This document shows positions 1 to 64,000 of a stretch of 64,000 bases of DNA, one piece after another; position 1 is the first letter of the stretch; each line of letters starts with the position of its first letter. Origin of the DNA: an uncultured Candidatus Saccharibacteria bacterium. GTDB taxonomy: Bacteria > Patescibacteriota > Saccharimonadia > Saccharimonadales > JAGQNJ01. The stretch is taken from assembly GCA_964565615.1 (NCBI GenBank), contig CAZMFO010000001.1, positions 19,513-83,512 of the forward strand. Direction: 5' to 3'. The notes beneath the pieces are model-generated. The model worked only from the letters and a program-made list of their open reading frames with translations. It was not told where the DNA came from and did no database searches. A program made the translations under genes and the position numbers.

Positions 1-2244
1 CGGTCATCGGTAGAAAAACTGGGTAAAAGTGCCGGTACCGCAAGTGGCCCACTAAGTTTTATGCGAGGGGCAGATGCCTCGGCTGGCGCAATTAAGAGTG
101 GAGGCAAGACTCGTCGAGCAGCCAAGATGGTAATCTTAAATGCAGATCACCCAGATATTGAGGAGTTTATTTGGGCTAAAGCTATAGAAGAGCGTAAAGC
201 AAGAGTTTTGCAAGAGGCTGGATTTGATATGAGTCTGGACGGAAAGGACTCCTTTTCGGTGCAGTATCAAAATGCCAACAATTCTGTTCGGGTAACAGAT
301 GAGTTTATGCAAGCAGTCATAGATGATGCCGATTGGGATCTTAAAGCAGTTACTACTGGCAAAACGGTTAAAACTATCAAAGCTCGTAAACTTATGCGTC
401 AGTTTGCTGAAGCAACATGGGAATGCGCCGATCCCGGTATGCAATTCGATACAACTATCAATAAGTGGCATACCGCACCGAACGCTGGTCGTATTAATGC
501 ATCAAATCCGTGTAGCGAATATATGCATCTTGATAATTCAGCCTGTAATTTGGCCTCTATAAATTTGTTAAAGTATTTAAATAAAGACGGCAGTTTTGAC
601 ATAGAGGCATTTAAGCATACTGTTGAGGTAATGTTTACTTCTCAAGAGATACTAGTCGGTTATTCGGAGTATCCAACCGAAGGGATTGGTAAAAATGCTC
701 GCGCTTATAGAGAGTTAGGTTTGGGTTATGCTAACCTAGGGGCGTTATTGATGGCTCAGGGCCTACCGTATGACTCTGATGAGGGGCGTGCACAGGCATC
801 AGCAATAACAGCCTTGATGACTGGTCATGCTTACGCTACCAGTGCAAGAATTGCCCGAAGAGTTGGCCCTTATAGTGGGTTTCATAAAGATAGAGAAGCA
901 ATGTTAAATGTGCTTAAGATGCATCGTCAAGAGGTATCAAAAATAGATGCCAGCTTAGTGTCTGAAGAATTACTTAGCTCTGCTACAGAGTCGTGGGATG
1001 ATGCAGTTGAGCTGGGCAATATGTTTGGTGTTCGTAATTCACAAGCTAGTGTTTTGGCGCCAACAGGTACCATTGGCTTGATGATGGATTGTGATACAAC
1101 GGGTATTGAGCCTGATTTAGGACTCGTTAAAGTGAAGAAGTTGGTTGGTGGCGGAACAATGCACATTGTCAACCAAACTGTTCCACGCGCCTTAAAAACA
1201 TTAGGTTACAATAAATCACAGATTGACGCCATTGTCAGCTACATAGACGCCGAAAAGACGATTATTGGCGCACCGCATATTAAAAAAGAACATCTAGCAG
1301 TCTTTGCTTGTTCTATGGGCGACAACGCAATACATTATATGGGGCATGTAAAAATGATGGGGGCGGTTCAGCCGTTTCTTTCGGGGGCGATCAGTAAAAC
1401 CGTCAATATGCCGGAAGATGTAAGTGTTGAGGATGTTGAACAGTTGCATATTGAGTCATGGAGGCTTGGGCTAAAAGCAGTCGCTATTTATCGCGATAAC
1501 TGTAAGGTAGCTCAACCGCTATCAATGGCCAAGAAAGATACCGCTACTAAAAAAGACGAAGAAGAAAAACCAAGCCTAGTAATTCAGTCAAACGATGACA
1601 AAATTGTTGTTAAGGGGGCCGTAAGAAGAAAACTACCGAAAGTACGATCTAGTAAAACCTATCATTTTGAGATAGCTGATCTTGATGGCTATTTTACAGT
1701 TGGAGAATACGATGATGGCACACCAGGAGAGATATTTATTAACATCTCTAAGCAGGGTTCAACATTATCGGGATTGATGGACTCTTTTGCGATATCTATG
1801 AGTCATGGCTTGCAGTATGGCGTGCCTCTAAAGAGTTATGTTAAGACTTTACGCGGTACAAGTTTTGCCCCTGCGGGCATTACTGATGATGCGGATATTC
1901 GCACAGCTACCTCAATTACAGATTACATTGTTAGAAGATTGGCGCTTGATTATTTGCCGTTTGATGATCGTTTAGAGCTTGGCTTAGCCCTGATTGACGA
2001 TATGCCAGATCAGCAGACGACATTAATAAACGAGCCTATAGAGAGTTCGCCGAAAAATGTGCCTAATACTGTTGGCGAGTCGGTCAGCAGAGCAGTTAGC
2101 CAAGCGAAGCCCCTCATAAGTAGCCAACAGTCATCTGTAAATGATGATAATGCTCCACTTTGTTTTAATTGTGGCAATCAAACACAGCGTTCGGGCAGTT
2201 GTTATGTGTGCACCAGTTGTGGTAGTACCACAGGATGTAGCTAG
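1..2244 (+). CDS. nrdJ: Ribonucleotide reductase, adenosylcobalamin-dependent class II (NrdJ-like); 5' end lies outside the window
   Basis: Frame is open back to nt 1 with no upstream stop. NPCSEY active-site loop. C-terminal Cys cluster CFNCGN...CYVCTSCGSTTGC is typical of class II RNR tails. Confidence 0.7.
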   Translation, partial: RSSVEKLGKSAGTASGPLSFMRGADASAGAIKSGGKTRRAAKMVILNADHPDIEEFIWAKAIEERKARVLQEAGFDMSLDGKDSFSVQYQNANNSVRVTDEFMQAVIDDADWDLKAVTTGKTVKTIKARKLMRQFAEATWECADPGMQFDTTINKWHTAPNAGRINASNPCSEYMHLDNSACNLASINLLKYLNKDGSFDIEAFKHTVEVMFTSQEILVGYSEYPTEGIGKNARAYRELGLGYANLGALLMAQGLPYDSDEGRAQASAITALMTGHAYATSARIARRVGPYSGFHKDREAMLNVLKMHRQEVSKIDASLVSEELLSSATESWDDAVELGNMFGVRNSQASVLAPTGTIGLMMDCDTTGIEPDLGLVKVKKLVGGGTMHIVNQTVPRALKTLGYNKSQIDAIVSYIDAEKTIIGAPHIKKEHLAVFACSMGDNAIHYMGHVKMMGAVQPFLSGAISKTVNMPEDVSVEDVEQLHIESWRLGLKAVAIYRDNCKVAQPLSMAKKDTATKKDEEEKPSLVIQSNDDKIVVKGAVRRKLPKVRSSKTYHFEIADLDGYFTVGEYDDGTPGEIFINISKQGSTLSGLMDSFAISMSHGLQYGVPLKSYVKTLRGTSFAPAGITDDADIRTATSITDYIVRRLALDYLPFDDRLELGLALIDDMPDQQTTLINEPIESSPKNVPNTVGESVSRAVSQAKPLISSQQSSVNDDNAPLCFNCGNQTQRSGSCYVCTSCGSTTGCS

Positions 2245-2257
2245 GAGATATAAATAG

Positions 2258-2295
2258 TAAGGTTCGGTGTCTGGGTATAGTCGCTCCGAACCTTA
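2258..2295 (+). terminator. Perfect 10-bp stem (TAAGGTTCGG / CCGAACCTTA) with an 18-nt loop just after the nrdJ stop; no U-tract follows
   Basis: Inverted repeat read directly. It ends 3 nt before the ATG of the next ORF. Confidence 0.3.
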
Positions 2296-2298
2296 CAG

Positions 2299-2601
2299 AT
2301 GATTACAATCAACTGTGGTACACTAAACTGTATGAGATTGCTTGTGCTTTATCGGCCTAATTCAGAATTTGCTCGTGGAGTTGAACGGTATGTACGCGAG
2401 TTTCACAACCGTACAGGTAAAGACATAGAGTTATTGAATATTGATACTCCAGATGGAGTCTCAAAAATGAGGCTATACGATATATTAGACCATCCAACTT
2501 TTTTGGCATTAGATAGCAGTGGGTCATTGTTGCAGAAATGGACTGGAAATCCATTGCCGTTGATCAACGAACTTTCAGCATACGGCGAAGTTAAGCAATA
2601 A
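2299..2601 (+). CDS. Hypothetical small protein, possibly thioredoxin/glutaredoxin-fold-like without a CxxC
   Basis: 100-aa ORF with no Shine-Dalgarno; its start abuts the upstream hairpin. Weak resemblance to an NrdH/glutaredoxin layout (LVLYRPNSEFARGVERYV ... LNIDTPDG) but redox cysteines are absent. Codon usage is coding-like. Confidence 0.3.
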   Translation: MITINCGTLNCMRLLVLYRPNSEFARGVERYVREFHNRTGKDIELLNIDTPDGVSKMRLYDILDHPTFLALDSSGSLLQKWTGNPLPLINELSAYGEVKQ

Positions 2602-2654
2602 ATTTGTTAATAGTCCCTGTTTACTATAAGATATTAATGTAAAGGCGTTCCATT

Positions 2655-2830
2655 TATGGATGAGTGGCTATCAACCACGAAGCTAGTGAGAAGAAAGCCG
2701 ATCGGCAAGTAGACCTCACCGGGCAAGCCCGTAATAGCCGTAAGTAAGAGCTAAAAAAGTGATCAGCACTTCTTTTAGAAATCGGATGGTACCGTCCTAG
2801 CGCGCTGGGATTCCGATAGCTAAAAGGAGT
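2655..2830 (+). promoter_or_regulatory. Candidate structured cis-regulatory leader, T-box-like and possibly Ile-specific, with SD-sequestering potential
   Basis: About 230 nt noncoding with nested helices (GGCTAT 2666-71 / ATAGCC 2734-39; GTGAG / CTCAC). 4-bp stem GTGG/CCAC (2664-2678) presents the loop CUAUCAA containing AUC-A. AGUGAGA at 2685-91. CCGUAA twice (2729-34, 2738-43). AAUCGGA-UGGUACC-GU...UCCGAU (2779-2817) resembles the T-box antiterminator: helix plus 7-nt UGGNACC bulge. CACUUCUUUU (2767-76) is complementary to SD AAAAGGAGUG (2822-31) and also to AAAAAAGUG (2753-61). Confidence 0.3.
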
Positions 2831-2846
2831 GCTTTTAATACAAAAT

Positions 2847-3455
2847 ATGGCTGTAGATAGAAGAAAACGAATTTTGATATATGGCGATTCCAATACATGG
2901 GGTCAAATGAACTTCGACGGACGTTATCCAGAAGAGAAGCAATGGTGTTGGATTCTTCAAGACAAACTCGGAGATTATTATCGTGTTGTTCAGGAGGGAT
3001 TGCCGGCGCGTGTTGCGGGAGCGTTTGAAACAAAAAAGCCAGAACTAAACGGCAGGGTGTCATTTGAGGTTGCGTATCGCACCGCATTACCTTTAGATTT
3101 TGTAATAGTTGCGCTAGGCACAAACGATCTTAAAGAGCGATACGCCAGATCGGCTTCACAGATTGTTGATGATATACTCTGGTATAAAGAGAAGATCAAA
3201 AAGATCAAAGACACAATGATTGTGAAGGTCCCAAAAGTTATATTTATTGCACCACCAAATTTTGTAAGTAAAGATGAATATTTTCAGGCAGATGAAGTAA
3301 AACGACAAGAAGTAATCATTGGCTTGCGACAAAAAGAACAATCTGTCATCGCTTTTAACGACCTTAAGCTAACTGATGACGGTGTTCATTTTTCAGAAAA
3401 TGCTCATCAAGTCGTTGCAGAAGAAATACATAAAGTAATCGAGGAGAGATGGTGA
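2847..3455 (+). CDS. SGNH/GDSL-family hydrolase (lipase/esterase-like)
   Basis: ILIYGDSNTWG (block I with Ser), GTNDL (block III), DGVHFS (block V DxxH). Start taken at ATG 2847; the track's GTG at 2829 overlaps the SD. Confidence 0.75.
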   Translation: MAVDRRKRILIYGDSNTWGQMNFDGRYPEEKQWCWILQDKLGDYYRVVQEGLPARVAGAFETKKPELNGRVSFEVAYRTALPLDFVIVALGTNDLKERYARSASQIVDDILWYKEKIKKIKDTMIVKVPKVIFIAPPNFVSKDEYFQADEVKRQEVIIGLRQKEQSVIAFNDLKLTDDGVHFSENAHQVVAEEIHKVIEERW

Positions 3456-3483
3456 GTTTATTAATAAAAAAAGGAGTCGTGAA

Positions 3484-3876
3484 ATGGCATTAATAAAAGT
3501 GTACACACTAGAACAGAATAAGGAATATTTACATAAAAGTGTTGCAAATACGGTTAAGCTGATAGGAGCAGCTGCGTTGAATGTCGATGAGTTGCCAACG
3601 ACGCCAGAAAATATTGAGATTGTTTATGGTGAGGGAATAGATCTGGTAGGCATAGACTTTATATTAGAGGTTATTGCCGTCAAGAGGCAAAATCAACAAG
3701 ATATTGCTAGGTCGATGATAAGAGGGCTAGGCGAGGTATTTCCAAATAAACTATTTAGCATATATTTTAACAATATATCAGAGTCAGGAATGGCTAATAC
3801 CCCTAGAGCTACAAGTTCTTCTACTCCAATAACTATGGAGGAGGCGATAATGCGTAGTAGAAGGGAGGAAATATGA
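3484..3876 (+). CDS. Hypothetical protein (130 aa)
   Basis: Strong SD AAAGGAG 7 nt upstream. Its stop overlaps the ATG of ileS-start copy A (ATGA), implying an ancestral coupled junction with ileS. Confidence 0.55.
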   Translation: MALIKVYTLEQNKEYLHKSVANTVKLIGAAALNVDELPTTPENIEIVYGEGIDLVGIDFILEVIAVKRQNQQDIARSMIRGLGEVFPNKLFSIYFNNISESGMANTPRATSSSTPITMEEAIMRSRREEI

Positions 3877-3932
3877 AGTTTAAGCACGGAACAAGGCGTA
3901 GGGCGTTAGAATACGAAAAAGATTGGGCGAAG
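3861..3932 (+). repeat. Direct repeat copy A: duplicated SD plus first 20 codons of ileS
   Basis: 3873-3932 matches 4438-4497 at 58/60 nt. The upstream AGGAGGAA SD-like segment is also shared. Confidence 0.9.
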
Positions 3933-3980
3933 ACTCGTCCTAGGGAAAAATATGGCACAGCGAATAATCATACCTACTGA
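3873..3980 (+). pseudogene. Remnant 5' fragment of ileS (MKFKHGTRRRALEYEKDWAK + 15 unrelated codons, then stop); potentially a translated 35-aa leader peptide
   Basis: First 20 codons are identical to the IleRS N-terminus, then the sequence diverges. It overlaps the start of the nuclease ORF by 29 nt. Confidence 0.5.
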
Positions 3981-4329
3981 TATAAATCCACGACCAGAGC
4001 GTTTTGAGATTGAGGCTGCGAGTATTGTAGCGGAATATTTTGGTGTAGATGCAACTTTTCTTGTTAGAAAAAATGGAAGTACTCCAGACTGCGAAATCAA
4101 TGGCATAGAATGGGAGATAAAAAGTCCATTAGGTCGAGACAAGCATGTGATTGAAAATCAAATAAAACGCGCCTCTAGACAATCACTTTATATCATTATT
4201 GATGCAAGACATTGTAGGTTGCATATCGCTAAGATTCGCTCGCATTTGAAGCATAATGTATCTTTAAGAAAACATCTTAAGAGCGTGTTACTTATTAATA
4301 AGCATGGAAGTGTTGAGGTTATCAAATGA
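3952..4329 (+). CDS. Small PD-(D/E)xK nuclease-fold protein, Hjc / restriction-endonuclease-like
   Basis: PERFEIEAASIVAEYFGVDATFLVRKNGSTPDCEINGIEWEIKSP gives E...PD...ExK in Hjc-like spacing (ER ... GxxV.R..GS.PD ... ExKS). 125 aa. Lies between the two ileS-start repeats. Confidence 0.5.
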   Translation: MAQRIIIPTDINPRPERFEIEAASIVAEYFGVDATFLVRKNGSTPDCEINGIEWEIKSPLGRDKHVIENQIKRASRQSLYIIIDARHCRLHIAKIRSHLKHNVSLRKHLKSVLLINKHGSVEVIK

Positions 4330-4348
4330 AAGTATATCTAAAAAAAGG

Positions 4349-4383
4349 AACCGATGCTGTGCATATTCATCACTGCATCGGTT
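4349..4383 (+). terminator. Hairpin (AACCGATGC...GCATCGGTT, 9-bp stem plus 3 more pairs) downstream of the nuclease ORF; weak U-tract
   Basis: Inverted repeat read directly. Confidence 0.3.
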
Positions 4384-4423
4384 CGCTGTTACGAATTATA
4401 TCAAACAAAAGTGTAAAAGTCAA

Positions 4424-4497
4424 TCAAGGAGGAAGTGATGAAGTTTAAGCACGGAACAAGGCGTAGGGCACTAGAATACGAAAAAGATTGGGCGAAG
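4424..4497 (+). repeat. Direct repeat copy B: functional SD plus start of ileS
   Basis: See copy A. Confidence 0.9.
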
Positions 4498-7335
4498 CGT
4501 TGGAAGGAAAACAAAACTTTTGAAAAGTCTGTAGACCAGCGCCCAGAAGACAACAAATGGGTGTTTTATGATGGCCCGCCATTTTTGACCGGTACACCAC
4601 ATCACGGACATTTGCTGGTATCAACAGTAAAAGATACTATGGGTCGATACCACACTATGAAAGGCCAGCGAGTTGAAAGACGATGGGGCTGGGATTGTCA
4701 TGGTTTGCCGGCTGAAGTCTTTGTTGAAAAACAGCTTGGTATCAAGAATAAAAAAGAAATTGGCACCAAAATTAGCATTTCTGAATATGTTAAACAATGT
4801 CGTTCGGCTATGGTAAAAACTGGTACGGAGTGGGAGGACACGATTGAGCGTCTGGGTCGCTGGGTTGAGTTTGAAGGCGCCTACAAAACCATGGACAAAG
4901 AGTACATGGAGAGTGTTTGGTGGGCGTTTAAGGAACTTTACGATAACGGCAAAATCTATGAGGGCGAAAAGATTTTGGTATATTGCACCAAAGATGCAAC
5001 ACCAATTAGCAAGTCCGAAGTAGCTATGGAAAACAGCTATCAAATGGATACGGACCCGAGCGTTTATGTATATTTCAAATTAGAAGATAGTGTCTCAAGT
5101 GAGCAGGCTACTGACGATCAGACTTACATGCTAGCATGGACAACTACACCATGGACACTTCCGGCCAATGTGGCAGTGGCTGTCAATCCAAAGATTGAGT
5201 ATTCTTTGATCGAGCACGAGGGCAAGAAGTTTTATGTTGCTACCGAGGCTGTAGAGCGGGTAATGCAAGACGCCAAGAAACAACCTTTAGATTATAAGTT
5301 GCTTAAAAAGATAAAAGGCAAAGAGCTTGTTGGTAAAAGATACGAGCCATTGTTTGAGAACCACGGCCCAGATGCTCATAGAGTGCTTTTGGCTGATTTT
5401 GTAACAGCAACTGATGGAACTGGTTTGGTTCACGAAGCGCCGGCCTATGGTGAAGAAGATTATGAGCTTTGCAAAAAAGAGGGAGTACCGGTTGTTTCGA
5501 TTGTAGACGAAAATGGCATCTATACCTCCGGCCGTTGGCTAGGTGAAAATATCTGGGAAATCAACAAAACTATCGCCAAGACTCTGGTGGAAGAGGGCAA
5601 GGCGCTTAAGGTTGAGTATATTCGGCATGAGTATCCGCATTGTCATCGTTGTGGCACCAAGTTGATGTATCGGGCGCACCCGAGTTGGTTTATGGATATT
5701 CAATCGCAAAAGAAAGAAATGCTAGAGGAAAACGCCAAGACCAATTGGGTGCCAGACAATCTACGCACTGGGCGGTTTCATAACATCATTGAACAAGCTC
5801 CAGATTGGAACTTATCTCGTGATCGCTATTGGGCAACGCCAATCCCTGTTTGGAGAGGTGAGCGCAACGATGGAACTGAGGTTATTAAGGTTTTTGGTAG
5901 CTATCAAGAATTTGAAGAGTTTACCGGCAAGTACATGGATGACTATCACTTGCCAGAAGTGATGAATGTCACCTTTGAGTTGGATGGTGTGCAGATGCAT
6001 CACATTGGCAAAGTTTTGGATTGTTGGTTTGAAAGTGGCTCAATGCCGTTTGCTCAATTCCACTATCCGTTTGAAAACAAGGCCAAGTTTGAGAGTATGT
6101 TCCCGGCAGATTTTATTATTGAGGCCATTGATCAGACTCGCGGATGGTTTTATAGCCTGATGGCAGTCAATGTTGGACTGTTTGGCAAGGCTCCATGGAA
6201 GAACTTGATCTGTACGGGGTTTATCAATGCGTCAGATGGTAAGAAAATGAGTAAAAAGCTCAAAAACTACACTAATCCGATGGATTTGATAGATCAATAT
6301 TCAGCAGATAGTTTTAGGTTTTTGATGCTTTCTAGTCCTCTAACTAATGGGGAAAACTTTAGTTTAGCTGATAAAGATGTCGGCGTAATTGCCAGAAAAC
6401 TTAGCATGGTTTGGAATATGTACGATTTCTTTACTATGTATGCCGAAGTTGACGGCTGGGAGTTTGATCCAACTAAACCATTTGGGTTAGACCCAAATAA
6501 GCTAGATAATTCGCTTGATGCCTGGATAGTTTCGAGGCTACATCAGCTGAATAAAGAAGTTACCGAGCAATTGGATAGTTATGATATAGCAAAAGCAATC
6601 GAGCCAATTTTACCATTTGTTGATGATGCATCTAACTGGTATGTAAGGCGAAGTCGCCGTCGTTTTTGGAAGAGTGAGGACGATGACGATAAATCAGATG
6701 CTTACAGGACATTGCATTATGTTTTATTAAAACTTGCAGTTATTCTAGCGCCATTTACGCCTTTTCTAGCAGAAGAACTGTATCAAAAACTTGGCGGAGG
6801 GGTAGAGTCGGTGCATTTGCTGGATTGGCCAGCAAATTATTCTGTTGATCAGACCATTTTGGACGAGATGGCAACTGTGCGTAAGTATATCAACGATGGT
6901 TTGGGCCAACGAGCCGAAGCTGGTATCAAGGTGCGTCAACCATTACTTAGCGTCAAGATACCCGGTATGGGTAAAAAGGTTGGTTTTGGGTCAATCCTGA
7001 TGGACGAACTTAATGTTAAGCAGGTTGTTGTTGGGAAAGAAGTAGCAATCGACACCAAGATTACAAAAGAGCTTAAACAAGAAGGCCTAATGCGTGAAGT
7101 AATTAGGCTTGTACAAAATGCTCGCAAGCAGGCCGAACTTAATGTAGATGAGCGTATTAACCTTAGCTTGCTAACTAACGATAAAGATCTAAAAGAAGCA
7201 ATACAGCAATATAGTCAGATTATAAAAACCGAAACCTTGGCTACTAATCTTTCTGTTGATAAAATTACAGATAATCACAATAAATTAAGTATAGATGGGG
7301 CAGAAATAGCCATAATGATAAAAGTAAATAAATAA
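4438..7335 (+). CDS. ileS: Isoleucyl-tRNA synthetase
   Basis: HIGH motif PHHGHLL, KMSKS motif KMSKKL, editing domain region. 965 aa. SD AAGGAGGA 5 nt upstream of ATG 4438. Confidence 0.95.
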   Translation: MKFKHGTRRRALEYEKDWAKRWKENKTFEKSVDQRPEDNKWVFYDGPPFLTGTPHHGHLLVSTVKDTMGRYHTMKGQRVERRWGWDCHGLPAEVFVEKQLGIKNKKEIGTKISISEYVKQCRSAMVKTGTEWEDTIERLGRWVEFEGAYKTMDKEYMESVWWAFKELYDNGKIYEGEKILVYCTKDATPISKSEVAMENSYQMDTDPSVYVYFKLEDSVSSEQATDDQTYMLAWTTTPWTLPANVAVAVNPKIEYSLIEHEGKKFYVATEAVERVMQDAKKQPLDYKLLKKIKGKELVGKRYEPLFENHGPDAHRVLLADFVTATDGTGLVHEAPAYGEEDYELCKKEGVPVVSIVDENGIYTSGRWLGENIWEINKTIAKTLVEEGKALKVEYIRHEYPHCHRCGTKLMYRAHPSWFMDIQSQKKEMLEENAKTNWVPDNLRTGRFHNIIEQAPDWNLSRDRYWATPIPVWRGERNDGTEVIKVFGSYQEFEEFTGKYMDDYHLPEVMNVTFELDGVQMHHIGKVLDCWFESGSMPFAQFHYPFENKAKFESMFPADFIIEAIDQTRGWFYSLMAVNVGLFGKAPWKNLICTGFINASDGKKMSKKLKNYTNPMDLIDQYSADSFRFLMLSSPLTNGENFSLADKDVGVIARKLSMVWNMYDFFTMYAEVDGWEFDPTKPFGLDPNKLDNSLDAWIVSRLHQLNKEVTEQLDSYDIAKAIEPILPFVDDASNWYVRRSRRRFWKSEDDDDKSDAYRTLHYVLLKLAVILAPFTPFLAEELYQKLGGGVESVHLLDWPANYSVDQTILDEMATVRKYINDGLGQRAEAGIKVRQPLLSVKIPGMGKKVGFGSILMDELNVKQVVVGKEVAIDTKITKELKQEGLMREVIRLVQNARKQAELNVDERINLSLLTNDKDLKEAIQQYSQIIKTETLATNLSVDKITDNHNKLSIDGAEIAIMIKVNK

Positions 7336-7413
7336 AGTCTTTACACAACAGGGGTAATTTGCTACACTTACTTGAGTAACTTTATTTTAAAGAATGGAAA
7401 ATACGAGAAATAT

Positions 7414-7725
7414 ATGAAGAAGGCAGTAATTGCCAGCGGCGGCAAGCAGTATTTAGTAACCGAAGGCGAAACTCTAGAAGTAGAACGCATCAAAGACGCA
7501 AAAGATAAATTAACTTTTGTGCCATTATTGGTAATTGATGGAGAAAAGGTTCTAGTCGGTACTCCAGAAGTAGAAGGCGCCAAAGTTAATGCCAAGATAG
7601 TTGAAGAATTAAAGGCAGACAAGGTTACTTCTATTCGTTATAAAGCCAAAAAACGCGTTAAAAAGGTGCGTGGTCATCGACAAATCAAAACTCGCATTTC
7701 TATTGAAAAAATCTCCACCAAGTAG
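7414..7725 (+). CDS. rplU: 50S ribosomal protein L21
   Basis: MKKAVIASGGKQYLV matches the L21 N-terminus. 103 aa from the internal ATG; the track's TTG start at 7372 is unlikely. Confidence 0.85.
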   Translation: MKKAVIASGGKQYLVTEGETLEVERIKDAKDKLTFVPLLVIDGEKVLVGTPEVEGAKVNAKIVEELKADKVTSIRYKAKKRVKKVRGHRQIKTRISIEKISTK

Positions 7726-7746
7726 ACTACAGCAGGGTATTTGTAT

Positions 7747-7775
7747 TTGACTAAAGTGCAATACTATACTATAAT
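7747..7775 (+). promoter_or_regulatory. Consensus sigma-70 promoter (TTGACT - 17 nt - TATAAT) ending 6 nt before the sigma-factor ATG; predicts a leaderless mRNA
   Basis: -35 at 7747-52 and -10 at 7770-75, read directly. Confidence 0.45.
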
Positions 7776-7781
7776 AGTATT

Positions 7782-8762
7782 ATGTTTGATGCAGAAAATA
7801 CCCCTGAAATTATTAGGGAGCATATGGAGTCCGACGAATATCAAGAGGGACTTATTCGAGACATAGAACTAACTAATAGAATAAAGGCTGGCTATACTCA
7901 GGCGGAGCCAACTGATGAAAATCCTAACCCAAAAATTGACGAGGGTATTTTAGATGATGATGCACGCGAGGCTTTGAGCGAGCTGAGTGGGGTTTACCAA
8001 CCATTAATGCGTAAAATACTAAACAAAGAATACCGCAAAGCAAAACAAGCCTCGCCTATGATTAGTAAAGATGATTTAGAGCAAGAAGCGTTCTGTGGAT
8101 TATTTAGAGCATCTTTAGCATGGGACCCGGAAAGAGGAAATGGTAGCTTTACTAGTTATGCTAGGCAATCCATTTGGGGTAGTGTTCGCAGATATGTTGA
8201 CGAAGTTAAAGGGGCGGTCAGGGTCCCCGCTTTGATGAGGAACAAGATTGATAGGGCAAGGAATACCTATTGGTCTATTTATGGCACAGAAGAACATTTA
8301 CCCATGAGAGAGCGTTTAGCTACAGCACTAGGCACTTCAATAGAGTGGGTAGTTGAGATTATGCAAGTTGAGGCTATGACTGATCAGATGGGTTCAATAG
8401 ATCAGGGCTACTTTAGGGACGATCGCGATCAACATAGTACTTACGGTAAGGGCGAAGGACTATGGCATCCAATTGATCCATCAGCTAGCGAAATGCAAAC
8501 TGTTGAAGAAGGGTTGATAATCAGTGAAATTAAACGGGTTGTTAACTCGGTGTTGGATGAAGCTAAAGGAGAAGGATTAACAGACCGACATATGAAAGTT
8601 ATTCAGATGAGATTTTTACGACCTGACAATGAAAGATTAACTTTAGAAGAAACGGGCAGGGTTTTAGGCATTACTAGAGAGAGTGCGCGTCAAATTGAAG
8701 CAAAAGCCTTAGCCAAACTTAGACATCCAAGAGTTAGGGATAAGTTAGAAGCATTATTGTAA
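7782..8762 (+). CDS. RNA polymerase sigma-70 family factor (RpoD/SigA-like; regions 2, 3 and 4 recognizable)
   Basis: Region 2 LEQEAFCGLFRASLAWDPERGNGSFTSYARQSIWGSVRRYV. Region 4 HTH LTLEETGRVLGITRESARQIEAKALAKLRHP. Confidence 0.8.
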   Translation: MFDAENTPEIIREHMESDEYQEGLIRDIELTNRIKAGYTQAEPTDENPNPKIDEGILDDDAREALSELSGVYQPLMRKILNKEYRKAKQASPMISKDDLEQEAFCGLFRASLAWDPERGNGSFTSYARQSIWGSVRRYVDEVKGAVRVPALMRNKIDRARNTYWSIYGTEEHLPMRERLATALGTSIEWVVEIMQVEAMTDQMGSIDQGYFRDDRDQHSTYGKGEGLWHPIDPSASEMQTVEEGLIISEIKRVVNSVLDEAKGEGLTDRHMKVIQMRFLRPDNERLTLEETGRVLGITRESARQIEAKALAKLRHPRVRDKLEALL

Positions 8763-8831
8763 TAACTTATATGAATTTGGTTGAGTTTGAGGTGTGAAAA
8801 TGCTACTCTAAAGAGTGAAAAGTATGAGGGT

Positions 8832-9587
8832 ATGAGACATATAATTGCGATATTGAATCAAAAAGGTGGCGTTGGCAAAACGACTAGCACTATAAATATT
8901 GGTGCATATCTAGCAAAAATGGGTCGCTCGGTTTTGATAGTCGATCTTGATCCTCAAGGAAATGCTACTAGTGGGCTAGGTAAAAGCGGTCAGTTTACTG
9001 CCTCTACTTACGATTTATTATTAGGGGGTGCGACTTTGAGTGATGCAATTATAGATGTAGATGGAGCAGATTTGTCTTTAGTGCCAGCAAATGCCCATCT
9101 TGCAGGAGTAGAGGTTGAATTAGTATCTCAGCATAATCGGGAGAGTCGCTTGAAGACTGTTTTAGCTCAAGCCTCACAAGATTATGTCTTGATTGATTGT
9201 CCGCCATCGTTAGGCTTATTGAGCGTAAATGCTTTGACTGCTTGTGATTCGGTAATTATTCCAGTCCAGGCTGAATATTATGCACTTGAGGGGCTAACAC
9301 AATTGCTCGGAACAATTCAAAAAGTAAAAAAAGGATTAAATCCAGATTTGGATTTATTAGGAGTGGTAGTAACGATGTACGATAGTCGGACATCTTTGTC
9401 AGACAGCGTTTATAAAGAACTACAAAAGCATTTTGGGCAGAAATTGTTTAAGACAGTTATCCCCAGAAATGTTCGTTTAGCAGAAGCGCCAAGCTATGGT
9501 AAAACAATTGCTGACCACGATAAATGGTCGCGAGGCGCTAGGGCTTATAAGTCATTAGCAAAGGAGATTGATAAGTATGTCAACTAA
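8832..9587 (+). CDS. parA: Chromosome partitioning ATPase ParA/Soj
   Basis: Deviant Walker A NQKGGVGKTT. Start placed at MRHIIAI by homology; the track's TTG at 8781 is unlikely. Confidence 0.85.
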   Translation: MRHIIAILNQKGGVGKTTSTINIGAYLAKMGRSVLIVDLDPQGNATSGLGKSGQFTASTYDLLLGGATLSDAIIDVDGADLSLVPANAHLAGVEVELVSQHNRESRLKTVLAQASQDYVLIDCPPSLGLLSVNALTACDSVIIPVQAEYYALEGLTQLLGTIQKVKKGLNPDLDLLGVVVTMYDSRTSLSDSVYKELQKHFGQKLFKTVIPRNVRLAEAPSYGKTIADHDKWSRGARAYKSLAKEIDKYVN

Positions 9588-10437
9588 AACTGGGTTAGGT
9601 AAGGGATTGGATGCTTTAATTCCAGAGGAATTTGATTCTTCTATTTTGGAGAGCAATGAGCGTATTCAAAAATTACCTATTAAAGCGGTTGTCCCAAATC
9701 CAGATCAGCCACGAAAGCATTTTGACGAAGAATCCTTAAGTGAATTGGCAAAATCTATTAAGTCGCACGGCATAGTTCAGCCATTGATAGTAACAAAAAA
9801 TGGCGAAAAGTATCGCATTATTGCTGGCGAACGACGATGGCGATCGGCTCAACTAGCTGGTCTTAAAGAAGTCCCGGCTGTGGTGAGGTCGCTAGAGCTA
9901 ATTGAGGAACTTGAGGTAGCAATAATTGAGAATGTTCAAAGAGTGGATTTATCGCCTTTAGAGCAGGCTCTGTCAATTCAGCGATTGCATAATCAGTTTA
10001 ATCTTAGTTATGCCGAAATAGCCGAAAAACTTGGGAGGGCAGTACCAACCATACATAATACAGTTCGCTTATTGCAGTTACCGCAAATAGCAAAGGAGGC
10101 GCTAGAAAAGAGCCAAATAACAGAAGGTCACGCCCGGGCAGTTTTGGCACTGAAGGATGACACTCAGAGACAGAAGGAGTTGTTAGAATCTATCTTAAAA
10201 TATGGCTGGACTGTCCGTCAGGCCGAACAGTTTGTGACGGCCAGTCGTCAAGAAGAAAAGCAATCTACAAGTAAAGTTAAAGCCCATATGGCAACTACTA
10301 ACACTCAAACCGAAGTACTCGCTAAAAAACTCAAGACTTCTATTAATATACGGCGAACAGCTAAGGGTGGCAAATTAGAAGTATATTTTAAGGATGATGC
10401 TGACCTTGACAGAATAACCACTGTGCTGATAGGTTAG
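9577..10437 (+). CDS. parB: Chromosome partitioning protein ParB/Spo0J
   Basis: KGLDALIP, IVQPLIV, IIAGERRWRSAQLAGL ParB-box motifs. SD AAGGAG 10 nt upstream of ATG 9577. Overlaps parA. Confidence 0.85.
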   Translation: MSTKTGLGKGLDALIPEEFDSSILESNERIQKLPIKAVVPNPDQPRKHFDEESLSELAKSIKSHGIVQPLIVTKNGEKYRIIAGERRWRSAQLAGLKEVPAVVRSLELIEELEVAIIENVQRVDLSPLEQALSIQRLHNQFNLSYAEIAEKLGRAVPTIHNTVRLLQLPQIAKEALEKSQITEGHARAVLALKDDTQRQKELLESILKYGWTVRQAEQFVTASRQEEKQSTSKVKAHMATTNTQTEVLAKKLKTSINIRRTAKGGKLEVYFKDDADLDRITTVLIG

Positions 10438-11120
10438 AATGTTTGAGCTTTGTTAAGAGGGAATATCCGTAAGCCTAATTTTCCGACAATCGTTTTGTCG
10501 GCAATTGGGCCAAAATAGCGGGAGTCCAACGAGTTGTCGCGGTTGTCTCCCATTACAAAAACATATCCATCCGGCACCGTAACATCAACATTGCCTTTGG
10601 TGGAAGAAAAAGATTTACTATATTCTTGACCTTTGTCGGGGTTAAAGCCGTTGGGGTGTTTAGAACTGTAAATTGTCACGACTCCATCTTTAACGACTAC
10701 TCGCTCGTCGGGGAGGCCGATAACTCGTTTTACTAATTGACGAGCAGACCCTGATTCATTAAGTGAAAAAATAATAACTTGATATCTAGGAGGGGCATAA
10801 TCTCGGCTGGTGATGCGGGCTAGTGTTCGGTCTATCTTGTTGACAATTAGCAGGTCCTTGTCTTGGAGTGTCTGTTGCATACTTGGGCCATCGACTTCGT
10901 AGGATTGAATAACAAAAGTGATCAAAAAAAGTGCCAGTAGTGGTGCGGCAAGGAATAGCATAACTGTAGAGATGATATTGCGCATAGTATCAGATTTAGA
11001 GTTGGTATCTTTTTGCGCAACATCTGTTTCTACGGGGGCAGTGGGTTGCTGTTCGGGCTGGCTAGTGGGCTGAGGGTTGTTCGTATTATTGTTTAATTGC
11101 GGTGAGTTCGTATTAGACAT
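10434..11120 (-). CDS. lepB: Signal peptidase I
   Basis: GPSMQ.TL catalytic Ser box, VKRVIGLPDERV, GDNRDNSLDSRYFG. One TM. Low-complexity N/P/Q-rich N-terminal tail. Confidence 0.85.
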   Translation of the reverse strand: MSNTNSPQLNNNTNNPQPTSQPEQQPTAPVETDVAQKDTNSKSDTMRNIISTVMLFLAAPLLALFLITFVIQSYEVDGPSMQQTLQDKDLLIVNKIDRTLARITSRDYAPPRYQVIIFSLNESGSARQLVKRVIGLPDERVVVKDGVVTIYSSKHPNGFNPDKGQEYSKSFSSTKGNVDVTVPDGYVFVMGDNRDNSLDSRYFGPIADKTIVGKLGLRIFPLNKAQTF

Positions 11121-11224
11121 ATCAGCCTATAACTATACTTTAATCAGGCAAAAATAGCCATAAAAAGATATCTCTTTTGGTTTTGAAAATATCAGCCATA
11201 ACGCTATACTAGAGTACGCGTGTT

Positions 11225-12877
11225 ATGGATAATTTTCGAAGAATAAAGCGTGTTAAGTCAGATAGCATAGATGGTTTTGTAAGGAGCGATTATAGTAGTC
11301 GCCCGCTTGACTCAAAACACAATAAAAGACCTAATTCATTTGAAGGTCTTCGGATTAAATCTCCACAAACAAGAATTGGCAACTTTTCTGGAGGCGATGG
11401 CTTTATTGCTCGTAAAACAAAGTCAATTTTACCCGATGGGAGATCTTTGGGGCGTAAACCCCACAAAGTTGTTAAGCCATTGGATATGAGTCTAGGGGAT
11501 GATAGCTCACCAAAAAAAAGGCGAAGCAAGAAACCCAAAAAACTCCTTAAACATCTCTTACGAGGCAGTATCGCTTGTTTGTTAGTGGCTCTAATAATTG
11601 GTAGCTATATTGGTGTTAGGGGTTATTTACGAGCTAGAGAAATTTTTAAGGGAGGTGGTGACTCTGTTGCATGGAAGTGTCAACCAGATCCAGCAATCTT
11701 AAAACAAGAGGGTGATGGTCGGATGAACTTTTTGTTACTTGGAAAGGGGGGGCCAGAACAGTCTGATGGGCCAGACCTAACAGATACAATCATTGTTGCT
11801 AGCGTAGATCCTTGCAATAAAGAGGCGGGCTTATTAAGTATTCCTCGAGATTTAGCAGTCAAGATGGAAAGCGGAGAAACGCAAAAAATAAATGCAGTTT
11901 ATGCCTTAACAAAAATGTCTAGTAATAATGCCGGGAAGCCCGATGAGGAAGTTGAAAAGGCTGGAATAAAGGCAATAGAGGATGTCGTAGAGAATGTAAC
12001 GGGGCTAAACATTAATTACTATGCCATGATTGACTTTGAGGCCTTTGAAAAGGCCATCAACTCGGTGGGTGGCATTGATATTAATGTCAAGGAGTCAGTA
12101 TCAGAAAATATGTTACTAAAAGGCAAACCATATCGCTTAAATGTTCCTGTAGGCAATGTGCACTTTGATGGCCTTAAGGCCTTAGCCTATTCTAGATGTC
12201 GGCACTGTGATAACAGAAATGATTTTGGCAGATCCGAACGCCAAAGAGAGATAATCATTGCTCTTAAGGGGAAAATTATTAGTTTAGGGACTTTTAGTAA
12301 CCCGGTTAAGGTGTCTCAATTGATTGATAGCTTTGGGTCGCGAGTTATTACTAATCTTTCGGTGCCCGATGATGCTATGAAGCTCTATGCATTAGGTCAG
12401 GAAATTAACGAATCAAACATTAAATCGGTTAGTTTGGTTGATGAACCCAATGTCTTAATAGGTTCGGGGGGCGCTAACTTGGGGCTGGGTTCGGTTCAGG
12501 TGCCTAAAGCCGGGCTGTATAAGTATACAGATATTCAAAACTTTGTTAGAGCAACTTTTGTTGACGGATTTATTAAAAAAGAAAATGCTGGGGTGGTGGT
12601 TTATAATGGGACCTCTGTTGGTGGTTTGGCAAGTAATAAGGCAAATGTGCTAAAAGGTTATGGATACAATGTTGTAGATGTAGGCGATGCTCCGTCAAAG
12701 AGTAATGCCAGCACAATAATCGTTGATCTTAAGAAAAAAGATACGAAATATACCAAAAAGTATTTAGAATTGAGATATAAAACTACTGCCACAACGACAT
12801 TGCCAGACGGCATTATTCCTCCAGAAAATGCAGACTTTGTTATAATACTAGGACAGAATGAAACGAGTAACCGATAA
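11225..12877 (+). CDS. LytR-CpsA-Psr (LCP) family cell-envelope polymer ligase with a LytR_C domain
   Basis: DTIIVASVD ... LLSIPRDLAV ... KINAVYAL core. C-terminal VVVYNGTSVGGLA ... GYGYNV. Basic N-terminal extension of about 110 aa plus a TM. Confidence 0.8.
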   Translation: MDNFRRIKRVKSDSIDGFVRSDYSSRPLDSKHNKRPNSFEGLRIKSPQTRIGNFSGGDGFIARKTKSILPDGRSLGRKPHKVVKPLDMSLGDDSSPKKRRSKKPKKLLKHLLRGSIACLLVALIIGSYIGVRGYLRAREIFKGGGDSVAWKCQPDPAILKQEGDGRMNFLLLGKGGPEQSDGPDLTDTIIVASVDPCNKEAGLLSIPRDLAVKMESGETQKINAVYALTKMSSNNAGKPDEEVEKAGIKAIEDVVENVTGLNINYYAMIDFEAFEKAINSVGGIDINVKESVSENMLLKGKPYRLNVPVGNVHFDGLKALAYSRCRHCDNRNDFGRSERQREIIIALKGKIISLGTFSNPVKVSQLIDSFGSRVITNLSVPDDAMKLYALGQEINESNIKSVSLVDEPNVLIGSGGANLGLGSVQVPKAGLYKYTDIQNFVRATFVDGFIKKENAGVVVYNGTSVGGLASNKANVLKGYGYNVVDVGDAPSKSNASTIIVDLKKKDTKYTKKYLELRYKTTATTTLPDGIIPPENADFVIILGQNETSNR

Positions 12878-13607
12878 GATCAAGCCAGTAGCTGGCTTCT
12901 CGCATATATTTCACCTGCTATTGACGGTGGTGATGCCGTTATCTATTTATGTTCTGATACGCCTAAACTTGGTGCCGTTGGCAATAATCTTGGTGTTTTT
13001 AAGTAAATGGCGGATGTTCTCGGTGCGTCCCAGATATTGGCTACCTTTAATTAGGGCCAATGCCGTAGATATGATTGTTGGTGTGGCGACTATTATATTT
13101 ATGGTCAACACTTCTAGTGGGTTAACGCAATTAATTTGGGCGGTAGCTTATGCACTTTGGTTGGTGTTGATCAAGCCTAGCTCAAGTGTGTTTGGGATAT
13201 CGCTTCAAGCTTTTTTGGCGTTTGTTTATGGTTTAGTCGCAGTGTACTTAGAGTGGGGGGGTTCAACAGCAGGTGTCATTATGTTTATGACATGGATTGT
13301 TTGTTACTCTGTTGCGCGACATTATTTTTCTAGTTTTGATGAATCTCATTCGGCGTTTCTTTCAAATGCATGGGGCTTGTTTGGAGCAGGGCTTTCTTGG
13401 ATAATGTCGTTTTGGTTACTGTATTATCAGGTATTTTCGCAGGTTTCATTGTTACTTATTGTATTAGGATTTGGTCTCGGAACATTGTATTACCTAGAAA
13501 AAGCTGATCGTTTATCTATTTTAATTAGAAGACAGATTGTTTTTGTTATGATTGCCGTCGTAATCATAACATTGGTATTTTCTGATTGGGGTAATCAATT
13601 AACATAA
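12858..13607 (+). CDS. Polytopic membrane protein, hypothetical
   Basis: About 7 hydrophobic segments. Overlaps the LCP stop by 20 nt. Confidence 0.5.
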   Translation: MKRVTDKIKPVAGFSHIFHLLLTVVMPLSIYVLIRLNLVPLAIILVFLSKWRMFSVRPRYWLPLIRANAVDMIVGVATIIFMVNTSSGLTQLIWAVAYALWLVLIKPSSSVFGISLQAFLAFVYGLVAVYLEWGGSTAGVIMFMTWIVCYSVARHYFSSFDESHSAFLSNAWGLFGAGLSWIMSFWLLYYQVFSQVSLLLIVLGFGLGTLYYLEKADRLSILIRRQIVFVMIAVVIITLVFSDWGNQLT

Positions 13608-13618
13608 AAGGGAGGTGT

Positions 13619-14845
13619 ATGGAAGATAAGAACAAAATTGAGAACGGTAATGTTGCAGTACGGCAAAAAATAAAAGACACTAAACCTAAGTTAGGTTTAC
13701 CTAGCAAAGGTGGAGTTTTGGCTGTTTTAGTTTTGTTTTTTATTAGCACTAGTTTGGGGTTTGTTGGTGGATATATTGGTGCCAGTAGGCGGGTAGAAGA
13801 TAATAATTCCAATGTCAGTATTGAGCAAGGACGACAAGCAGTCCAAGAACAGAGTAATCTAATCAGTAGTTTGGCAAAATCTGTCGGTCCGAGCGTAGTT
13901 TCTATTAGTGTTGTTAGTCAAGATGTACAAAATAGTTTATTTGGGCCACGCGCTATAGAACAGCAGAGTGCTGGAACGGGGTTTATTATAAGTGATAGTG
14001 GCTATGTAGTAACTAATCGTCATGTATTGCCTAAGGGAGCCTCACAGGTTAGTTTGACTATGTCTGACGGCACGGTACTAGATGATGTAACCGTGGTGGG
14101 GACAACATCCTCTTCTGATTCGTTAGATGTAGGTTTTTTAAAGATAAATGACACGAAGGGCAAGAAGCTAACGGCTGTTAAGTTAGGAGATTCTAGCAAG
14201 GCGCAGGTTGGGGATACTGTCATAGCTATCGGTAATGCTCTTGGGCAGTTTCAGAATACCGTAACATCGGGTATTGTGTCGGGTTACGGGCGGAATTTAC
14301 AGGCCTCAGACGGAACAGGAGCAAGTGCCGAGAACTTACAAAATCTGTTTCAAACAGATGCCGCTATCAATCAAGGCAATTCGGGAGGGCCTTTAGTTAA
14401 TGCTAACGGCGAGGTTATTGGCATAAACACGGCTGTGGCGGGTGATGGAGCGCAAAACATTGGTTTTGCTATTCCGATAAATGATGCTAAAGGACTAATT
14501 AATGGCGTGTTGACCTCTGGAAAATTGCAAAGACCATATCTTGGAGTCCGTTATGTACAGCTAAATCCTACTGTGGCGTTAGAGCTTAATGTTAAAACTG
14601 AGCAAGGGGCGTATATTAATGGCTCCGAAGGATCTTCTGGTGTCGTTGCTGGTGGTCCAGCAGAAAGTGCAGGACTAAAAGATAAAGACATCATTACTAA
14701 AGTAAATGATCAGTCTGTTGATGAAAACAATACGCTTTCGTCGGTAATCGGTAGATTTACTGTTGGCGAAACAGTAACAGTAACCATCGTACGAGAAAGC
14801 AAAGAACAAACTGTTCAAGTAAAACTTGGCGAATTGCCTAACTAG
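13619..14845 (+). CDS. htrA: HtrA/DegP-family serine protease with PDZ domain
   Basis: GTGFII ... TNRHV (His), GNSGGPLVN (Ser). N-terminal TM. C-terminal PDZ. Confidence 0.85.
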   Translation: MEDKNKIENGNVAVRQKIKDTKPKLGLPSKGGVLAVLVLFFISTSLGFVGGYIGASRRVEDNNSNVSIEQGRQAVQEQSNLISSLAKSVGPSVVSISVVSQDVQNSLFGPRAIEQQSAGTGFIISDSGYVVTNRHVLPKGASQVSLTMSDGTVLDDVTVVGTTSSSDSLDVGFLKINDTKGKKLTAVKLGDSSKAQVGDTVIAIGNALGQFQNTVTSGIVSGYGRNLQASDGTGASAENLQNLFQTDAAINQGNSGGPLVNANGEVIGINTAVAGDGAQNIGFAIPINDAKGLINGVLTSGKLQRPYLGVRYVQLNPTVALELNVKTEQGAYINGSEGSSGVVAGGPAESAGLKDKDIITKVNDQSVDENNTLSSVIGRFTVGETVTVTIVRESKEQTVQVKLGELPN

Positions 14846-15665
14846 AAGGTCGTTTGAATACTTGAACCAACCCATCAGAATCTATTAGTCTAAACCCTAT
14901 ATTATTGGCAAGATCTTCCATCTCTTGATGTTGAAGAGCAAGGCTCTCTGTCAAGACTAGATTGACTGAATTGTTTTTTGATATTTGATCCCAAAGCTGT
15001 TTGTAGAGTTGCATACCATTATCTTTGGCAAACAATGCAACCGAGGGTTCATATTGCAACTCTGGCTGGACATTTATATCCGTCGGGACATAAGGCAAAT
15101 TTGCTACTATTATGCTTGCGTCTATATCTTTCGGTATTAAATTTGCTTTTATTGTTTGGCAGTCAAGAGAGTACTTTTTTAAATTCTCAACAGTAACTTT
15201 CAAAGCTTTGGCACTAACATCTGACAAAATAACTGTGTTTGAAGGGGACTCAAGTTTAATGGTTATGCCTAATATCCCAGAACCGCAACCCACATCAATA
15301 ATGGTTTGGTTTTGGGGGTTGAGTTTTTTAAAGAGATCAATAAAACTCTCTGATTCGGGGCGAGGAACCAGTGTGTTTGCTGTAACTAAAAATGGTCGTC
15401 CATAGAACTCTTTTTGTTCAATAATATATGCAAGCGGTTCGCGCGACAGTCGACGACGAAGTAGTTTGTTAAGCAGGGTAGTCTGTCGGCGCGAAAGTTG
15501 CCTATTGAGATTGGCAAGAATATGGGCTTTTTCGAGCAACAAGATATATTCAACCAGAACTAAGCTGTCTAAATTGTAGGAGGCAACACCAGCTTTTGCT
15601 AGCTGATGGCGAGATCTTTTTAACCAATTGCCTATTTGCATACTGGATAATAGTATACAGTCCAT
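14838..15665 (-). CDS. prmC: Release-factor glutamine N5-methyltransferase PrmC/HemK
   Basis: IIDVGCGSGILG (motif I), VANLPYVP (NPPY-type motif IV). Confidence 0.8.
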   Translation of the reverse strand: MDCILLSSMQIGNWLKRSRHQLAKAGVASYNLDSLVLVEYILLLEKAHILANLNRQLSRRQTTLLNKLLRRRLSREPLAYIIEQKEFYGRPFLVTANTLVPRPESESFIDLFKKLNPQNQTIIDVGCGSGILGITIKLESPSNTVILSDVSAKALKVTVENLKKYSLDCQTIKANLIPKDIDASIIVANLPYVPTDINVQPELQYEPSVALFAKDNGMQLYKQLWDQISKNNSVNLVLTESLALQHQEMEDLANNIGFRLIDSDGLVQVFKRPSS

Positions 15666-15729
15666 TGCGACTTAACACATATAATTGTGTAATATTGAGA
15701 AAACATAATAAATTTGTTAAAATGAACCA

Positions 15730-17196
15730 ATGATTGATAAGCTAGCCGTTACTTCGCCTAACCCAGAAATTATTCGTAATCCAGAAAGCTCAATGGGTCT
15801 TCAGACCTACGAGTATCTTGCTGGTGGAGGGGAGCGAACTGATAGAATAGAAGAGTTTCTTGCTGGTAAAGTCGCTGGGCTTAATCTTGATTATCCAAGG
15901 CTAGAATTAGCAGAGATTGATGAGCATATTTCAAATTTGTCTAGTTTGGTGCCAAAGGAATATGCAGGATCTGCATCTGCTGAGTTTAGGTTGGCCGAAG
16001 CATATTTTTTAAAAGCCTGTCAGCAGATAAAGGTTTTGGGTAATCCATCACAGCCAATCGTTGATCAGTTTCAAGAAATTAACGAATCAATTTATGGTCG
16101 ACCAGATGAAGCTGTTGTTGATCAAATGTTGGCTGGTTTATGGGCGCAATTAGAGGCAAAAAAAGGTGGAATAGCAGACGATCTAATCGCTAAACTAGAG
16201 AGTGGCTGGACATTTACTGCACAGGATGGGTCAGAGGTTGCGATCCCCGCTTTGCCAAAACCAAGTGAATCAAGCCCAGAACCCTTGCCGACTTTAACCG
16301 AAGAAGCTAAGCAATGGATATTTGACCTGTTAACTACCGAGTATGCACCAGTTAGGGAGGTGTTTGAAGAATATTATCATCAACAAGTAGAGTCGCGAGA
16401 TGACCCATCTCTTACCCCGGCTGACATAGTTGCTATGTTTAATAAAGGTGTAGAGGTTATGAATCTACAAAATGTTGCAATCTTAGAAGACGAGAATGCT
16501 ACCGCATTAAGTTGGTCATCTATAGATAGCGCAGTTGTTGTGGGTATGAAGCGTAATCCGCTGTCTAGCATTGATGAGGCTTTGGGTGTTTTTGTTCACG
16601 AAGTTGGTGTTCATGGCAGACGGTATGCTAGCGGAAAAGACCTAGGAGATAGCTCCTTGACCAATGGCTTATTTACCGAAGCGGATGAGGGAGAAGTGCC
16701 AGATTATTTAACATTTGAGGAAGGCTTAGCCGGAACTTTACAAAAAATAATGCAGGGCGACGAAGAGAAATGGGGGTTAGCTAGCACAGCGTTGTATCTA
16801 AATGTTGCTTTTGCTCATATGGGTTGGACTCCTCGGCAAGTTCAAGAAGTTATGACGCAGGTAAGGGTTGTGTTGGGGTTGTCGCCCGAAGACCAGCAAA
16901 TTCCTGATAGCTTGGTGGCAAAATCAAGTAAAACAACAGCCACAGGAGCAGTGCGTATTTTTAGGGGTACACCCACATCTAGAGAACTCAAAACGACAGA
17001 AGGCGTAACTTTGCATTATGCTAAGGATTTAGCCTATGCTTCTGGCAAAATAAAGGCAATACCACTATTAAATAAAATTGCTTCATTACCTGAACCTGAT
17101 AGGTCGGATTTATGGAATAGTTTATTCTTGGGTAAATATGACCCTACTAACCGTCGCCATAAAGACTACGCCTTACGAGTAGCAGGCAAAGTATGA
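15730..17196 (+). CDS. DUF1704 / QEGLA-motif (MATCAP-like) putative zinc metallocarboxypeptidase
   Basis: HEVGVHGRRY (HExxxH) and FEEGLAG (QEGLA-like motif). 488 aa. Confidence 0.45.
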   Translation: MIDKLAVTSPNPEIIRNPESSMGLQTYEYLAGGGERTDRIEEFLAGKVAGLNLDYPRLELAEIDEHISNLSSLVPKEYAGSASAEFRLAEAYFLKACQQIKVLGNPSQPIVDQFQEINESIYGRPDEAVVDQMLAGLWAQLEAKKGGIADDLIAKLESGWTFTAQDGSEVAIPALPKPSESSPEPLPTLTEEAKQWIFDLLTTEYAPVREVFEEYYHQQVESRDDPSLTPADIVAMFNKGVEVMNLQNVAILEDENATALSWSSIDSAVVVGMKRNPLSSIDEALGVFVHEVGVHGRRYASGKDLGDSSLTNGLFTEADEGEVPDYLTFEEGLAGTLQKIMQGDEEKWGLASTALYLNVAFAHMGWTPRQVQEVMTQVRVVLGLSPEDQQIPDSLVAKSSKTTATGAVRIFRGTPTSRELKTTEGVTLHYAKDLAYASGKIKAIPLLNKIASLPEPDRSDLWNSLFLGKYDPTNRRHKDYALRVAGKV

Positions 17197-17210
17197 GTGA
17201 TAGAAAATTA

Positions 17211-18263
17211 TTATTCTTGATCTAACAAATCGTGTTCGGCTTTTTGTAGTTGTTCAAAGATGTCATCAATATTGCCATCAAGAGCACTAGGTAGGTTACT
17301 GCGAGAGTAGCCAATACGATGATCGGTTATTCTGTCTTGTGGGAAGTTGTAAGTGCGAATTTTTTCGCTACGATCTCCAGAGCCAATGAGTTTTCTGCGG
17401 GCGTTAGATAGTTGTTTTTGTTCTTCCTCTATTTTTTGTTGAAGCAGTCGTGAACGCAAGACTCCTAAAGCCTTATCTTTATTTTTTATTTGAGATTTCT
17501 CATCTTGGCAGGTAACTACTAGGCCCGTGGGGAGGTGAGTTATCCTGACGGCCGAATCGGTAGTGTTGACTGATTGACCACCGTGACCACTTGACCGGTA
17601 AACATCAATCCTAAGATCCGAAGGTTTAATTTCTATATCACTTTCTTCCGCTTCCGGTAAAACAGCAACGGTAGCTGTTGAGGTATGAACGCGTCCTTGA
17701 CTTTCGGTAACAGGAATTCTTTGAACACGATGTACGCCTGCTTCAAACTTAAAGTTTTTATAGGCATCTTGTCCGTGTATAGCTACAGTTATCTCTTTAA
17801 AACCTCCAGCCTCACTAGGGCTTTCGTTTATAAGCTCTAATTTATAACCATGATTTTCTGCCCATCGGGCGTACATTCTGTATAAGTCACCAGTAAAAAG
17901 CGAGGCTTCATCCCCACCCGCTGCCGAGCGGATTTCTAAAATCGCATCGCGCTCGTTATTGGGGTCTTTGGGGAGCAGAGCATCACTTAGTTTAGCCTGA
18001 TTACTGATGATTAGCTTCTCTGTTTCCTGAAGTTCTTCTTTGGCAAGTTCTGCCAGATCACCGCCACTAGTTATGATATCTAGGGCATCATTTTTGATGT
18101 TTTCTAGACGATGCAATTCATCAAAAAGACTAACAATTGATTCTAGCTCGCTTTGTCGGCGGGCTATTTTAGGGTATTTTGGATCATTAAAAATGCTAGG
18201 AACCTCAAGCTGTTTGTTGAGATTGGCTAGTTCATCACGCAAGGACTGTTCTTTATTGTTCAT
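17211..18263 (-). CDS. prfA: Peptide chain release factor 1
   Basis: GGQ motif [26 protein letters not shown] tripeptide (RF1-type PxT). Confidence 0.9.
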
Positions 18264-18339
18264 AAGCTATTTTAGTATAACTAAACTTTAGTTTTGGCAC
18301 AAAAAGTAGTCGTAGACAGTAGTTACGAGAGGGGATTTA

Positions 18340-18681
18340 TTATTTAGTAGTTGCCTGTTTTTTGGATTTTTCTTCTTTGGCTTGTTTTTGGGCAATTTTA
18401 TTTTGGGCTGATTTTACGCGAGCCTCTTGAGCTTTCTGGGCCACTTTACGGCGTGCCTCAAATTTGTCAACACGACCTTCTATATCAAGGAGTTTCTCTT
18501 GACCGGTATAAAATGGGTGGGATGAGCTAGAGATATGTACTTTAACCAAAGGATATTCAACGCCATCAATCTTGATGGTATCGTCTGTTGCTACAGTCGA
18601 GCGAGTCAAAAATGTAGTGTTGTCGTTGAGATCTTGGAACACAACCAATCTATAGTCTTTAGGATGCAAATCTTTTTTCAT
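18340..18681 (-). CDS. rpmE: 50S ribosomal protein L31 with a Lys-rich C-terminal extension
   Basis: [15 protein letters not shown] ... HPFYTG L31 signature. No Zn Cys pairs, so type B-like. Confidence 0.8.
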
Positions 18682-18858
18682 ACAGACTGTTAGTATAGCC
18701 TAACAGATTAAATAGGTCAATAGATATTGCATAAATGTAAGAATTTGCTACAATAATGTTTACAATAAATTAAACAGGAGAGCTAACAATCCTTCCCGGT
18801 CAAGTCTATGTAAGATTGATATGGGTCGTGGCTCTACCGAAGATGAAAGGATTTATCA

Positions 18859-19575
18859 ATGGCAACAGTAGATGTTGATATCAAAAAATTGCTTGAGGCG
18901 GGAGCTCACTTTGGACACAAGACTAGTCGATGGCATCCCAAAATGGCACCGTATATCCACTCCAAGCGAGAGGGCACATACATTATAGATCTGACAAAAA
19001 CCGTTATAGCTTTGGAGTCAGCGACTGCCTTTTTAGAAAAAACCGTAGCTTCTGGTAAACAGGTCTTAATTGTTGGCACAAAGCGCCAAGCACGAGAAAT
19101 TGTTAAAAAACTAGCCGAAGAAACTAAGATGCCCTATGTTTCGGAGCGTTGGCTGGGGGGTATGCTAACTAACCAAAATACAATTGGTGGTCGAGTTAAG
19201 TATTTGAAGGATCTAGAGCTTAAAATGGAATCTGGCCAACTGGCCTCAAAGTACAATAAGCTGGAGCTTCAACGCTATCAAGAAGAAATTGACAGTATGA
19301 ATCATCTCTATGGAGGGATAAAAAATATGTCAATTAGACCCGGTGCTGTAGTGGTGTTTGATGTAATCAACGACCACAATGCCGTTAAGGAATCTATTAA
19401 ACTTGGCATACCAGTTATTGGATTGACAGATACAAATGCCGATCCTACCGACATAACTTATCCGGTTCCAGCAAACGACGATGCTATAAAGACATTACAA
19501 CTAATTGCTGATTATTTTAAACTGGCAATTGAGGCAGGTAAAGCAAAAACAAAACAAGCTACAGATAAGAATTAA
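18859..19575 (+). CDS. rpsB: 30S ribosomal protein S2
   Basis: LLEAGAHFGHKTSRWHPKM. Candidate promoter TTGCAT-16-TACAAT at about 18727-18754. Confidence 0.95.
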   Translation: MATVDVDIKKLLEAGAHFGHKTSRWHPKMAPYIHSKREGTYIIDLTKTVIALESATAFLEKTVASGKQVLIVGTKRQAREIVKKLAEETKMPYVSERWLGGMLTNQNTIGGRVKYLKDLELKMESGQLASKYNKLELQRYQEEIDSMNHLYGGIKNMSIRPGAVVVFDVINDHNAVKESIKLGIPVIGLTDTNADPTDITYPVPANDDAIKTLQLIADYFKLAIEAGKAKTKQATDKN

Positions 19576-19593
19576 TAAGTAGAGGAGTATAAA

Positions 19594-20193
19594 ATGGTAG
19601 ATATCTCAATAGAAGACATTAAGCGTTTGCGAGGACTAACAGGTGTTGGCATTACTGATGCAAAAAAAGCTTTAGTAGAGTCGCAGGGCAACTTTGATAA
19701 AGCACTTGAAGCAATGCGCAAGAAAGGCTTAACTAAAGCCGAAAAACGAGGTGAACGAGAGGCCCGTGCGGGTGTTATCGGAACATACAACCATGATAAT
19801 CGTATCGGTGTTCTAGTAGAGGTAAATTGCGAAACCGATTTTGTTGCTCGGAACGAGATTTTTACAGAACTTGTTAAAGATATTAGTATGCATATTGCCG
19901 CTAGTGCACCACAGTATATTAGTGAGCAAGATGTCCCAACAGAGGAACAAGAAAAAATTAAGTTAGAGCTTAGCGAAAAAGCAAGGGCGGAGGGTAAGCC
20001 AGAGCAGATGCTGGATAAAATTGTTGAAGGTATGCTTAAAAAGCATTTTGCCGAGCGTTGTCTGATGGATCAGCCATTTGTAAAAAATCCCGATCAAACA
20101 GTTCAAGATTTAGTTAAGGAGCATATTGCTAAATTGGGGGAGAATATAGTCGTTCGCCGTATTTGTAGGTTTCAGCTTGGTGAAGTAGAATAA
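19594..20193 (+). CDS. tsf: Elongation factor Ts (short form)
   Basis: IKRLRGLTGVGITDAKKALVESQGNFDKALEAMRKKG. Confidence 0.9.
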   Translation: MVDISIEDIKRLRGLTGVGITDAKKALVESQGNFDKALEAMRKKGLTKAEKRGEREARAGVIGTYNHDNRIGVLVEVNCETDFVARNEIFTELVKDISMHIAASAPQYISEQDVPTEEQEKIKLELSEKARAEGKPEQMLDKIVEGMLKKHFAERCLMDQPFVKNPDQTVQDLVKEHIAKLGENIVVRRICRFQLGEVE

Positions 20194-20256
20194 TTCTTTG
20201 TTACAAATCATCGCGATGTCTGATACAATATCTGTTAAATAACAGGGAGTATTTGT

Positions 20257-20820
20257 ATGGAAGTAGCACAGATAGTTAGTCAAACGCAAAACAAGCTTAC
20301 TGTGGCGATAGAAAGACTTAAAACGGAGTTATCAAAAATGCGAACCGGCCGAGCAAACTCGGCGATGTTGGACGGTGTAATGGTGGAGGCCTATGGTTCA
20401 CCAATGCCCTTAAATCAGTTAGCAAACATAACAGCACCAGAAGTTCAGCTACTGCAGATTACTCCCTTTGATCCAAATAACCTACAAGCTATTAGCACAG
20501 CAATAAGAGAGAACCAGTCTTTAGGGCTAAATCCTAGTGATGATGGCAGGGTAGTGCGGGTTCCGATCCCCCCATTAACAGAGGAGCGTCGCCGTGAAAT
20601 TACCAAGCAAGTTAGCGCCAAGCTAGAAGAAGCGATGATAGTAACTAGGGGAATTCGCCATGAGGCCATTGACGCAATTGAGCAAGCTAAAAAGAGTAAA
20701 GAAATAGGTGAGGATGAAGCCAAGCGATTTGTTTTGCAGGTGGAAGAGGCTATGGCTCGAACAAAAGCTCAGGCAGAATCAATAGAGAAAGAAAAAATTC
20801 AAGAAGTAATGACTGTATAA
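20257..20820 (+). CDS. frr: Ribosome recycling factor
   Basis: LSKMRTGRANSAMLDGVMVEAYGSPMPLNQLANI. Confidence 0.9.
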   Translation: MEVAQIVSQTQNKLTVAIERLKTELSKMRTGRANSAMLDGVMVEAYGSPMPLNQLANITAPEVQLLQITPFDPNNLQAISTAIRENQSLGLNPSDDGRVVRVPIPPLTEERRREITKQVSAKLEEAMIVTRGIRHEAIDAIEQAKKSKEIGEDEAKRFVLQVEEAMARTKAQAESIEKEKIQEVMTV

Positions 20821-20861
20821 GTCTGGTTTAGGATGGTTCTTTTAGAGTATAATATAGGCTA

Positions 20862-21560
20862 ATGGTTAAGCAAGAGTTATTAGTTCCCGAACATATCGGT
20901 ATTATCCTTGATGGCAATCGTAGGTGGGCAAAGAATCGTGGATTGCCAACCCTTGAAGGTCATAGGCAAGGGTCAGAAGTGTTTAAAGAGGTAGCACTAT
21001 CGGCATTTAATAATGGAGTAAAATATCTTAGTGCTTATGTATTCTCTACGGAAAACTGGACTCGCACCAAAGAAGAAGTTTCTTACTTAATGCAATTAAT
21101 TACAAAAGCTGTAGAAAAATATCTGGATGATTTTCATCAATATAATATAAAGATTCAAATTATCGGGCGGACCGATAGATTAAGCAAAAAAGTTCTGCAG
21201 GCAATTGATAAAACAGAGACTACGACAAAACATAATACAGGAGGGACTCTAATTATTTGTTTAGATTACGGTGGTCAGCAAGAAATAATTGACGCCACAA
21301 GACAGATAATAGATAGTAAAGTCCAAAGTCAAGCGGTTTCTAAGGAAATAATTGAGCAAAATTTGTATGCTCCAGAAGTTCCGGCAGTAGATTTGTTGAT
21401 TAGAACTTCTGGAGAGAAAAGGATCAGTGGGTTTATGTTGTGGAGATCCGCTTATGCTGAATTGTATTTTTCTGATAAGCTATGGCCAGACTACACAGCA
21501 GATGATCTAAACGAGGCGATAGTAGAATATAGTAAACGACAAAGGAGGTTCGGAAGTTAG
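20862..21560 (+). CDS. uppS: Undecaprenyl-diphosphate synthase
   Basis: HIGIILDGNRRWAK, ENWTR. Confidence 0.9.
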   Translation: MVKQELLVPEHIGIILDGNRRWAKNRGLPTLEGHRQGSEVFKEVALSAFNNGVKYLSAYVFSTENWTRTKEEVSYLMQLITKAVEKYLDDFHQYNIKIQIIGRTDRLSKKVLQAIDKTETTTKHNTGGTLIICLDYGGQQEIIDATRQIIDSKVQSQAVSKEIIEQNLYAPEVPAVDLLIRTSGEKRISGFMLWRSAYAELYFSDKLWPDYTADDLNEAIVEYSKRQRRFGS

Positions 21561-22685
21561 ATGTCATTGTTTTTGATATTTGTTGGATTTGTATTATTTG
21601 TGATGTTGGTAGTTGTTCACGAATTTGGGCATTTTATTATGGCGAGGCGCAATAATGTAGATGTTGAGGAGTTTGGCATTGGTTTTCCGCCCCGAATGTG
21701 GGGCAAGAAACTCAAAGGGGGTATGTGGTTTACCGTTAATTGGCTTCCTTTGGGAGGGTTTGTTCGGCTCAAAGGCGAACATGATGACGATAAAGAAAAG
21801 GGTAGTTATGGTGCAGCAAGTTTATGGGCAAAAACTAAGATAATCGGGGCAGGGGTGGCGATGAATCTGTTTGTTGCAGTCCTGATGTTTACCCTCCTGG
21901 CGTTATTCGGAATACCAAAACTGATTGATGATCAGTTTACAGTAGCTAGTGATACAAAAATTGTTAAAAATGAAGTGTTGGTTGGGGTGGTTGAAGATGA
22001 TTCGCCGGGTTCAAAAGCAGGGCTTATACAGCGCGATCGGCTTGTCTCAATTAGTAACGCACAGCTGTCTAAAGATGTAGTTAGCGCCTCTACTCTACCC
22101 GATATAACTAAAGAGTTCGCCGGCGAAACAGTAAAAATATCGTACATTAGGGATGGACAAACTAAAACAGCAGAGGTGAGGTTACGATCTGTTGAAGAGG
22201 TAGAATCCAGTAAAAAAACGGATAATCCAAAAGGATATTTAGGTATTGTTCCGGCAGAGTTTACACTACAGAGATCTACATGGTCGGCACCAATTGTCGG
22301 AGTTGGGGTTACGAAACAATTTACGGAGCTCACTTTAAAAGGGTTGGGTTCTATAGTCGTGGGGTTGTTTAGAGGAGACACTAAAGAAGCGACAAGTCAG
22401 GTTTCGGGGCCAATTGGAGTGTTTGTTTTGATAAAGGAGGGTAGTAAATTGGGTATTCAATTTATTTTGATGATTATTGCAGTGATATCATTAACCTTAG
22501 CCATAATGAATGTTTTGCCAATTCCGGCTCTTGATGGTGGACGATTATTTGTAACCTATCTGTATAGAGTGCTACGCAAACCCCTAACAGCTAAGGCAGA
22601 AGATGCCATTCATGGTACCGGTTTTGCTTTGTTGATGATACTTTTTGTCTTAATCTCGGTAGTTGATATTAAGAGATTCTTCTAA
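21561..22685 (+). CDS. rseP: Site-2 protease RseP (M50) with PDZ
   Basis: HEFGHFIMARR (HExxH). LDGG motif near the C-terminus. PDZ in the middle. Confidence 0.8.
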   Translation: MSLFLIFVGFVLFVMLVVVHEFGHFIMARRNNVDVEEFGIGFPPRMWGKKLKGGMWFTVNWLPLGGFVRLKGEHDDDKEKGSYGAASLWAKTKIIGAGVAMNLFVAVLMFTLLALFGIPKLIDDQFTVASDTKIVKNEVLVGVVEDDSPGSKAGLIQRDRLVSISNAQLSKDVVSASTLPDITKEFAGETVKISYIRDGQTKTAEVRLRSVEEVESSKKTDNPKGYLGIVPAEFTLQRSTWSAPIVGVGVTKQFTELTLKGLGSIVVGLFRGDTKEATSQVSGPIGVFVLIKEGSKLGIQFILMIIAVISLTLAIMNVLPIPALDGGRLFVTYLYRVLRKPLTAKAEDAIHGTGFALLMILFVLISVVDIKRFF

Positions 22686-22687
22686 CT

Positions 22688-23470
22688 ATGACAAAAGAGT
22701 TAAATGACTTGCCAGTGGAGGTTATCCGAAAGCACCGACTATTAAATAATCCTGTGGTTGTCGTACTAAGTACAATCGGTCTTTTTTTTGGAGCACAGGT
22801 TGTTGCTAGCTCTATTGTTTTGTTAGCATTATTGCTTGGTCAACAATATACACAGATTATTGACTGGATTGAAGGGACGGCTTTCCCGACATTTGTTTTT
22901 GTATTAATTTCGGATATCTTGATAGTACTGGGTGTTATCAAGCTCTTAAAAGTTAAAGGCTGGAAGTTAAAAAACATTGGCTTAGCTAAGCCTCAAAAAA
23001 GTGATGTCGGCAGAGCAATAGTAGGTTATTTGGTTTATCTCATTACCTTTATTTTTATATCTATTGTTATCAAAAAGTTAGTACCGTCGCTAGATCTTGA
23101 ACAAGATCAGCAACTGGGATTTGATGCACATAATAAGAGTGTGGTAAATATTCTTTTATCAGGCGTTAGTTTAGTGATTTTGCCACCTATTGCCGAAGAG
23201 ATACTGTGTCGGGGGTATTTGTATAGTAGCCTAAAAATCAGGTACAGAAAGGTTGTATCAGCGATAATAACAAGCGGAGTATTTGCTATGGCTCATCTTC
23301 AGTTTGGTAGTAATGCCCCTTTGCTTTGGATAGCCGGGCTGGACACATTTATATTATCTTTAGTGCTAGTAGATTTACGAGAGAGAACGGGGCGATTAGT
23401 GGCACCTATGATTATTCATTGTATTAAAAACTTAGTAGCTTTTAGCGCACTCTTTTTATTGACAACTTAG
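22688..23470 (+). CDS. CPBP-family (CAAX protease / Abi) intramembrane metalloprotease
   Basis: EEILCRGYLY, FAMAHL, polytopic. Confidence 0.7.
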   Translation: MTKELNDLPVEVIRKHRLLNNPVVVVLSTIGLFFGAQVVASSIVLLALLLGQQYTQIIDWIEGTAFPTFVFVLISDILIVLGVIKLLKVKGWKLKNIGLAKPQKSDVGRAIVGYLVYLITFIFISIVIKKLVPSLDLEQDQQLGFDAHNKSVVNILLSGVSLVILPPIAEEILCRGYLYSSLKIRYRKVVSAIITSGVFAMAHLQFGSNAPLLWIAGLDTFILSLVLVDLRERTGRLVAPMIIHCIKNLVAFSALFLLTT

Positions 23471-23527
23471 TAATTGGACTACACTGGTGTATAATTATCT
23501 GCTAGATTAAATTAAGATGTTAAAAAA

Positions 23528-23878
23528 ATGATAAATGAGTTTGAGAGCTCGGGATATGAGAATCTATCAAGACTGAACAAAGAGGTTGAGCAATGTTTTG
23601 TACTGGACGAAAATATGGTGGTCAAAATAGCTGAGTGTGTTGCCGTGGCTTCGCAGTACGAGTTAGATAGGCGTATTCACTACTTGGCAACGATGAAGCA
23701 TCCGGGATTAAAGCAACAGATAGCCGAATCGATATGTGGTGGGGATCAACAAGAGCTAGCCGGGTTGGTAGAGACAGCTCAGAGGCAGGCGATTATCGGC
23801 ACAGAGCTTCGTTTTTGCCGAAAAGCAGTGTCGCAAATTATGTATCGCAACCGATACGAAATTGGCGATAGGGGTTAA
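23528..23878 (+). CDS. Hypothetical protein (116 aa)
   Basis: ORF only; no recognizable motif. Confidence 0.4.
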   Translation: MINEFESSGYENLSRLNKEVEQCFVLDENMVVKIAECVAVASQYELDRRIHYLATMKHPGLKQQIAESICGGDQQELAGLVETAQRQAIIGTELRFCRKAVSQIMYRNRYEIGDRG

Positions 23879-23916
23879 TAGTTGTATAATCAGGGTGGTA
23901 TAAGATTTTTTCAAAT

Positions 23917-25170
23917 ATGAGATACTCACAGATATTTACAAAAACACGCAAGGATGTTCCATCCGACGAAACGGCACGAAATGCTCAATTATTGATACAG
24001 GCAGGCTATGTTCATAAAGAGATGGCCGGTGTCTATGCTTATTTGCCACTAGGATTGAGAGTGATTGAAAAAATTAAAACTATTATTAGAGAGGAAATGA
24101 ACGCTATTAAGGGGCAAGAGCTATTAATGACCAACCTGCAGTCGCAAGATGTTTGGGAATCTACAACAAGGTGGGACGATACAGTCGTAGATATTTGGTT
24201 TAAAACAAAACTAAAGGACGAAACTGATGTGGGGCTGGCATGGTCGCACGAGGAGCCGATCTTACGAATGGTTCAACAACATATCAAAAGTTATAAAGAT
24301 CTACCAGTTAGTGTTTATCAATTTCAGACTAAGCTCCGCAATGAGCTTCGGGCAAAAAGTGGAGTTATGCGGGGCCGTGAGTTTTTAATGAAGGATATGT
24401 ATTCTTTACACAGAACCGCAGAAGATCTAGACAGATATTATCAGATGGTTAGTGATGCCTATGAACGAATTTTTAGCAGATTAGGTATTGGTGATACGAC
24501 TTATGTTACTTTTGCCAGCGGAGGGGCATTTACCAAGTTTAGTCACGAGTTTCAGACAATTTGCGATGCCGGCGAGGATATTTTATACATTCATAAAGAA
24601 AAGAATATCGCTGTCAACGAAGAGGTTCTAGACGAGGCAATTAAAGAACTTGGAATAGAAAAAAGTGAACTTAAAAAAACCAAAAGCGCCGAAGTTGGTA
24701 ACATATTTAACTTTGGAATAGATAAGTCCAAACAAATGGGTATAACATTTACTGATGAGAACGGCGAAAACAAACCCCTTTATCTTGCCTCTTATGGTAT
24801 TGGTGTAAGCAGGGTGATGGGAGTGATTGTTGAGAAGTTTTCTGACGAAAGAGGATTAGTTTGGCCAGATAATATCTCACCTTTTAAGATAGTAATCTGC
24901 CAGTTAGGGGACGATAGCAAAGTGGCAAAAAAGGCCGAAGATCTATTTAACCAGTTACAAAAAATGGGAGTAGAAGTATTGTTTGATGATCGCGATGTTC
25001 GCCCCGGAGAAAAGTTTGCCGACGCAGATTTGCTAGGGATACCTCATCGAATTGTTATTAGCCAAAAGACGGTATCAAATCAAGTAATTGAGTACAAAAA
25101 AAGAACAAGAGCAGATGTAGAAATCATTGCCGAAAAAGATATGAATAATGTACTAGATTCTATTGTCTAA
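23917..25170 (+). CDS. proS: Prolyl-tRNA synthetase, compact form without an insertion/editing domain
   Basis: SQIFTKTRKDVPSDETARNAQLLIQAGYVHKEMAGVYAYLPLGLRV matches the ProRS N-terminus. Class II motifs. 417 aa. Confidence 0.85.
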   Translation: MRYSQIFTKTRKDVPSDETARNAQLLIQAGYVHKEMAGVYAYLPLGLRVIEKIKTIIREEMNAIKGQELLMTNLQSQDVWESTTRWDDTVVDIWFKTKLKDETDVGLAWSHEEPILRMVQQHIKSYKDLPVSVYQFQTKLRNELRAKSGVMRGREFLMKDMYSLHRTAEDLDRYYQMVSDAYERIFSRLGIGDTTYVTFASGGAFTKFSHEFQTICDAGEDILYIHKEKNIAVNEEVLDEAIKELGIEKSELKKTKSAEVGNIFNFGIDKSKQMGITFTDENGENKPLYLASYGIGVSRVMGVIVEKFSDERGLVWPDNISPFKIVICQLGDDSKVAKKAEDLFNQLQKMGVEVLFDDRDVRPGEKFADADLLGIPHRIVISQKTVSNQVIEYKKRTRADVEIIAEKDMNNVLDSIV

Positions 25171-25191
25171 GGTTGCTATAATACAGCGACT

Positions 25192-25228
25192 CACCGTAAA
25201 CAATAAGACTGCTTTAATGTTTGCGGTG
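25192..25228 (+). promoter_or_regulatory. 11-bp hairpin (CACCGTAAACA / TGTTTGCGGTG) between proS and greA, downstream of a TGCTATAAT -10-like box
   Basis: Inverted repeat read directly. No U-tract. Confidence 0.25.
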
Positions 25229-25257
25229 ATATTAAATAACAGATATAAGGATGGTAT

Positions 25258-25719
25258 ATGAAGAAACAATTCCATTTAACCAAAGAAGGTGTTGCCGAAC
25301 TTAAAGTTGAACTTAAAACCTTAATTGGTCAACGAGGATCCATTGCCGAGAGAATTAAAACAGCTCGTGAGTTTGGTGACATTGCCGAAAATGCCGAGTA
25401 CGATTCGGCTCGTAATGAACAAGCCCAGAACGAAAGCCGTATTGCCGAGATAGAGAATATCCTGCAAAATGTTAAGCTAATTACTAAACCTAAGGGTGAT
25501 AGCAAGGTACAGCTAGGTTCTGTAGTTGAGTTATTAAGTGAAGCCGGTCAAAAAAGGCAGTTCCAGATTGTTGGTACTGTTGAGGCAGATCCAATAAACG
25601 GCAAGATATCTGACGAATCGCCCATCGGTAAAGCATTAATTGGTAAAAAAGAAAACGAGGCAGTAGAGATTGTTACACCAATAGATACGACTACCTATAG
25701 GATAGTTGATATTAAATAA
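25258..25719 (+). CDS. greA: Transcription elongation factor GreA
   Basis: LTKEGVAELKVEL ... AREFGDIAENAEYDSARNEQ. Confidence 0.9.
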   Translation: MKKQFHLTKEGVAELKVELKTLIGQRGSIAERIKTAREFGDIAENAEYDSARNEQAQNESRIAEIENILQNVKLITKPKGDSKVQLGSVVELLSEAGQKRQFQIVGTVEADPINGKISDESPIGKALIGKKENEAVEIVTPIDTTTYRIVDIK

Positions 25720-25834
25720 TTTGTCGTGAGCCAGTAAACTAAAGAGAGTAGAAGAATGATAACATCACAATTACAGTCACTATCAAAGTACAAGCTTCGG
25801 TCGTAAATACCGGAGCCCTCTAGATATTTATAAA

Positions 25835-25876
25835 AACTTCCCGGGTATTTGCGACTAACCTAGTGCGGGAAGTTTT
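25835..25876 (+). terminator. 9-bp perfect hairpin (AACTTCCCG ... CGGGAAGTT) followed by TTT, downstream of greA
   Basis: Read directly. The 22-nt loop makes it atypical. Confidence 0.35.
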
Positions 25877-25896
25877 ACATATTTAAAGGAGATATT

Positions 25897-26208
25897 ATGG
25901 AAAGAAACGAGTTTTTAAAAAGATGTGATGAGATTATTGCTATGTCATTTGATGAGGCACTTGCAGAGAGTAGTCAGATGACACAACAAGAAAGACAGCC
26001 GATTTTTACAATTTTTGGTAGGTCAGAAGATGTAGCCAGTATATTTTGGAAGGAGTCAGTACACAAAATTGACGAGGGCGATGTTTTGGCCCCCCATATA
26101 ATTACCCAGCAGGGCGTTAGTTTGCTTGGTTTAGCTATTTGGCGAAATATAGAGCTAGAACCTCTGTATGATAGAGATGTTCAAGAAATGGCAGAGATTT
26201 CTTCGTAA
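25897..26208 (+). CDS. Hypothetical protein (103 aa)
   Basis: Good SD AAAGGAGA. No motif. Confidence 0.4.
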   Translation: MERNEFLKRCDEIIAMSFDEALAESSQMTQQERQPIFTIFGRSEDVASIFWKESVHKIDEGDVLAPHIITQQGVSLLGLAIWRNIELEPLYDRDVQEMAEISS

Positions 26209-26227
26209 GTCGAGTATAATAGAAACG

Positions 26228-27748
26228 ATGGCAAATCTAAAAGAACTAAGAGATGAACGATTACGAAAGCTAACAGAAATAAAAAAGCTGGGTATCCAAC
26301 CGTACCCAGCTAGGTCTAGCAGGACTAATTGTATAGAAGAGATAACATCGGGTTTTGATGCTTTAAAGAATAAAAGCGTTACGCTGGCGGGGAGGCTAAT
26401 TAGTACAAGAAAGTTTGGGAAAATAGCCTTTTTTGTACTAAAAGATAACTCAGGACAGATACAGCTTTTTCTTAAACACGATTTGGTTGAACCTTTGAGC
26501 TCTGGTGGTTCCAGTATTGGTTTTGAAAACATTAATCTGCTTGATCCGGGTGATTTTATTGAAGCTAGTGGTCGGGTAATAAAGACGCAAACTAACGAAA
26601 TATCAATAGAAGTTAAGACCCTGCGCTTACTGACAAAATCACTTCGTCCAATGCCAACTATACAGGATGGATTTACCAACAAAGAAGAGAGGTTACGACG
26701 GCGATATATTGATATGAATGTCAATATAGGCGTTAAGGAGCGATTTGTCCGACGGAGTAAGTTCTGGCAAGCGACCCGTGACTTTTTAAATAAAAATGGC
26801 TTTACAGAAATCAATATACCTGTCCTTGAACATACTGCTGGCGGTGCTGACGCCAACCCATTTGTAACTCATATGGATGCCCTAGATCAGGACTTTTATC
26901 TTCGTATTAGTCATGAGTTGCCTTTAAAAAGATTACTTGGGGCAGGTTTTGAGAAAGTTTACGACATTGGACCTCGGTTTAGGAACGAGAACTACTCCGA
27001 CGAGCATTTACCAGAACATATAGCTATGGAGTGGTACTGGGCATATGCAGACTGGCAACAGGGGATGGATTTTACTCAAAGATTTATCAGATATATTGCT
27101 GATACTACTTGGGGGAAGCGAAGGTTTACTCTGGCTAACGGACAAGTGGTAGATTTGGGTAGCGATGAAACGAACTGGCCAAGAGTTAGTTTTGTTAAGT
27201 TAATCAAGGACAGATATGGGTTAGATGTGTTTGACTGTAGTCTAGAGTCAGCGGTTGAGCAGTTGAAGAAAATTGGGGGCGAGGTAGAAAAGATAGACAA
27301 TCGTTCTCGGGTTATTGATAAGCTCTGGAAGAAAATACGGGTAGAGATTGAAGGTCCGGCCTTTTTGATTGATGTACCTGATTTTCTCCAGCCACTAGCA
27401 AAATTACAGGCTAACGATACTAGACTCACAGAGCAGTTTAATCTATTGTTGGGTGGGACAGAGGCTTGCAAAGCTTACAGCGAACTCAATGATCCAGTAG
27501 ATCAACTGGGCAGATTTAAAGAGCAACAAACAATGCGAGATGCGGGTGATAACGAGGCAATGATGATGGATATAGACTTTATTGAAATGCTAGAATACGG
27601 TATGCCTCCTGCTTGTGGTTATGGTCATTCTGAACGACTCTTTTGGATGCTAGAAGGTGTTACGGCGCGTGAGGGAGTGCCGTTTCCTCAACTTCGGGCA
27701 GAGATTGATGAAGTAACCAAGAACATCTATAAGGACATTAGGCTGTAA
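26228..27748 (+). CDS. lysS: Lysyl-tRNA synthetase, class II
   Basis: MANLKELRDERLRKLTEIKKLGIQPYP N-terminus, OB anticodon-binding domain, class II core. Start at ATG 26228; the track start is further upstream. Confidence 0.9.
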   Translation: MANLKELRDERLRKLTEIKKLGIQPYPARSSRTNCIEEITSGFDALKNKSVTLAGRLISTRKFGKIAFFVLKDNSGQIQLFLKHDLVEPLSSGGSSIGFENINLLDPGDFIEASGRVIKTQTNEISIEVKTLRLLTKSLRPMPTIQDGFTNKEERLRRRYIDMNVNIGVKERFVRRSKFWQATRDFLNKNGFTEINIPVLEHTAGGADANPFVTHMDALDQDFYLRISHELPLKRLLGAGFEKVYDIGPRFRNENYSDEHLPEHIAMEWYWAYADWQQGMDFTQRFIRYIADTTWGKRRFTLANGQVVDLGSDETNWPRVSFVKLIKDRYGLDVFDCSLESAVEQLKKIGGEVEKIDNRSRVIDKLWKKIRVEIEGPAFLIDVPDFLQPLAKLQANDTRLTEQFNLLLGGTEACKAYSELNDPVDQLGRFKEQQTMRDAGDNEAMMMDIDFIEMLEYGMPPACGYGHSERLFWMLEGVTAREGVPFPQLRAEIDEVTKNIYKDIRL

Positions 27749-27803
27749 ATAGCACATTTCTTGCTCTGATGGTAGAGGTTCCTTGTGATACAATAGAGAA
27801 ATA

Positions 27804-28046
27804 ATGTTTAATGAGCAGTTTATCAGCGATCATATTTGGCTCTTTCTGGGTATCTTGTTTACAGATTATCTCTTAAAGGCAATTGCGTTGTGGGTTGCCG
27901 CGCGAAAAAACTCAAAAGTATGGTTTATATTATTGTTCTTGCTAAATACTATCGGTATACTACCTCTGTTTTATCTTTTTTACTTTAGTAAAAAAGAAGA
28001 TTCTACAAAGGATATTGCCGATAATTCTACCAAAGAGCCAAGCTAA
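27804..28046 (+). CDS. Small two-TM membrane protein, PLDc_N-like
   Basis: FILLFLLNTIGILPLFYLFYF pattern. 80 aa. Preceded by a TGaTACAAT -10 box. Confidence 0.35.
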   Translation: MFNEQFISDHIWLFLGILFTDYLLKAIALWVAARKNSKVWFILLFLLNTIGILPLFYLFYFSKKEDSTKDIADNSTKEPS

Positions 28047-28059
28047 TAAAAGGATAAGT

Positions 28060-28869
28060 ATGTTAAATAAATCTAAAAAGATATCAAAACATAAAAAACA
28101 AGTAACGAGCGAACCAAAAGCCAAAAGAGTACATTTATTTTTAGCATTTTTTTATGCTGTTCAAGCTAGTTTATTGACGCTTTTCGCTTCTACTCGTCAG
28201 TATTCTTTAGTTACAAACTATCTGGTTAAAGATCCACTTATTAGCACCAACAATAATACTGTTTTAGTATCGGCGACAAAAACAGTTGTTGATGTTAGCC
28301 TAGCCAATGTTCTTTTGGCTATTTTGTTATTTGCTGTTTTTTATCATCTATTTCTTGCCACATTGCTGAAGAAGCGTAGTGCAGTGCAGATCAAGGCGGG
28401 AGTCAATAAATATCATTGGCTTGATGTAGCTATTAGTAATTCTTTAATTGTTTTTGCTCTTTGTTTGATGTTTGGGATTTTTGATCTGGTAGCCATCTTG
28501 ATGCTAATTGCTTTGAGTATAGTATTTGCTTGCGCAGGTGTGATAACAGAGGACACAAAAGCAACTCAAAAGGTCTTAAACCGTCAGGCTTTCTTTTTGG
28601 GATGGGGTAGCTGGTTGGTTTCTTGGTTGGTGTTTGCTATAAGTATCTGGAATAGCTTAGTAATTGGCGGTAGTCAATTTAGCTTGTACACCTATCTTTC
28701 GGCTCTAGTGGTACTACTATCGGGGTGTATTTTACTGCTTGGGCTGTATTATTCTGTTGTTAGGCAGGGGAAGTGGGCTAATTATAACTTTGTAACAAAA
28801 CGCTATTTAGTGTTAAGTGTTGCAACAAAAGTACTGTTGGTTTGGTTGGTGTTTGCGAGCTTATCGTAG
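28060..28869 (+). CDS. Polytopic membrane protein, hypothetical
   Basis: Multiple TM helices. SD AAAGGA before ATG 28060. Confidence 0.45.
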   Translation: MLNKSKKISKHKKQVTSEPKAKRVHLFLAFFYAVQASLLTLFASTRQYSLVTNYLVKDPLISTNNNTVLVSATKTVVDVSLANVLLAILLFAVFYHLFLATLLKKRSAVQIKAGVNKYHWLDVAISNSLIVFALCLMFGIFDLVAILMLIALSIVFACAGVITEDTKATQKVLNRQAFFLGWGSWLVSWLVFAISIWNSLVIGGSQFSLYTYLSALVVLLSGCILLLGLYYSVVRQGKWANYNFVTKRYLVLSVATKVLLVWLVFASLS

Positions 28870-28936
28870 GGTTTGTTAAAAGTAAGACATCACAAAACAA
28901 ATTAGTGTTATGGAATGACCTCTGTATAATAGACTT

Positions 28937-29551
28937 ATGAAGTATGTGATTTTTGATTTTGACGGCACCCTAGCAGATAGTCTGCCGATAGTGATTGACA
29001 TTGCAAAAAACGCTTTCAATATAAAAATTAACAATAATCAGATAGAGAAATACAGAAATATGACAGCCAAGCAAGTCCTAAAAGAGGCCGGTATTCCGAT
29101 CTACAAAGTGCCTGGATTGCTTGTTAAAGGTCGCCCTTTGTTGCAAAAAAGAATGCCTGATGTCCAGATGTTTCCGGAGTTGTTGGAGGTTATTGAGTTT
29201 TTGCATAAAAAAGGCCATAGTCTTTATGTGGTTAGCTCAAATAGTGCCGGGATAATTAATCAGTTTTTAGAGAACTATCGTGTTCGGCAGTATTTTAGGG
29301 GCGTTTATGGTAATGTTGGAGTTTTTAGTAAGGCACAGGCATTAAAGAAAGTGATCAAGCGGGAGGGCCTGGCGTTAAACGACGCAGTTTATGTAGGGGA
29401 TGAAGTTAGAGACATTGAGGCATCAAAAAAAATCGGGTTACCGATAATTAGTGTAACTTGGGGCTATAACGGTAAAGAGGTTTTATCTAACTATCATCCA
29501 GATTATATGGTCAATAAAGCCAAAGATCTCCTAAAGATAATAAATGGATAA
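28937..29551 (+). CDS. HAD-superfamily hydrolase (subfamily IA, phosphatase-like)
   Basis: FDFDGTLADS (motif I). VGDEVRDIEA (motif IV). Confidence 0.8.
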   Translation: MKYVIFDFDGTLADSLPIVIDIAKNAFNIKINNNQIEKYRNMTAKQVLKEAGIPIYKVPGLLVKGRPLLQKRMPDVQMFPELLEVIEFLHKKGHSLYVVSSNSAGIINQFLENYRVRQYFRGVYGNVGVFSKAQALKKVIKREGLALNDAVYVGDEVRDIEASKKIGLPIISVTWGYNGKEVLSNYHPDYMVNKAKDLLKIING

Positions 29552-30800
29552 AGAGGCAGTAAGAGTTGATAAGCTGGTGTTTGGCGGGCAAGGATTGGCC
29601 AAATTTGCAAATGGTAAAAAGGTGTTAATTTGGGGAGTTTTGCCCGGTGAACTAGTTAGGGTGAGGGTAATTAAAAATAGGCGAGATTATGCCGAAGCAA
29701 TTGCCGAAGAAATTATTCAGTCTAGCCCAGAACGCATTAAACCAAAAGAGATAAATTATCTTTCTACATCACCTTGGCAGATTATGTCATTTGAGGCAGA
29801 AAATAAATATAAGAAGCAAATAATAAAAGAAGTTTTTAGACGAGAGAAGGTTGCATTGCCAGAATTTCGGTTTGTTTTTAACAATATGCCGTATGGGTAT
29901 CGTAATAAGATGGAGTATTCGTTTTGGGGCGACGAGCAAGGCCTACATCTGGCACTTCATAAACGGGGCAGTCGCGGGAAGAACATTGTGTCGGGCAGTG
30001 CATTGGCTATGCAGTTTGTTGATAAAGGCGCAAACGCTATTCTTAAGGAGCTTAGCAAACATAATGTACGAGCTGGAGACTTAAAGACAGTAGTAGTTCG
30101 GGCAAGCCAAAAGGGTGATACTGTGGCAAGTTTGTTTGTAAAAATTAAGCATTTTATTAAGCTAGACTTGCCCAGTGATATAAAAGGACTAACAGTTAAT
30201 TATTCTAACCCAAAAAGCCCAGCGTCGGTGATCACTAGCAACATTTATGAGTTGGGGCAGGTAACCTTAACAGACCAACTTTTAGGTACTGATATTGAAT
30301 ACAATAGTGACTCATTTTTTCAGGTTAATATACCTATTTTTAATACTGTTCTTAAGGTGATTAAACAACATATTGAGGGCGATGAGGTTGTTGATATGTA
30401 CGGTGGCGTAGGAAGTATTGGTTTAAGTGTTGCTAGCAAAGCAACTATTGTAGAACCAGATAAAAGTGCGGTAAAAATGGCTAAAATAAATGTTCAAAAT
30501 ACGGTTTCAAATGTGGTGCTTGCGTCTGCTGAAGACGCCTTAAGTTACATCTTAAAAGATAAAGTGCTGATAGTTGATCCGCCCCGTGCTGGATTGCATA
30601 AAAATGTAATAACTAGCATATTACAGCAAACCCCAAAGCAGATTATTTATTTAAGCTGTAACTCAACGACGCAAGCCAGAGACACTACATTACTAAAAGA
30701 GAAATATGATATTAGTTATTTTGAAGGCTATAACTTTTTCCCGCGAACTCCACACATTGAAACCCTTGCAATTTTACAACGAAGCAGTACGAGCAAGTAG
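29544..30800 (+). CDS. TRAM-domain RNA (uracil-5)-methyltransferase, RlmD/RumA/TrmA family
   Basis: N-terminal TRAM beta-barrel (VRVDKLVFGGQGLAKF). DMYGGVGSIGL (motif I). DPPRAGL. Confidence 0.75.
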   Translation: MDKEAVRVDKLVFGGQGLAKFANGKKVLIWGVLPGELVRVRVIKNRRDYAEAIAEEIIQSSPERIKPKEINYLSTSPWQIMSFEAENKYKKQIIKEVFRREKVALPEFRFVFNNMPYGYRNKMEYSFWGDEQGLHLALHKRGSRGKNIVSGSALAMQFVDKGANAILKELSKHNVRAGDLKTVVVRASQKGDTVASLFVKIKHFIKLDLPSDIKGLTVNYSNPKSPASVITSNIYELGQVTLTDQLLGTDIEYNSDSFFQVNIPIFNTVLKVIKQHIEGDEVVDMYGGVGSIGLSVASKATIVEPDKSAVKMAKINVQNTVSNVVLASAEDALSYILKDKVLIVDPPRAGLHKNVITSILQQTPKQIIYLSCNSTTQARDTTLLKEKYDISYFEGYNFFPRTPHIETLAILQRSSTSK

Positions 30801-30819
30801 AGGTATAATTACCAGTATT

Positions 30820-31605
30820 ATGAGTTATATGAGAAGTCGGCCGTACCAATCCGGCCAAAAAACAGCATTTAGATTGAGTCGCAGTAAGCTAGAGCTGTTT
30901 ATGCAATGTCAACGGTGTTTTTGGTTAGATACAAGATTAAAAATTTCCAGACCGAGTAGCCCACCGTTTAATATCAATAAAGCCATTGACGAGTTATTCA
31001 AGAAAGAGTTTGATGCCTATCGAGCCAAAAAGGAGCCTCATCCACTAATGAAGCAAGCCAAAATAACGGCTACTCCGTTTGCTCATAAACAGTTAGATAA
31101 GTGGCGCCAAAGTTTTGGTGATAATGCGGGGATTGATTATCTAGATACGGACACAAATCTACATATTTTTGGGGCTGTTGATGATGTGTGGGTAGATAAC
31201 AAGGAGCAATTGATAGTTGTTGATTATAAGGCGACTGCCAAAGACAAGCCGGTTGCATCTTTGGGGCCAGAAGGGTCGTGGCACGATATGTACAGAAGGC
31301 AGATGGAGATTTACCAGTGGCTATTTAAAAAAAATGGCTTTAAGGTTAGCGATACGGGGTATTTTGTCTATGCAACAACCAATTCGCTGGCAGATAGATT
31401 TGATAATCAACTAAAGTTTGAGACTTGTGTTTTTCCTCATAAGGGTAGTACAGATTGGGTGGACAAACTTATACCAGAAATTAAGGGGGTTTTAGATAGC
31501 GATACTATGCCAGCAGTTGGACTATCTGCAATGGGTGGAGCTTGTGAATTTTGTACTTACGCCAAGGCTCGCACCAAACTAACCTTGGATCACTTGAATA
31601 AATAG
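30820..31605 (+). CDS. Cas4/RecB-like PD-(D/E)xK nuclease family protein (stand-alone)
   Basis: N-terminal LSRSKLELFMQCQRCFWL (Cas4-type Cys motif). VVDYKAT (D..YK). C-terminal CEFCTYAKAR. The track's longer start overlaps the previous gene; ATG 30820 is preferred. Confidence 0.6.
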   Translation: MSYMRSRPYQSGQKTAFRLSRSKLELFMQCQRCFWLDTRLKISRPSSPPFNINKAIDELFKKEFDAYRAKKEPHPLMKQAKITATPFAHKQLDKWRQSFGDNAGIDYLDTDTNLHIFGAVDDVWVDNKEQLIVVDYKATAKDKPVASLGPEGSWHDMYRRQMEIYQWLFKKNGFKVSDTGYFVYATTNSLADRFDNQLKFETCVFPHKGSTDWVDKLIPEIKGVLDSDTMPAVGLSAMGGACEFCTYAKARTKLTLDHLNK

Positions 31606-31633
31606 AGTCCGACAATGGTGGTATAATAAAGGT

Positions 31634-32929
31634 ATGTTAGATATACAGTTTATTAGGGAGAATCCACAGCTGGTTAAAGAAAAGTCAAGACAAAAAGGCT
31701 ATGACATTGATATTGAACAGTTGCTTGGTTTTGATAAAAAACGCCGTGAGCTACAAAGCCAGACAGATATTTTGCGTCAAGAACGAAATAAAATAGCCGA
31801 TTCTATGAAGGGCGCAAAACCAACAGCCGAGGTTATTGAACAAGGTCGCCAAATTAAAGAGCAACTAGCGGATTTAGAACATCAATTTACGGCAATTGAC
31901 CAAGAATACAGCGAGCTACTTAGAGCGGTCCCAAATATGTCCCTTGATAGTGTGCCGATAGGTGATTCTGAAAAGCAAAATAAAGTTATTAAAACGGTTG
32001 GCGAGAAGCCTAACTTTGATTTTACGCCAAAAAACCATGCCCAGATTGCCGAAGCAAAGGGTTGGCTAGATAAAGAGCGAGCCACTAAAATTGCTGGAGC
32101 AAGATTTGTTTATACTAAGGGCGATTTAGTTAGGCTAGAATTTGCCTTGTGGCAGTATGGTATGGATGTTTTGGGTGATCAAAAAATACTAGAGCAAATT
32201 ATTCAAGACAATGGCTTAACAGTTAGCGCTAAGCCTTTTGAGCCTCTTTTGCCACCGGCAGTTGCTAAAAAATCGGTTTTTGAGGCAACCGGCAGGTTAA
32301 ACCGCGAAGAGCAAACTTATAAATTTGAAGATGAAGATTTGTGGGTTAACGCTAGTGCCGAACACACAATTGCCCCAATCTACTTAGACGAGATACTGCC
32401 AGAAAACGAATTACCGATCCGTTATGTTGGCTATACTACTGCGTTTCGTAAAGAGGCGGGGACTTATGGCAAAGATACCGAAGGCATTTTCCGCCTACAT
32501 CAATTTAATAAGCTAGAGATGGAGAGCTTTGCGACTGCCGAGTCAGCATTAGAGGAGCATCTTTTTATGGTGGCTATTCAGGAATATTTAATGCAACAGC
32601 TCGGTCTGCCTTATCAAGTACTAGAAAAATGCACCGCCGATATCGGAAGGCCAAATGCTAAAGGAGTTGATATTGAGGTGTGGCTACCGAGTCAGCAGAC
32701 TTATCGTGAAACTCATACGGCAGACTATATTGGAGATTATCAAGCCAGAGCTATGAAGACACGGATGCGCTGTCAAGACGGGGCTATTGAGTTGGTACAT
32801 ACAAACGATGCAACCGTTTTTTCGCAACGACCGTTAATTGGCATTATTGAGAATTACCAGACAGCAACAGGAGATGTTCGAGTCCCAGAAGTGTTAAGAA
32901 AGTATTTAAATGGAAAGGAGATAATATAA
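31634..32929 (+). CDS. serS: Seryl-tRNA synthetase
   Basis: MLDIQFIRENPQLVKEK coiled-coil arm. Class II core. Confidence 0.95.
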   Translation: MLDIQFIRENPQLVKEKSRQKGYDIDIEQLLGFDKKRRELQSQTDILRQERNKIADSMKGAKPTAEVIEQGRQIKEQLADLEHQFTAIDQEYSELLRAVPNMSLDSVPIGDSEKQNKVIKTVGEKPNFDFTPKNHAQIAEAKGWLDKERATKIAGARFVYTKGDLVRLEFALWQYGMDVLGDQKILEQIIQDNGLTVSAKPFEPLLPPAVAKKSVFEATGRLNREEQTYKFEDEDLWVNASAEHTIAPIYLDEILPENELPIRYVGYTTAFRKEAGTYGKDTEGIFRLHQFNKLEMESFATAESALEEHLFMVAIQEYLMQQLGLPYQVLEKCTADIGRPNAKGVDIEVWLPSQQTYRETHTADYIGDYQARAMKTRMRCQDGAIELVHTNDATVFSQRPLIGIIENYQTATGDVRVPEVLRKYLNGKEII

Positions 32930-33297
32930 TGATAGAACGGCTAGAAATTGATGGTATTCATATGGAGGTTGGTGATGAACTGCGTCGCTATGTAGTTAAA
33001 AAAATCGGTAAATTAGATAAGTATCTCCCTCGACGAGCAAAGGGCGTGGCTCACCTTGAGGTTAAGTTAAAGTCTTCAAGCAACAAAGGCAAGAAGCAGT
33101 ATACCTGTGAGGTTATTCTTACAGTACCGCACGATATCATTACCACCAAAGAAACCACCGTTAATATGTTTGCGGCGATTGATATTGTAGAGACAAAATT
33201 AAAAAATCAGATTCGTCGATACAAAGATCAACATTCTGTACTTAGGGGGCACACCAGACGACTTATTGGCAAATTTCGTTCGCAATCGGGCGAATAA
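32929..33297 (+). CDS. hpf: Ribosome hibernation promoting factor (HPF/RaiA family, short)
   Basis: MIERLEIDGIHMEVGDELRRYVVKKIGKLDKYLP. Confidence 0.85.
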   Translation: MIERLEIDGIHMEVGDELRRYVVKKIGKLDKYLPRRAKGVAHLEVKLKSSSNKGKKQYTCEVILTVPHDIITTKETTVNMFAAIDIVETKLKNQIRRYKDQHSVLRGHTRRLIGKFRSQSGE

Positions 33298-33359
33298 ATA
33301 CTGTACAATAAAGACTCGGTGGGACAGACTAATCAAATTGAGGGGAACAACAACAATAT

Positions 33360-35975
33360 ATGAAGAAAGTGCTTAAAAGAATACTTGGTGATCCACAGGC
33401 TAAGACGCTTAAGCGTCTAAAAAAACGGGTTAAAGAGATAAATGCTCTTGCTGATCAGTATAAAAAAATGTCAGACAAAAAGCTAAAAGAGCAAACTGCC
33501 GAGCTAAAAAAACAACTAAAAACCCAATCACTAGATAAGCTATTACCAGAGGCATTTGCGACGGTGCGCGAAGTAGCCACCAGAACATTAAAGCAGAGGC
33601 ATTTTGATGTTCAGTTAATAGGTGGGATGGTATTGCACGAAGGCAATGTTGCCGAAATGAAGACGGGTGAAGGCAAGACGCTAGTTGCTACTTTGCCGGT
33701 GTATTTAAATGCCTTGACTGAAAAGGGTGTGCATGTAGTAACAGTAAACGATTATTTAGCACAACGAGATGCTGGCTGGATGGGGCAGATTTATAACTTT
33801 TTGGGGTTAAGTGTAGCTGTAATTATTCCAGATGCGTCATTTATGTATGATCCAGAGTACATTAGCGATAAGCACGAGGACGAGCGTATGAAACACTTGC
33901 GTCCATGCACCAGACAGGAAGCATATCTTGCCGATATTACTTACGGAACAAATAACGAGTACGGTTTTGATTATTTGCGAGACAATATGGTGCGAGAAGA
34001 GCTTCAACTCCGCCAGAGGGATTTACATTTTGCCATTGTTGATGAGGTTGACTCTATTTTAATTGACGAGGCCAGAACCCCACTGATTATTTCGGCACCT
34101 GCGTCGGCCAGTGCAACAGCTTATGAGCAGTTTTCTAAGATAGTGCGAACTCTAGAAAACGAAAAACATTACGAAATTGACGAAAAGCGCCGAACTGTTG
34201 TTTTGAAGGATGAGGGTGTTGAAGCAATAGAAAAAAAGCTAGGCATAGACAACCTTTATGCCAGCGAAAACATCAGAACAATTTATCATCTTGATCAAGC
34301 CCTCAAAGCACAAGCCATCTTTAAGCGAGACAAAGATTATGTTGTAACCAAAGACGGGGAGATTGTAATTGTTGATGAGTTCACTGGCCGATTGCTAAAA
34401 GGACGACGATACAATGAAGGGCTTCATCAGGCAATAGAGGCTAAAGAGGGTGTAGAAGTTAAGGAAGAATCTATGACTCTGGCAACAATTTCGTTTCAGA
34501 ACTATTTTCGTCTATACGAAAAACTATCTGGTATGACTGGAACGGCCGAGACAGAGAGTGAGGAATTCCACCAAATTTATAAGCTAGAGGTTATTGTTGT
34601 GCCCTCAAATAAACCGTTATCACGAATAGATCGTGGCGATCGCATATACAAAACAGAAGAGGGTAAGTTTCGGGCGATTATTAAAGAAGTCCAGATGTTA
34701 CACACTAAAGGTCAACCTGTCTTGATTGGTACAGCATCAATTGAGAAGAATGAAGTGCTTAGTAGTTTATTAAAAAAGGCAGGCATTCCTCATCAAGTAT
34801 TAAACGCTAAGAATAACGAGAAAGAGGCTACTATTGTCGCTAAGGCTGGGCAAAGAGGGGCTGTTACTTTGGCAACCAATATTGCCGGTCGTGGTACAGA
34901 TATTGTTCTTGATGAAGAAACAAAAAAACTCGGGGGCTTGTTTGTCTTGGGGTCGGAGCGACATGAATCTCGCCGAATTGACAATCAATTGAGGGGCCGT
35001 TCTGGCCGACAAGGCGATCCCGGTATGACTCAATTTTTTGTTAGTTGTGAGGACGATCTAATGCGAGTTTTTGGCGGTGATCGGATTCGTACTATGATGG
35101 AAAGATTAAAAGTAGATGACGAAACACCAATAGAGAACCGAATTATTTCGCGCAGTTTAGAGGCGGCCCAAAAAAAGGTAGAGGGTTTTAACTTTGATCA
35201 ACGAAAAAATGTCGTACAGTATGACGATGTAATGAATCGTCATCGTAAGGCAACTTATGCTATTCGTAAAGAAATACTAAAAGATGGCGATATTAGCAAA
35301 AGGATACGGGCGTTTATTAAAGACGAGGCAAAGCTAGTTAGTGGATCGCCAGAGTCGCATCACCCAGATTTTGAGGACATACTAACAGAGGTCTTTCCAT
35401 TTGATGAGGCGACGCTAGATATTATATTTGATGCTGACCACGATAAATTTGCTGATGTATTAACGACAAAAGCCCTAGAGTTGTATGAAGCAAGAGAATC
35501 AGCCTTTGGCGATAAAATTATGAGGGCAATAGAGCGCGAAATATATTTACAAATACTGGATAATTTGTGGATGCAACACCTAGAAAGTATGGCTCATTTG
35601 CGAGAAGGCATTAATTGGATTAGTGTCGGGCAAAAGGATCCACTGGTTGAATATAGAAGAAAATCGCAACAACTTTTTGAGGAGATGCAACTTAGATTAA
35701 GGTCTGACATTGTTCGGGCTATATTTTCTGCTCAACCTGTTGAACACGAACACCCTGTGGATACTGATTTAACTCGCGCCGCCAAGCACTCGGTTGACAA
35801 TGCCGATAAAATTTTAGAGGTCGAGGAACTACATGAAGAAGATTTTGCTACGCCAAGAGCAGATAGTCATCTTTTGGCAGACAATAGGTCAACAAAAAAA
35901 CAAATAACCGCCAAAACAAGAAAGAAATCACGAAAAGCAGAACGAAAGCGTCGTACTAAGGGCCGAAAAAAGTAA
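33360..35975 (+). CDS. secA: Preprotein translocase ATPase SecA
   Basis: N-terminal MKKVLKRILGDPQAK, DEAD-like motor motifs, 871 aa. Confidence 0.95.
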   Translation: MKKVLKRILGDPQAKTLKRLKKRVKEINALADQYKKMSDKKLKEQTAELKKQLKTQSLDKLLPEAFATVREVATRTLKQRHFDVQLIGGMVLHEGNVAEMKTGEGKTLVATLPVYLNALTEKGVHVVTVNDYLAQRDAGWMGQIYNFLGLSVAVIIPDASFMYDPEYISDKHEDERMKHLRPCTRQEAYLADITYGTNNEYGFDYLRDNMVREELQLRQRDLHFAIVDEVDSILIDEARTPLIISAPASASATAYEQFSKIVRTLENEKHYEIDEKRRTVVLKDEGVEAIEKKLGIDNLYASENIRTIYHLDQALKAQAIFKRDKDYVVTKDGEIVIVDEFTGRLLKGRRYNEGLHQAIEAKEGVEVKEESMTLATISFQNYFRLYEKLSGMTGTAETESEEFHQIYKLEVIVVPSNKPLSRIDRGDRIYKTEEGKFRAIIKEVQMLHTKGQPVLIGTASIEKNEVLSSLLKKAGIPHQVLNAKNNEKEATIVAKAGQRGAVTLATNIAGRGTDIVLDEETKKLGGLFVLGSERHESRRIDNQLRGRSGRQGDPGMTQFFVSCEDDLMRVFGGDRIRTMMERLKVDDETPIENRIISRSLEAAQKKVEGFNFDQRKNVVQYDDVMNRHRKATYAIRKEILKDGDISKRIRAFIKDEAKLVSGSPESHHPDFEDILTEVFPFDEATLDIIFDADHDKFADVLTTKALELYEARESAFGDKIMRAIEREIYLQILDNLWMQHLESMAHLREGINWISVGQKDPLVEYRRKSQQLFEEMQLRLRSDIVRAIFSAQPVEHEHPVDTDLTRAAKHSVDNADKILEVEELHEEDFATPRADSHLLADNRSTKKQITAKTRKKSRKAERKRRTKGRKK

Positions 35976-35978
35976 CCT

Positions 35979-37271
35979 ATGAAGCATAGTGTAACTCATC
36001 TTGATTTATCAAATGGAGCAAAAGGCTTGTTGGTAAATATCCCTGACGCCACAGTAATGACCTTTGAAATAAATTTTCGGGCAGGAGAGTATTTGGTTGA
36101 GCAACAAAAATGGGAAACGCCACATTTAATGGAGCATGTGCTACTAGGTGCTAATGAAGCCTACAGAAAATCTCGCGATTTTCAGGCAGAACTTGAAAAA
36201 AATGGAGCATACGCCAATGCTAGCACGGGCAGTTATGATATAACATACGAGGCAGAATGTGCTGATTTTGAGTGGGATAGAATTTTGGGCTTGCTGGTTT
36301 TGGCGATCTCTAAGCCCCTTTTTTTACAAGAAGAATTTGATTCGGAGTCTCGCAATGTGCGAGAGGAATTGTTCTCTCGTTCTAACAACCACTTTAGGCA
36401 TCTAAACCTAGCGCTTCGTAAGGAGTATGGGTTTGTGGCGTTAACCGATCAAGAGAGATTAAAGCTGATGGACAATGTAACAATTACCGATATCATTGAG
36501 CATTACAAAAAAACTCATCGGGCGCCAAATATGCGTTTTGTGATTGCTGGCAACTTAACAAAGTCTCGAAAAGAAATAATAGAAAAGTTACTGGGGAATA
36601 TTGAACTACCCGAAGAGGGTTATCGCACTCCTTTGCCAGACGAAACTCCAATATCTCAAAAAAAACCATTATTTATCAAGAACCCGACGGTAGAGAACTT
36701 ATATTTCTATCTAGATACATTTATTCGTCGACGACTTACTGATAGCGAGAGCTATGCTATGATGTTAACCAATGCTATCTTAACGGAGACCCTACACTCA
36801 CGGATTTATGGTCAAGCACGAGAAAAAGGTTTAATTTACGGCGTTAGCTCAAATTATGCTAGATTACTGGGTTCGTCAAATTTTTGGCTAGGAGCTCAAG
36901 TTATGCCGAGCAATGTAGAGGGGTTGTTTAAAATAATAACGACCGAGATTACCCAATTAAAAAATGGAAAGTTTAGTGATGATGAGCTAAAGTCTGCAAA
37001 ATTATTTGCTTTAGGCCGTTTTCAACGAAGCGCCCAAACCGTTTCTAGCACAGCAAACTTATACAGTAGTCGGTATTTTTACGAGGAAGAGGTTGAAGGT
37101 TACTATGAAGTACCAGATAAAATACAAGCAGTATCTAGAGACCAACTTGAGGCCGTCATTAACGCAATGTTTTCTGAAGGAATTAGGGGTTTTGGAGTTT
37201 TGGGGAGCTGTGGTTATGATTTTGCCGTTCATGCGAATAAACAGCTAGATAGTCTTTGGCGAAACGAGTAG
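35979..37271 (+). CDS. M16-family (pitrilysin-like) zinc peptidase
   Basis: Inverted zinc motif HLMEH (HxxEH) near the N-terminus. Confidence 0.75.
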   Translation: MKHSVTHLDLSNGAKGLLVNIPDATVMTFEINFRAGEYLVEQQKWETPHLMEHVLLGANEAYRKSRDFQAELEKNGAYANASTGSYDITYEAECADFEWDRILGLLVLAISKPLFLQEEFDSESRNVREELFSRSNNHFRHLNLALRKEYGFVALTDQERLKLMDNVTITDIIEHYKKTHRAPNMRFVIAGNLTKSRKEIIEKLLGNIELPEEGYRTPLPDETPISQKKPLFIKNPTVENLYFYLDTFIRRRLTDSESYAMMLTNAILTETLHSRIYGQAREKGLIYGVSSNYARLLGSSNFWLGAQVMPSNVEGLFKIITTEITQLKNGKFSDDELKSAKLFALGRFQRSAQTVSSTANLYSSRYFYEEEVEGYYEVPDKIQAVSRDQLEAVINAMFSEGIRGFGVLGSCGYDFAVHANKQLDSLWRNE

Positions 37272-37278
37272 AGGTTTT

Positions 37279-38373
37279 ATGTCAGAATTAACCGTAAATA
37301 TAAAGAGCTTACTTGACGAAATAAATAATGCTTATCGTCAGTTGGGTATAGATAATTTACAGGTTGAGATAAAGAGGCTAGAGCAAGAAAGTACTCAACC
37401 AGAGTTTTGGAATAATCCTAACAATGCTCAAAATATAATGAAGGATATTTCTAGCTTGCAAGCTCGCGCAAATCCGTGGCTAGAGTTAAAAAAGTCAACC
37501 GAGGAGTTGGTAGATCTAGAAGCACTAGATGATTTATCTCTAAAACAAGAGCTACAAAATACATATTCTAAGCTTTTGGACGAATATCAGGTTTTAAAAA
37601 AGCAACTAGCTTTTAGTGGGCCGTATGATGACCACGATGTCATTTTGTCAATATATGCAGGGGCTGGCGGAACGGATGCACAGGACTGGGCATCAATGTT
37701 GTTGCGGATGTATGTACGCTGGGTTGAGTCCGAGGGCGGTCAGGTAGAGATTATTGAACAGTCAGTAGCCGACGAGGCCGGAATAAAAAGTGCCACCTGT
37801 AGCATTTCGGGGATCTCTTTTGGGTATGGAAGGCTAAAAAGTGAGCATGGTGTACATAGACTAGTTAGGCTTAGTCCTTTTAATTCTGATAATTTGCGAC
37901 AGACTAGCTTTGCTAAAGTTGATATTATCCCTAAAATTGATAAACCGAACGAGGTTAAGATTAGCGATGACGATCTTAAAGTAGATGTTTTTCGGTCGGG
38001 TGGGCACGGTGGTCAATCGGTAAACACTACCGATTCGGCGGTGCGAGTAACTCATCTGCCAACTGGCATTACGGTAAGTATTCAAAATGAGCGGTCGCAA
38101 TTGCAGAACAAAGAAACAGCGTTAACCATTTTAAGGTCAAAACTGGCTCAACTTCAGCTTATTCAACATAAAGATAAGCTACAGGATATCAAGGGGCCAA
38201 ATCAATCGGCGGAATGGGGTAATCAGATTAGAAGTTATGTACTGCACCCTTATAAACAGGTTAAAGACTTACGGACTCAATATGAAGCAAGCGACCCTGA
38301 TAAAATACTAAATGGTGATATTAATGGGTTGATAAACGCCTATATTGAGCAAAACTTGGGTTCTCAAGCATAA
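37279..38373 (+). CDS. prfB: Peptide chain release factor 2 (single uninterrupted ORF)
   Basis: SPF tripeptide (RLSPFNSDN). GGQ ([23 protein letters not shown]). Confidence 0.9.
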   Translation: MSELTVNIKSLLDEINNAYRQLGIDNLQVEIKRLEQESTQPEFWNNPNNAQNIMKDISSLQARANPWLELKKSTEELVDLEALDDLSLKQELQNTYSKLLDEYQVLKKQLAFSGPYDDHDVILSIYAGAGGTDAQDWASMLLRMYVRWVESEGGQVEIIEQSVADEAGIKSATCSISGISFGYGRLKSEHGVHRLVRLSPFNSDNLRQTSFAKVDIIPKIDKPNEVKISDDDLKVDVFRSGGHGGQSVNTTDSAVRVTHLPTGITVSIQNERSQLQNKETALTILRSKLAQLQLIQHKDKLQDIKGPNQSAEWGNQIRSYVLHPYKQVKDLRTQYEASDPDKILNGDINGLINAYIEQNLGSQA

Positions 38374-38397
38374 TCAATTTGGTATAATAGAGTTTGA

Positions 38398-39081
38398 ATG
38401 ATTTTATTGGATAGAGTTACAAAAGTTTATGGCAAATCTAACACGGCGCTTGATAGGGTTAGCCTACATGTTGAGCCCAAAGAGTTTGTGGTGATTGTGG
38501 GGCAAAGTGGTGCCGGCAAGTCAACCTTTTTGAAGTTACTCACCAGAGAGGAACGCCCAACGAGTGGAAAAATTATTGTCGGAGGAGTGGATTACGAACA
38601 TCTAAAGGATAAAAAAATACCTTTATTACGGCGAAAGATAGGGGTGGTGTTTCAAGATTTTAAATTATTGCCAAATAAAAATGTTTTTGAAAATGTTGCC
38701 TTTGCGCTAGAAATTGTTGGTATGGGTAACAAAGAAATACAATACACCGTACCTCGTGTTTTGAATATCGTCGGTTTAAGTGGTAAAGAAAAGAGCTATC
38801 CAAAAGAATTGTCTGGTGGCGAACGGCAACGCGTCGCTATCGCTAGAGCTATTGCTCGGCAACCTAAGATATTGATTGCCGATGAGCCTACCGGCAATTT
38901 GGACCCTAAACATGCTTGGGATGTAATAGCAGTTTTAGAAAAGATTAACAAGTACGGAACAACTGTTTTGCTGACCACTCATAATCAAGATATTGTCAAT
39001 AAATTAAAGCGTCGTGTTGTAACCATAACCGATGGGAAGATAGTGAGTGATAAGGTCGGCGGGGGTTACAAATTATTATGA
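38398..39081 (+). CDS. ftsE: Cell-division ABC ATPase FtsE
   Basis: GQSGAGKST Walker A, LSGGERQRVAIARA, Walker B ILIADEPTGNLD. Confidence 0.9.
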   Translation: MILLDRVTKVYGKSNTALDRVSLHVEPKEFVVIVGQSGAGKSTFLKLLTREERPTSGKIIVGGVDYEHLKDKKIPLLRRKIGVVFQDFKLLPNKNVFENVAFALEIVGMGNKEIQYTVPRVLNIVGLSGKEKSYPKELSGGERQRVAIARAIARQPKILIADEPTGNLDPKHAWDVIAVLEKINKYGTTVLLTTHNQDIVNKLKRRVVTITDGKIVSDKVGGGYKLL

Positions 39082-40022
39082 AGCGAAAGTTAATCACCTT
39101 GTCTAGAATCTTTAAGGGCGGACTGACTAATTTTGTGCGTAATGCTTGGTTAGCAATTGCCGCAATTGCTGTGATGGTCATTACCTTAACTATTGTACTT
39201 TTTTCGGTTATTGCCAACGCTACCTTTACAAACACTATAAAACAGATTACCGATAAAGTTGATATATCAATATATTTAAAAGACGAAACAAGCGATAAAG
39301 ACAAAGATCAAATACTTGAGAAACTAAAGTCCTTAACTAATGTAGAGAGCGTTTCGTATCTATCTAAGGATGATGCCAAAAACCAATTTATTGAAAAAAA
39401 CAAAGAAGACATAGAACTTAGATTATCTATCGGTCAGTCTGACGGCAATCCAATTCCGGCAACAATTCGGATTAAGCCCAAAGACATCAATAAGCTAGAA
39501 GAGCTAAGTAACGAGATCAACAATCAAGGCTGGGAGAGGTTCATTTTAAAGATTTCTTACCAAAAAGACAGAAAAACAGCTATTGATAATATCGCTAAAG
39601 CAACAACATTTTTCAAAAAGGCTAGTTTAGCAGGAGTTGTAGTATTTGCCATAATCTCTATGCTGATAATTTTTAACACTATTAGAATGGCTATCTTTAA
39701 TAGGCGAGAAGAGCTGGATATTATGCGCTTGCTGGGTGCCAGCACTTGGTATATTCGGGGCCCGTTTGTGGTTGAGACGGTGCTTTACGGTGTGATAGCG
39801 GCGTTGATCTCGGTATCGTTATGTAGGTTGTCACTAGAAGTTGCAGTATCGGCCTTTGGTGCTAACAGTTTAGGATTATTAGATATAGAATATGCCACTC
39901 AGTATTTCTCTAGACATTTTTGGTATGTTTCGGGTATTCAGTTAGCGGTTGGAGTACTAATCGGGGCAGTATCGTCTATGGTTGCTACCAGACGATATCT
40001 GAAGTTTAAAAGCAGTAAATAA
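39078..40022 (+). CDS. ftsX: Cell-division permease FtsX
   Basis: Four-TM FtsX layout with a large extracellular loop. Start overlaps the ftsE stop. Confidence 0.85.
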   Translation: MKRKLITLSRIFKGGLTNFVRNAWLAIAAIAVMVITLTIVLFSVIANATFTNTIKQITDKVDISIYLKDETSDKDKDQILEKLKSLTNVESVSYLSKDDAKNQFIEKNKEDIELRLSIGQSDGNPIPATIRIKPKDINKLEELSNEINNQGWERFILKISYQKDRKTAIDNIAKATTFFKKASLAGVVVFAIISMLIIFNTIRMAIFNRREELDIMRLLGASTWYIRGPFVVETVLYGVIAALISVSLCRLSLEVAVSAFGANSLGLLDIEYATQYFSRHFWYVSGIQLAVGVLIGAVSSMVATRRYLKFKSSK

Positions 40023-40099
40023 GACATTATTTTGTCAAGTAAGAGAGCCAATACTTAATTGGGGAGTTGTGATTATCAAATTTGGAGGTCTATGTTATT

Positions 40100-41260
40100 A
40101 TGTCAGTAGGTAGCTTTACCAAAAGAAAAATGAAAAACAAGTTAAACCAATGGTTAAAAATGTCTGGCGGTGCACTGCGACACCTATTTTTAGCTGTGCT
40201 TATGTTGGTAGTTGTGGCTGGTTTTGGCTTTGGTACTGCTTTACAGGTACGGGCTCAATCTCTTCAAGACCAGATAGATACATTAAAAAAGCAAAACATA
40301 GAGAATAAAAACAATGTTGAAAAACTGCAGGAAGTCGCCATCAGTTACCAGAATGCTATAGAAACCCTAGAACACGATATTGCCGAGACACAACAAGCAA
40401 TTGAGGCGAGCCATAAGCGTCAAGCAGAACTAGAAGCCCAGATTAAACAGGCAGAAGCTGATCTTGTTTTGCAAAAAGATTTTTTGAGCAAGAATATCAG
40501 AGCTATGTATTTAGAGGGGGATATTTCAACCCTAGAAATGTTAGCCTCTAGCAATAATTTAAGTGAATTTGTTGATAAACAACAGTATCGCAACTCTGTA
40601 AAAGAAAAGATAAGTCAATCTGTTAGTAAAATTAGCGATCTAAAACATCAATTACAAGCTCAAAAAGAGCAGGTGGAAGTAGAGCTAAAAGAGCAAAACA
40701 GCAGTAGAGTGCAGTTAGCCAGAAGTCGTGCCGAACAAAGTAGGTTGCTAACTATGAACGGAACGGAGCAAGCAGAGTTTAATAATAAAACAAAAGCAAA
40801 CGAGCAAAAAATTAAAGAATTACAGGAGGCTCAGAGGGCGCTTGAGCGGAGTATCGCATCTGGGAAGTTGGTTAGTCAAGGTCCGGTTAAGCGAGGTGAT
40901 GTAGTTGGAACGGTTGGCAATACCGGATTTTCAACAGGCCCACACTTGCATTTTGAAGCCCGAAACAGTGAGGGAGTAGATATGAACCCAAATAATTATA
41001 TTGGAAGTGGTTGGGACAGACCTGTTGAAGGTGGCTACATTTCTCAAAACTATGGTAATCCCGATTCGGTTTATTATAAAGGCTATCATACTGGGATTGA
41101 CTATGCTGGAGTGTCGGGTCGTCCTGTTAGGGCGGTTGCCGATGGCGAGATTGTCTGGCGAGGATGCAAGGGGTCCTGTAACCTTAATTATGGATATTAT
41201 GTTATGATACAACATACTAACGGCATAATTAGTTTATATGCCCATATGGTTCCAAACTAA
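40100..41260 (+). CDS. EnvC-like coiled-coil protein with a C-terminal M23 (LytM) domain whose halves appear in reversed order
   Basis: Long coiled coil. GTVGNTGFSTGPHLHFE (normally the C-terminal M23 HxH box) comes before YHTGIDYAG...RPVRAVADGEIV...LYAHM (normally the N-terminal HxxxD box). SD GGAGG 11 nt before ATG 40100. Confidence 0.7.
   Translation: MSVGSFTKRKMKNKLNQWLKMSGGALRHLFLAVLMLVVVAGFGFGTALQVRAQSLQDQIDTLKKQNIENKNNVEKLQEVAISYQNAIETLEHDIAETQQAIEASHKRQAELEAQIKQAEADLVLQKDFLSKNIRAMYLEGDISTLEMLASSNNLSEFVDKQQYRNSVKEKISQSVSKISDLKHQLQAQKEQVEVELKEQNSSRVQLARSRAEQSRLLTMNGTEQAEFNNKTKANEQKIKELQEAQRALERSIASGKLVSQGPVKRGDVVGTVGNTGFSTGPHLHFEARNSEGVDMNPNNYIGSGWDRPVEGGYISQNYGNPDSVYYKGYHTGIDYAGVSGRPVRAVADGEIVWRGCKGSCNLNYGYYVMIQHTNGIISLYAHMVPN
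40525..40610 (+). repeat. Gene-conversion-like tract shared with the downstream paralog (41666-41751), including a 48-nt identical core
   Basis: 40543-40590 is identical to 41684-41731. Both encode TLEMLASSNNLSEFVDKQQYRNSVKEKIS. Confidence 0.85.
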
Positions 41261-41273
41261 GAAGGTAGTGAAT

Positions 41274-42425
41274 ATGTCGTCAATTAAACTTCTATCAAGA
41301 AAAATCATAAGACCAAGCATAAGGATACTCTTAATGGGTTTAGTGATTATGATGATGGTTGCTTCTAGTTCGTTATGGATTAGTAGCGTAACGGCTGAAT
41401 CCACTCAAGAAGAGATAAGTAGATTAATACAAGAGAACTCCAATAATCAAAGCACAGTTTCTCGCTTGCAGGTTGAGGCTACTAGTTATCAGGATGCAAT
41501 TAATAAAATGCAGTCCGAGATTGCCGATTTAGAGGCCAAGTTACAGATAAATATCACCGAGCAGAATAGGCTTTCGGAGGAGATAAAAAAAGCCGAAGAG
41601 GAGCTGGCTAAGCAAAGGGATTTACTTGGTAAGAACATTAGGGCAATGTATGTAGAGGGTGAAATGTCAACCTTAGAAATGCTAGCCTCTAGCAATAATT
41701 TAAGTGAATTTGTTGATAAACAACAGTATCGTAACTCTGTTAAAGAGAAAATTAGCGAAACAGTCGTTAAAATTAACGACTTAAGACATCGGCTTAATGC
41801 GCAAAAAGAGCAAGTTGACAAACTGGTTGCCGAGCAAAACCAACAAAGAGAAAAACTGGCAATTAGTAAAAACGAGCAAAATCAGCTTCTCGCTTATAAT
41901 CAAAACCAGCAAACGGACTTTAATAACAAGATCAAAGCTAACTCTAGTCGGCTTCAACAGTTAATTGCCTCGCAACGCAATGCTAACTTTGCCGATGGTG
42001 GATATTACTTTATTCGTTTTTCTGGGCCGGTCGGAGAAATTAATCCGGCAAATTATGAGTATCGCGACTATGGGCATAGTCAGGCAGATGCACCTTGTCC
42101 CGGCCCTCCTGTTAGTGCAGATTCTATTGATCGGTGGGGTTATTGTACTCGGCAGTGCGTGTCTTATGCGGCATGGGCAGTGATGGCATCTGGAAGGTCA
42201 GCGCCTATAAGGTGGGGAGATGCTAAGAATTGGGTGGCTTCGGCATACGCCAATGGAGTGCCCGTTCTTCGCTCTGATCCAAAAAAAGGCGATGTAGCCA
42301 TTAGTACAAATGGATATTGGGGTCATGCTATGTATGTAGAAAGCGTTAACGGCAATCAATTTACTACATCCGAGTATAATACTAACCTAGACGGAAAACT
42401 GTACTTTAGAACAAGAACTTTCTAG
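41274..42425 (+). CDS. PcsB-like coiled-coil protein with a C-terminal CHAP amidase/peptidase domain
   Basis: Coiled coil paralogous to the upstream gene. CHAP Cys in GYCTRQCVSYAAW. His in GHAMYVESV. Confidence 0.75.
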   Translation: MSSIKLLSRKIIRPSIRILLMGLVIMMMVASSSLWISSVTAESTQEEISRLIQENSNNQSTVSRLQVEATSYQDAINKMQSEIADLEAKLQINITEQNRLSEEIKKAEEELAKQRDLLGKNIRAMYVEGEMSTLEMLASSNNLSEFVDKQQYRNSVKEKISETVVKINDLRHRLNAQKEQVDKLVAEQNQQREKLAISKNEQNQLLAYNQNQQTDFNNKIKANSSRLQQLIASQRNANFADGGYYFIRFSGPVGEINPANYEYRDYGHSQADAPCPGPPVSADSIDRWGYCTRQCVSYAAWAVMASGRSAPIRWGDAKNWVASAYANGVPVLRSDPKKGDVAISTNGYWGHAMYVESVNGNQFTTSEYNTNLDGKLYFRTRTF

Positions 42426-42492
42426 AAAAACACTAGAACTTCTGGGGATTAATCTACTATAATAAGAAGCGAAAACAGAAGGGAGTTTTTTG

Positions 42493-43695
42493 GTGCAGGA
42501 TGAAAAAAAACGAGGAATCAGTAAGGGTATCTTTAAGGCTTGGTTAGTTGGTCTAGGTCTTTTTGCGATATTTAGTTTTGGTTATGGTTTGGGGTCGGGC
42601 AATCTTAAGATAGGGGTTAGGCAATCAAAACAGAACAGTCAACTATCATCAAGTCTTGATTTTGCGTCTGTAGAGAAGGTTTATGATTTATTGCGGAATA
42701 ATTTTGATGGTCAGCTTGATTTTACAAAGCTAACAGACGGTATGAAGCAGGGGCTGGTCAATGCAATAGGCGACCCCCATACCGAGTTTATGACAGTCGA
42801 ACAAACTAAGGAATTTAACGATGATCTTAATGGAACATTTAGCGGAATAGGTGCTGAACTTAGCAAAGAAAAAGATATGATTGTTGTGGTTTCGCCAATT
42901 TCTGGGTTTCCTGCCGAGAAAGCCGGACTTAAGGCTAAAGATGCAATAGTTGAGGTTGACGGAGAGAATACTTATGGATTAAGTCTAACAGAGGTAGTAA
43001 GCCGAATTCGGGGTCCTGAAGGAACCGATGTTAAATTGAGGGTAGTTCGTAATCAGCAAGAAGATTTAAAGTTTACAATAAAGCGCGCTAACATCACTAT
43101 TGCTAGCACCGAAGGAAAGATGCTTGAGAATAATACCGGGTATATTAAAATAACTAGATTTTCTGACGATACAACTCAGTTAACAAGAGATCTGGCCAAG
43201 ACTTTGAAGCAACAAGGTGCCAAAGACTTCATCTTAGATCTTAGGGGTAATCCGGGAGGATTGCTTGATAGTGCAGTTGATGTTTCAAGTATTTGGTTGT
43301 CAAGCGGAAAGACCGTTTTACAAGAAAAGCGTGATGGGGTTGTCATTAAGACATATAAAGCAAAGGGAAACGCTTTACTAGAGGGAGTGCCAACCATCGT
43401 TCTGATAGATGGCTCTAGTGCTAGTGCAAGCGAAATAGTTGCCGGAGCTTTAAGGGATAATAATGCCTCAAAATTACTTGGCGTAAAGAGTTATGGCAAG
43501 GGCAGTGTTCAAACTGTTGAAGAATTAGCAGACGGTTCATCATTAAAAGTGACTGTCGCTCACTGGTTTACTCCTAATGGTCAAACAATTGATAAGCAAG
43601 GTTTAGATCCAGATATTAAAGTCGAGTCGTCTTCGGATTCGGAAAGTGATGTTCAATTAAAGTCAGCCCAAGAAGAACTCTTAAAGCAACGATAA
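42493..43695 (+). CDS. C-terminal processing (tail-specific) S41 peptidase with PDZ
   Basis: FSGIGAEL, PDZ (PAEKAGLKAKDAIVEVDG), DLRGNPGG catalytic Ser region. Confidence 0.85.
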   Translation: MQDEKKRGISKGIFKAWLVGLGLFAIFSFGYGLGSGNLKIGVRQSKQNSQLSSSLDFASVEKVYDLLRNNFDGQLDFTKLTDGMKQGLVNAIGDPHTEFMTVEQTKEFNDDLNGTFSGIGAELSKEKDMIVVVSPISGFPAEKAGLKAKDAIVEVDGENTYGLSLTEVVSRIRGPEGTDVKLRVVRNQQEDLKFTIKRANITIASTEGKMLENNTGYIKITRFSDDTTQLTRDLAKTLKQQGAKDFILDLRGNPGGLLDSAVDVSSIWLSSGKTVLQEKRDGVVIKTYKAKGNALLEGVPTIVLIDGSSASASEIVAGALRDNNASKLLGVKSYGKGSVQTVEELADGSSLKVTVAHWFTPNGQTIDKQGLDPDIKVESSSDSESDVQLKSAQEELLKQR

Positions 43696-43784
43696 TAAGA
43701 TTTGCTGGGTATGATAATCTTGTGGTAGTATCATAACAGTTGAGTTTAACATTAATGTTAATTTGCATAGAAGAGGAGTGAATA

Positions 43785-45395
43785 GTGGCGCTGAAGAAGC
43801 GACAGACAAGATATATTTTTGTAACAGGTGGCGTGCTTTCGGGTTTGGGCAAGGGCATTACCGCCGCCTCAATCGGTAACATACTAAAAGCTCGTGGGCT
43901 ATCTATTAACATCCAGAAACTTGACCCTTATCTAAATGTTGATGCGGGTACTTTAAATCCGGCCGAGCATGGTGAATGTTTTGTGACGGCAGATGGAGCC
44001 GAGACCGATCTAGATCTTGGCCATTATGAGCGTTTTTTAGATATAGAAACAACTCAACAAAGTTCGGTTATGAGCGGGCGAATATTACGCCGATTAATTG
44101 AAGACGAACGAGCCGGCAAGTTTTTAGGTAAAACCGTGCAGGTTGTTCCGCATTTAACTGATGCTATTCAAGAGTATATCAAAGAGGCCAGCCAGAACTA
44201 CGATGTTCATATTGTTGAGATTGGTGGAACGGTCGGCGATTATGAGAGCCCAGCATTTTTTGAGGCAATTAGAGAATTTGCTAACCAAGTGGGGCGTGAT
44301 AACTGCCTTTATGTTCAGGTCGTTTATCTGCCATACCTAGAGGCCAGCAAAGAGATAAAAACTAAGCCAGCTCAAAATGCTACAAGGGAGTTAAGGAGCA
44401 TCGGAATCGTGCCAGATTTGTTAGTAGCCCGTTGTGAGCAATCAACGAGTGACGAAGTTCGGCATAAGTTGAGTGCTTTTTGTGGGGTTCCAAAAGAGGG
44501 GATTGCCATATTGCCCAATGCCAAAACGGTTTACGAAGTCCCTTTGACGCTTGAAGATCAAGGTATCGGAGAGTATGTAGCAAATAGGTTAGGGTTACGA
44601 ACCAAACGACCACAGTTAAAACCGTGGCATCAAGTAGTTAACCGAGCATTAACTAAGTTTGATGACAAGGTAACTGTCGGGGTTGTTGCTAAATATATGG
44701 ACAATCAAGATACTTATATGTCCGTTTTTGAGGCATTAAAATCGGCATCTTGGTGGTTGGGAGTCAATTTAAGTATTTTGTGGATAGATGCCGAGAAACT
44801 TGAAGGTGTTGGCTCAAATTTGTCTGGCAAATTGCGTAAAGTTGATGGAATTGTTGTGCCGGGTGGATTTGGCTCACGGGGGGTAGAGGGCAAGATTAGG
44901 TCTGCTCAATGGTCTCTCAAGCATAACTTGCCATACTTAGGTATTTGCTTAGGGTTACAGGTAGGGGTTATTGCTTCGGCGCGGAACGCTGGCCTGCACG
45001 ATGCAAGCTCAACAGAGATCAACCCTAGCACATTACACCCAGTTATTCATACTATGGAAGAGCAGAAAGGCAAGGAAGGTACCGGCGGGAGTATGCGATT
45101 AGGTAATTATCCTTGCGTTTTGATTAAGGGTAGTATCGCAGAGCGAGCTTATGCCAAGAAAAATATAATCGAGCGACATCGACATCGGTACGAGTGTAAT
45201 AATGATTATCGTGATCAATATGATTCGTGGGGGATTTTTGCATCAGGAACATCGCCAGATAATCATTTAGTAGAGGTTATTGAGGCAAAAGATCATAAGT
45301 TTTTTGTAGCCAGTCAGTTTCATCCTGAGTTTACTTCTCGTCCAAATCGTCCACAGCCATTATTTGTGGAGTTTATAAAGAGTTGTAAAAAATGA
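43785..45395 (+). CDS. pyrG: CTP synthase
   Basis: RYIFVTGGVLSGLGKGITAASIG. Glutamine amidotransferase Cys (LGICLGLQ). Confidence 0.95.
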   Translation: MALKKRQTRYIFVTGGVLSGLGKGITAASIGNILKARGLSINIQKLDPYLNVDAGTLNPAEHGECFVTADGAETDLDLGHYERFLDIETTQQSSVMSGRILRRLIEDERAGKFLGKTVQVVPHLTDAIQEYIKEASQNYDVHIVEIGGTVGDYESPAFFEAIREFANQVGRDNCLYVQVVYLPYLEASKEIKTKPAQNATRELRSIGIVPDLLVARCEQSTSDEVRHKLSAFCGVPKEGIAILPNAKTVYEVPLTLEDQGIGEYVANRLGLRTKRPQLKPWHQVVNRALTKFDDKVTVGVVAKYMDNQDTYMSVFEALKSASWWLGVNLSILWIDAEKLEGVGSNLSGKLRKVDGIVVPGGFGSRGVEGKIRSAQWSLKHNLPYLGICLGLQVGVIASARNAGLHDASSTEINPSTLHPVIHTMEEQKGKEGTGGSMRLGNYPCVLIKGSIAERAYAKKNIIERHRHRYECNNDYRDQYDSWGIFASGTSPDNHLVEVIEAKDHKFFVASQFHPEFTSRPNRPQPLFVEFIKSCKK

Positions 45396-45439
45396 GAACA
45401 AAATTGTCAGAACACTAAAAAAGGTGTAGCATTATCAAT

Positions 45440-45829
45440 ATGGATAGTAATGACATAAAGCTAAAGAAGATACTATTAGTAGAGGACGATGATAACTTAG
45501 CTAATGTATATCAGGCTAGGTTAGAAGTAGAAGGTTTTGAGGTTAGGCGCGTACCAAATGGAGAGGATGCTTTGGCGGTAGCCACAGAGTATAAGCCGGA
45601 TCTGGTGTTATTAGATGTAATGATGCCCAAAGTTGACGGCTTCGATGTTCTTGATATTCTAAGAAACACGCCAGCAACAGCCAATCTTAAAATTATTATG
45701 CTTACGGCACTTAGTCAGGAGAATGATCGAGCTCGTGCCACCCAGTTGGGCGTAGATGATTACTTGGTGAAATCTCAGGTAGTTATTGCAGATGTTGTTG
45801 AGCGTATCAAGCAACATCTTGGCATGTAA
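45440..45829 (+). CDS. Stand-alone response-regulator receiver domain (CheY-like)
   Basis: LLVEDDDNLA, LDVMMP (phospho-Asp), KIIMLTA. 129 aa with no output domain. Confidence 0.8.
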   Translation: MDSNDIKLKKILLVEDDDNLANVYQARLEVEGFEVRRVPNGEDALAVATEYKPDLVLLDVMMPKVDGFDVLDILRNTPATANLKIIMLTALSQENDRARATQLGVDDYLVKSQVVIADVVERIKQHLGM

Positions 45830-45851
45830 ACAGAATCAATTTTAAAGAAAA

Positions 45852-45882
45852 GCAATAGCAGTAACACGCTATTGCATTTTTG
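45852..45882 (+). terminator. Rho-independent terminator (GCAATAGC-8-GCTATTGC followed by ATTTTTGT)
   Basis: Read directly. Confidence 0.5.
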
Positions 45883-45923
45883 TAATCTTTATGCTAACAT
45901 ATACCTATTAAGTATAAACAAAT

Positions 45924-47375
45924 ATGCAAGAACCAGACTTTGAAGAATCCTCAAGGCAACAGCCTGAAATAACACCAGCAGAACAGCTTGGGTTGCCAAA
46001 ACAGGTTAATGTGGTACGCACTTCTGGGGAAGTTCAAAGTGATTGGCGCGTCCATAGTTTTAGTGATTTTAATGACCCAAATACCAATGAGGTTAACAGA
46101 TTCGTAAATGTAGTAAGAGCTAACCCGGATGGTAGGGAGTTGCTCAAGACAGTTAGACTAAGTGATCTGCAACAATGGAACGCTCAGCCAGACCAGCCAG
46201 AACTTAATGACGATACGGTTCCTCTAGAGGCGGGTAGGGTTATGGGCGATAGAGTAAAAGAACCGGACCTTGAGCCCAACAGCGAGATTAAAGAAGCAAA
46301 AATCGTCAATTTATCAGGGGATGTAGCATTGAGAGGTGCTGGCATAGAGCTACCTGAGCCAGTACAGCAAGAAGTGGATAATCCCAGAGTACATAGGGCA
46401 ATGGTTGAACTCAACGAAAGTTGGGGACTTCCAGAGGGCACAACCGCAGAGCAGGCGGCAGTCAAGATAGAGACAGAGTTAGAGCGTGTCAACGGGGTTT
46501 TGAAGTTATTACATGGATTTGATGGTGTTAGAGGTTCAGTGGTTAATCAATTGCACGCTAGCTTGAATGAAGGCAAAATGTTGTTGACTGGTTCCGGTAG
46601 ACGAGCACTGGAAGAGATGGTTTATGACAAACGATTTGCAGGCCTACAACGACTAGCTTCAGGCGGAGACAAGGCATTTTTGCCCGCAAAGATTAGTGGT
46701 CGGCTAAAAGACTTTGAGCGAAGTCTCAACGGCTTAAGGTATGGACTTGACGAGATGAATAGTCGCGGACCAAACTTTATCGATACTGAAGGTGCTCAGA
46801 TTACCCTAAGGTCGTTGCGTCAAATGCCAGAAATCACAGCTTTATTGTCTCAGGCGCGTTCGCGTCTTGAGGAGGCTCGCCAGGACCTAGTTGGCTACAA
46901 AGAGACAGAGCGAAGTACAGAGACAGAGACGATAAAGTATCGTAATGAACGGATTGAGATGTTGTCGCAGGAACTCGTGGGGGAAGTTACACCAGAAAGA
47001 TTAGAAGAAATAATTCAGGAAACAGAGGCTTCTATTACTCTTGAGGTTGGTATGGTTGATGATCCAAATTCACCACACCGATGGTTCGGAGATAGAATTC
47101 TTGCCAACACAAATAAAGATCGTGCACGAGTTGATATTACCGGACGCCAAGAACATAAAAAAGCATCTTCGAGACGCTATGTTGCCGAGCTTATGGTTGA
47201 TATGATGAGAGGTATGTTTAGGGCAGACTTGGCATATGATGCGATTGTATTGAGCAACAAGAGCGTTGGTGGTGTAAAGCTTGGACAGCATAGAGCGGCA
47301 GCTTTGGCGATGCTGTATGGTAATGAATGGCCTAAGATAGTTGATAAACTTGGCCACAAGGTTGAAAGAGAGTAG
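45924..47375 (+). CDS. Hypothetical acidic protein (483 aa) with predicted coiled-coil segments
   Basis: ORF with coding-like composition. No recognizable motif, no TM, no signal peptide. Confidence 0.5.
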   Translation: MQEPDFEESSRQQPEITPAEQLGLPKQVNVVRTSGEVQSDWRVHSFSDFNDPNTNEVNRFVNVVRANPDGRELLKTVRLSDLQQWNAQPDQPELNDDTVPLEAGRVMGDRVKEPDLEPNSEIKEAKIVNLSGDVALRGAGIELPEPVQQEVDNPRVHRAMVELNESWGLPEGTTAEQAAVKIETELERVNGVLKLLHGFDGVRGSVVNQLHASLNEGKMLLTGSGRRALEEMVYDKRFAGLQRLASGGDKAFLPAKISGRLKDFERSLNGLRYGLDEMNSRGPNFIDTEGAQITLRSLRQMPEITALLSQARSRLEEARQDLVGYKETERSTETETIKYRNERIEMLSQELVGEVTPERLEEIIQETEASITLEVGMVDDPNSPHRWFGDRILANTNKDRARVDITGRQEHKKASSRRYVAELMVDMMRGMFRADLAYDAIVLSNKSVGGVKLGQHRAAALAMLYGNEWPKIVDKLGHKVERE

Positions 47376-47431
47376 TATCTAAGAATCACTATAGGAATGT
47401 GGTGATTATGTGATAAATCTCAAGCTTTGGT

Positions 47432-47704
47432 TTATTCGACGGTAACTTCGGTTCGGCGAACCGACTTGCCGGTAAAGAGTCTAACTTTTCGGGTGTTATA
47501 CTGAACTACGCCGTCTTTTGAGGCATGAATTGTAAAGTTTCGGCTCATATAGGTACCTTCGCCCGGTCGTTTTGTAGCTCCGACTTGCCGAACAATAACT
47601 TGACCATTTTTAACCTTTTGTCCGCCAAATAACTTAACACCAAGTCGTTGACCCGGACTGTCATGGACATTTTTACTACTACCGCCTGCTTTAACTTTTG
47701 ACAT
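47432..47704 (-). CDS. rpmA: 50S ribosomal protein L27
   Basis: MSKVKAGGSSKNVHDSPGQRLGVKLFGGQKV...IVRQVGATKRPG matches L27. Confidence 0.9.
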   Translation of the reverse strand: MSKVKAGGSSKNVHDSPGQRLGVKLFGGQKVKNGQVIVRQVGATKRPGEGTYMSRNFTIHASKDGVVQYNTRKVRLFTGKSVRRTEVTVE

Positions 47705-47705
47705 A

Positions 47706-48881
47706 TTACTTCCTTGCTAAAATTACTAGTTCACGACCAACAATCTGATTATCTCGATGATAAATCAAATCCTTATCTTGAGTATGAACAAAACTTATAC
47801 GAGTATACCCCATATCTGTTAGTCGGTCAAGCACCGGCAAGCGTTTAAGTCCATTTTTGGTAAACCAAGCGGGGACAGCTAGGCACATTCTAAAACCCGG
47901 CTTAGTTTGTTTGGCGACATTTTGTAAAAACTTGGCAATGATCGTGTTGGCATCGTTAATAACTTTTTTTAATCTTTCTTGGTTTGGTTCGGTTGAGAAG
48001 GGGCTCCCTAGGTAGGTTTCTGTGGCGATGGTGTCAAATATTTGCCACGAAAAGCTACAACTATCACCAACTTCTAGTAGATACGATTGTTTAAGTTTAC
48101 TAAATTCGGGGCGCTCACCTAGCCAATCAAGGTTGATTTTTGCATAGTCAATCATTTTTTTATTAATATCGGTGCCGTAGGCATCGTGTCCCATAATTAG
48201 AGCTTCTTGAAGTATTACCCCAGTTCCACAAAAAGGATCAAGCACCTTTTGCTGTTGATGTGGCGAGGCGAGGTTGATGATTGATTGCGCCAGTTTAGGG
48301 GGCAACATACCAACTCGGGCATCTCGCTTGGGTCGTTTTTGATCGCGCGAGGCGTAAGCGTTGATATTTTGAATCTGTCGGGTTTTGGCAATAATACAAT
48401 TCTGGCCGTTGCTAGCAATAACTATCTCTAGCCCAAGAGTAGAGGTTAGCTTGTTGTAAATGACTTGTGCAGTATTTAGGGTAATGGTTTTATTTGGAAT
48501 AATCCTTACCGAACGATTTTCCGCTCTTAGCTTGTTTTTAATCTGTAGCCCAGTTGCACTAAGGGTTCTGGGGTTGGTCGTCAGCCCATAAACACTAAAA
48601 CCAAGATTAATTTTACCTGCCGGCAAGGTAGAGGTCAGCTTAATGACTTCGTCGGAAACCAATTCTGCTACAGAGTTCCAAGAAGTTGTTTGCGTTTGAG
48701 CTAAAACCTGACAAACTTTTAGGGTACCACCCAAGCAATCAAGGCGAACTTCTTGATACGGCTGGTTAATAAGTGCTGTTGTTTGACCATAGGGCAAAAG
48801 ATTATTGGCTCCGAAGATACTTTCTAGTTCGGCTAATGAAATGGGCGGTTGGCGACCAAGAATCAATAAACTCTGATACAT
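47706..48881 (-). CDS. Class I SAM-dependent methyltransferase, RlmL/Trm-like (COG0116-type) with a non-canonical motif IV
   Basis: VLDPFCGTGV (motif I). TETYLG sits where (D/N)PPY is expected. Upstream of, and translationally coupled to, rpmA. Confidence 0.45.
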   Translation of the reverse strand: MYQSLLILGRQPPISLAELESIFGANNLLPYGQTTALINQPYQEVRLDCLGGTLKVCQVLAQTQTTSWNSVAELVSDEVIKLTSTLPAGKINLGFSVYGLTTNPRTLSATGLQIKNKLRAENRSVRIIPNKTITLNTAQVIYNKLTSTLGLEIVIASNGQNCIIAKTRQIQNINAYASRDQKRPKRDARVGMLPPKLAQSIINLASPHQQQKVLDPFCGTGVILQEALIMGHDAYGTDINKKMIDYAKINLDWLGERPEFSKLKQSYLLEVGDSCSFSWQIFDTIATETYLGSPFSTEPNQERLKKVINDANTIIAKFLQNVAKQTKPGFRMCLAVPAWFTKNGLKRLPVLDRLTDMGYTRISFVHTQDKDLIYHRDNQIVGRELVILARK

Positions 48882-48918
48882 ACTAGCTTATAGTATACCT
48901 GTTATAATAGGATTATCT

Positions 48919-49959
48919 ATGTCAGAAGAAAAAAAGCAGAAGCGCTGGAAGATGATTGTTAATGTTGTGACGCTTTCGGCACTAGGACTGCTAATCTATT
49001 TAGTTAGGAATGATGTAGTAGAGACTATTAATAAGATAGATGATATTCGCTGGTGGGTGTTGTTATTGATGGTTCCTGTGCAAGCTCTTAATTTTTACAC
49101 CTACACACTTATGTATTATGGTTTGTTGCGGTTTCTTGGTTTTAAACTTAAAGTCCGAGAACTGTTTAAAATAGCGTTGGAGCTTAATTTTGTAAATCAT
49201 GTTTTCCCAAGTGGGGGCGTTTCTGGGTTCTCGTATTTTAGTTTAAGATTACGACCACTAGGTGTTACAACCGGGACATCCACACTTATTCAATTAATGC
49301 GCTTTGTTTTGGTTTTTGTTTCGTTTCAGGTTTTGTTGGTAGTCGGAGTGCTGGCTTTAGCCTTTTCTGGTGCCGTCAATAATTTTGTGATGTTGATATC
49401 TGGATCAATAGCTACAATGTTGATAATCGGAACACTCATTTTGGGATATGTTATTGGTAGCAAGCAACGAATTAATATGTTCTTTACAGGTATAACACGG
49501 CTCATCAATAAGTTGGTTAGTGTTGTTCACCCCAAAAGACCAGAGGCAATAAGCATAGATAGAGCCCAAAAAGTCTTCCGCGAACTGCACGAAAACTATC
49601 TATTGTTAAAAAAAGACCTCAGTGCTCTTAAAAAACCACTAATTGATGCTTTGTTTTCTAACATTACAGAGATAATAACTCTGTATCTTGTGTTTGTGGC
49701 GTTTGATTTTTGGGTCAATCCCGGGGCGGTGATTTTGGCCTATGCCGTAGCTAACTTTGCCGGGCTGATTTCTATTTTGCCCGGTGGTGTTGGAGTTTAC
49801 GAGGCTTTGATGACCGCTGTACTAACCTCAACAGGCGTGCCTGCTGGTGTTAGTTTTCCGATAGTCTTAATGTATCGGATAACTACTATGATTATGCAGT
49901 TACCGCCGGGATATTTGTTGTACCATAAGGCAGTGCAAGAAAACGCAATTAAGCTATGA
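48919..49959 (+). CDS. Flippase-like / LPG-synthase-TM (UPF0104) family membrane protein
   Basis: Polytopic. N-terminal KRWKMIVNVVTLSALGLLIYLV ... pattern. Confidence 0.45.
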   Translation: MSEEKKQKRWKMIVNVVTLSALGLLIYLVRNDVVETINKIDDIRWWVLLLMVPVQALNFYTYTLMYYGLLRFLGFKLKVRELFKIALELNFVNHVFPSGGVSGFSYFSLRLRPLGVTTGTSTLIQLMRFVLVFVSFQVLLVVGVLALAFSGAVNNFVMLISGSIATMLIIGTLILGYVIGSKQRINMFFTGITRLINKLVSVVHPKRPEAISIDRAQKVFRELHENYLLLKKDLSALKKPLIDALFSNITEIITLYLVFVAFDFWVNPGAVILAYAVANFAGLISILPGGVGVYEALMTAVLTSTGVPAGVSFPIVLMYRITTMIMQLPPGYLLYHKAVQENAIKL

Positions 49960-51074
49960 ATAAAGATATGGTTTATCAGGTTACTGACTTTGTGGCGATT
50001 TGTAATCAGGTTTTAGAGGTGGCTTTTGGGAGCATTCAGATTAGCGGAGAGCTGGCTAGTTTTAAAGTGAGCAAGAACAAGTGGCTTTTCTTCAACATTA
50101 AAGATCAGTATTCTTCATTACGTTGTTTTGGAACAGTCAATGAGCTACCGGGTCCTCTTGAGGATGGAATGACAGTAATTATTAGTGGAACACCAAAGCT
50201 TCATCCAAAATATGGGTTTAGCGTTACGGTTCAGTCTATTAGATTATCTGGCGAGGGATCAATAAAAAAAGCTCAAGTCTTGCTGGAGCAGAAGCTGGCA
50301 AAAGAGGGGCTATTTGATACCACACGAAAAAGAACACTACCGTTTGCACCCACAAAAGTAGGCCTAATAAGCTCATCAGAATCTGCTGGCTATACAGATT
50401 TTATGAAGATCGTTAACGAGCGATGGTCGGGTTTAGAGATTAAGCTAATTGATGTCCTTGTTCAAGGAGAAGACTCGCCGAAGCAAATTATCCAAGCCGT
50501 CGATTATTTTAATCAGCACCATCCAGAAATTGAGGTATTGGTGATAACAAGGGGTGGGGGAGGCGATGATGATCTTCAGACCTTTAATCACGAAGGAGTT
50601 GTTAGGGCAATCTCGGCAAGTCGTATTCTTACAATGGTAGCTATTGGTCACGAGAAAGATGTTACCTTAGCTGAACGAGTGGCTGATGTTCGAGCAAGCA
50701 CTCCTAGCAATTGTGCCCAACTGCTGGTGCCAGATAAGTTGGTAGAGCTAGAGAAGTTACTAGCCGTAAAAGATCAGCTGGAGGTGGGTGTGCTTCAAAA
50801 CTTGGCTCAATGGGCAAACAACTTGCAGAAGGCGGGACAGCAATTGAGCGAAAACACTTTTGTCTCGTTACAACAACAGAGTAGTAGCTTAGCTTTAAGA
50901 AGTCAGATACTAGAAGCATTTAATCCAACTGTCGCTTTGAAGCGAGGCTATGCCATCTTGCGATTAAATAATAGGGTAATTAAATCGGTTAGATCACTGC
51001 GGTTGGGGCAAATGGTTGGACTAGAGTTGTATGATGGTCAGGCCGAAGCAACCATAACTAGCATTGCGGGATAG
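49956..51074 (+). CDS. xseA: Exodeoxyribonuclease VII large subunit
   Basis: N-terminal OB fold (ISGELASFKVSKNKWLFFNIKD). Catalytic region (ITRGGGGDDDL). Confidence 0.85.
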   Translation: MNKDMVYQVTDFVAICNQVLEVAFGSIQISGELASFKVSKNKWLFFNIKDQYSSLRCFGTVNELPGPLEDGMTVIISGTPKLHPKYGFSVTVQSIRLSGEGSIKKAQVLLEQKLAKEGLFDTTRKRTLPFAPTKVGLISSSESAGYTDFMKIVNERWSGLEIKLIDVLVQGEDSPKQIIQAVDYFNQHHPEIEVLVITRGGGGDDDLQTFNHEGVVRAISASRILTMVAIGHEKDVTLAERVADVRASTPSNCAQLLVPDKLVELEKLLAVKDQLEVGVLQNLAQWANNLQKAGQQLSENTFVSLQQQSSSLALRSQILEAFNPTVALKRGYAILRLNNRVIKSVRSLRLGQMVGLELYDGQAEATITSIAG

Positions 51075-51112
51075 TTTAGATTATAATCTCCGTAACGAAA
51101 GCGAGAGATTTT

Positions 51113-51673
51113 ATGGATTTATCAATATTTGAGGCTGGCAGAGAGATTTTAGCTTGGCACAATCAGAACAAATTTGCCGTATGGCAAACGGCACAAGAAG
51201 AGAAAGATCGCAAAATTGAGGAGACTAAGAGATTGCACAAAGAGAGACTTGCCAGAGAACCTCTTGACTTAGCTCTAAAATTAATCGAAAGGCACGAAGA
51301 GGCTGTTGGTAAAGGCCTGGTTTTAAACAAAGACGACTACAGATTTGCACTAAAAGATTCCAGCAATAATACCTGTGTCTGGCTTCGACTTAAGCCGGCA
51401 TACTATTTACCCGTAGATGTCCCCCAATTACATTCTATAGAATTTAGCTTAGGTATGGTGGATGTGTTTGGTTATCAATCCGAACATCACTTGGCTACAG
51501 CAGTCTATGGTTCTGATAACCCTAAAGAGGGCACTTTGATACACGAGCCAGGAGTACGAGCAGATATTGTAGATCCAGATAATGACCAGAGCTTGTTGAG
51601 TGCAATTATACGCGAGGCCTCTATGTTGCAAGGCATACCAATTCTGCCTCTCAGGCCTCCTATAAATGAGTAG
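51113..51673 (+). CDS. Hypothetical protein (186 aa) inserted between xseA and xseB
   Basis: ORF only. Confidence 0.45.
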   Translation: MDLSIFEAGREILAWHNQNKFAVWQTAQEEKDRKIEETKRLHKERLAREPLDLALKLIERHEEAVGKGLVLNKDDYRFALKDSSNNTCVWLRLKPAYYLPVDVPQLHSIEFSLGMVDVFGYQSEHHLATAVYGSDNPKEGTLIHEPGVRADIVDPDNDQSLLSAIIREASMLQGIPILPLRPPINE

Positions 51674-51693
51674 GCTACAGTATAATAGAGTGT

Positions 51694-51885
51694 ATGACCA
51701 AGATTAATTACAAACAACTCAATAAAGAGCTGGATGAGATATTGGCAAAATTACGATCTCCAGATTTGGATGTAGATGATGCTGTACTACTTTACCAACG
51801 GGGTATGCAGATTACTAAAGAACTAGAATTGTATATCAAAAACGCCACAAACAAAGTAAGCAAAATAAAGGCAAAGTTTGAATAA
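51694..51885 (+). CDS. xseB: Exodeoxyribonuclease VII small subunit
   Basis: 63-aa helical protein. LDEILAKLRSPDLDVDDAVLLYQRGMQITKELELYIKNATNKV matches the XseB pattern. TATAAT 7 nt upstream of its ATG. Confidence 0.7.
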   Translation: MTKINYKQLNKELDEILAKLRSPDLDVDDAVLLYQRGMQITKELELYIKNATNKVSKIKAKFE

Positions 51886-51891
51886 CTACAT

Positions 51892-52392
51892 ATGATCCTA
51901 GTCTGGAATATAATTTTGCTAGTTGTCTTTTTGCTATTTTTGTCTTTTGCTTTTGTGATTGCCTTTGGGGCACCGTATTTGCCAACTTTAAAGAATAGAG
52001 TTTCGGATATTGTTAAGCTGGCAGAGCTTAAATCTGGACAGACCGTACTAGAGCTTGGTAGTGGTGACGGTCGGGTTCTGCTAGCATTTGCTAAGCAGGG
52101 AATAAATGTCGTCGGCTATGAACTTAATCCAGTTTTGGTTTTGTATTCTAAGATAATTACTTTTAAGTATAGGAGCAAGGTGCAGGTTAAGTGGGGTAAT
52201 TATTGGAAAGAAGAGTGGCCAGATGCAGATGTGGTTTTTGTGTTTTTGTTGCAAAGATATATGCAAAAACTAGATCAGCAAATTATCCAAAGATACTCTA
52301 AGGGAGTAAAGCTCATTAGTTTTGCCTTTAAGATACCGGGTAAAGCAATTCGCAGGCAAAAAAAAGGTATGTATTTGTATGATTACAATTAA
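51892..52392 (+). CDS. Small class I SAM-dependent methyltransferase with an N-terminal TM helix
   Basis: VLELGSGDGRVLLAFAKQG (motif I). Confidence 0.6.
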   Translation: MILVWNIILLVVFLLFLSFAFVIAFGAPYLPTLKNRVSDIVKLAELKSGQTVLELGSGDGRVLLAFAKQGINVVGYELNPVLVLYSKIITFKYRSKVQVKWGNYWKEEWPDADVVFVFLLQRYMQKLDQQIIQRYSKGVKLISFAFKIPGKAIRRQKKGMYLYDYN

Positions 52393-52431
52393 TGATTGAA
52401 AAAGGCTAGTCGGTAGGTTAACATAAACATT

Positions 52432-53109
52432 ATGGTATTGATATCAAAACTGTCAAGGAACCAACAGGGCGTCATCAATGCCTTATTGATCCCTTTGATA
52501 TTGATGACGATATTATTCTTGTCGGTAAGTGGCTTTGCTATATGGGCTTTTACTAGCCGACAAGAGTATAAAAATAACACAGACGGTATCGTTGCTAAAC
52601 AGGTTGAAATTGCCAAGAAGGAAACTGCTACTCAAAAAGACAACGAATTTATCGAAAAGGAGAAGAACCCCTTAAAACAGTATCAAGGTCCTGCGTCGTT
52701 TGGCAGGGTATCTGTTGAGTTCCCAAAAACATGGAGTGCTTATGTGGATGATACCGGCAAAGGCAGTTTTTCTTTGGATGGATATTTTAATCCTGTTACT
52801 GTTCCAGGTGTTCAGAGTGGTTCCTCTTACGCTCTAAGGTTACAGGTAGTCAATAAAGAGTTTTCGGAAGAAGCGCGTAGCTATGATAGTCAGATTAAGA
52901 GTGGTAAGGCGCGGTCTTCGGCATATAGTGCCAAGAAAGTACCCGGAGTAGTAGGGATTAAGATAGAGGGCGAGATAAGTAGTAAACAGCAAGGAATTGT
53001 AATTTTATTGCCTATTAGAGATAAAACAATAAAGATATTTACAGAGTCCGATCAGTTTTATAATGATTTTAACAACATTATTTTGCCGAACTTATCATTT
53101 ACGCCCTAG
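52432..53109 (+). CDS. Membrane-anchored hypothetical protein
   Basis: N-terminal TM, then an extracytoplasmic domain. Confidence 0.45.
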   Translation: MVLISKLSRNQQGVINALLIPLILMTILFLSVSGFAIWAFTSRQEYKNNTDGIVAKQVEIAKKETATQKDNEFIEKEKNPLKQYQGPASFGRVSVEFPKTWSAYVDDTGKGSFSLDGYFNPVTVPGVQSGSSYALRLQVVNKEFSEEARSYDSQIKSGKARSSAYSAKKVPGVVGIKIEGEISSKQQGIVILLPIRDKTIKIFTESDQFYNDFNNIILPNLSFTP

Positions 53110-53865
53110 TTGTTCGGCTGGTATCATTTAACTAGTGAGGAGTATGATAGTTTAATGACCAGCAAGGGTAATTTTGATAATAGCCAGCAGGCACTCGGTC
53201 TATTGTATAATGTTGCCGAAGACTTAAAAGTACCGTTTTATAGAATACTTAATGAGCTAACTGTTGGAGAGTGTGATTACGGACATAGTCAAGCACATAT
53301 TATTGCCGAAGCATCGCTAAAGATGCTCGATAGTTACTTAGTTAGCACTCAAATCTACACAGGTCAGCAAACCCTTGTTATAGAGCCGGTATCTGCCCAT
53401 GCAATTCTTTACGACACAGGGCAACAACTATCTAATTTGGCTCGCTTGCATAATTTTGATATACAACTAAATATTCAACGCAATGTCGGACAGATTATGG
53501 CAAACTACCAGGCATTACAATCTGCAATTACTAGTATCGGCTATAGTTTTTTGTATAATTACGATGCCTCAAAACGCAACAAGAAAACTCTTTTGCTTAG
53601 CTTGCAGGCAAAACAAAATAGGGCAGAAATTGGGGTGTATAGTAGCGACAGTTATTTGTCGGCCAATAGTTTACAAAGAGTGCGCCAACTGCGAGGGCGT
53701 GCTCGGGTTCCGATTACAGAATTTTCGCACGGCAGTAGTAGCGGTTTAATCATTGCCGATGAATTATTTAATGTTATGGCTACCAAGATGCAAGCCAGCA
53801 AGTTCAACAATTTGCGTGGGGTAAAAGCATCCTTACTCCCCAGCAGGCAGTTGAGTCTAATATGA
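53110..53865 (+). CDS. Hypothetical protein (251 aa)
   Basis: ORF only. Its end overlaps the next gene. Confidence 0.45.
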   Translation: MFGWYHLTSEEYDSLMTSKGNFDNSQQALGLLYNVAEDLKVPFYRILNELTVGECDYGHSQAHIIAEASLKMLDSYLVSTQIYTGQQTLVIEPVSAHAILYDTGQQLSNLARLHNFDIQLNIQRNVGQIMANYQALQSAITSIGYSFLYNYDASKRNKKTLLLSLQAKQNRAEIGVYSSDSYLSANSLQRVRQLRGRARVPITEFSHGSSSGLIIADELFNVMATKMQASKFNNLRGVKASLLPSRQLSLI

Positions 53866-54257
53866 CAAACTCCTCAAATAAGCCACTTGATATTTTTTTG
53901 ATAGAACCCGACGGTATAATTGGGGAGCTGTTTCAAAAAGCGTTGACAGTAGAGGGTTATAAAACAAAATATGTTACTTCTGCACAGCAGGCCGTCGAGT
54001 TTTTAGACCGAAGAAAAGTAAAGCTGATAATTTTAGAGCTTCAATTAAGGCTCCACAACGGAATAGAGTTAATAAACGAAATACGATCTTATCCAGACAC
54101 AAACGATATTCCGGTTATCGTATTATCTTATGTCCCAGAACAAGATGTTTCTGCCTTGATCCAGACAAGGCAATATAAAATAGTTAAGTACTTATACAAA
54201 CCTCAGACATCATTTAGTCGTTTACTTAAGGCAATAAAAGAAGTGTTAGATAAATGA
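53862..54257 (+). CDS. Receiver-like (pseudo-receiver) domain protein
   Basis: REC-fold pattern, but the phospho-acceptor position reads LIILELQL (Glu instead of Asp). Confidence 0.55.
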   Translation: MTNSSNKPLDIFLIEPDGIIGELFQKALTVEGYKTKYVTSAQQAVEFLDRRKVKLIILELQLRLHNGIELINEIRSYPDTNDIPVIVLSYVPEQDVSALIQTRQYKIVKYLYKPQTSFSRLLKAIKEVLDK

Positions 54258-54937
54258 GGCAGATTGTAACAACCGGAGTTATTCTGGGCAGAACAAATTA
54301 TCGGGAGGCCGATCGCATACTTAATGTTATTACGCCAGACAATGGTAAGGTACATTTGCTGGCGCGTGGAGTAAGAAAGGTAAAGAGCAAGCTAGCCGGT
54401 GGTATTGAGTTTTTTAGCATTAGTTCGTTGAGCTATATTATGGGGCGGGGGAGCGTTTCAACTTTGACATCAGCTAGGCTTCAGACACATTTTAGCAATA
54501 TAGTTTTAGACTATTCGCGAACAATGGTTGGTTACGAGATATTAAAGATTATAGATAAATCAACACAAGATAACTGCGAAGAAGCCTACTATCATATATT
54601 GATACAAGCGTTAATGTATCTCAATAATACTGCTGTTGATATCAATGTAACAAAATGTTGGTTTTTTGCACAGCTACTTAAGACGCTTGGTCATTATCCA
54701 AATACAGAAACAGATAGTAGCCAAGAAAAGCTAAAGGTTGAATTAAAATATACTTTTGATCTTCAAGAGATGAGTTTTGTTAAAAGCAGTAAAGGAGAAT
54801 ATAACCATAAGCACATTAAATTCTTGAGGTTGTTAATTAAAGAAAGCCCCCAAAAATTGCAATCTATAAGAGATATTGGTGGTATATTATCACCTGTTTC
54901 GGAGCTACTTTTAAATTGTTTAACTTACCAAAATTAG
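54254..54937 (+). CDS. recO: DNA repair protein RecO
   Basis: N-terminal OB fold TTGVILGRTNYREADRILNVITPDNGKVHLLARGVRK. Confidence 0.8.
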   Translation: MRQIVTTGVILGRTNYREADRILNVITPDNGKVHLLARGVRKVKSKLAGGIEFFSISSLSYIMGRGSVSTLTSARLQTHFSNIVLDYSRTMVGYEILKIIDKSTQDNCEEAYYHILIQALMYLNNTAVDINVTKCWFFAQLLKTLGHYPNTETDSSQEKLKVELKYTFDLQEMSFVKSSKGEYNHKHIKFLRLLIKESPQKLQSIRDIGGILSPVSELLLNCLTYQN

Positions 54938-54992
54938 TCTATTTGGTAAAATATTGACTTGAAATTGTGCGACTGTCTGGCATTATGTAACA

Positions 54993-55415
54993 ATGGGTTT
55001 GTTTAAAAAAGCTGGTATCGCAGTAGCGATATCTTTACCAATAGTGGCGGGTATTTCTAGTGAGCTTGAATCGAAACCTAAGGTTTTGGAGGGTCTGTCC
55101 TACGATGCAACAACATCTAACGAGGAGGTTAGTCAGATAGTGGATGATGATTTGGCCTATTCACCAAGTGGGACAGCAGAGAGCTCAGAAGATTATTCGG
55201 ACGGTCTTAAATATATCCTAATTGTCGGAGTTAGTGGATGTATTGCAGTAGCAGGGGCTGGAGTGCTGTTGCTAAGGAGAGCGAATAATATAATCAGTAA
55301 TCAGCCACCAGATATTGAAGCCGAAATGCCGGACTTGTATTATTTTCTTGCCATAAATCGTCTTGATCCTATTGGGCCAGAGGACGATCCTAACTTTTGG
55401 CCACCAAAATCATAA
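54993..55415 (+). CDS. Hypothetical exported/membrane protein with an acidic domain and a C-terminal TM
   Basis: Signal-peptide-like N-terminus. TM (ILIVGVSGCIAVAGAGVLLL), then RRAN. Confidence 0.4.
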   Translation: MGLFKKAGIAVAISLPIVAGISSELESKPKVLEGLSYDATTSNEEVSQIVDDDLAYSPSGTAESSEDYSDGLKYILIVGVSGCIAVAGAGVLLLRRANNIISNQPPDIEAEMPDLYYFLAINRLDPIGPEDDPNFWPPKS

Positions 55416-55451
55416 AACCGTTGAGAACATAATCTGTTATAATTGGCTAAT

Positions 55452-56777
55452 ATGAGTAAAGAAGTAAAAATGGAAGATATAGTTAGCTTGTGTAAAAGGC
55501 GTGGGTTTGTTTTTCAGGGGAGCGAGGTTTACGGTGGATTAAGTGGGACTTGGGATTATGGTCCGCTTGGTTTAATGCTCAAAAAGAATATTCAGAATCT
55601 ATGGTGGCAAACATTTGTAGATAATCGAGATGATATGTATGGGGTGGATGCGTCTATTTTGATGAACCAAAAAGTCTGGCAGGCCAGTGGCCATGTTGAT
55701 ACCTTTTCTGATCCTTTGGTTGAGTGCGCAAAATGTAAGGTACGATTAAGGGCAGATAAGCTTGATGGAACAGAAAAATGCCAAAAGGGTGGTGCTCACG
55801 AGTTTGGTGAAGCTCGGCAATTTAATATGATGTTCCGCACCCAAATTGGTCCGGCAGAAGATTTTGATAATCAGCATTCTGGCGACAATCCAAGTAGGGT
55901 GTACTTAAGGCCAGAAACTGCACAGGGCATTTTTACAAACTTTCGTAATATCGTAGATACATTTTACCCAGACCTACCTTTTGGTATTGCTCAAATTGGT
56001 AAGGCCTTCCGTAACGAGATCTCGCCACGAGACTTTGTTTTTCGGTCACGCGAGTTTGAACAAATGGAGATAGAATATTTTATTCATCCAGATAATTGGC
56101 AAAAAGAATTCGAGCAATGGATTGATGCTATTGTAGCCTTTTTGGATAAACTTGGTTTACCAAAAGATAAGGTCCATCAACTTGAAGTGTCAAATGATGA
56201 GAGGGCACATTATTCAAAACGAACAGTAGATTTTGAATTTGATTTTCCAATTGGTAGGGAAGAGCTACTAGGTCTAGCTTATCGTACTGATTTTGATTTG
56301 ATGAATATCCAGCGAGTGAGCGGAAAGAGTATGGATTATCTAATTAAAGGTACTAACGAACGACTTGTTCCGCATGTTATTGAGCCGAGTTTTGGGGTTG
56401 AGAGGTTAATTATGGCGGTTCTTTCAAGTGCTTACGAAGAGGATCAGCAGAACGGTGAGAAGCGTGTATTTTTAGCACTGCCAAATAATCTTGCACCAGT
56501 TAGATTGGCTGTTTCGCCACTATTAAAGAACAAGCCAGAGCTGGTGCAAAAGGCTCAAGAAGTTTATAAAACCCTAAAGAACGAGTTTGGTAATGTTATG
56601 TGGGACGACAACGGCAATATCGGTAAGCGTTACCGTCGCCAAGACGAGATCGGCACACCGTATTGCGTAGTGATAGATTTCCAAACCTTAGAGGACGACA
56701 CCGTGACTGTCCGCAACCGCGACACCACCAAACAAGAACGAGTACAAATTGTAGAATTAAAATCTAAACTAGGCTGA
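55452..56777 (+). CDS. glyS: Glycyl-tRNA synthetase, alpha2 (archaeal/eukaryal-like) type
   Basis: RRGFVFQGSEVYGGLSGTWDYGPLG; class II. Start at ATG 55452; the track's TTG at 55443 lies inside the TATAAT box. Confidence 0.9.
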   Translation: MSKEVKMEDIVSLCKRRGFVFQGSEVYGGLSGTWDYGPLGLMLKKNIQNLWWQTFVDNRDDMYGVDASILMNQKVWQASGHVDTFSDPLVECAKCKVRLRADKLDGTEKCQKGGAHEFGEARQFNMMFRTQIGPAEDFDNQHSGDNPSRVYLRPETAQGIFTNFRNIVDTFYPDLPFGIAQIGKAFRNEISPRDFVFRSREFEQMEIEYFIHPDNWQKEFEQWIDAIVAFLDKLGLPKDKVHQLEVSNDERAHYSKRTVDFEFDFPIGREELLGLAYRTDFDLMNIQRVSGKSMDYLIKGTNERLVPHVIEPSFGVERLIMAVLSSAYEEDQQNGEKRVFLALPNNLAPVRLAVSPLLKNKPELVQKAQEVYKTLKNEFGNVMWDDNGNIGKRYRRQDEIGTPYCVVIDFQTLEDDTVTVRNRDTTKQERVQIVELKSKLG

Positions 56778-57020
56778 ATTACGCAAGATGTCAATCATTA
56801 GAGATTCGGATGTTTTTGTACGCAGTTGTATGCAAAGATGACAAACATGATTGATTGCTTCAGAAATCGAAACAGTTGCTATGGCGTTTGATGTATTTGA
56901 CAATTTTTGGCCGATGTATAGATTTGAAACAGTAGATTTGCGACTTTGAGTTTTTTGGTCTGTTAGGCTTTTTATCTGTGTTAAAATTTGTTAAGAAGGT
57001 TTGGAATTTAGGATAAACAT

Positions 57021-57482
57021 ATGAGCAGGGAATTTGTTGATATTGATGAACTAGAATCAATGGCTGGGACAGTTTGTACAGTTTTTGGTTTTGCCCCAGA
57101 AGAACTTTTTTTGGATCAAGACCTTCTAGCAAGTTTAATTGACCCTATAAGATCTAGCGCCCAACAGCTTTTGGGGCAATGGGTTCATAAAGTTGTGCCG
57201 GGCTATTATTTGGGTTGTAGTGTATTGGGCGAAAACGATTTGGTTAATGCTGGTGAAGAGGACTTATTTTACGGTATCTATAGAGGAATTGATATGATAG
57301 GAGGTAAAGAGCCTTTGTTGTCTGGTAATCACACTGCCACATTTTATCCGAGCATTGTGTTTGAGACGATTGACAATGATGAGCCTCCTTATAGTCTGGC
57401 GCAAACATACTTGCATATTGCCGTACCTTTGGTTGACAACATTGTGGCTATTGAAAAGATTGGATTTGGTTATGCAAACTGA
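57021..57482 (+). CDS. Hypothetical acidic protein (153 aa)
   Basis: ORF only. Confidence 0.4.
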   Translation: MSREFVDIDELESMAGTVCTVFGFAPEELFLDQDLLASLIDPIRSSAQQLLGQWVHKVVPGYYLGCSVLGENDLVNAGEEDLFYGIYRGIDMIGGKEPLLSGNHTATFYPSIVFETIDNDEPPYSLAQTYLHIAVPLVDNIVAIEKIGFGYAN

Positions 57483-57497
57483 AGCAGAGTCAAAATT

Positions 57498-58019
57498 ATG
57501 AGATCTGATTTAGAATTACCAAGTATTGAAGAATATGAACTTCTTCGGGGAGCTTTTGAAGAACTTAGATACTCTGAATGGTCAAGAACCAAGTGCGTTA
57601 AGGGCGATTTGAGCGCTCTTTATATTCGTGCCGAAAAGCTCTGTTCTGATTTAGATTTTTTAGCGTGGCCACCGTTTACCTTGTGTATTAACGGAATAAT
57701 TAGGTCTTATACTGGAGGTAGCAGTCTAGTAGTTACTTATCGAGAACTCGCACATAACTCTAAGACCGAGAACTCTTCTGTTAATCATAATTACACCTTA
57801 AGAGAAGAAGGTGGAATATTAGTAGAGTTTGGGCAAAGTATTCTGGCTTGTCCGCAAATTTTGCCCCCAACAACCGATGTTGACATAAGAAGCTCTGACG
57901 CTTTACTTGATCAAGTCGCAGAGGGCGAGAAGATTCTGCGACAAAATACAGGCAACCAGCTAGAGCTTGCGAGTGGTGATTGTGGGATATTGTTTGATAG
58001 AATTACCGAATTTTTATAA
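57498..58019 (+). CDS. Hypothetical protein (173 aa)
   Basis: ORF only. Confidence 0.4.
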   Translation: MRSDLELPSIEEYELLRGAFEELRYSEWSRTKCVKGDLSALYIRAEKLCSDLDFLAWPPFTLCINGIIRSYTGGSSLVVTYRELAHNSKTENSSVNHNYTLREEGGILVEFGQSILACPQILPPTTDVDIRSSDALLDQVAEGEKILRQNTGNQLELASGDCGILFDRITEFL

Positions 58020-58104
58020 ACTGATTAGGCAAAAAATACAGCAACAGATTCTCTATTCTTAGAGTAAAATGTACAAAGATTACTAATATCAAAATAGGAG
58101 AAAT

Positions 58105-59136
58105 ATGGAAGCAAAAACCCTCACAAATGCTGATAGTAAAACCCCAAAAAAAAGCGATGATTTAGAACAAGAAACAGATGTCTTTGCTTGGGCAAATAAC
58201 CTAGTGCAGATTAAAGAAGAATTGACTATTGAGCTATTTTTGTTTAGCAAGAATTTCGTTGTCTATCGGGCACAGGTTGGTAAATCACTTCATCGCAATT
58301 TAGAGACTTTGCTTCTAGATAATTTGCTAGAAGCAGTCTTAGATGGTGCCGACAGTGGTCTAGTAGTACGAAATTTTGAAGACGCCGAAGAAGAAAAGAA
58401 TATACTGCAACGGACACGATTAAAAAATGTTGAGAACGCTCATATGGTGTTAAATTGGTTAAAAACTCAAGAACACGAGATAGAACCATTTGTTGAGGAG
58501 GAACACGATTTTAAGAGAATTAAGGGGTTGGTAGCGCGATGTAGCCACAAAGATTTACCTAAACCATTTTATGTTATTAAGGCTTTGCCTCAATCACAAA
58601 TTATGAAGGGCAGTGCAGGGTGGATGTTGCGAGGCGGTAGGTTTGTACCTTTTGATGCCGAAGGAGCATTGCGTATTCCGGCAGATAACCAACTTTTGGT
58701 GCTAGAGGGTGACATTTATGTCTTTAATCAAGCCAAGTTGGCTAGTTTGTTTGGCTATGATGCAAAAAAATATACCATTGCCGAACAAAAGCTAAAACTA
58801 ATTGCCGAACATTTTAAACTAAGTATTGATACAGATCAGACCATAGAACAAATGGTCAAAGGTAAGAAGGCACTAGTAAATAAACTCCAAAAAATTGATC
58901 CGACAAAGGTCACGCAAGAAAGGCTTATGCAACAAGCTAACGAGCTTGATTTGCCACTAATGGTTGATGGAGCGGGGGCAATAATTATTATGGATAGCAA
59001 AGATCTTAGCGTGTTTGTTAATCTTTTGAATGATGATTATATTGAGTCACCGATAACTAACGAGCGATACGAAATAACTGGTAAAAAACCCTTAAAACCA
59101 CCTTCTGATGACGACCTTTTAAAGCAAGTCTTGTAG
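58105..59136 (+). CDS. Hypothetical protein (343 aa)
   Basis: SD AGGAG. No motif I can name with confidence. Confidence 0.5.
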   Translation: MEAKTLTNADSKTPKKSDDLEQETDVFAWANNLVQIKEELTIELFLFSKNFVVYRAQVGKSLHRNLETLLLDNLLEAVLDGADSGLVVRNFEDAEEEKNILQRTRLKNVENAHMVLNWLKTQEHEIEPFVEEEHDFKRIKGLVARCSHKDLPKPFYVIKALPQSQIMKGSAGWMLRGGRFVPFDAEGALRIPADNQLLVLEGDIYVFNQAKLASLFGYDAKKYTIAEQKLKLIAEHFKLSIDTDQTIEQMVKGKKALVNKLQKIDPTKVTQERLMQQANELDLPLMVDGAGAIIIMDSKDLSVFVNLLNDDYIESPITNERYEITGKKPLKPPSDDDLLKQVL

Positions 59137-59178
59137 TTAGACGATAATAGTCGTTTGGTAGTGATATAATGTTAGTAA

Positions 59179-59760
59179 ATGAGATTTAGAAGAAAGCCCA
59201 AAACAGCAGAGAAAAAATCGGATGTTTATGCTTTTATAGATAGTCAAAATCTCAATCTTGGTGTCCAGCGTGTTGGCTGGAAGATGGACTGGAGAAAATT
59301 GCGACAATTTTTGGCAAACAAATACGGTGTAACAAAGGCTTATATGTTTATTGGCTACATATCTGACAACGAGGATATGTACAACCAGCTTTATGAAGCG
59401 GGCTATTTAATTGTACTAAAGCCAACGGTTGAGTCCTCTGCGTCAACAGAAGAAAGCCAGTCAAAACCACAAGTTAAGGGTAATATCGACGCCGAATTGG
59501 TGCTTTATGCGATGAAAGAAATGCCAAATTACGCGCAGGCGATTATTGTTTCTGGTGACGGTGATTTTTATTGCTTGGCAGAATATCTTGAGTCTAAAAA
59601 CCGGCTTAAGCATATTATGACTCCAAACTGGAAGTATTCTACACTATTAAAACCATACGAAAAATTTATTATTCGTCTTGACCAAAAACGCAAAGAACTA
59701 GAGCACATAGACTACCATCCCAAAAACAAAAATCTAAAAAGATCAAAGAAAACTGGTTAA
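59179..59760 (+). CDS. NYN-domain (LabA-like, PIN-fold) putative ribonuclease
   Basis: YAFIDSQNLN, KGNIDAELV, SGDGDF acidic triad layout. Confidence 0.65.
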   Translation: MRFRRKPKTAEKKSDVYAFIDSQNLNLGVQRVGWKMDWRKLRQFLANKYGVTKAYMFIGYISDNEDMYNQLYEAGYLIVLKPTVESSASTEESQSKPQVKGNIDAELVLYAMKEMPNYAQAIIVSGDGDFYCLAEYLESKNRLKHIMTPNWKYSTLLKPYEKFIIRLDQKRKELEHIDYHPKNKNLKRSKKTG

Positions 59761-59845
59761 GTTGGCGTCGGCTGAGTGATTGGCGTACCATAGTGCACCT
59801 ATGCCGATAGCAAGTAAAATAAGTAAAATGATTGTTCTTAGCTTT

Positions 59846-60463
59846 TCATTCATCGTTACTTTGATTATCCTCTATTAGTTTTGCAATAACAACTAACCTT
59901 TGTTTGGAGGTCCACATTGGGGTACAGGTGTATAGGGTTAGGGTAGGGTCAGCTGTTTTCTGCTCTACCTCAATCTGGTGGGGTTCAACAATTTTTGTTT
60001 CGACGACTTGATACAAATATTCTTTGCCCCGCCAATAAAGTGCCAGTTTATCGCCTGTTTTAATTTTATCTAGATGATAAAAAACCGCCGGATCATTGTA
60101 AGTAAAGCGATGTCCAACGATTACTGTGTTGCTATCTTTGTCTGGGGTAGAAGTTTGTGGCCTTCTCCAGACTCCTTTTTTTAATGCGTCGGCATACTTA
60201 CCTTCGTTTATCGGTTCGTCTAATCCAATTTGAGGAATCACTAAACGATTATCTTGGGGGATTGGTTTGGTACCCGGTTTGTTGTCATCTGAATAAGCCG
60301 AACTACTAGATATCTTGCCAGTTTTCAGATTAATCCAAAAAGTTAGCTGTGGCAGTAAGGGCATAGCGATAAGATATATCCCAAGTCCAATGACAACAAC
60401 CGACAAAAAATCGTTAAATAATCGTAGCTTCTTATCTTTATGCTTGTATTTAAACTCTCGCAC
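59846..60463 (-). CDS. Sortase-family transpeptidase
   Basis: N-terminal TM. VIVGHRFTYND (His). TLTLYTCTP (catalytic Cys in TLxTC). Confidence 0.8.
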   Translation of the reverse strand: MREFKYKHKDKKLRLFNDFLSVVVIGLGIYLIAMPLLPQLTFWINLKTGKISSSSAYSDDNKPGTKPIPQDNRLVIPQIGLDEPINEGKYADALKKGVWRRPQTSTPDKDSNTVIVGHRFTYNDPAVFYHLDKIKTGDKLALYWRGKEYLYQVVETKIVEPHQIEVEQKTADPTLTLYTCTPMWTSKQRLVVIAKLIEDNQSNDE

Positions 60464-60512
60464 ATTATAAGTATAACAATTTTAAGAAGAAAGTTAGTGG
60501 TATTATTAAGTT

Positions 60513-61211
60513 ATGACGGCAAAAGATGTACAGAGTGAGCTGGATAAGCACGAAAGCCCAAGCGACGCTGTCTTTTTACAAAGATTTTTTAAAACAGGTA
60601 AGGGTCAATATGGGGAGGGAGACATATTTATTGGCGTGAGAGTGCCTGTTTTGCGCTCTATCGCCAAGCAATACATTTCGCTATCTTTAAAAGAGATAGA
60701 GGTGTTGCTAGAAAGCCCCGTTCACGAACATCGTTTGGTAGCTTTAATTATTATGACTTACCAAATTAAGAAGGCAGACCAAGCTACTGGCGAGGCTATT
60801 TATCGGCTATATTTAAGACGAACCGATAGAATTAACAATTGGGACTTGGTTGATGTAAGCTGTCGAGATATTATTGGCAGATACCTAACAGATAAAGATC
60901 GTAGCATATTATATGATTTGGCTAGGTCAACCAACCTTTGGGAGCGTCGTATTGCAATTGTTAGTACATGGTGGTTTATTCGTCAGGGGCAGTTAGAGGA
61001 TACCTTTAAATTAGCCAACATATTATTGCAAGATAAGTATGATTTAATACAGAAGGCAGTTGGCTGGATGTTACGCGAAGCGGGCAAGAAGGATCAACAA
61101 GAGTTACTTTTGTTTTTAGAAAAAAATGCACATTTAATGCCCAGAACAATGTTGCGCTATAGCATTGAGAGACTTGATCAAACAGACAAAAATAGGTTTA
61201 TGGCTCAGTAA
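60513..61211 (+). CDS. DNA alkylation repair glycosylase, AlkC/AlkD (HEAT-like repeat) family
   Basis: FLQRFFKTGKGQYGEGDIFIGVRVP ... NNWDLVD ... WMLRE. Confidence 0.7.
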   Translation: MTAKDVQSELDKHESPSDAVFLQRFFKTGKGQYGEGDIFIGVRVPVLRSIAKQYISLSLKEIEVLLESPVHEHRLVALIIMTYQIKKADQATGEAIYRLYLRRTDRINNWDLVDVSCRDIIGRYLTDKDRSILYDLARSTNLWERRIAIVSTWWFIRQGQLEDTFKLANILLQDKYDLIQKAVGWMLREAGKKDQQELLLFLEKNAHLMPRTMLRYSIERLDQTDKNRFMAQ

Positions 61212-61260
61212 TCTACCATTTAAATTGGGTTTTAGCTAAGCATAAGTTAAAGTATAAAAG

Positions 61261-62529
61261 ATGGATAAATACAAAACGCGATTTCCTAAGAACTTCCTTT
61301 GGGGGGCAAGTACTGCCAGCCATCAGGTAGAGGGTGGAAATCATAATCAGTGGTCTGTTTGGGAGTTACAGGTAGCTAACGAGCATGCAAAAATGTCCAG
61401 TCAGCATTTAGGTTGGTTGCCCAACTGGGGTGAGATTAAGACTCAAGCAGAGGATGCCAATAATTATATCTCTGGTAAAGGGGTAGAACATTATAAACGA
61501 TACAAGGAAGACTTTAAGTTAATCAAACAGCTCAACTTAAATTCGTATCGTTTCGGGATTGAATGGTCGCGTATCCAGCCAACAGAAGATGAGTGGAAAC
61601 AAGAAGCAATCAGCCATTACAGAACATATATTCAAGAACTAAAAAAGGCGGGAATAGAACCAATGCTTAATATCTGGCATTGGACATTGCCAGTTTGGTT
61701 TACCGAAAAAGGTGGTTTTGTAAATAAGGCAAATTTAAAGTATTGGGACAAGTTTGTTGAAGTAATTGCCAATGAGCTTTCCTCTCAAGTAAAAAATGTA
61801 ATCACGCTTAACGAGCCGAACGTCTATGCTAGCCACTCTTATGCTTTGGGTTGGTGGCCACCGCAACAGACTAGCTGGATAGAGGCGTCTAGGGTTTATT
61901 TAAATCTGGTAAGAGCACATAAGCGAGCTTATCGGATTCTAAAGGCTAAGAAGCCGAGCTTAAATATCGGAATTGCTCAACAACTGGCGAATATACAGGC
62001 TAAAAGGCCTCACAATTTTTTTGATCAGGCAATGACAAAATGGATGAGATTTTTTTGGAACTGGTGGTTTTACAATCGTATTAGTAAACAGCAAGATTTT
62101 ATTGGGTTTAATTATTACTTTACTGATTACTATAAGGTAAATAAAAGATCTAACCCAAAGTTGCCAACAAACGATCTGGGATGGTATATGGAGCCAGAGG
62201 GGCTGTACCCTTTGCTACTAAGAGTCTGGGCGCGTTATAGAAAGCCGATAATTGTAACAGAAAACGGTGTAGCTGATGCTAATGACCAATATCGTAGATG
62301 GTGGATAGAAGAAACACTTATTGCAATGGAGAAGGCTCTAAGCGAGGGCGTTGGGTTGGTTGGATACTTCCACTGGAGTTTGCTGGATAACTTTGAGTGG
62401 GCGTATGGATGGTGGCCAAAATTTGGTTTAATAGAAGTCGACAGGAAAACGATGAAGCGTACTATTCGCCCAAGTGCAAAATGGTTTGCCGAGCAGATCA
62501 AACAGATAAAGGTCATAAAACGAAATTGA
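61261..62529 (+). CDS. Glycoside hydrolase family 1 (beta-glucosidase-like)
   Basis: FLWGASTASHQVEGG. Acid/base TLNEP. Nucleophile VTENG. Confidence 0.85.
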   Translation: MDKYKTRFPKNFLWGASTASHQVEGGNHNQWSVWELQVANEHAKMSSQHLGWLPNWGEIKTQAEDANNYISGKGVEHYKRYKEDFKLIKQLNLNSYRFGIEWSRIQPTEDEWKQEAISHYRTYIQELKKAGIEPMLNIWHWTLPVWFTEKGGFVNKANLKYWDKFVEVIANELSSQVKNVITLNEPNVYASHSYALGWWPPQQTSWIEASRVYLNLVRAHKRAYRILKAKKPSLNIGIAQQLANIQAKRPHNFFDQAMTKWMRFFWNWWFYNRISKQQDFIGFNYYFTDYYKVNKRSNPKLPTNDLGWYMEPEGLYPLLLRVWARYRKPIIVTENGVADANDQYRRWWIEETLIAMEKALSEGVGLVGYFHWSLLDNFEWAYGWWPKFGLIEVDRKTMKRTIRPSAKWFAEQIKQIKVIKRN

Positions 62530-62561
62530 CAAAACAACGTACTTATGCTATCATTTAATTT

Positions 62562-62942
62562 ATGGCTAAACAAGAAAGAATTTTTACTAAAGAGAATCCA
62601 AAGACAAAAGAAGTAGCTCATGCTCGTCAGCTCATTGCTTTAGGTGCGGTTGTTTTGTCAGCACTTGGAGTAGGCTGGGGTGTCAAGCATACATTATCTG
62701 ACGAAGAAAAGCCTTCGCGACCAACTCGTTCAGTATTAGTTAAGCCTGGCGATACGGTTTTTGGTTATGCAGAACAAATTGTAGAGGGATTAGACAAACC
62801 TGTTGATGTGAGAGAGATAGTGGACGAAATTATTGCGCTGTCTCCAGATGCTCAAGACGGTGTGCTACACCCTGGTGATGAGCTTAATGTTCCGTTAAGC
62901 GATGCCGAGATTGTTAGCAAGCAAGATTCTTCACAAAAGTAG
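62562..62942 (+). CDS. Small membrane-anchored protein with a LysM-like C-terminal segment
   Basis: TM (LIALGAVVLSALGVGW), then VKPGDTVFGYAEQI. Confidence 0.35.
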   Translation: MAKQERIFTKENPKTKEVAHARQLIALGAVVLSALGVGWGVKHTLSDEEKPSRPTRSVLVKPGDTVFGYAEQIVEGLDKPVDVREIVDEIIALSPDAQDGVLHPGDELNVPLSDAEIVSKQDSSQK

Positions 62943-62973
62943 ACATATTTGATATTTGCGTACTGTCAGTAGT

Positions 62974-63009
62974 CCGCCACGCTAGATGTAGTGGCGGTTT
63001 TTTTATTTT
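62974..63009 (+). terminator. Rho-independent terminator (CCGCCAC-10-GTGGCGG plus a T11 tract)
   Basis: Read directly. Confidence 0.65.
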
Positions 63010-63062
63010 GGTGATTACCTGTGGAAAACTCGACAAAATATGTAAAAAAGTAAAAAAAGTAC

Positions 63063-63114
63063 TTGCATGTGGGTAGGGGTGGGTTGTAGACTCAGGTTAG
63101 TGGGTAAACGTGGG
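63063..63114 (+). promoter_or_regulatory. mraZ promoter (TTGCAT-18-TAGACT) overlapped by four GTGGG direct repeats, a putative MraZ operator
   Basis: GTGGG at 63069, 63079, 63100 and 63110 (10/21/10-nt phasing) inside and just downstream of the -35/-10 spacer. Confidence 0.5.
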
Positions 63115-63184
63115 TAACCCATCGTAAGCAAAAAATAAAAACAACCACGAGAGAATATTAATAATAAGAGACCAAATAATTCAT

Positions 63185-63538
63185 ATGGTGGACTACTTCG
63201 AAAGAAAACTTGACGACAAGCGAAGGCTGACAATTCCAGCCGAACTACGAGCCGAGTTTGAGAGCGGAGCAGTCGTTACCCGTGGATTTAAGCAGTATCT
63301 GCATATCTACCCCAAAAGTGTCTGGGACGAGCAGGTCGAGCCTCAACTTCAAGGAAGTATTCTTGATGAGCAGGTCGCCGATCTTAATGTTCAGTTTCGG
63401 TTCGGTAAGGTAGAGAGCAGTATAGATGCTAAGCAGGGTCGAGTCACAATAGAACAGCATTTGTTAGATTATGCTGGTATCCGTAAGAACATTGTGGCGG
63501 TGCGTGCTGGGCGTTATTGGCGTATCCAAGCAGGCTAA
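63185..63538 (+). CDS. mraZ: Transcriptional regulator MraZ
   Basis: Two DxxxR motifs: DDKRRLTIPAELR and DAKQGRVTIEQHLLDYAGI. Confidence 0.85.
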   Translation: MVDYFERKLDDKRRLTIPAELRAEFESGAVVTRGFKQYLHIYPKSVWDEQVEPQLQGSILDEQVADLNVQFRFGKVESSIDAKQGRVTIEQHLLDYAGIRKNIVAVRAGRYWRIQAG

Positions 63539-63877
63539 AGTGGCTGTTCCCACAGTACATTAACAAATAATAGTAACCAGTAAGCATTACAGAATGCTTG
63601 AGGTCAGCTATTCGGTAGTCAACAAGTGGATCGAGGGTTAACCACTCAAAAAACCCTAGCACCTTTCATAAAACACCTCCCAAAACTCCACCTCACACTA
63701 AGTCTCTCAAACTGCAAAGTCAGTAAAAGGTATGAGCACAATCAAACCAAGATTGTACTCGTTGTTGTTAGCCTTCTACAAAAAAACTTGGCAGTCTAAC
63801 AAAAACAAAAACGATAAAAACAAAAAGTTGACTACTGAATAGGTGACCTTACAAAAACAAAAATGTAAAATAAAAAA

Positions 63878-64000
63878 ATGGTAAGTAATCACCACACAAA
63901 CCAACATATTCCTGTATTGCTTCAAGAAGTATTGCAATATCTTGCGCCAGAGAAGGGCGAAACGCTCTTAGACGCGACAGCTGGATACGGCGGACACGCA
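63878..64000 (+). CDS. rsmH: 16S rRNA m4C1402 methyltransferase RsmH (MraW); 3' end lies outside the window
   Basis: MVSNHHTNQHIPVLLQEVLQYLAPEKGETLLDATAGYGGHA. Not in the ORF track because it is cut off at the window edge. Confidence 0.8.
   Translation, partial: MVSNHHTNQHIPVLLQEVLQYLAPEKGETLLDATAGYGGHA

Follow-up and report, generated by a model that had tools for sequence, protein, structure and literature searches.

A stand-alone KwaB-like gene and an NYN gene in the inherited chromosomal backbone of Saccharibacteria, next to a variable slot after glyS

Gene content of the locus

The window, i.e., the whole stretch of DNA analysed here, comprises 64,000 nucleotides from an uncultured Candidatus Saccharibacteria bacterium. 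The locus under study lies between its glyS gene and a convergent sortase gene, and contains the following features.

55443-56777, + strand: glyS, class II glycyl-tRNA synthetase (Pfam tRNA-synt_2b and HGTP_anticodon)
56779-56946, + strand: pseudogene remnant of a 375-aa gene (tblastn against an intact relative)
56897-56924, + strand: tentative promoter-like site before ORF1, TTGACA-16-TAGATT (10 of 12 consensus positions)
57021-57482, + strand: ORF1, 153 aa, acidic orphan in the slot just after glyS
57498-58019, + strand: ORF2, 173 aa, acidic orphan
58105-59136, + strand: ORF3, 343 aa, stand-alone KwaB-like protein (Pfam, PADLOC, hhalign, Foldseek)
59179-59760, + strand: ORF4, 193 aa, NYN/LabA-like PIN-fold putative ribonuclease (PF01936, 2e-14)
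59846-60463, - strand: sortase, convergent, downstream boundary (PF04203, 1.5e-28)

An earlier sequence-only reading had placed three co-directional ORFs of 153, 173 and 343 aa and an NYN gene between glyS and the convergent sortase gene, and these coordinates were verified. By comparison with their relatives, ORF1 to ORF4 all qualify as real genes, because homologues exist for each of them and amino-acid divergence is limited despite saturated synonymous sites. Owing to this saturation relative to the closest complete genome, dN alone was used rather than dN/dS, giving values of 0.11 for ORF3, 0.11 for the NYN gene, 0.21 for ORF2 and 0.31 for ORF1. A promoter and terminator scan of the region performed no better than on shuffled sequences, and the number of promoter-like sites did not exceed that in the shuffles. 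The GC content of the region (0.37-0.40) shows no compositional anomaly relative to the range across the window (0.35-0.47). Beyond the sortase gene lie backbone genes for DNA-alkylation repair, GH1, a 126-aa protein and MraZ, and the gene order on this side is identical in three related loci (L001, L012 and L087).

ORF3, a KwaB homologue at a locus without KwaA

The same reading recognized no motif in the three ORFs, which holds for the matchless ORF1 and ORF2 but not for ORF3. ORF3 scores above the Pfam gathering threshold for the KwaB/DUF4868 family (PF16162; 45.2 bits, cut-off 26.3) and matches the PADLOC KwaB model at 2.8e-15 over residues 34-331. An hhalign comparison of the ORF3 family, for which more than 2000 homologues were found, with a KwaB profile gave a probability of 100% (E=3e-45) over 310 columns, i.e., the full length, and this alignment points to a KwaB-type two-domain layout, consisting of an N-terminal domain and a C-terminal DUF4868 domain. 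KwaB of the E. coli O55:H7 Kiwa system (9mtn, 9nyu, 9mrx) belongs to the same family, exhibits the same layout and a similar length (~315-345 aa), and has in common with ORF3 the C-terminal motif LNDDY..S..T...Y...K, at an overall identity of ~16%. It is also the best structural match of ORF3 in the PDB: the six best Foldseek matches of the ORF3 model, down to E=3.5e-11, were all KwaB (9mrx, 9mtn, 9nyu), with a global TM-score of only 0.40-0.50 for an AF2 model of moderate confidence (pLDDT 77.9). Direct sequence searches against the PDB with ORF3 and with its family profile returned no match, so the link to the KwaB structures required Foldseek and an intermediate, canonical-like KwaB profile, which reached PDB KwaB at 2.4e-19. 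The score against the NCBIfam KwaB equivalog NF041623 (55.4 bits) was far under its 200-bit cut-off. Kinship with the nucleoid protein YejK (Foldseek E=0.064, probability 0.08) was considered and dropped, because sequence support was absent and ORF3 is acidic.

In E. coli Kiwa, KwaA holds KwaB dimers at the membrane, and activated KwaB binds phage DNA via DUF4868, stalling phage replication (PMC11785009). A Kiwa system requires an adjacent kwaA gene, encoding four TM helices, in the same operon; no such gene is present at the window locus. The neighbours of ORF3 encode soluble proteins, and KwaA is absent both here and in 167 related loci; nor was any recurrent membrane neighbour of the KwaB-like gene found in 87 loci. 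The PADLOC KwaA model matched neither the TM410 and TM197 families nor any multi-TM protein of the 64-kb window, and the membrane proteins TM410 and TM197 were rejected as KwaA analogues for want of HMM support.

The residues through which KwaB would meet KwaA have also changed. None of the seven KwaA-contact residues of E. coli KwaB (residue list from PMC11785009) is conserved in ORF3, in which R21, R35, N42, P100, N101, Q103 and Y157 correspond to E43, Q57, R64, E123, H124, E127 and R179, respectively. In place of the KwaA-docking loop, the ORF3 family carries a highly conserved acidic/histidine motif, WLKtQEHEIE.FvEEEHD.KRiKG. The DNA-contact residues of DUF4868 (N134, R142, R167, D169, K187 and R233) were compared in the 16%-identity alignment, in which four of the six differ in ORF3; two of the contacts are kept basic (R142 to K168, R167 to R190) and two are lost. 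In addition, K211 and K260 of ORF3, each adjoining a further DNA-contact position, are invariant in alignment A1. ORF3 is acidic (pI 5.3, vs. 8.3 for E. coli KwaB) and four of its six mapped DNA contacts are changed; therefore, DNA binding is not assured, and we consider some nucleic-acid-binding role for ORF3 to be reasonably, if not strongly, probable.

Conservation and synteny of the KwaB-like gene

A shared chromosomal backbone carries the KwaB-like gene in at least 325 species genomes, to which a deeper clade of Saccharibacteria adds 292 metagenome loci; both figures are lower bounds. The titles of the 80 species genomes listed among the 325 point to Saccharibacteria or relatives, except for a few MAGs that bear other labels. 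A metagenome scan with the canonical-like proteins P0180 and P0187 gave no matches. In the first clade the recurrent order is RecO - GlyRS - ... - KwaBL - NYN/Pif1 - GH1 - MraZ, in which RecO, GlyRS and a variable slot precede the KwaB-like gene (KwaBL), with GlyRS upstream in 44 of 87 loci. In the second clade, i.e., the 292 loci, the order is RNaseH - Pif1 - KwaBL - GH1 - MraZ.

The KwaB-like distances correlate with those of NYN, MraZ and GH1 (Mantel r 0.72-0.77, p<=0.001). The mean identity of the KwaB-like protein is 62%, vs. 61% for GlyRS, and its dN is 0.11, vs. 0.20 for GlyRS. The KwaB-like gene and the NYN gene are thus part of the vertically inherited Saccharibacteria backbone. Canonical Kiwa, in contrast, spreads horizontally, with more than half of its genes co-localised with mobile elements (PMC11785009), whereas ORF3 is inherited vertically at a fixed chromosomal position. 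We note that defence genes are seldom so strictly conserved and syntenic.

These results bear on the earlier proposal that the locus is a lineage-specific, accessory-looking island. ORF3 and the NYN gene are syntenic within an inherited backbone and show no GC shift, which contradicts an accessory island; the label of a lineage-specific cluster fits ORF1 and ORF2 only. Universal conservation in syntenic position, which the proposal itself had named as evidence against it, is largely what was found for ORF3, and for ORF4 within the first clade only.

Counterparts in Southlakia epibionticum and in phages, and a possible DNA-handling role

The only KwaB-like member of the Saccharibacteria type with experimental data is SEML1_0265 of Southlakia epibionticum, a DUF4868 gene of 1014 bp located between a Pif1-like helicase gene and GH1 (Wang et al. 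2023, PMC10633639). Family assignment in Pfam, length and gene neighbourhood make SEML1_0265 the apparent counterpart of ORF3: with RNase HI, a Pif1/RecD-like helicase and GH1 around it, its locus matches the second-clade arrangement. Nothing like ORF1 or ORF2 is listed among these neighbours and, unlike in the window, the NYN gene is distant, ~167 kb from the DUF4868 gene (PMC10633639). The gene appears in the tables of that study and not in its main text. In co-culture without phage, Tn-seq classed it as non-essential at each of the three time points (PMC10633639 Table S1/S2), which fits a conditional function and speaks against a core role in replication.

Lone KwaB-like genes are found in phages as well (IMG/VR loci L091-L109; BFVD A0A8S5QWK1). 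Their products, at 26-49% identity, have in common with ORF3 the architecture over the full length and the N-terminal subfamily motif D[VI]F.WAN, and are far less conserved than the Saccharibacteria proteins. These genes adjoin terminase and HNH genes, an integrase gene, or genes for ArdA, RecT and RtcB. A simple hydropathy count revealed no multi-TM gene beside them, so that KwaA is absent there too. The GenBank phage and plasmid collections yielded no matches to KwaB-like proteins, and neither did single-protein scans of IMG/VR with the intermediates P0141, P0143 and P0144.

The alternative that survives best, although we regard it as somewhat unlikely, is that ORF3 is a housekeeping-type accessory of replication, repair or DNA uptake that works with the Pif1-like helicase and RNase HI and has no immune role. 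A Pif1-like gene lies upstream of the KwaB-like gene in all 62 second-clade loci with enough flank and is present in 46 of the 87 first-clade loci, directly downstream in 14; RNase H is a frequent neighbour, and the vicinity also includes RecO and a DNA-alkylation repair gene. Vertical descent and conservation at the level of an aminoacyl-tRNA synthetase fit this alternative as well, as does the Tn-seq result that the helicase and RNase HI genes beside SEML1_0265 are likewise non-essential or mildly required (PMC10633639). However, the sole characterised relatives of ORF3 are immune effectors (PMC11785009), the lone phage copies beside ArdA, RecT, RtcB or integrase fit conflict biology, and the window keeps the KwaB-like gene with neither Pif1 nor RNase H within 64 kb.

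The NYN gene

The earlier NYN assignment of ORF4 holds: the motifs YAFIDSQNLN, KGNIDAELV and SGDGDF are present, and ORF4 scores 54.8 bits against PF01936 (cut-off 24.2). ORF4 shares with NYN/LabA-like PIN-fold nucleases the domain and the acidic catalytic residues, and is a short, basic (pI 9.5), single-domain protein with a basic tail of ~45 aa and without OST-HTH/LOTUS or any other partner domain. Residues D21, N24, D104, D127 and D129 are at least 95% conserved among 57 unique orthologues; by this alignment the acidic catalytic set is intact, and ribonuclease activity is putative. ORF4 starts 42 bp downstream of ORF3, with which it is probably co-transcribed.

A non-canonical anti-phage system made up of the two genes ORF3 and ORF4 could be proposed, an idea close to the earlier reading, in which the KwaB-like protein senses phage DNA and the NYN ribonuclease acts as the effector. 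In line with this proposal, 19 of the 87 first-clade loci have an NYN gene as the next gene downstream of the KwaB-like gene (gaps mostly 5-30 bp), the PADLOC NYN model matches ORF4 at 1.3e-6, and the pairwise distances of the two families correlate (Mantel r=0.72), although shared vertical descent alone would yield such a correlation. However, the NYN gene is absent from all 80 second-clade loci (0/80), lies far from the DUF4868 gene in S. epibionticum, as described above, and in many first-clade loci is found upstream of the KwaB-like gene or several kb off. Moreover, the S. epibionticum study flags the NYN family as one of the core families enriched in Patescibacteria (PMC10633639). We therefore judge a two-gene system to be improbable. 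The notion of an anti-phage resemblance retains a basis in that ORF3 belongs to a defence-related family and a PADLOC model matches ORF4, whereas the toxin/immunity resemblance suggested along with it is unsupported.

ORF1 and ORF2

Both ORF1 (pI 4.07, soluble) and ORF2 (pI 4.62) are acidic, as had been remarked from the sequence, and neither has a match in Pfam, PADLOC, NCBIfam, PHROGs or the PDB; profile searches with both against the PDB and Pfam were also empty. Among 5.8 billion proteins, ORF1 homologues form only 4 clusters and ORF2 homologues 11 clusters (42-100% identity). Distant ORF1 homologues were detected by jackhmmer at the same position in four further loci (L032, L045, L046 and L060). 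ORF1 is only 29% identical to its orthologue in L087, vs. 78-79% for the KwaB-like protein (P0010/P0012) on the same contig, which marks it as a member of a rapidly evolving family found in the slot directly behind glyS. The ORF2 family alignment contains 34 invariant columns, and its predicted fold (AF2 mean pLDDT 69.7) comprises a helix, a six-stranded antiparallel sheet and C-terminal helices; a fold search with this model gave no significant match, the best being CapZ at E=0.025. Of the supposed island, only ORF1 and ORF2 are genuinely confined to a narrow lineage.

That ORF1 and ORF2 regulate the KwaB-like protein, e.g., as acidic DNA mimics, or form a toxin/immunity pair, would agree with their acidity, their co-directional position immediately upstream of ORF3, the very fast divergence of ORF1, and the inhibition of E. 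coli KwaB by the DNA mimic Gam (PMC11785009). However, both genes are absent from most genomes with the KwaB-like gene, including relatives with KwaB-like proteins as close to that of the window as 82% or 73% identity. A CYTH gene splits the pair in relatives, ORF1 homologues occur without ORF2, and the neighbours of a 46-48%-identical ORF2 homologue include Fic and HD-domain genes and no KwaB-like gene. ORF2 was accordingly rejected as an obligatory KwaB-like partner, the neighbour of its homologue being an HD-domain protein. Toxin-antitoxin and toxin/immunity systems are recognized by similarity to known families and by conserved two-gene pairing; ORF1 and ORF2 show neither, with no toxin, antitoxin, defence-model or fold match. 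This regulatory or toxin/immunity role is, in our estimate, slightly more improbable still than the two-gene system. With ORF1 and ORF2 missing in close relatives and NYN missing in the second clade, the four genes do not form one unit.

The variable slot after glyS

The stretch after glyS is, as first described, the variable portion of an otherwise housekeeping window, and the genes between glyS and the KwaB-like gene vary even among close relatives. Positions 56779-56946 are what remains here of a 375-aa gene that is intact in relatives, namely its final ~56 codons with two in-frame stops; tblastn of residues 319-374 of one intact copy (L001:3181-4308) against the remnant gave 54% identity (E=3e-15). 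This scar marks a deletion of ~2.4 kb, by which a 197-aa gene, a 217-aa gene and most of the 375-aa gene were lost. The slot has thus recently lost ~2.4 kb; the locus is being reduced by deletions, as opposed to having been acquired. The 243-bp upstream region to which short repeats had been ascribed is the decayed 3' end of the deleted gene, and the repeats in it are weak, with two copies each at 77% (22 nt) and 80% (15 nt) identity; they do not seem to exceed the short two-copy matches that the repeat tool flags as often due to chance.

A horizontally acquired genomic island or prophage remnant is very improbable. The variable gene content and the phage-encoded relatives would agree with one, but there is no GC shift, the region searched has no tRNA or Rfam match, a Pfam scan of the six genes and the two beside them detected neither integrase nor transposase, and there is no flanking repeat beyond weak two-copy matches. 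Deletions, of which the pseudogene scar is the trace, account for the differences from relatives, and the large flanking and internal genes are syntenic across the class, leaving only the small slot after glyS variable.

Interpretation and implications

The explanation that we favour, and consider fairly probable as a whole, is that the locus is an inherited piece of chromosome with one variable slot, a lone KwaB-like ORF3 with a KwaA-independent role, and an independent NYN gene. Its evolutionary and structural picture is very likely correct. By this explanation, ORF3 would be a dimeric DNA-binding protein that acts independently of KwaA on foreign or replicating DNA, and a different partner may dock on its new acidic/histidine loop. 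Its function would be conditionally useful, either as immunity against phage or incoming DNA, or in DNA handling jointly with two proteins encoded beside it in most relatives, the Pif1-like helicase and RNase HI. A role that is specifically anti-phage or anti-MGE is possible, and we hold it only tentatively; a DNA replication, repair or competence accessory is a little less likely than that. ORF4 would be an independent NYN ribonuclease, adjacent by chance in the lineage of the window.

Saccharibacteria are ultra-small, naturally competent episymbionts and, like other Patescibacteria, have tiny genomes. To our knowledge, few defence systems are recognised in Saccharibacteria, and we are aware of little work on phage resistance in Patescibacteria. 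A relative of a defence effector that lacks the membrane sensor and is kept at one position, with synthetase-level conservation, in hundreds of species suggests two options: a function in immunity or DNA handling that is hard-wired in, and specific to, Saccharibacteria, or a non-immune role of the DUF4868 fold, which was not considered in the Kiwa literature because only complete KwaA and KwaB operons were analysed. The question is directly testable, since S. epibionticum is genetically tractable and the apparent counterpart tolerates transposon insertions. For annotation, a lone KwaB match should not be counted as a Kiwa system, and an accessory-looking stretch can consist of conserved backbone and a decaying variable slot.

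A bolder and rather doubtful proposal is that Saccharibacteria possess, throughout the class, an ancient and vertically inherited DNA-surveillance factor in the form of this KwaA-independent KwaB paralogue, which would work through a new partner docked on its highly conserved acidic/histidine loop. If this were true, the KwaB-like protein would sort incoming DNA, telling phage DNA from DNA taken up for nucleotides or transformation, and phages, possibly those of Saccharibacteria, would carry copies as decoys or for superinfection exclusion. Canonical Kiwa would then be one membrane-tethered specialisation among a broader set of stand-alone DUF4868 DNA binders.

Gene map of the region

Between glyS and a convergent sortase gene lie four co-directional genes, ORF1 to ORF4, and the layout drawn by the sequence-only reading (glyS, three ORFs, a NYN gene and the sortase gene) was matched by the ORF map and Pfam:

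55443-56777, + strand, glyS (Pfam GlyRS)
57021-57482, + strand, ORF1, 153 aa (ORF map)
57498-58019, + strand, ORF2, 173 aa (ORF map)
58105-59136, + strand, ORF3, 343 aa, KwaB-like (Pfam KwaB/DUF4868)
59179-59760, + strand, ORF4, the NYN gene, 193 aa (Pfam NYN)
59846-60463, - strand, convergent sortase gene (Pfam sortase)

Past the sortase gene follow a DNA-alkylation repair gene (Pfam-confirmed), a GH1 glycosidase gene, a 126-aa gene and MraZ. The GC content of the region (0.37-0.40) is the same as that of the remaining window, no tRNA genes were found in the window, and an Rfam search of 52-64 kb returned zero matches.

ORF3 is a distant KwaB homologue

The 343-aa product of ORF3, in which the sequence-only reading recognized no motif, scores 45.2 bits against Pfam KwaB/DUF4868, above the gathering score of 26.3 bits, and eight PADLOC KwaB models match it (best 2.8e-15, residues 34-331); against the NCBIfam KwaB equivalog it scores 55 bits, below the 200-bit cut-off. 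The profile of a 40-sequence ORF3 family alignment (A1) aligns to a canonical-like KwaB profile with a probability of 100% (E = 3e-45, 310 columns), and the latter profile matches PDB KwaB chains at 2.4e-19. When an AlphaFold2 model of ORF3 (pLDDT 77.9, pTM 0.69) was compared with the PDB, the six best matches were all KwaB structures (9mrx, 9mtn, 9nyu; E from 3.5e-11, probability 1.0, ~330 aligned columns), the next match being insignificant; the distance to KwaB amounts to ~16% identity and TM-scores of 0.40-0.50. The Pfam and PADLOC matches, the profile alignment and the structure matches thus make it secure that ORF3 is a full-length, though distant, KwaB homologue.

The ORF3 locus is no Kiwa system

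Kiwa requires KwaA, a 4-TM protein, to tether KwaB dimers and sense membrane stress, and deletion of either Kiwa gene abolishes defence (PMC11785009). The proteins adjoining ORF3 are soluble, KwaA models match none of the seven multi-TM proteins of the 64-kb window, and no membrane neighbour of the KwaB-like gene recurs among 87 related loci. Two membrane-protein families found near this gene in some relatives, TM410 and TM197, were considered as KwaA counterparts and set aside, matching neither KwaA models nor Pfam. The ORF3 locus is therefore no Kiwa system.

Contact residues were compared with E. coli KwaB residues 5-313, reconstructed from the HMMER alignment, the residue identities of which agree with the published ones (PMC11785009). 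Mapped at ~16% identity, all seven KwaA-contact residues differ in ORF3 (R21 to E43, R35 to Q57, N42 to R64, P100 to E123, N101 to H124, Q103 to E127, and Y157 to R179), and a highly conserved acidic/histidine motif, WLKtQEHEIE.FvEEEHD.KRiKG, takes the place of the KwaA-docking loop. In the same ~16% identity alignment, two of six DNA-contact residues are kept (R142 as K168, R167 as R190), K187 and R233 align beside K211 and K260, both invariant in A1, and N134 and D169 are lost. ORF3 is acidic overall (pI 5.3).

Conservation and descent

More than 2000 ORF3 homologues were found, the best 120 of which, at 59-100% identity, all stem from Saccharibacteria MAGs. Scanning one genome per species showed that at least 325 genomes encode the KwaB-like gene, a lower bound because only proteins matching either of two peptide patterns exactly were counted; the 80 records listed of these 325 belong to Saccharibacteria/Saccharimonadales, except a few MAGs labelled otherwise. 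A recurrent order on one strand was observed: RecO - GlyRS - [variable] - KwaB-like - [NYN and/or Pif1-like helicase] - GH1 - ... - MraZ. Through a second, ~45% identical clade (P0138), 292 metagenome loci were found; several sit on ~1 Mb contigs, and the order is CYTH - RNase H - Pif1 - KwaB-like - GH1 - ... - MraZ. Pif1 lies upstream of the KwaB-like gene in 62/62 second-clade loci with enough flank.

On average, the KwaB-like protein is 62% identical to its window counterpart; the corresponding means are 61% for GlyRS, 64% for GH1, 57% for NYN, 45% for RecO and 75% for MraZ. Relative to the closest complete genome, CP060231.1 (locus L001), dN is 0.110 for the KwaB-like gene, 0.112 for NYN and 0.199 for GlyRS, with synonymous sites saturated. 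Pairwise KwaB-like distances correlate with those of MraZ (Mantel r = 0.76), GH1 (0.77), NYN (0.72) and Pif1 (0.52; all p<=0.001), as vertical co-inheritance predicts. It is thus firmly shown that the KwaB-like gene of Saccharibacteria occurs without KwaA, is passed on vertically in a syntenic position and is highly conserved. Canonical Kiwa is spread by horizontal transfer, with over half of its genes co-localising with mobile elements (PMC11785009), whereas ORF3 is a conserved backbone gene, not an accessory one.

For GlyRS itself, identities to the window protein (loci L004-L086) look bimodal, about 46-49% vs. 55-75%, and its distances correlate poorly with those of the KwaB-like protein (Mantel r = 0.34, vs. 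0.72-0.77 for NYN, MraZ and GH1), which together hint that glyS may have been replaced in some Saccharibacteria lineages. An insertion of ~25 aa in the GlyRS of L001 is missing from that of the window.

The NYN gene

The acidic catalytic residues of NYN are retained (>=95%) among 57 unique orthologues. In 19 of the 87 first-clade loci the gene comes immediately after the KwaB-like gene, in many others it lies upstream of it or kilobases away, and it occurs in none of 80 second-clade loci; in Southlakia epibionticum it lies ~167 kb from SEML1_0265, the apparent ORF3 counterpart, and belongs to a core family marked as Patescibacteria-enriched (PMC10633639). The adjacency in the window is therefore local backbone order rather than an obligatory pair, and NYN is firmly established as an independent, conserved putative RNase.

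ORF1, ORF2 and the variable slot

ORF1 and ORF2 are both acidic (pI 4.07 and 4.62), and neither has a match among protein families, defence models or solved structures; a fold search with the ORF2 model gave no significant neighbour. ORF1 has only 4 clusters in a database of 5.8 billion proteins, an iterative search adding distant homologues in the slot after glyS of L032, L045, L046 and L060; it is 29% identical to its counterpart in the related locus L087, and the KwaB-like protein of that contig is 78-79% identical. ORF2 has 11 clusters and 34 invariant columns, and one homologue, 46-48% identical, is preceded by a Fic gene and followed by a gene whose product is an HD-domain protein and not a KwaB-like one. 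Both are firmly shown to be restricted, fast-evolving orphans. The diverged ORF2 homologue of L089 (2897-4869) is flanked by a small Fic-domain gene and the gene of an HD-domain protein, with nucleotidyltransferase-like and ABM-domain genes upstream of it; this cluster looks more accessory-like than the window locus.

The slot is fuller in relatives: L001 has glyS - 197 - 217 - 375 - ORF1 - CYTH - ORF2 - KwaB-like - TM410 - NYN, and L087 has glyS - NUDIX - Pif1 - CYTH - ORF1 - CYTH - ORF2 - KwaB-like - TM410 - NYN, the extra genes being absent throughout the 64-kb window. The 243-bp stretch right behind the glyS stop codon, to which short repeats had been ascribed, holds weak two-copy matches and contains the final 56 codons of the 375-aa gene (54% identity, E = 3e-15, two in-frame stops). 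The stretch is firmly shown to be a deletion scar, and the slot has undergone deletion. A promoter-like site at 56897-56924 is at most plausible.

In both Saccharibacteria clades, genes with a CYTH (triphosphate tunnel) domain are found repeatedly upstream of the KwaB-like gene (L001 4778-5392; L087 5361-5897 and 6393-7001; in the second clade, for example, L152 1001-1546); they interleave with ORF1 and ORF2 in relatives and are lost from the window. TM410 (410 aa, 5-6 TM segments) is encoded immediately behind the KwaB-like gene in the closest relatives (L001 7120-8352; L087 8789-10021; also L007 and L008) and matches nothing in Pfam or PADLOC. The window lacks it cleanly, the KwaB-like gene and NYN being just 42 bp apart there, and it is a candidate lineage-specific membrane partner.

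Other genes of the window

A 284-aa seven-TM protein (28015-28869, +) matches heliorhodopsin PF18761 at 4.3e-29 and would therefore be a light-sensing membrane protein in an ultra-small-genome bacterium. Between RecO and glyS, a 140-aa acidic protein with two hydrophobic segments (54993-55415, +) shows extremely fast evolution relative to L001 (43% identity, dN 0.66), and its C-terminal motif PIGPEDDPNFWPPKS is identical in the two. At 53110-54257 (+), the gene of a 251-aa protein that matches no family shares 4 bp with the start of a response-regulator receiver gene (PF00072); no histidine kinase was recognised nearby. This pair of a 251-aa protein and a stand-alone receiver is also encoded upstream of RecO in L008 and L087/L088, the two families being found in 28-29 of the 87 loci each.

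Phage-borne KwaB-like genes

Lone KwaB-like genes were found in 19 IMG/VR loci, in none of which a multi-TM gene adjoins them. The gene of L091 (49% identity, 6016-6972) has an endolysin module on one side and RtcB, ArdA and RecT on the other, that of L092 (42%, 6007-6984) adjoins an integrase, and 15 contigs, L095-L109 (26-28%), share the order TerS - TerL - x - HNH - KwaB-like (L095 2453-6173) and the subfamily's N-terminal D[VI]F.WAN motif. A BFVD siphovirus fragment carries a 39% identical KwaB-like protein.

Possible function

The sequence-only reading of an accessory defence island is largely explained away. A mobile island finds no support in the unremarkable GC and the recurrent, vertically inherited gene order around ORF3, nor does a toxin/immunity module in the searches with ORF1 and ORF2.

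In S. epibionticum Tn-seq data, SEML1_0265 is annotated DUF4868/PF16162 (Tables S1 and S2) and was scored non-essential at each of the three passages: the passage libraries contain 48-58 insertions in it, and read counts stayed stable; its 'core family' flag of 0 concerns 921 broadly distributed families, not Saccharibacteria (PMC10633639). We matched it to ORF3 by Pfam family, length and neighbours, and the order SEML1_0262 to 0266 is the same as in P0138-clade loci (PMC10633639). Strong natural conservation together with dispensability in phage-free co-culture is the signature of a conditionally useful function. A literature search in a limited library found no publications on the Saccharibacteria KwaB-like subfamily beyond table entries.

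ORF3 is a stand-alone, lineage-fixed KwaB paralogue. With its basic channel kept in part in a protein acidic overall, it may still bind nucleic acid; it would act without a membrane tether, and its remodelled loop may engage another partner. Constitutive immunity against phage or incoming DNA and DNA handling with Pif1 and RNase HI are about equally plausible, and the role of the paralogue is directly testable in S. epibionticum.
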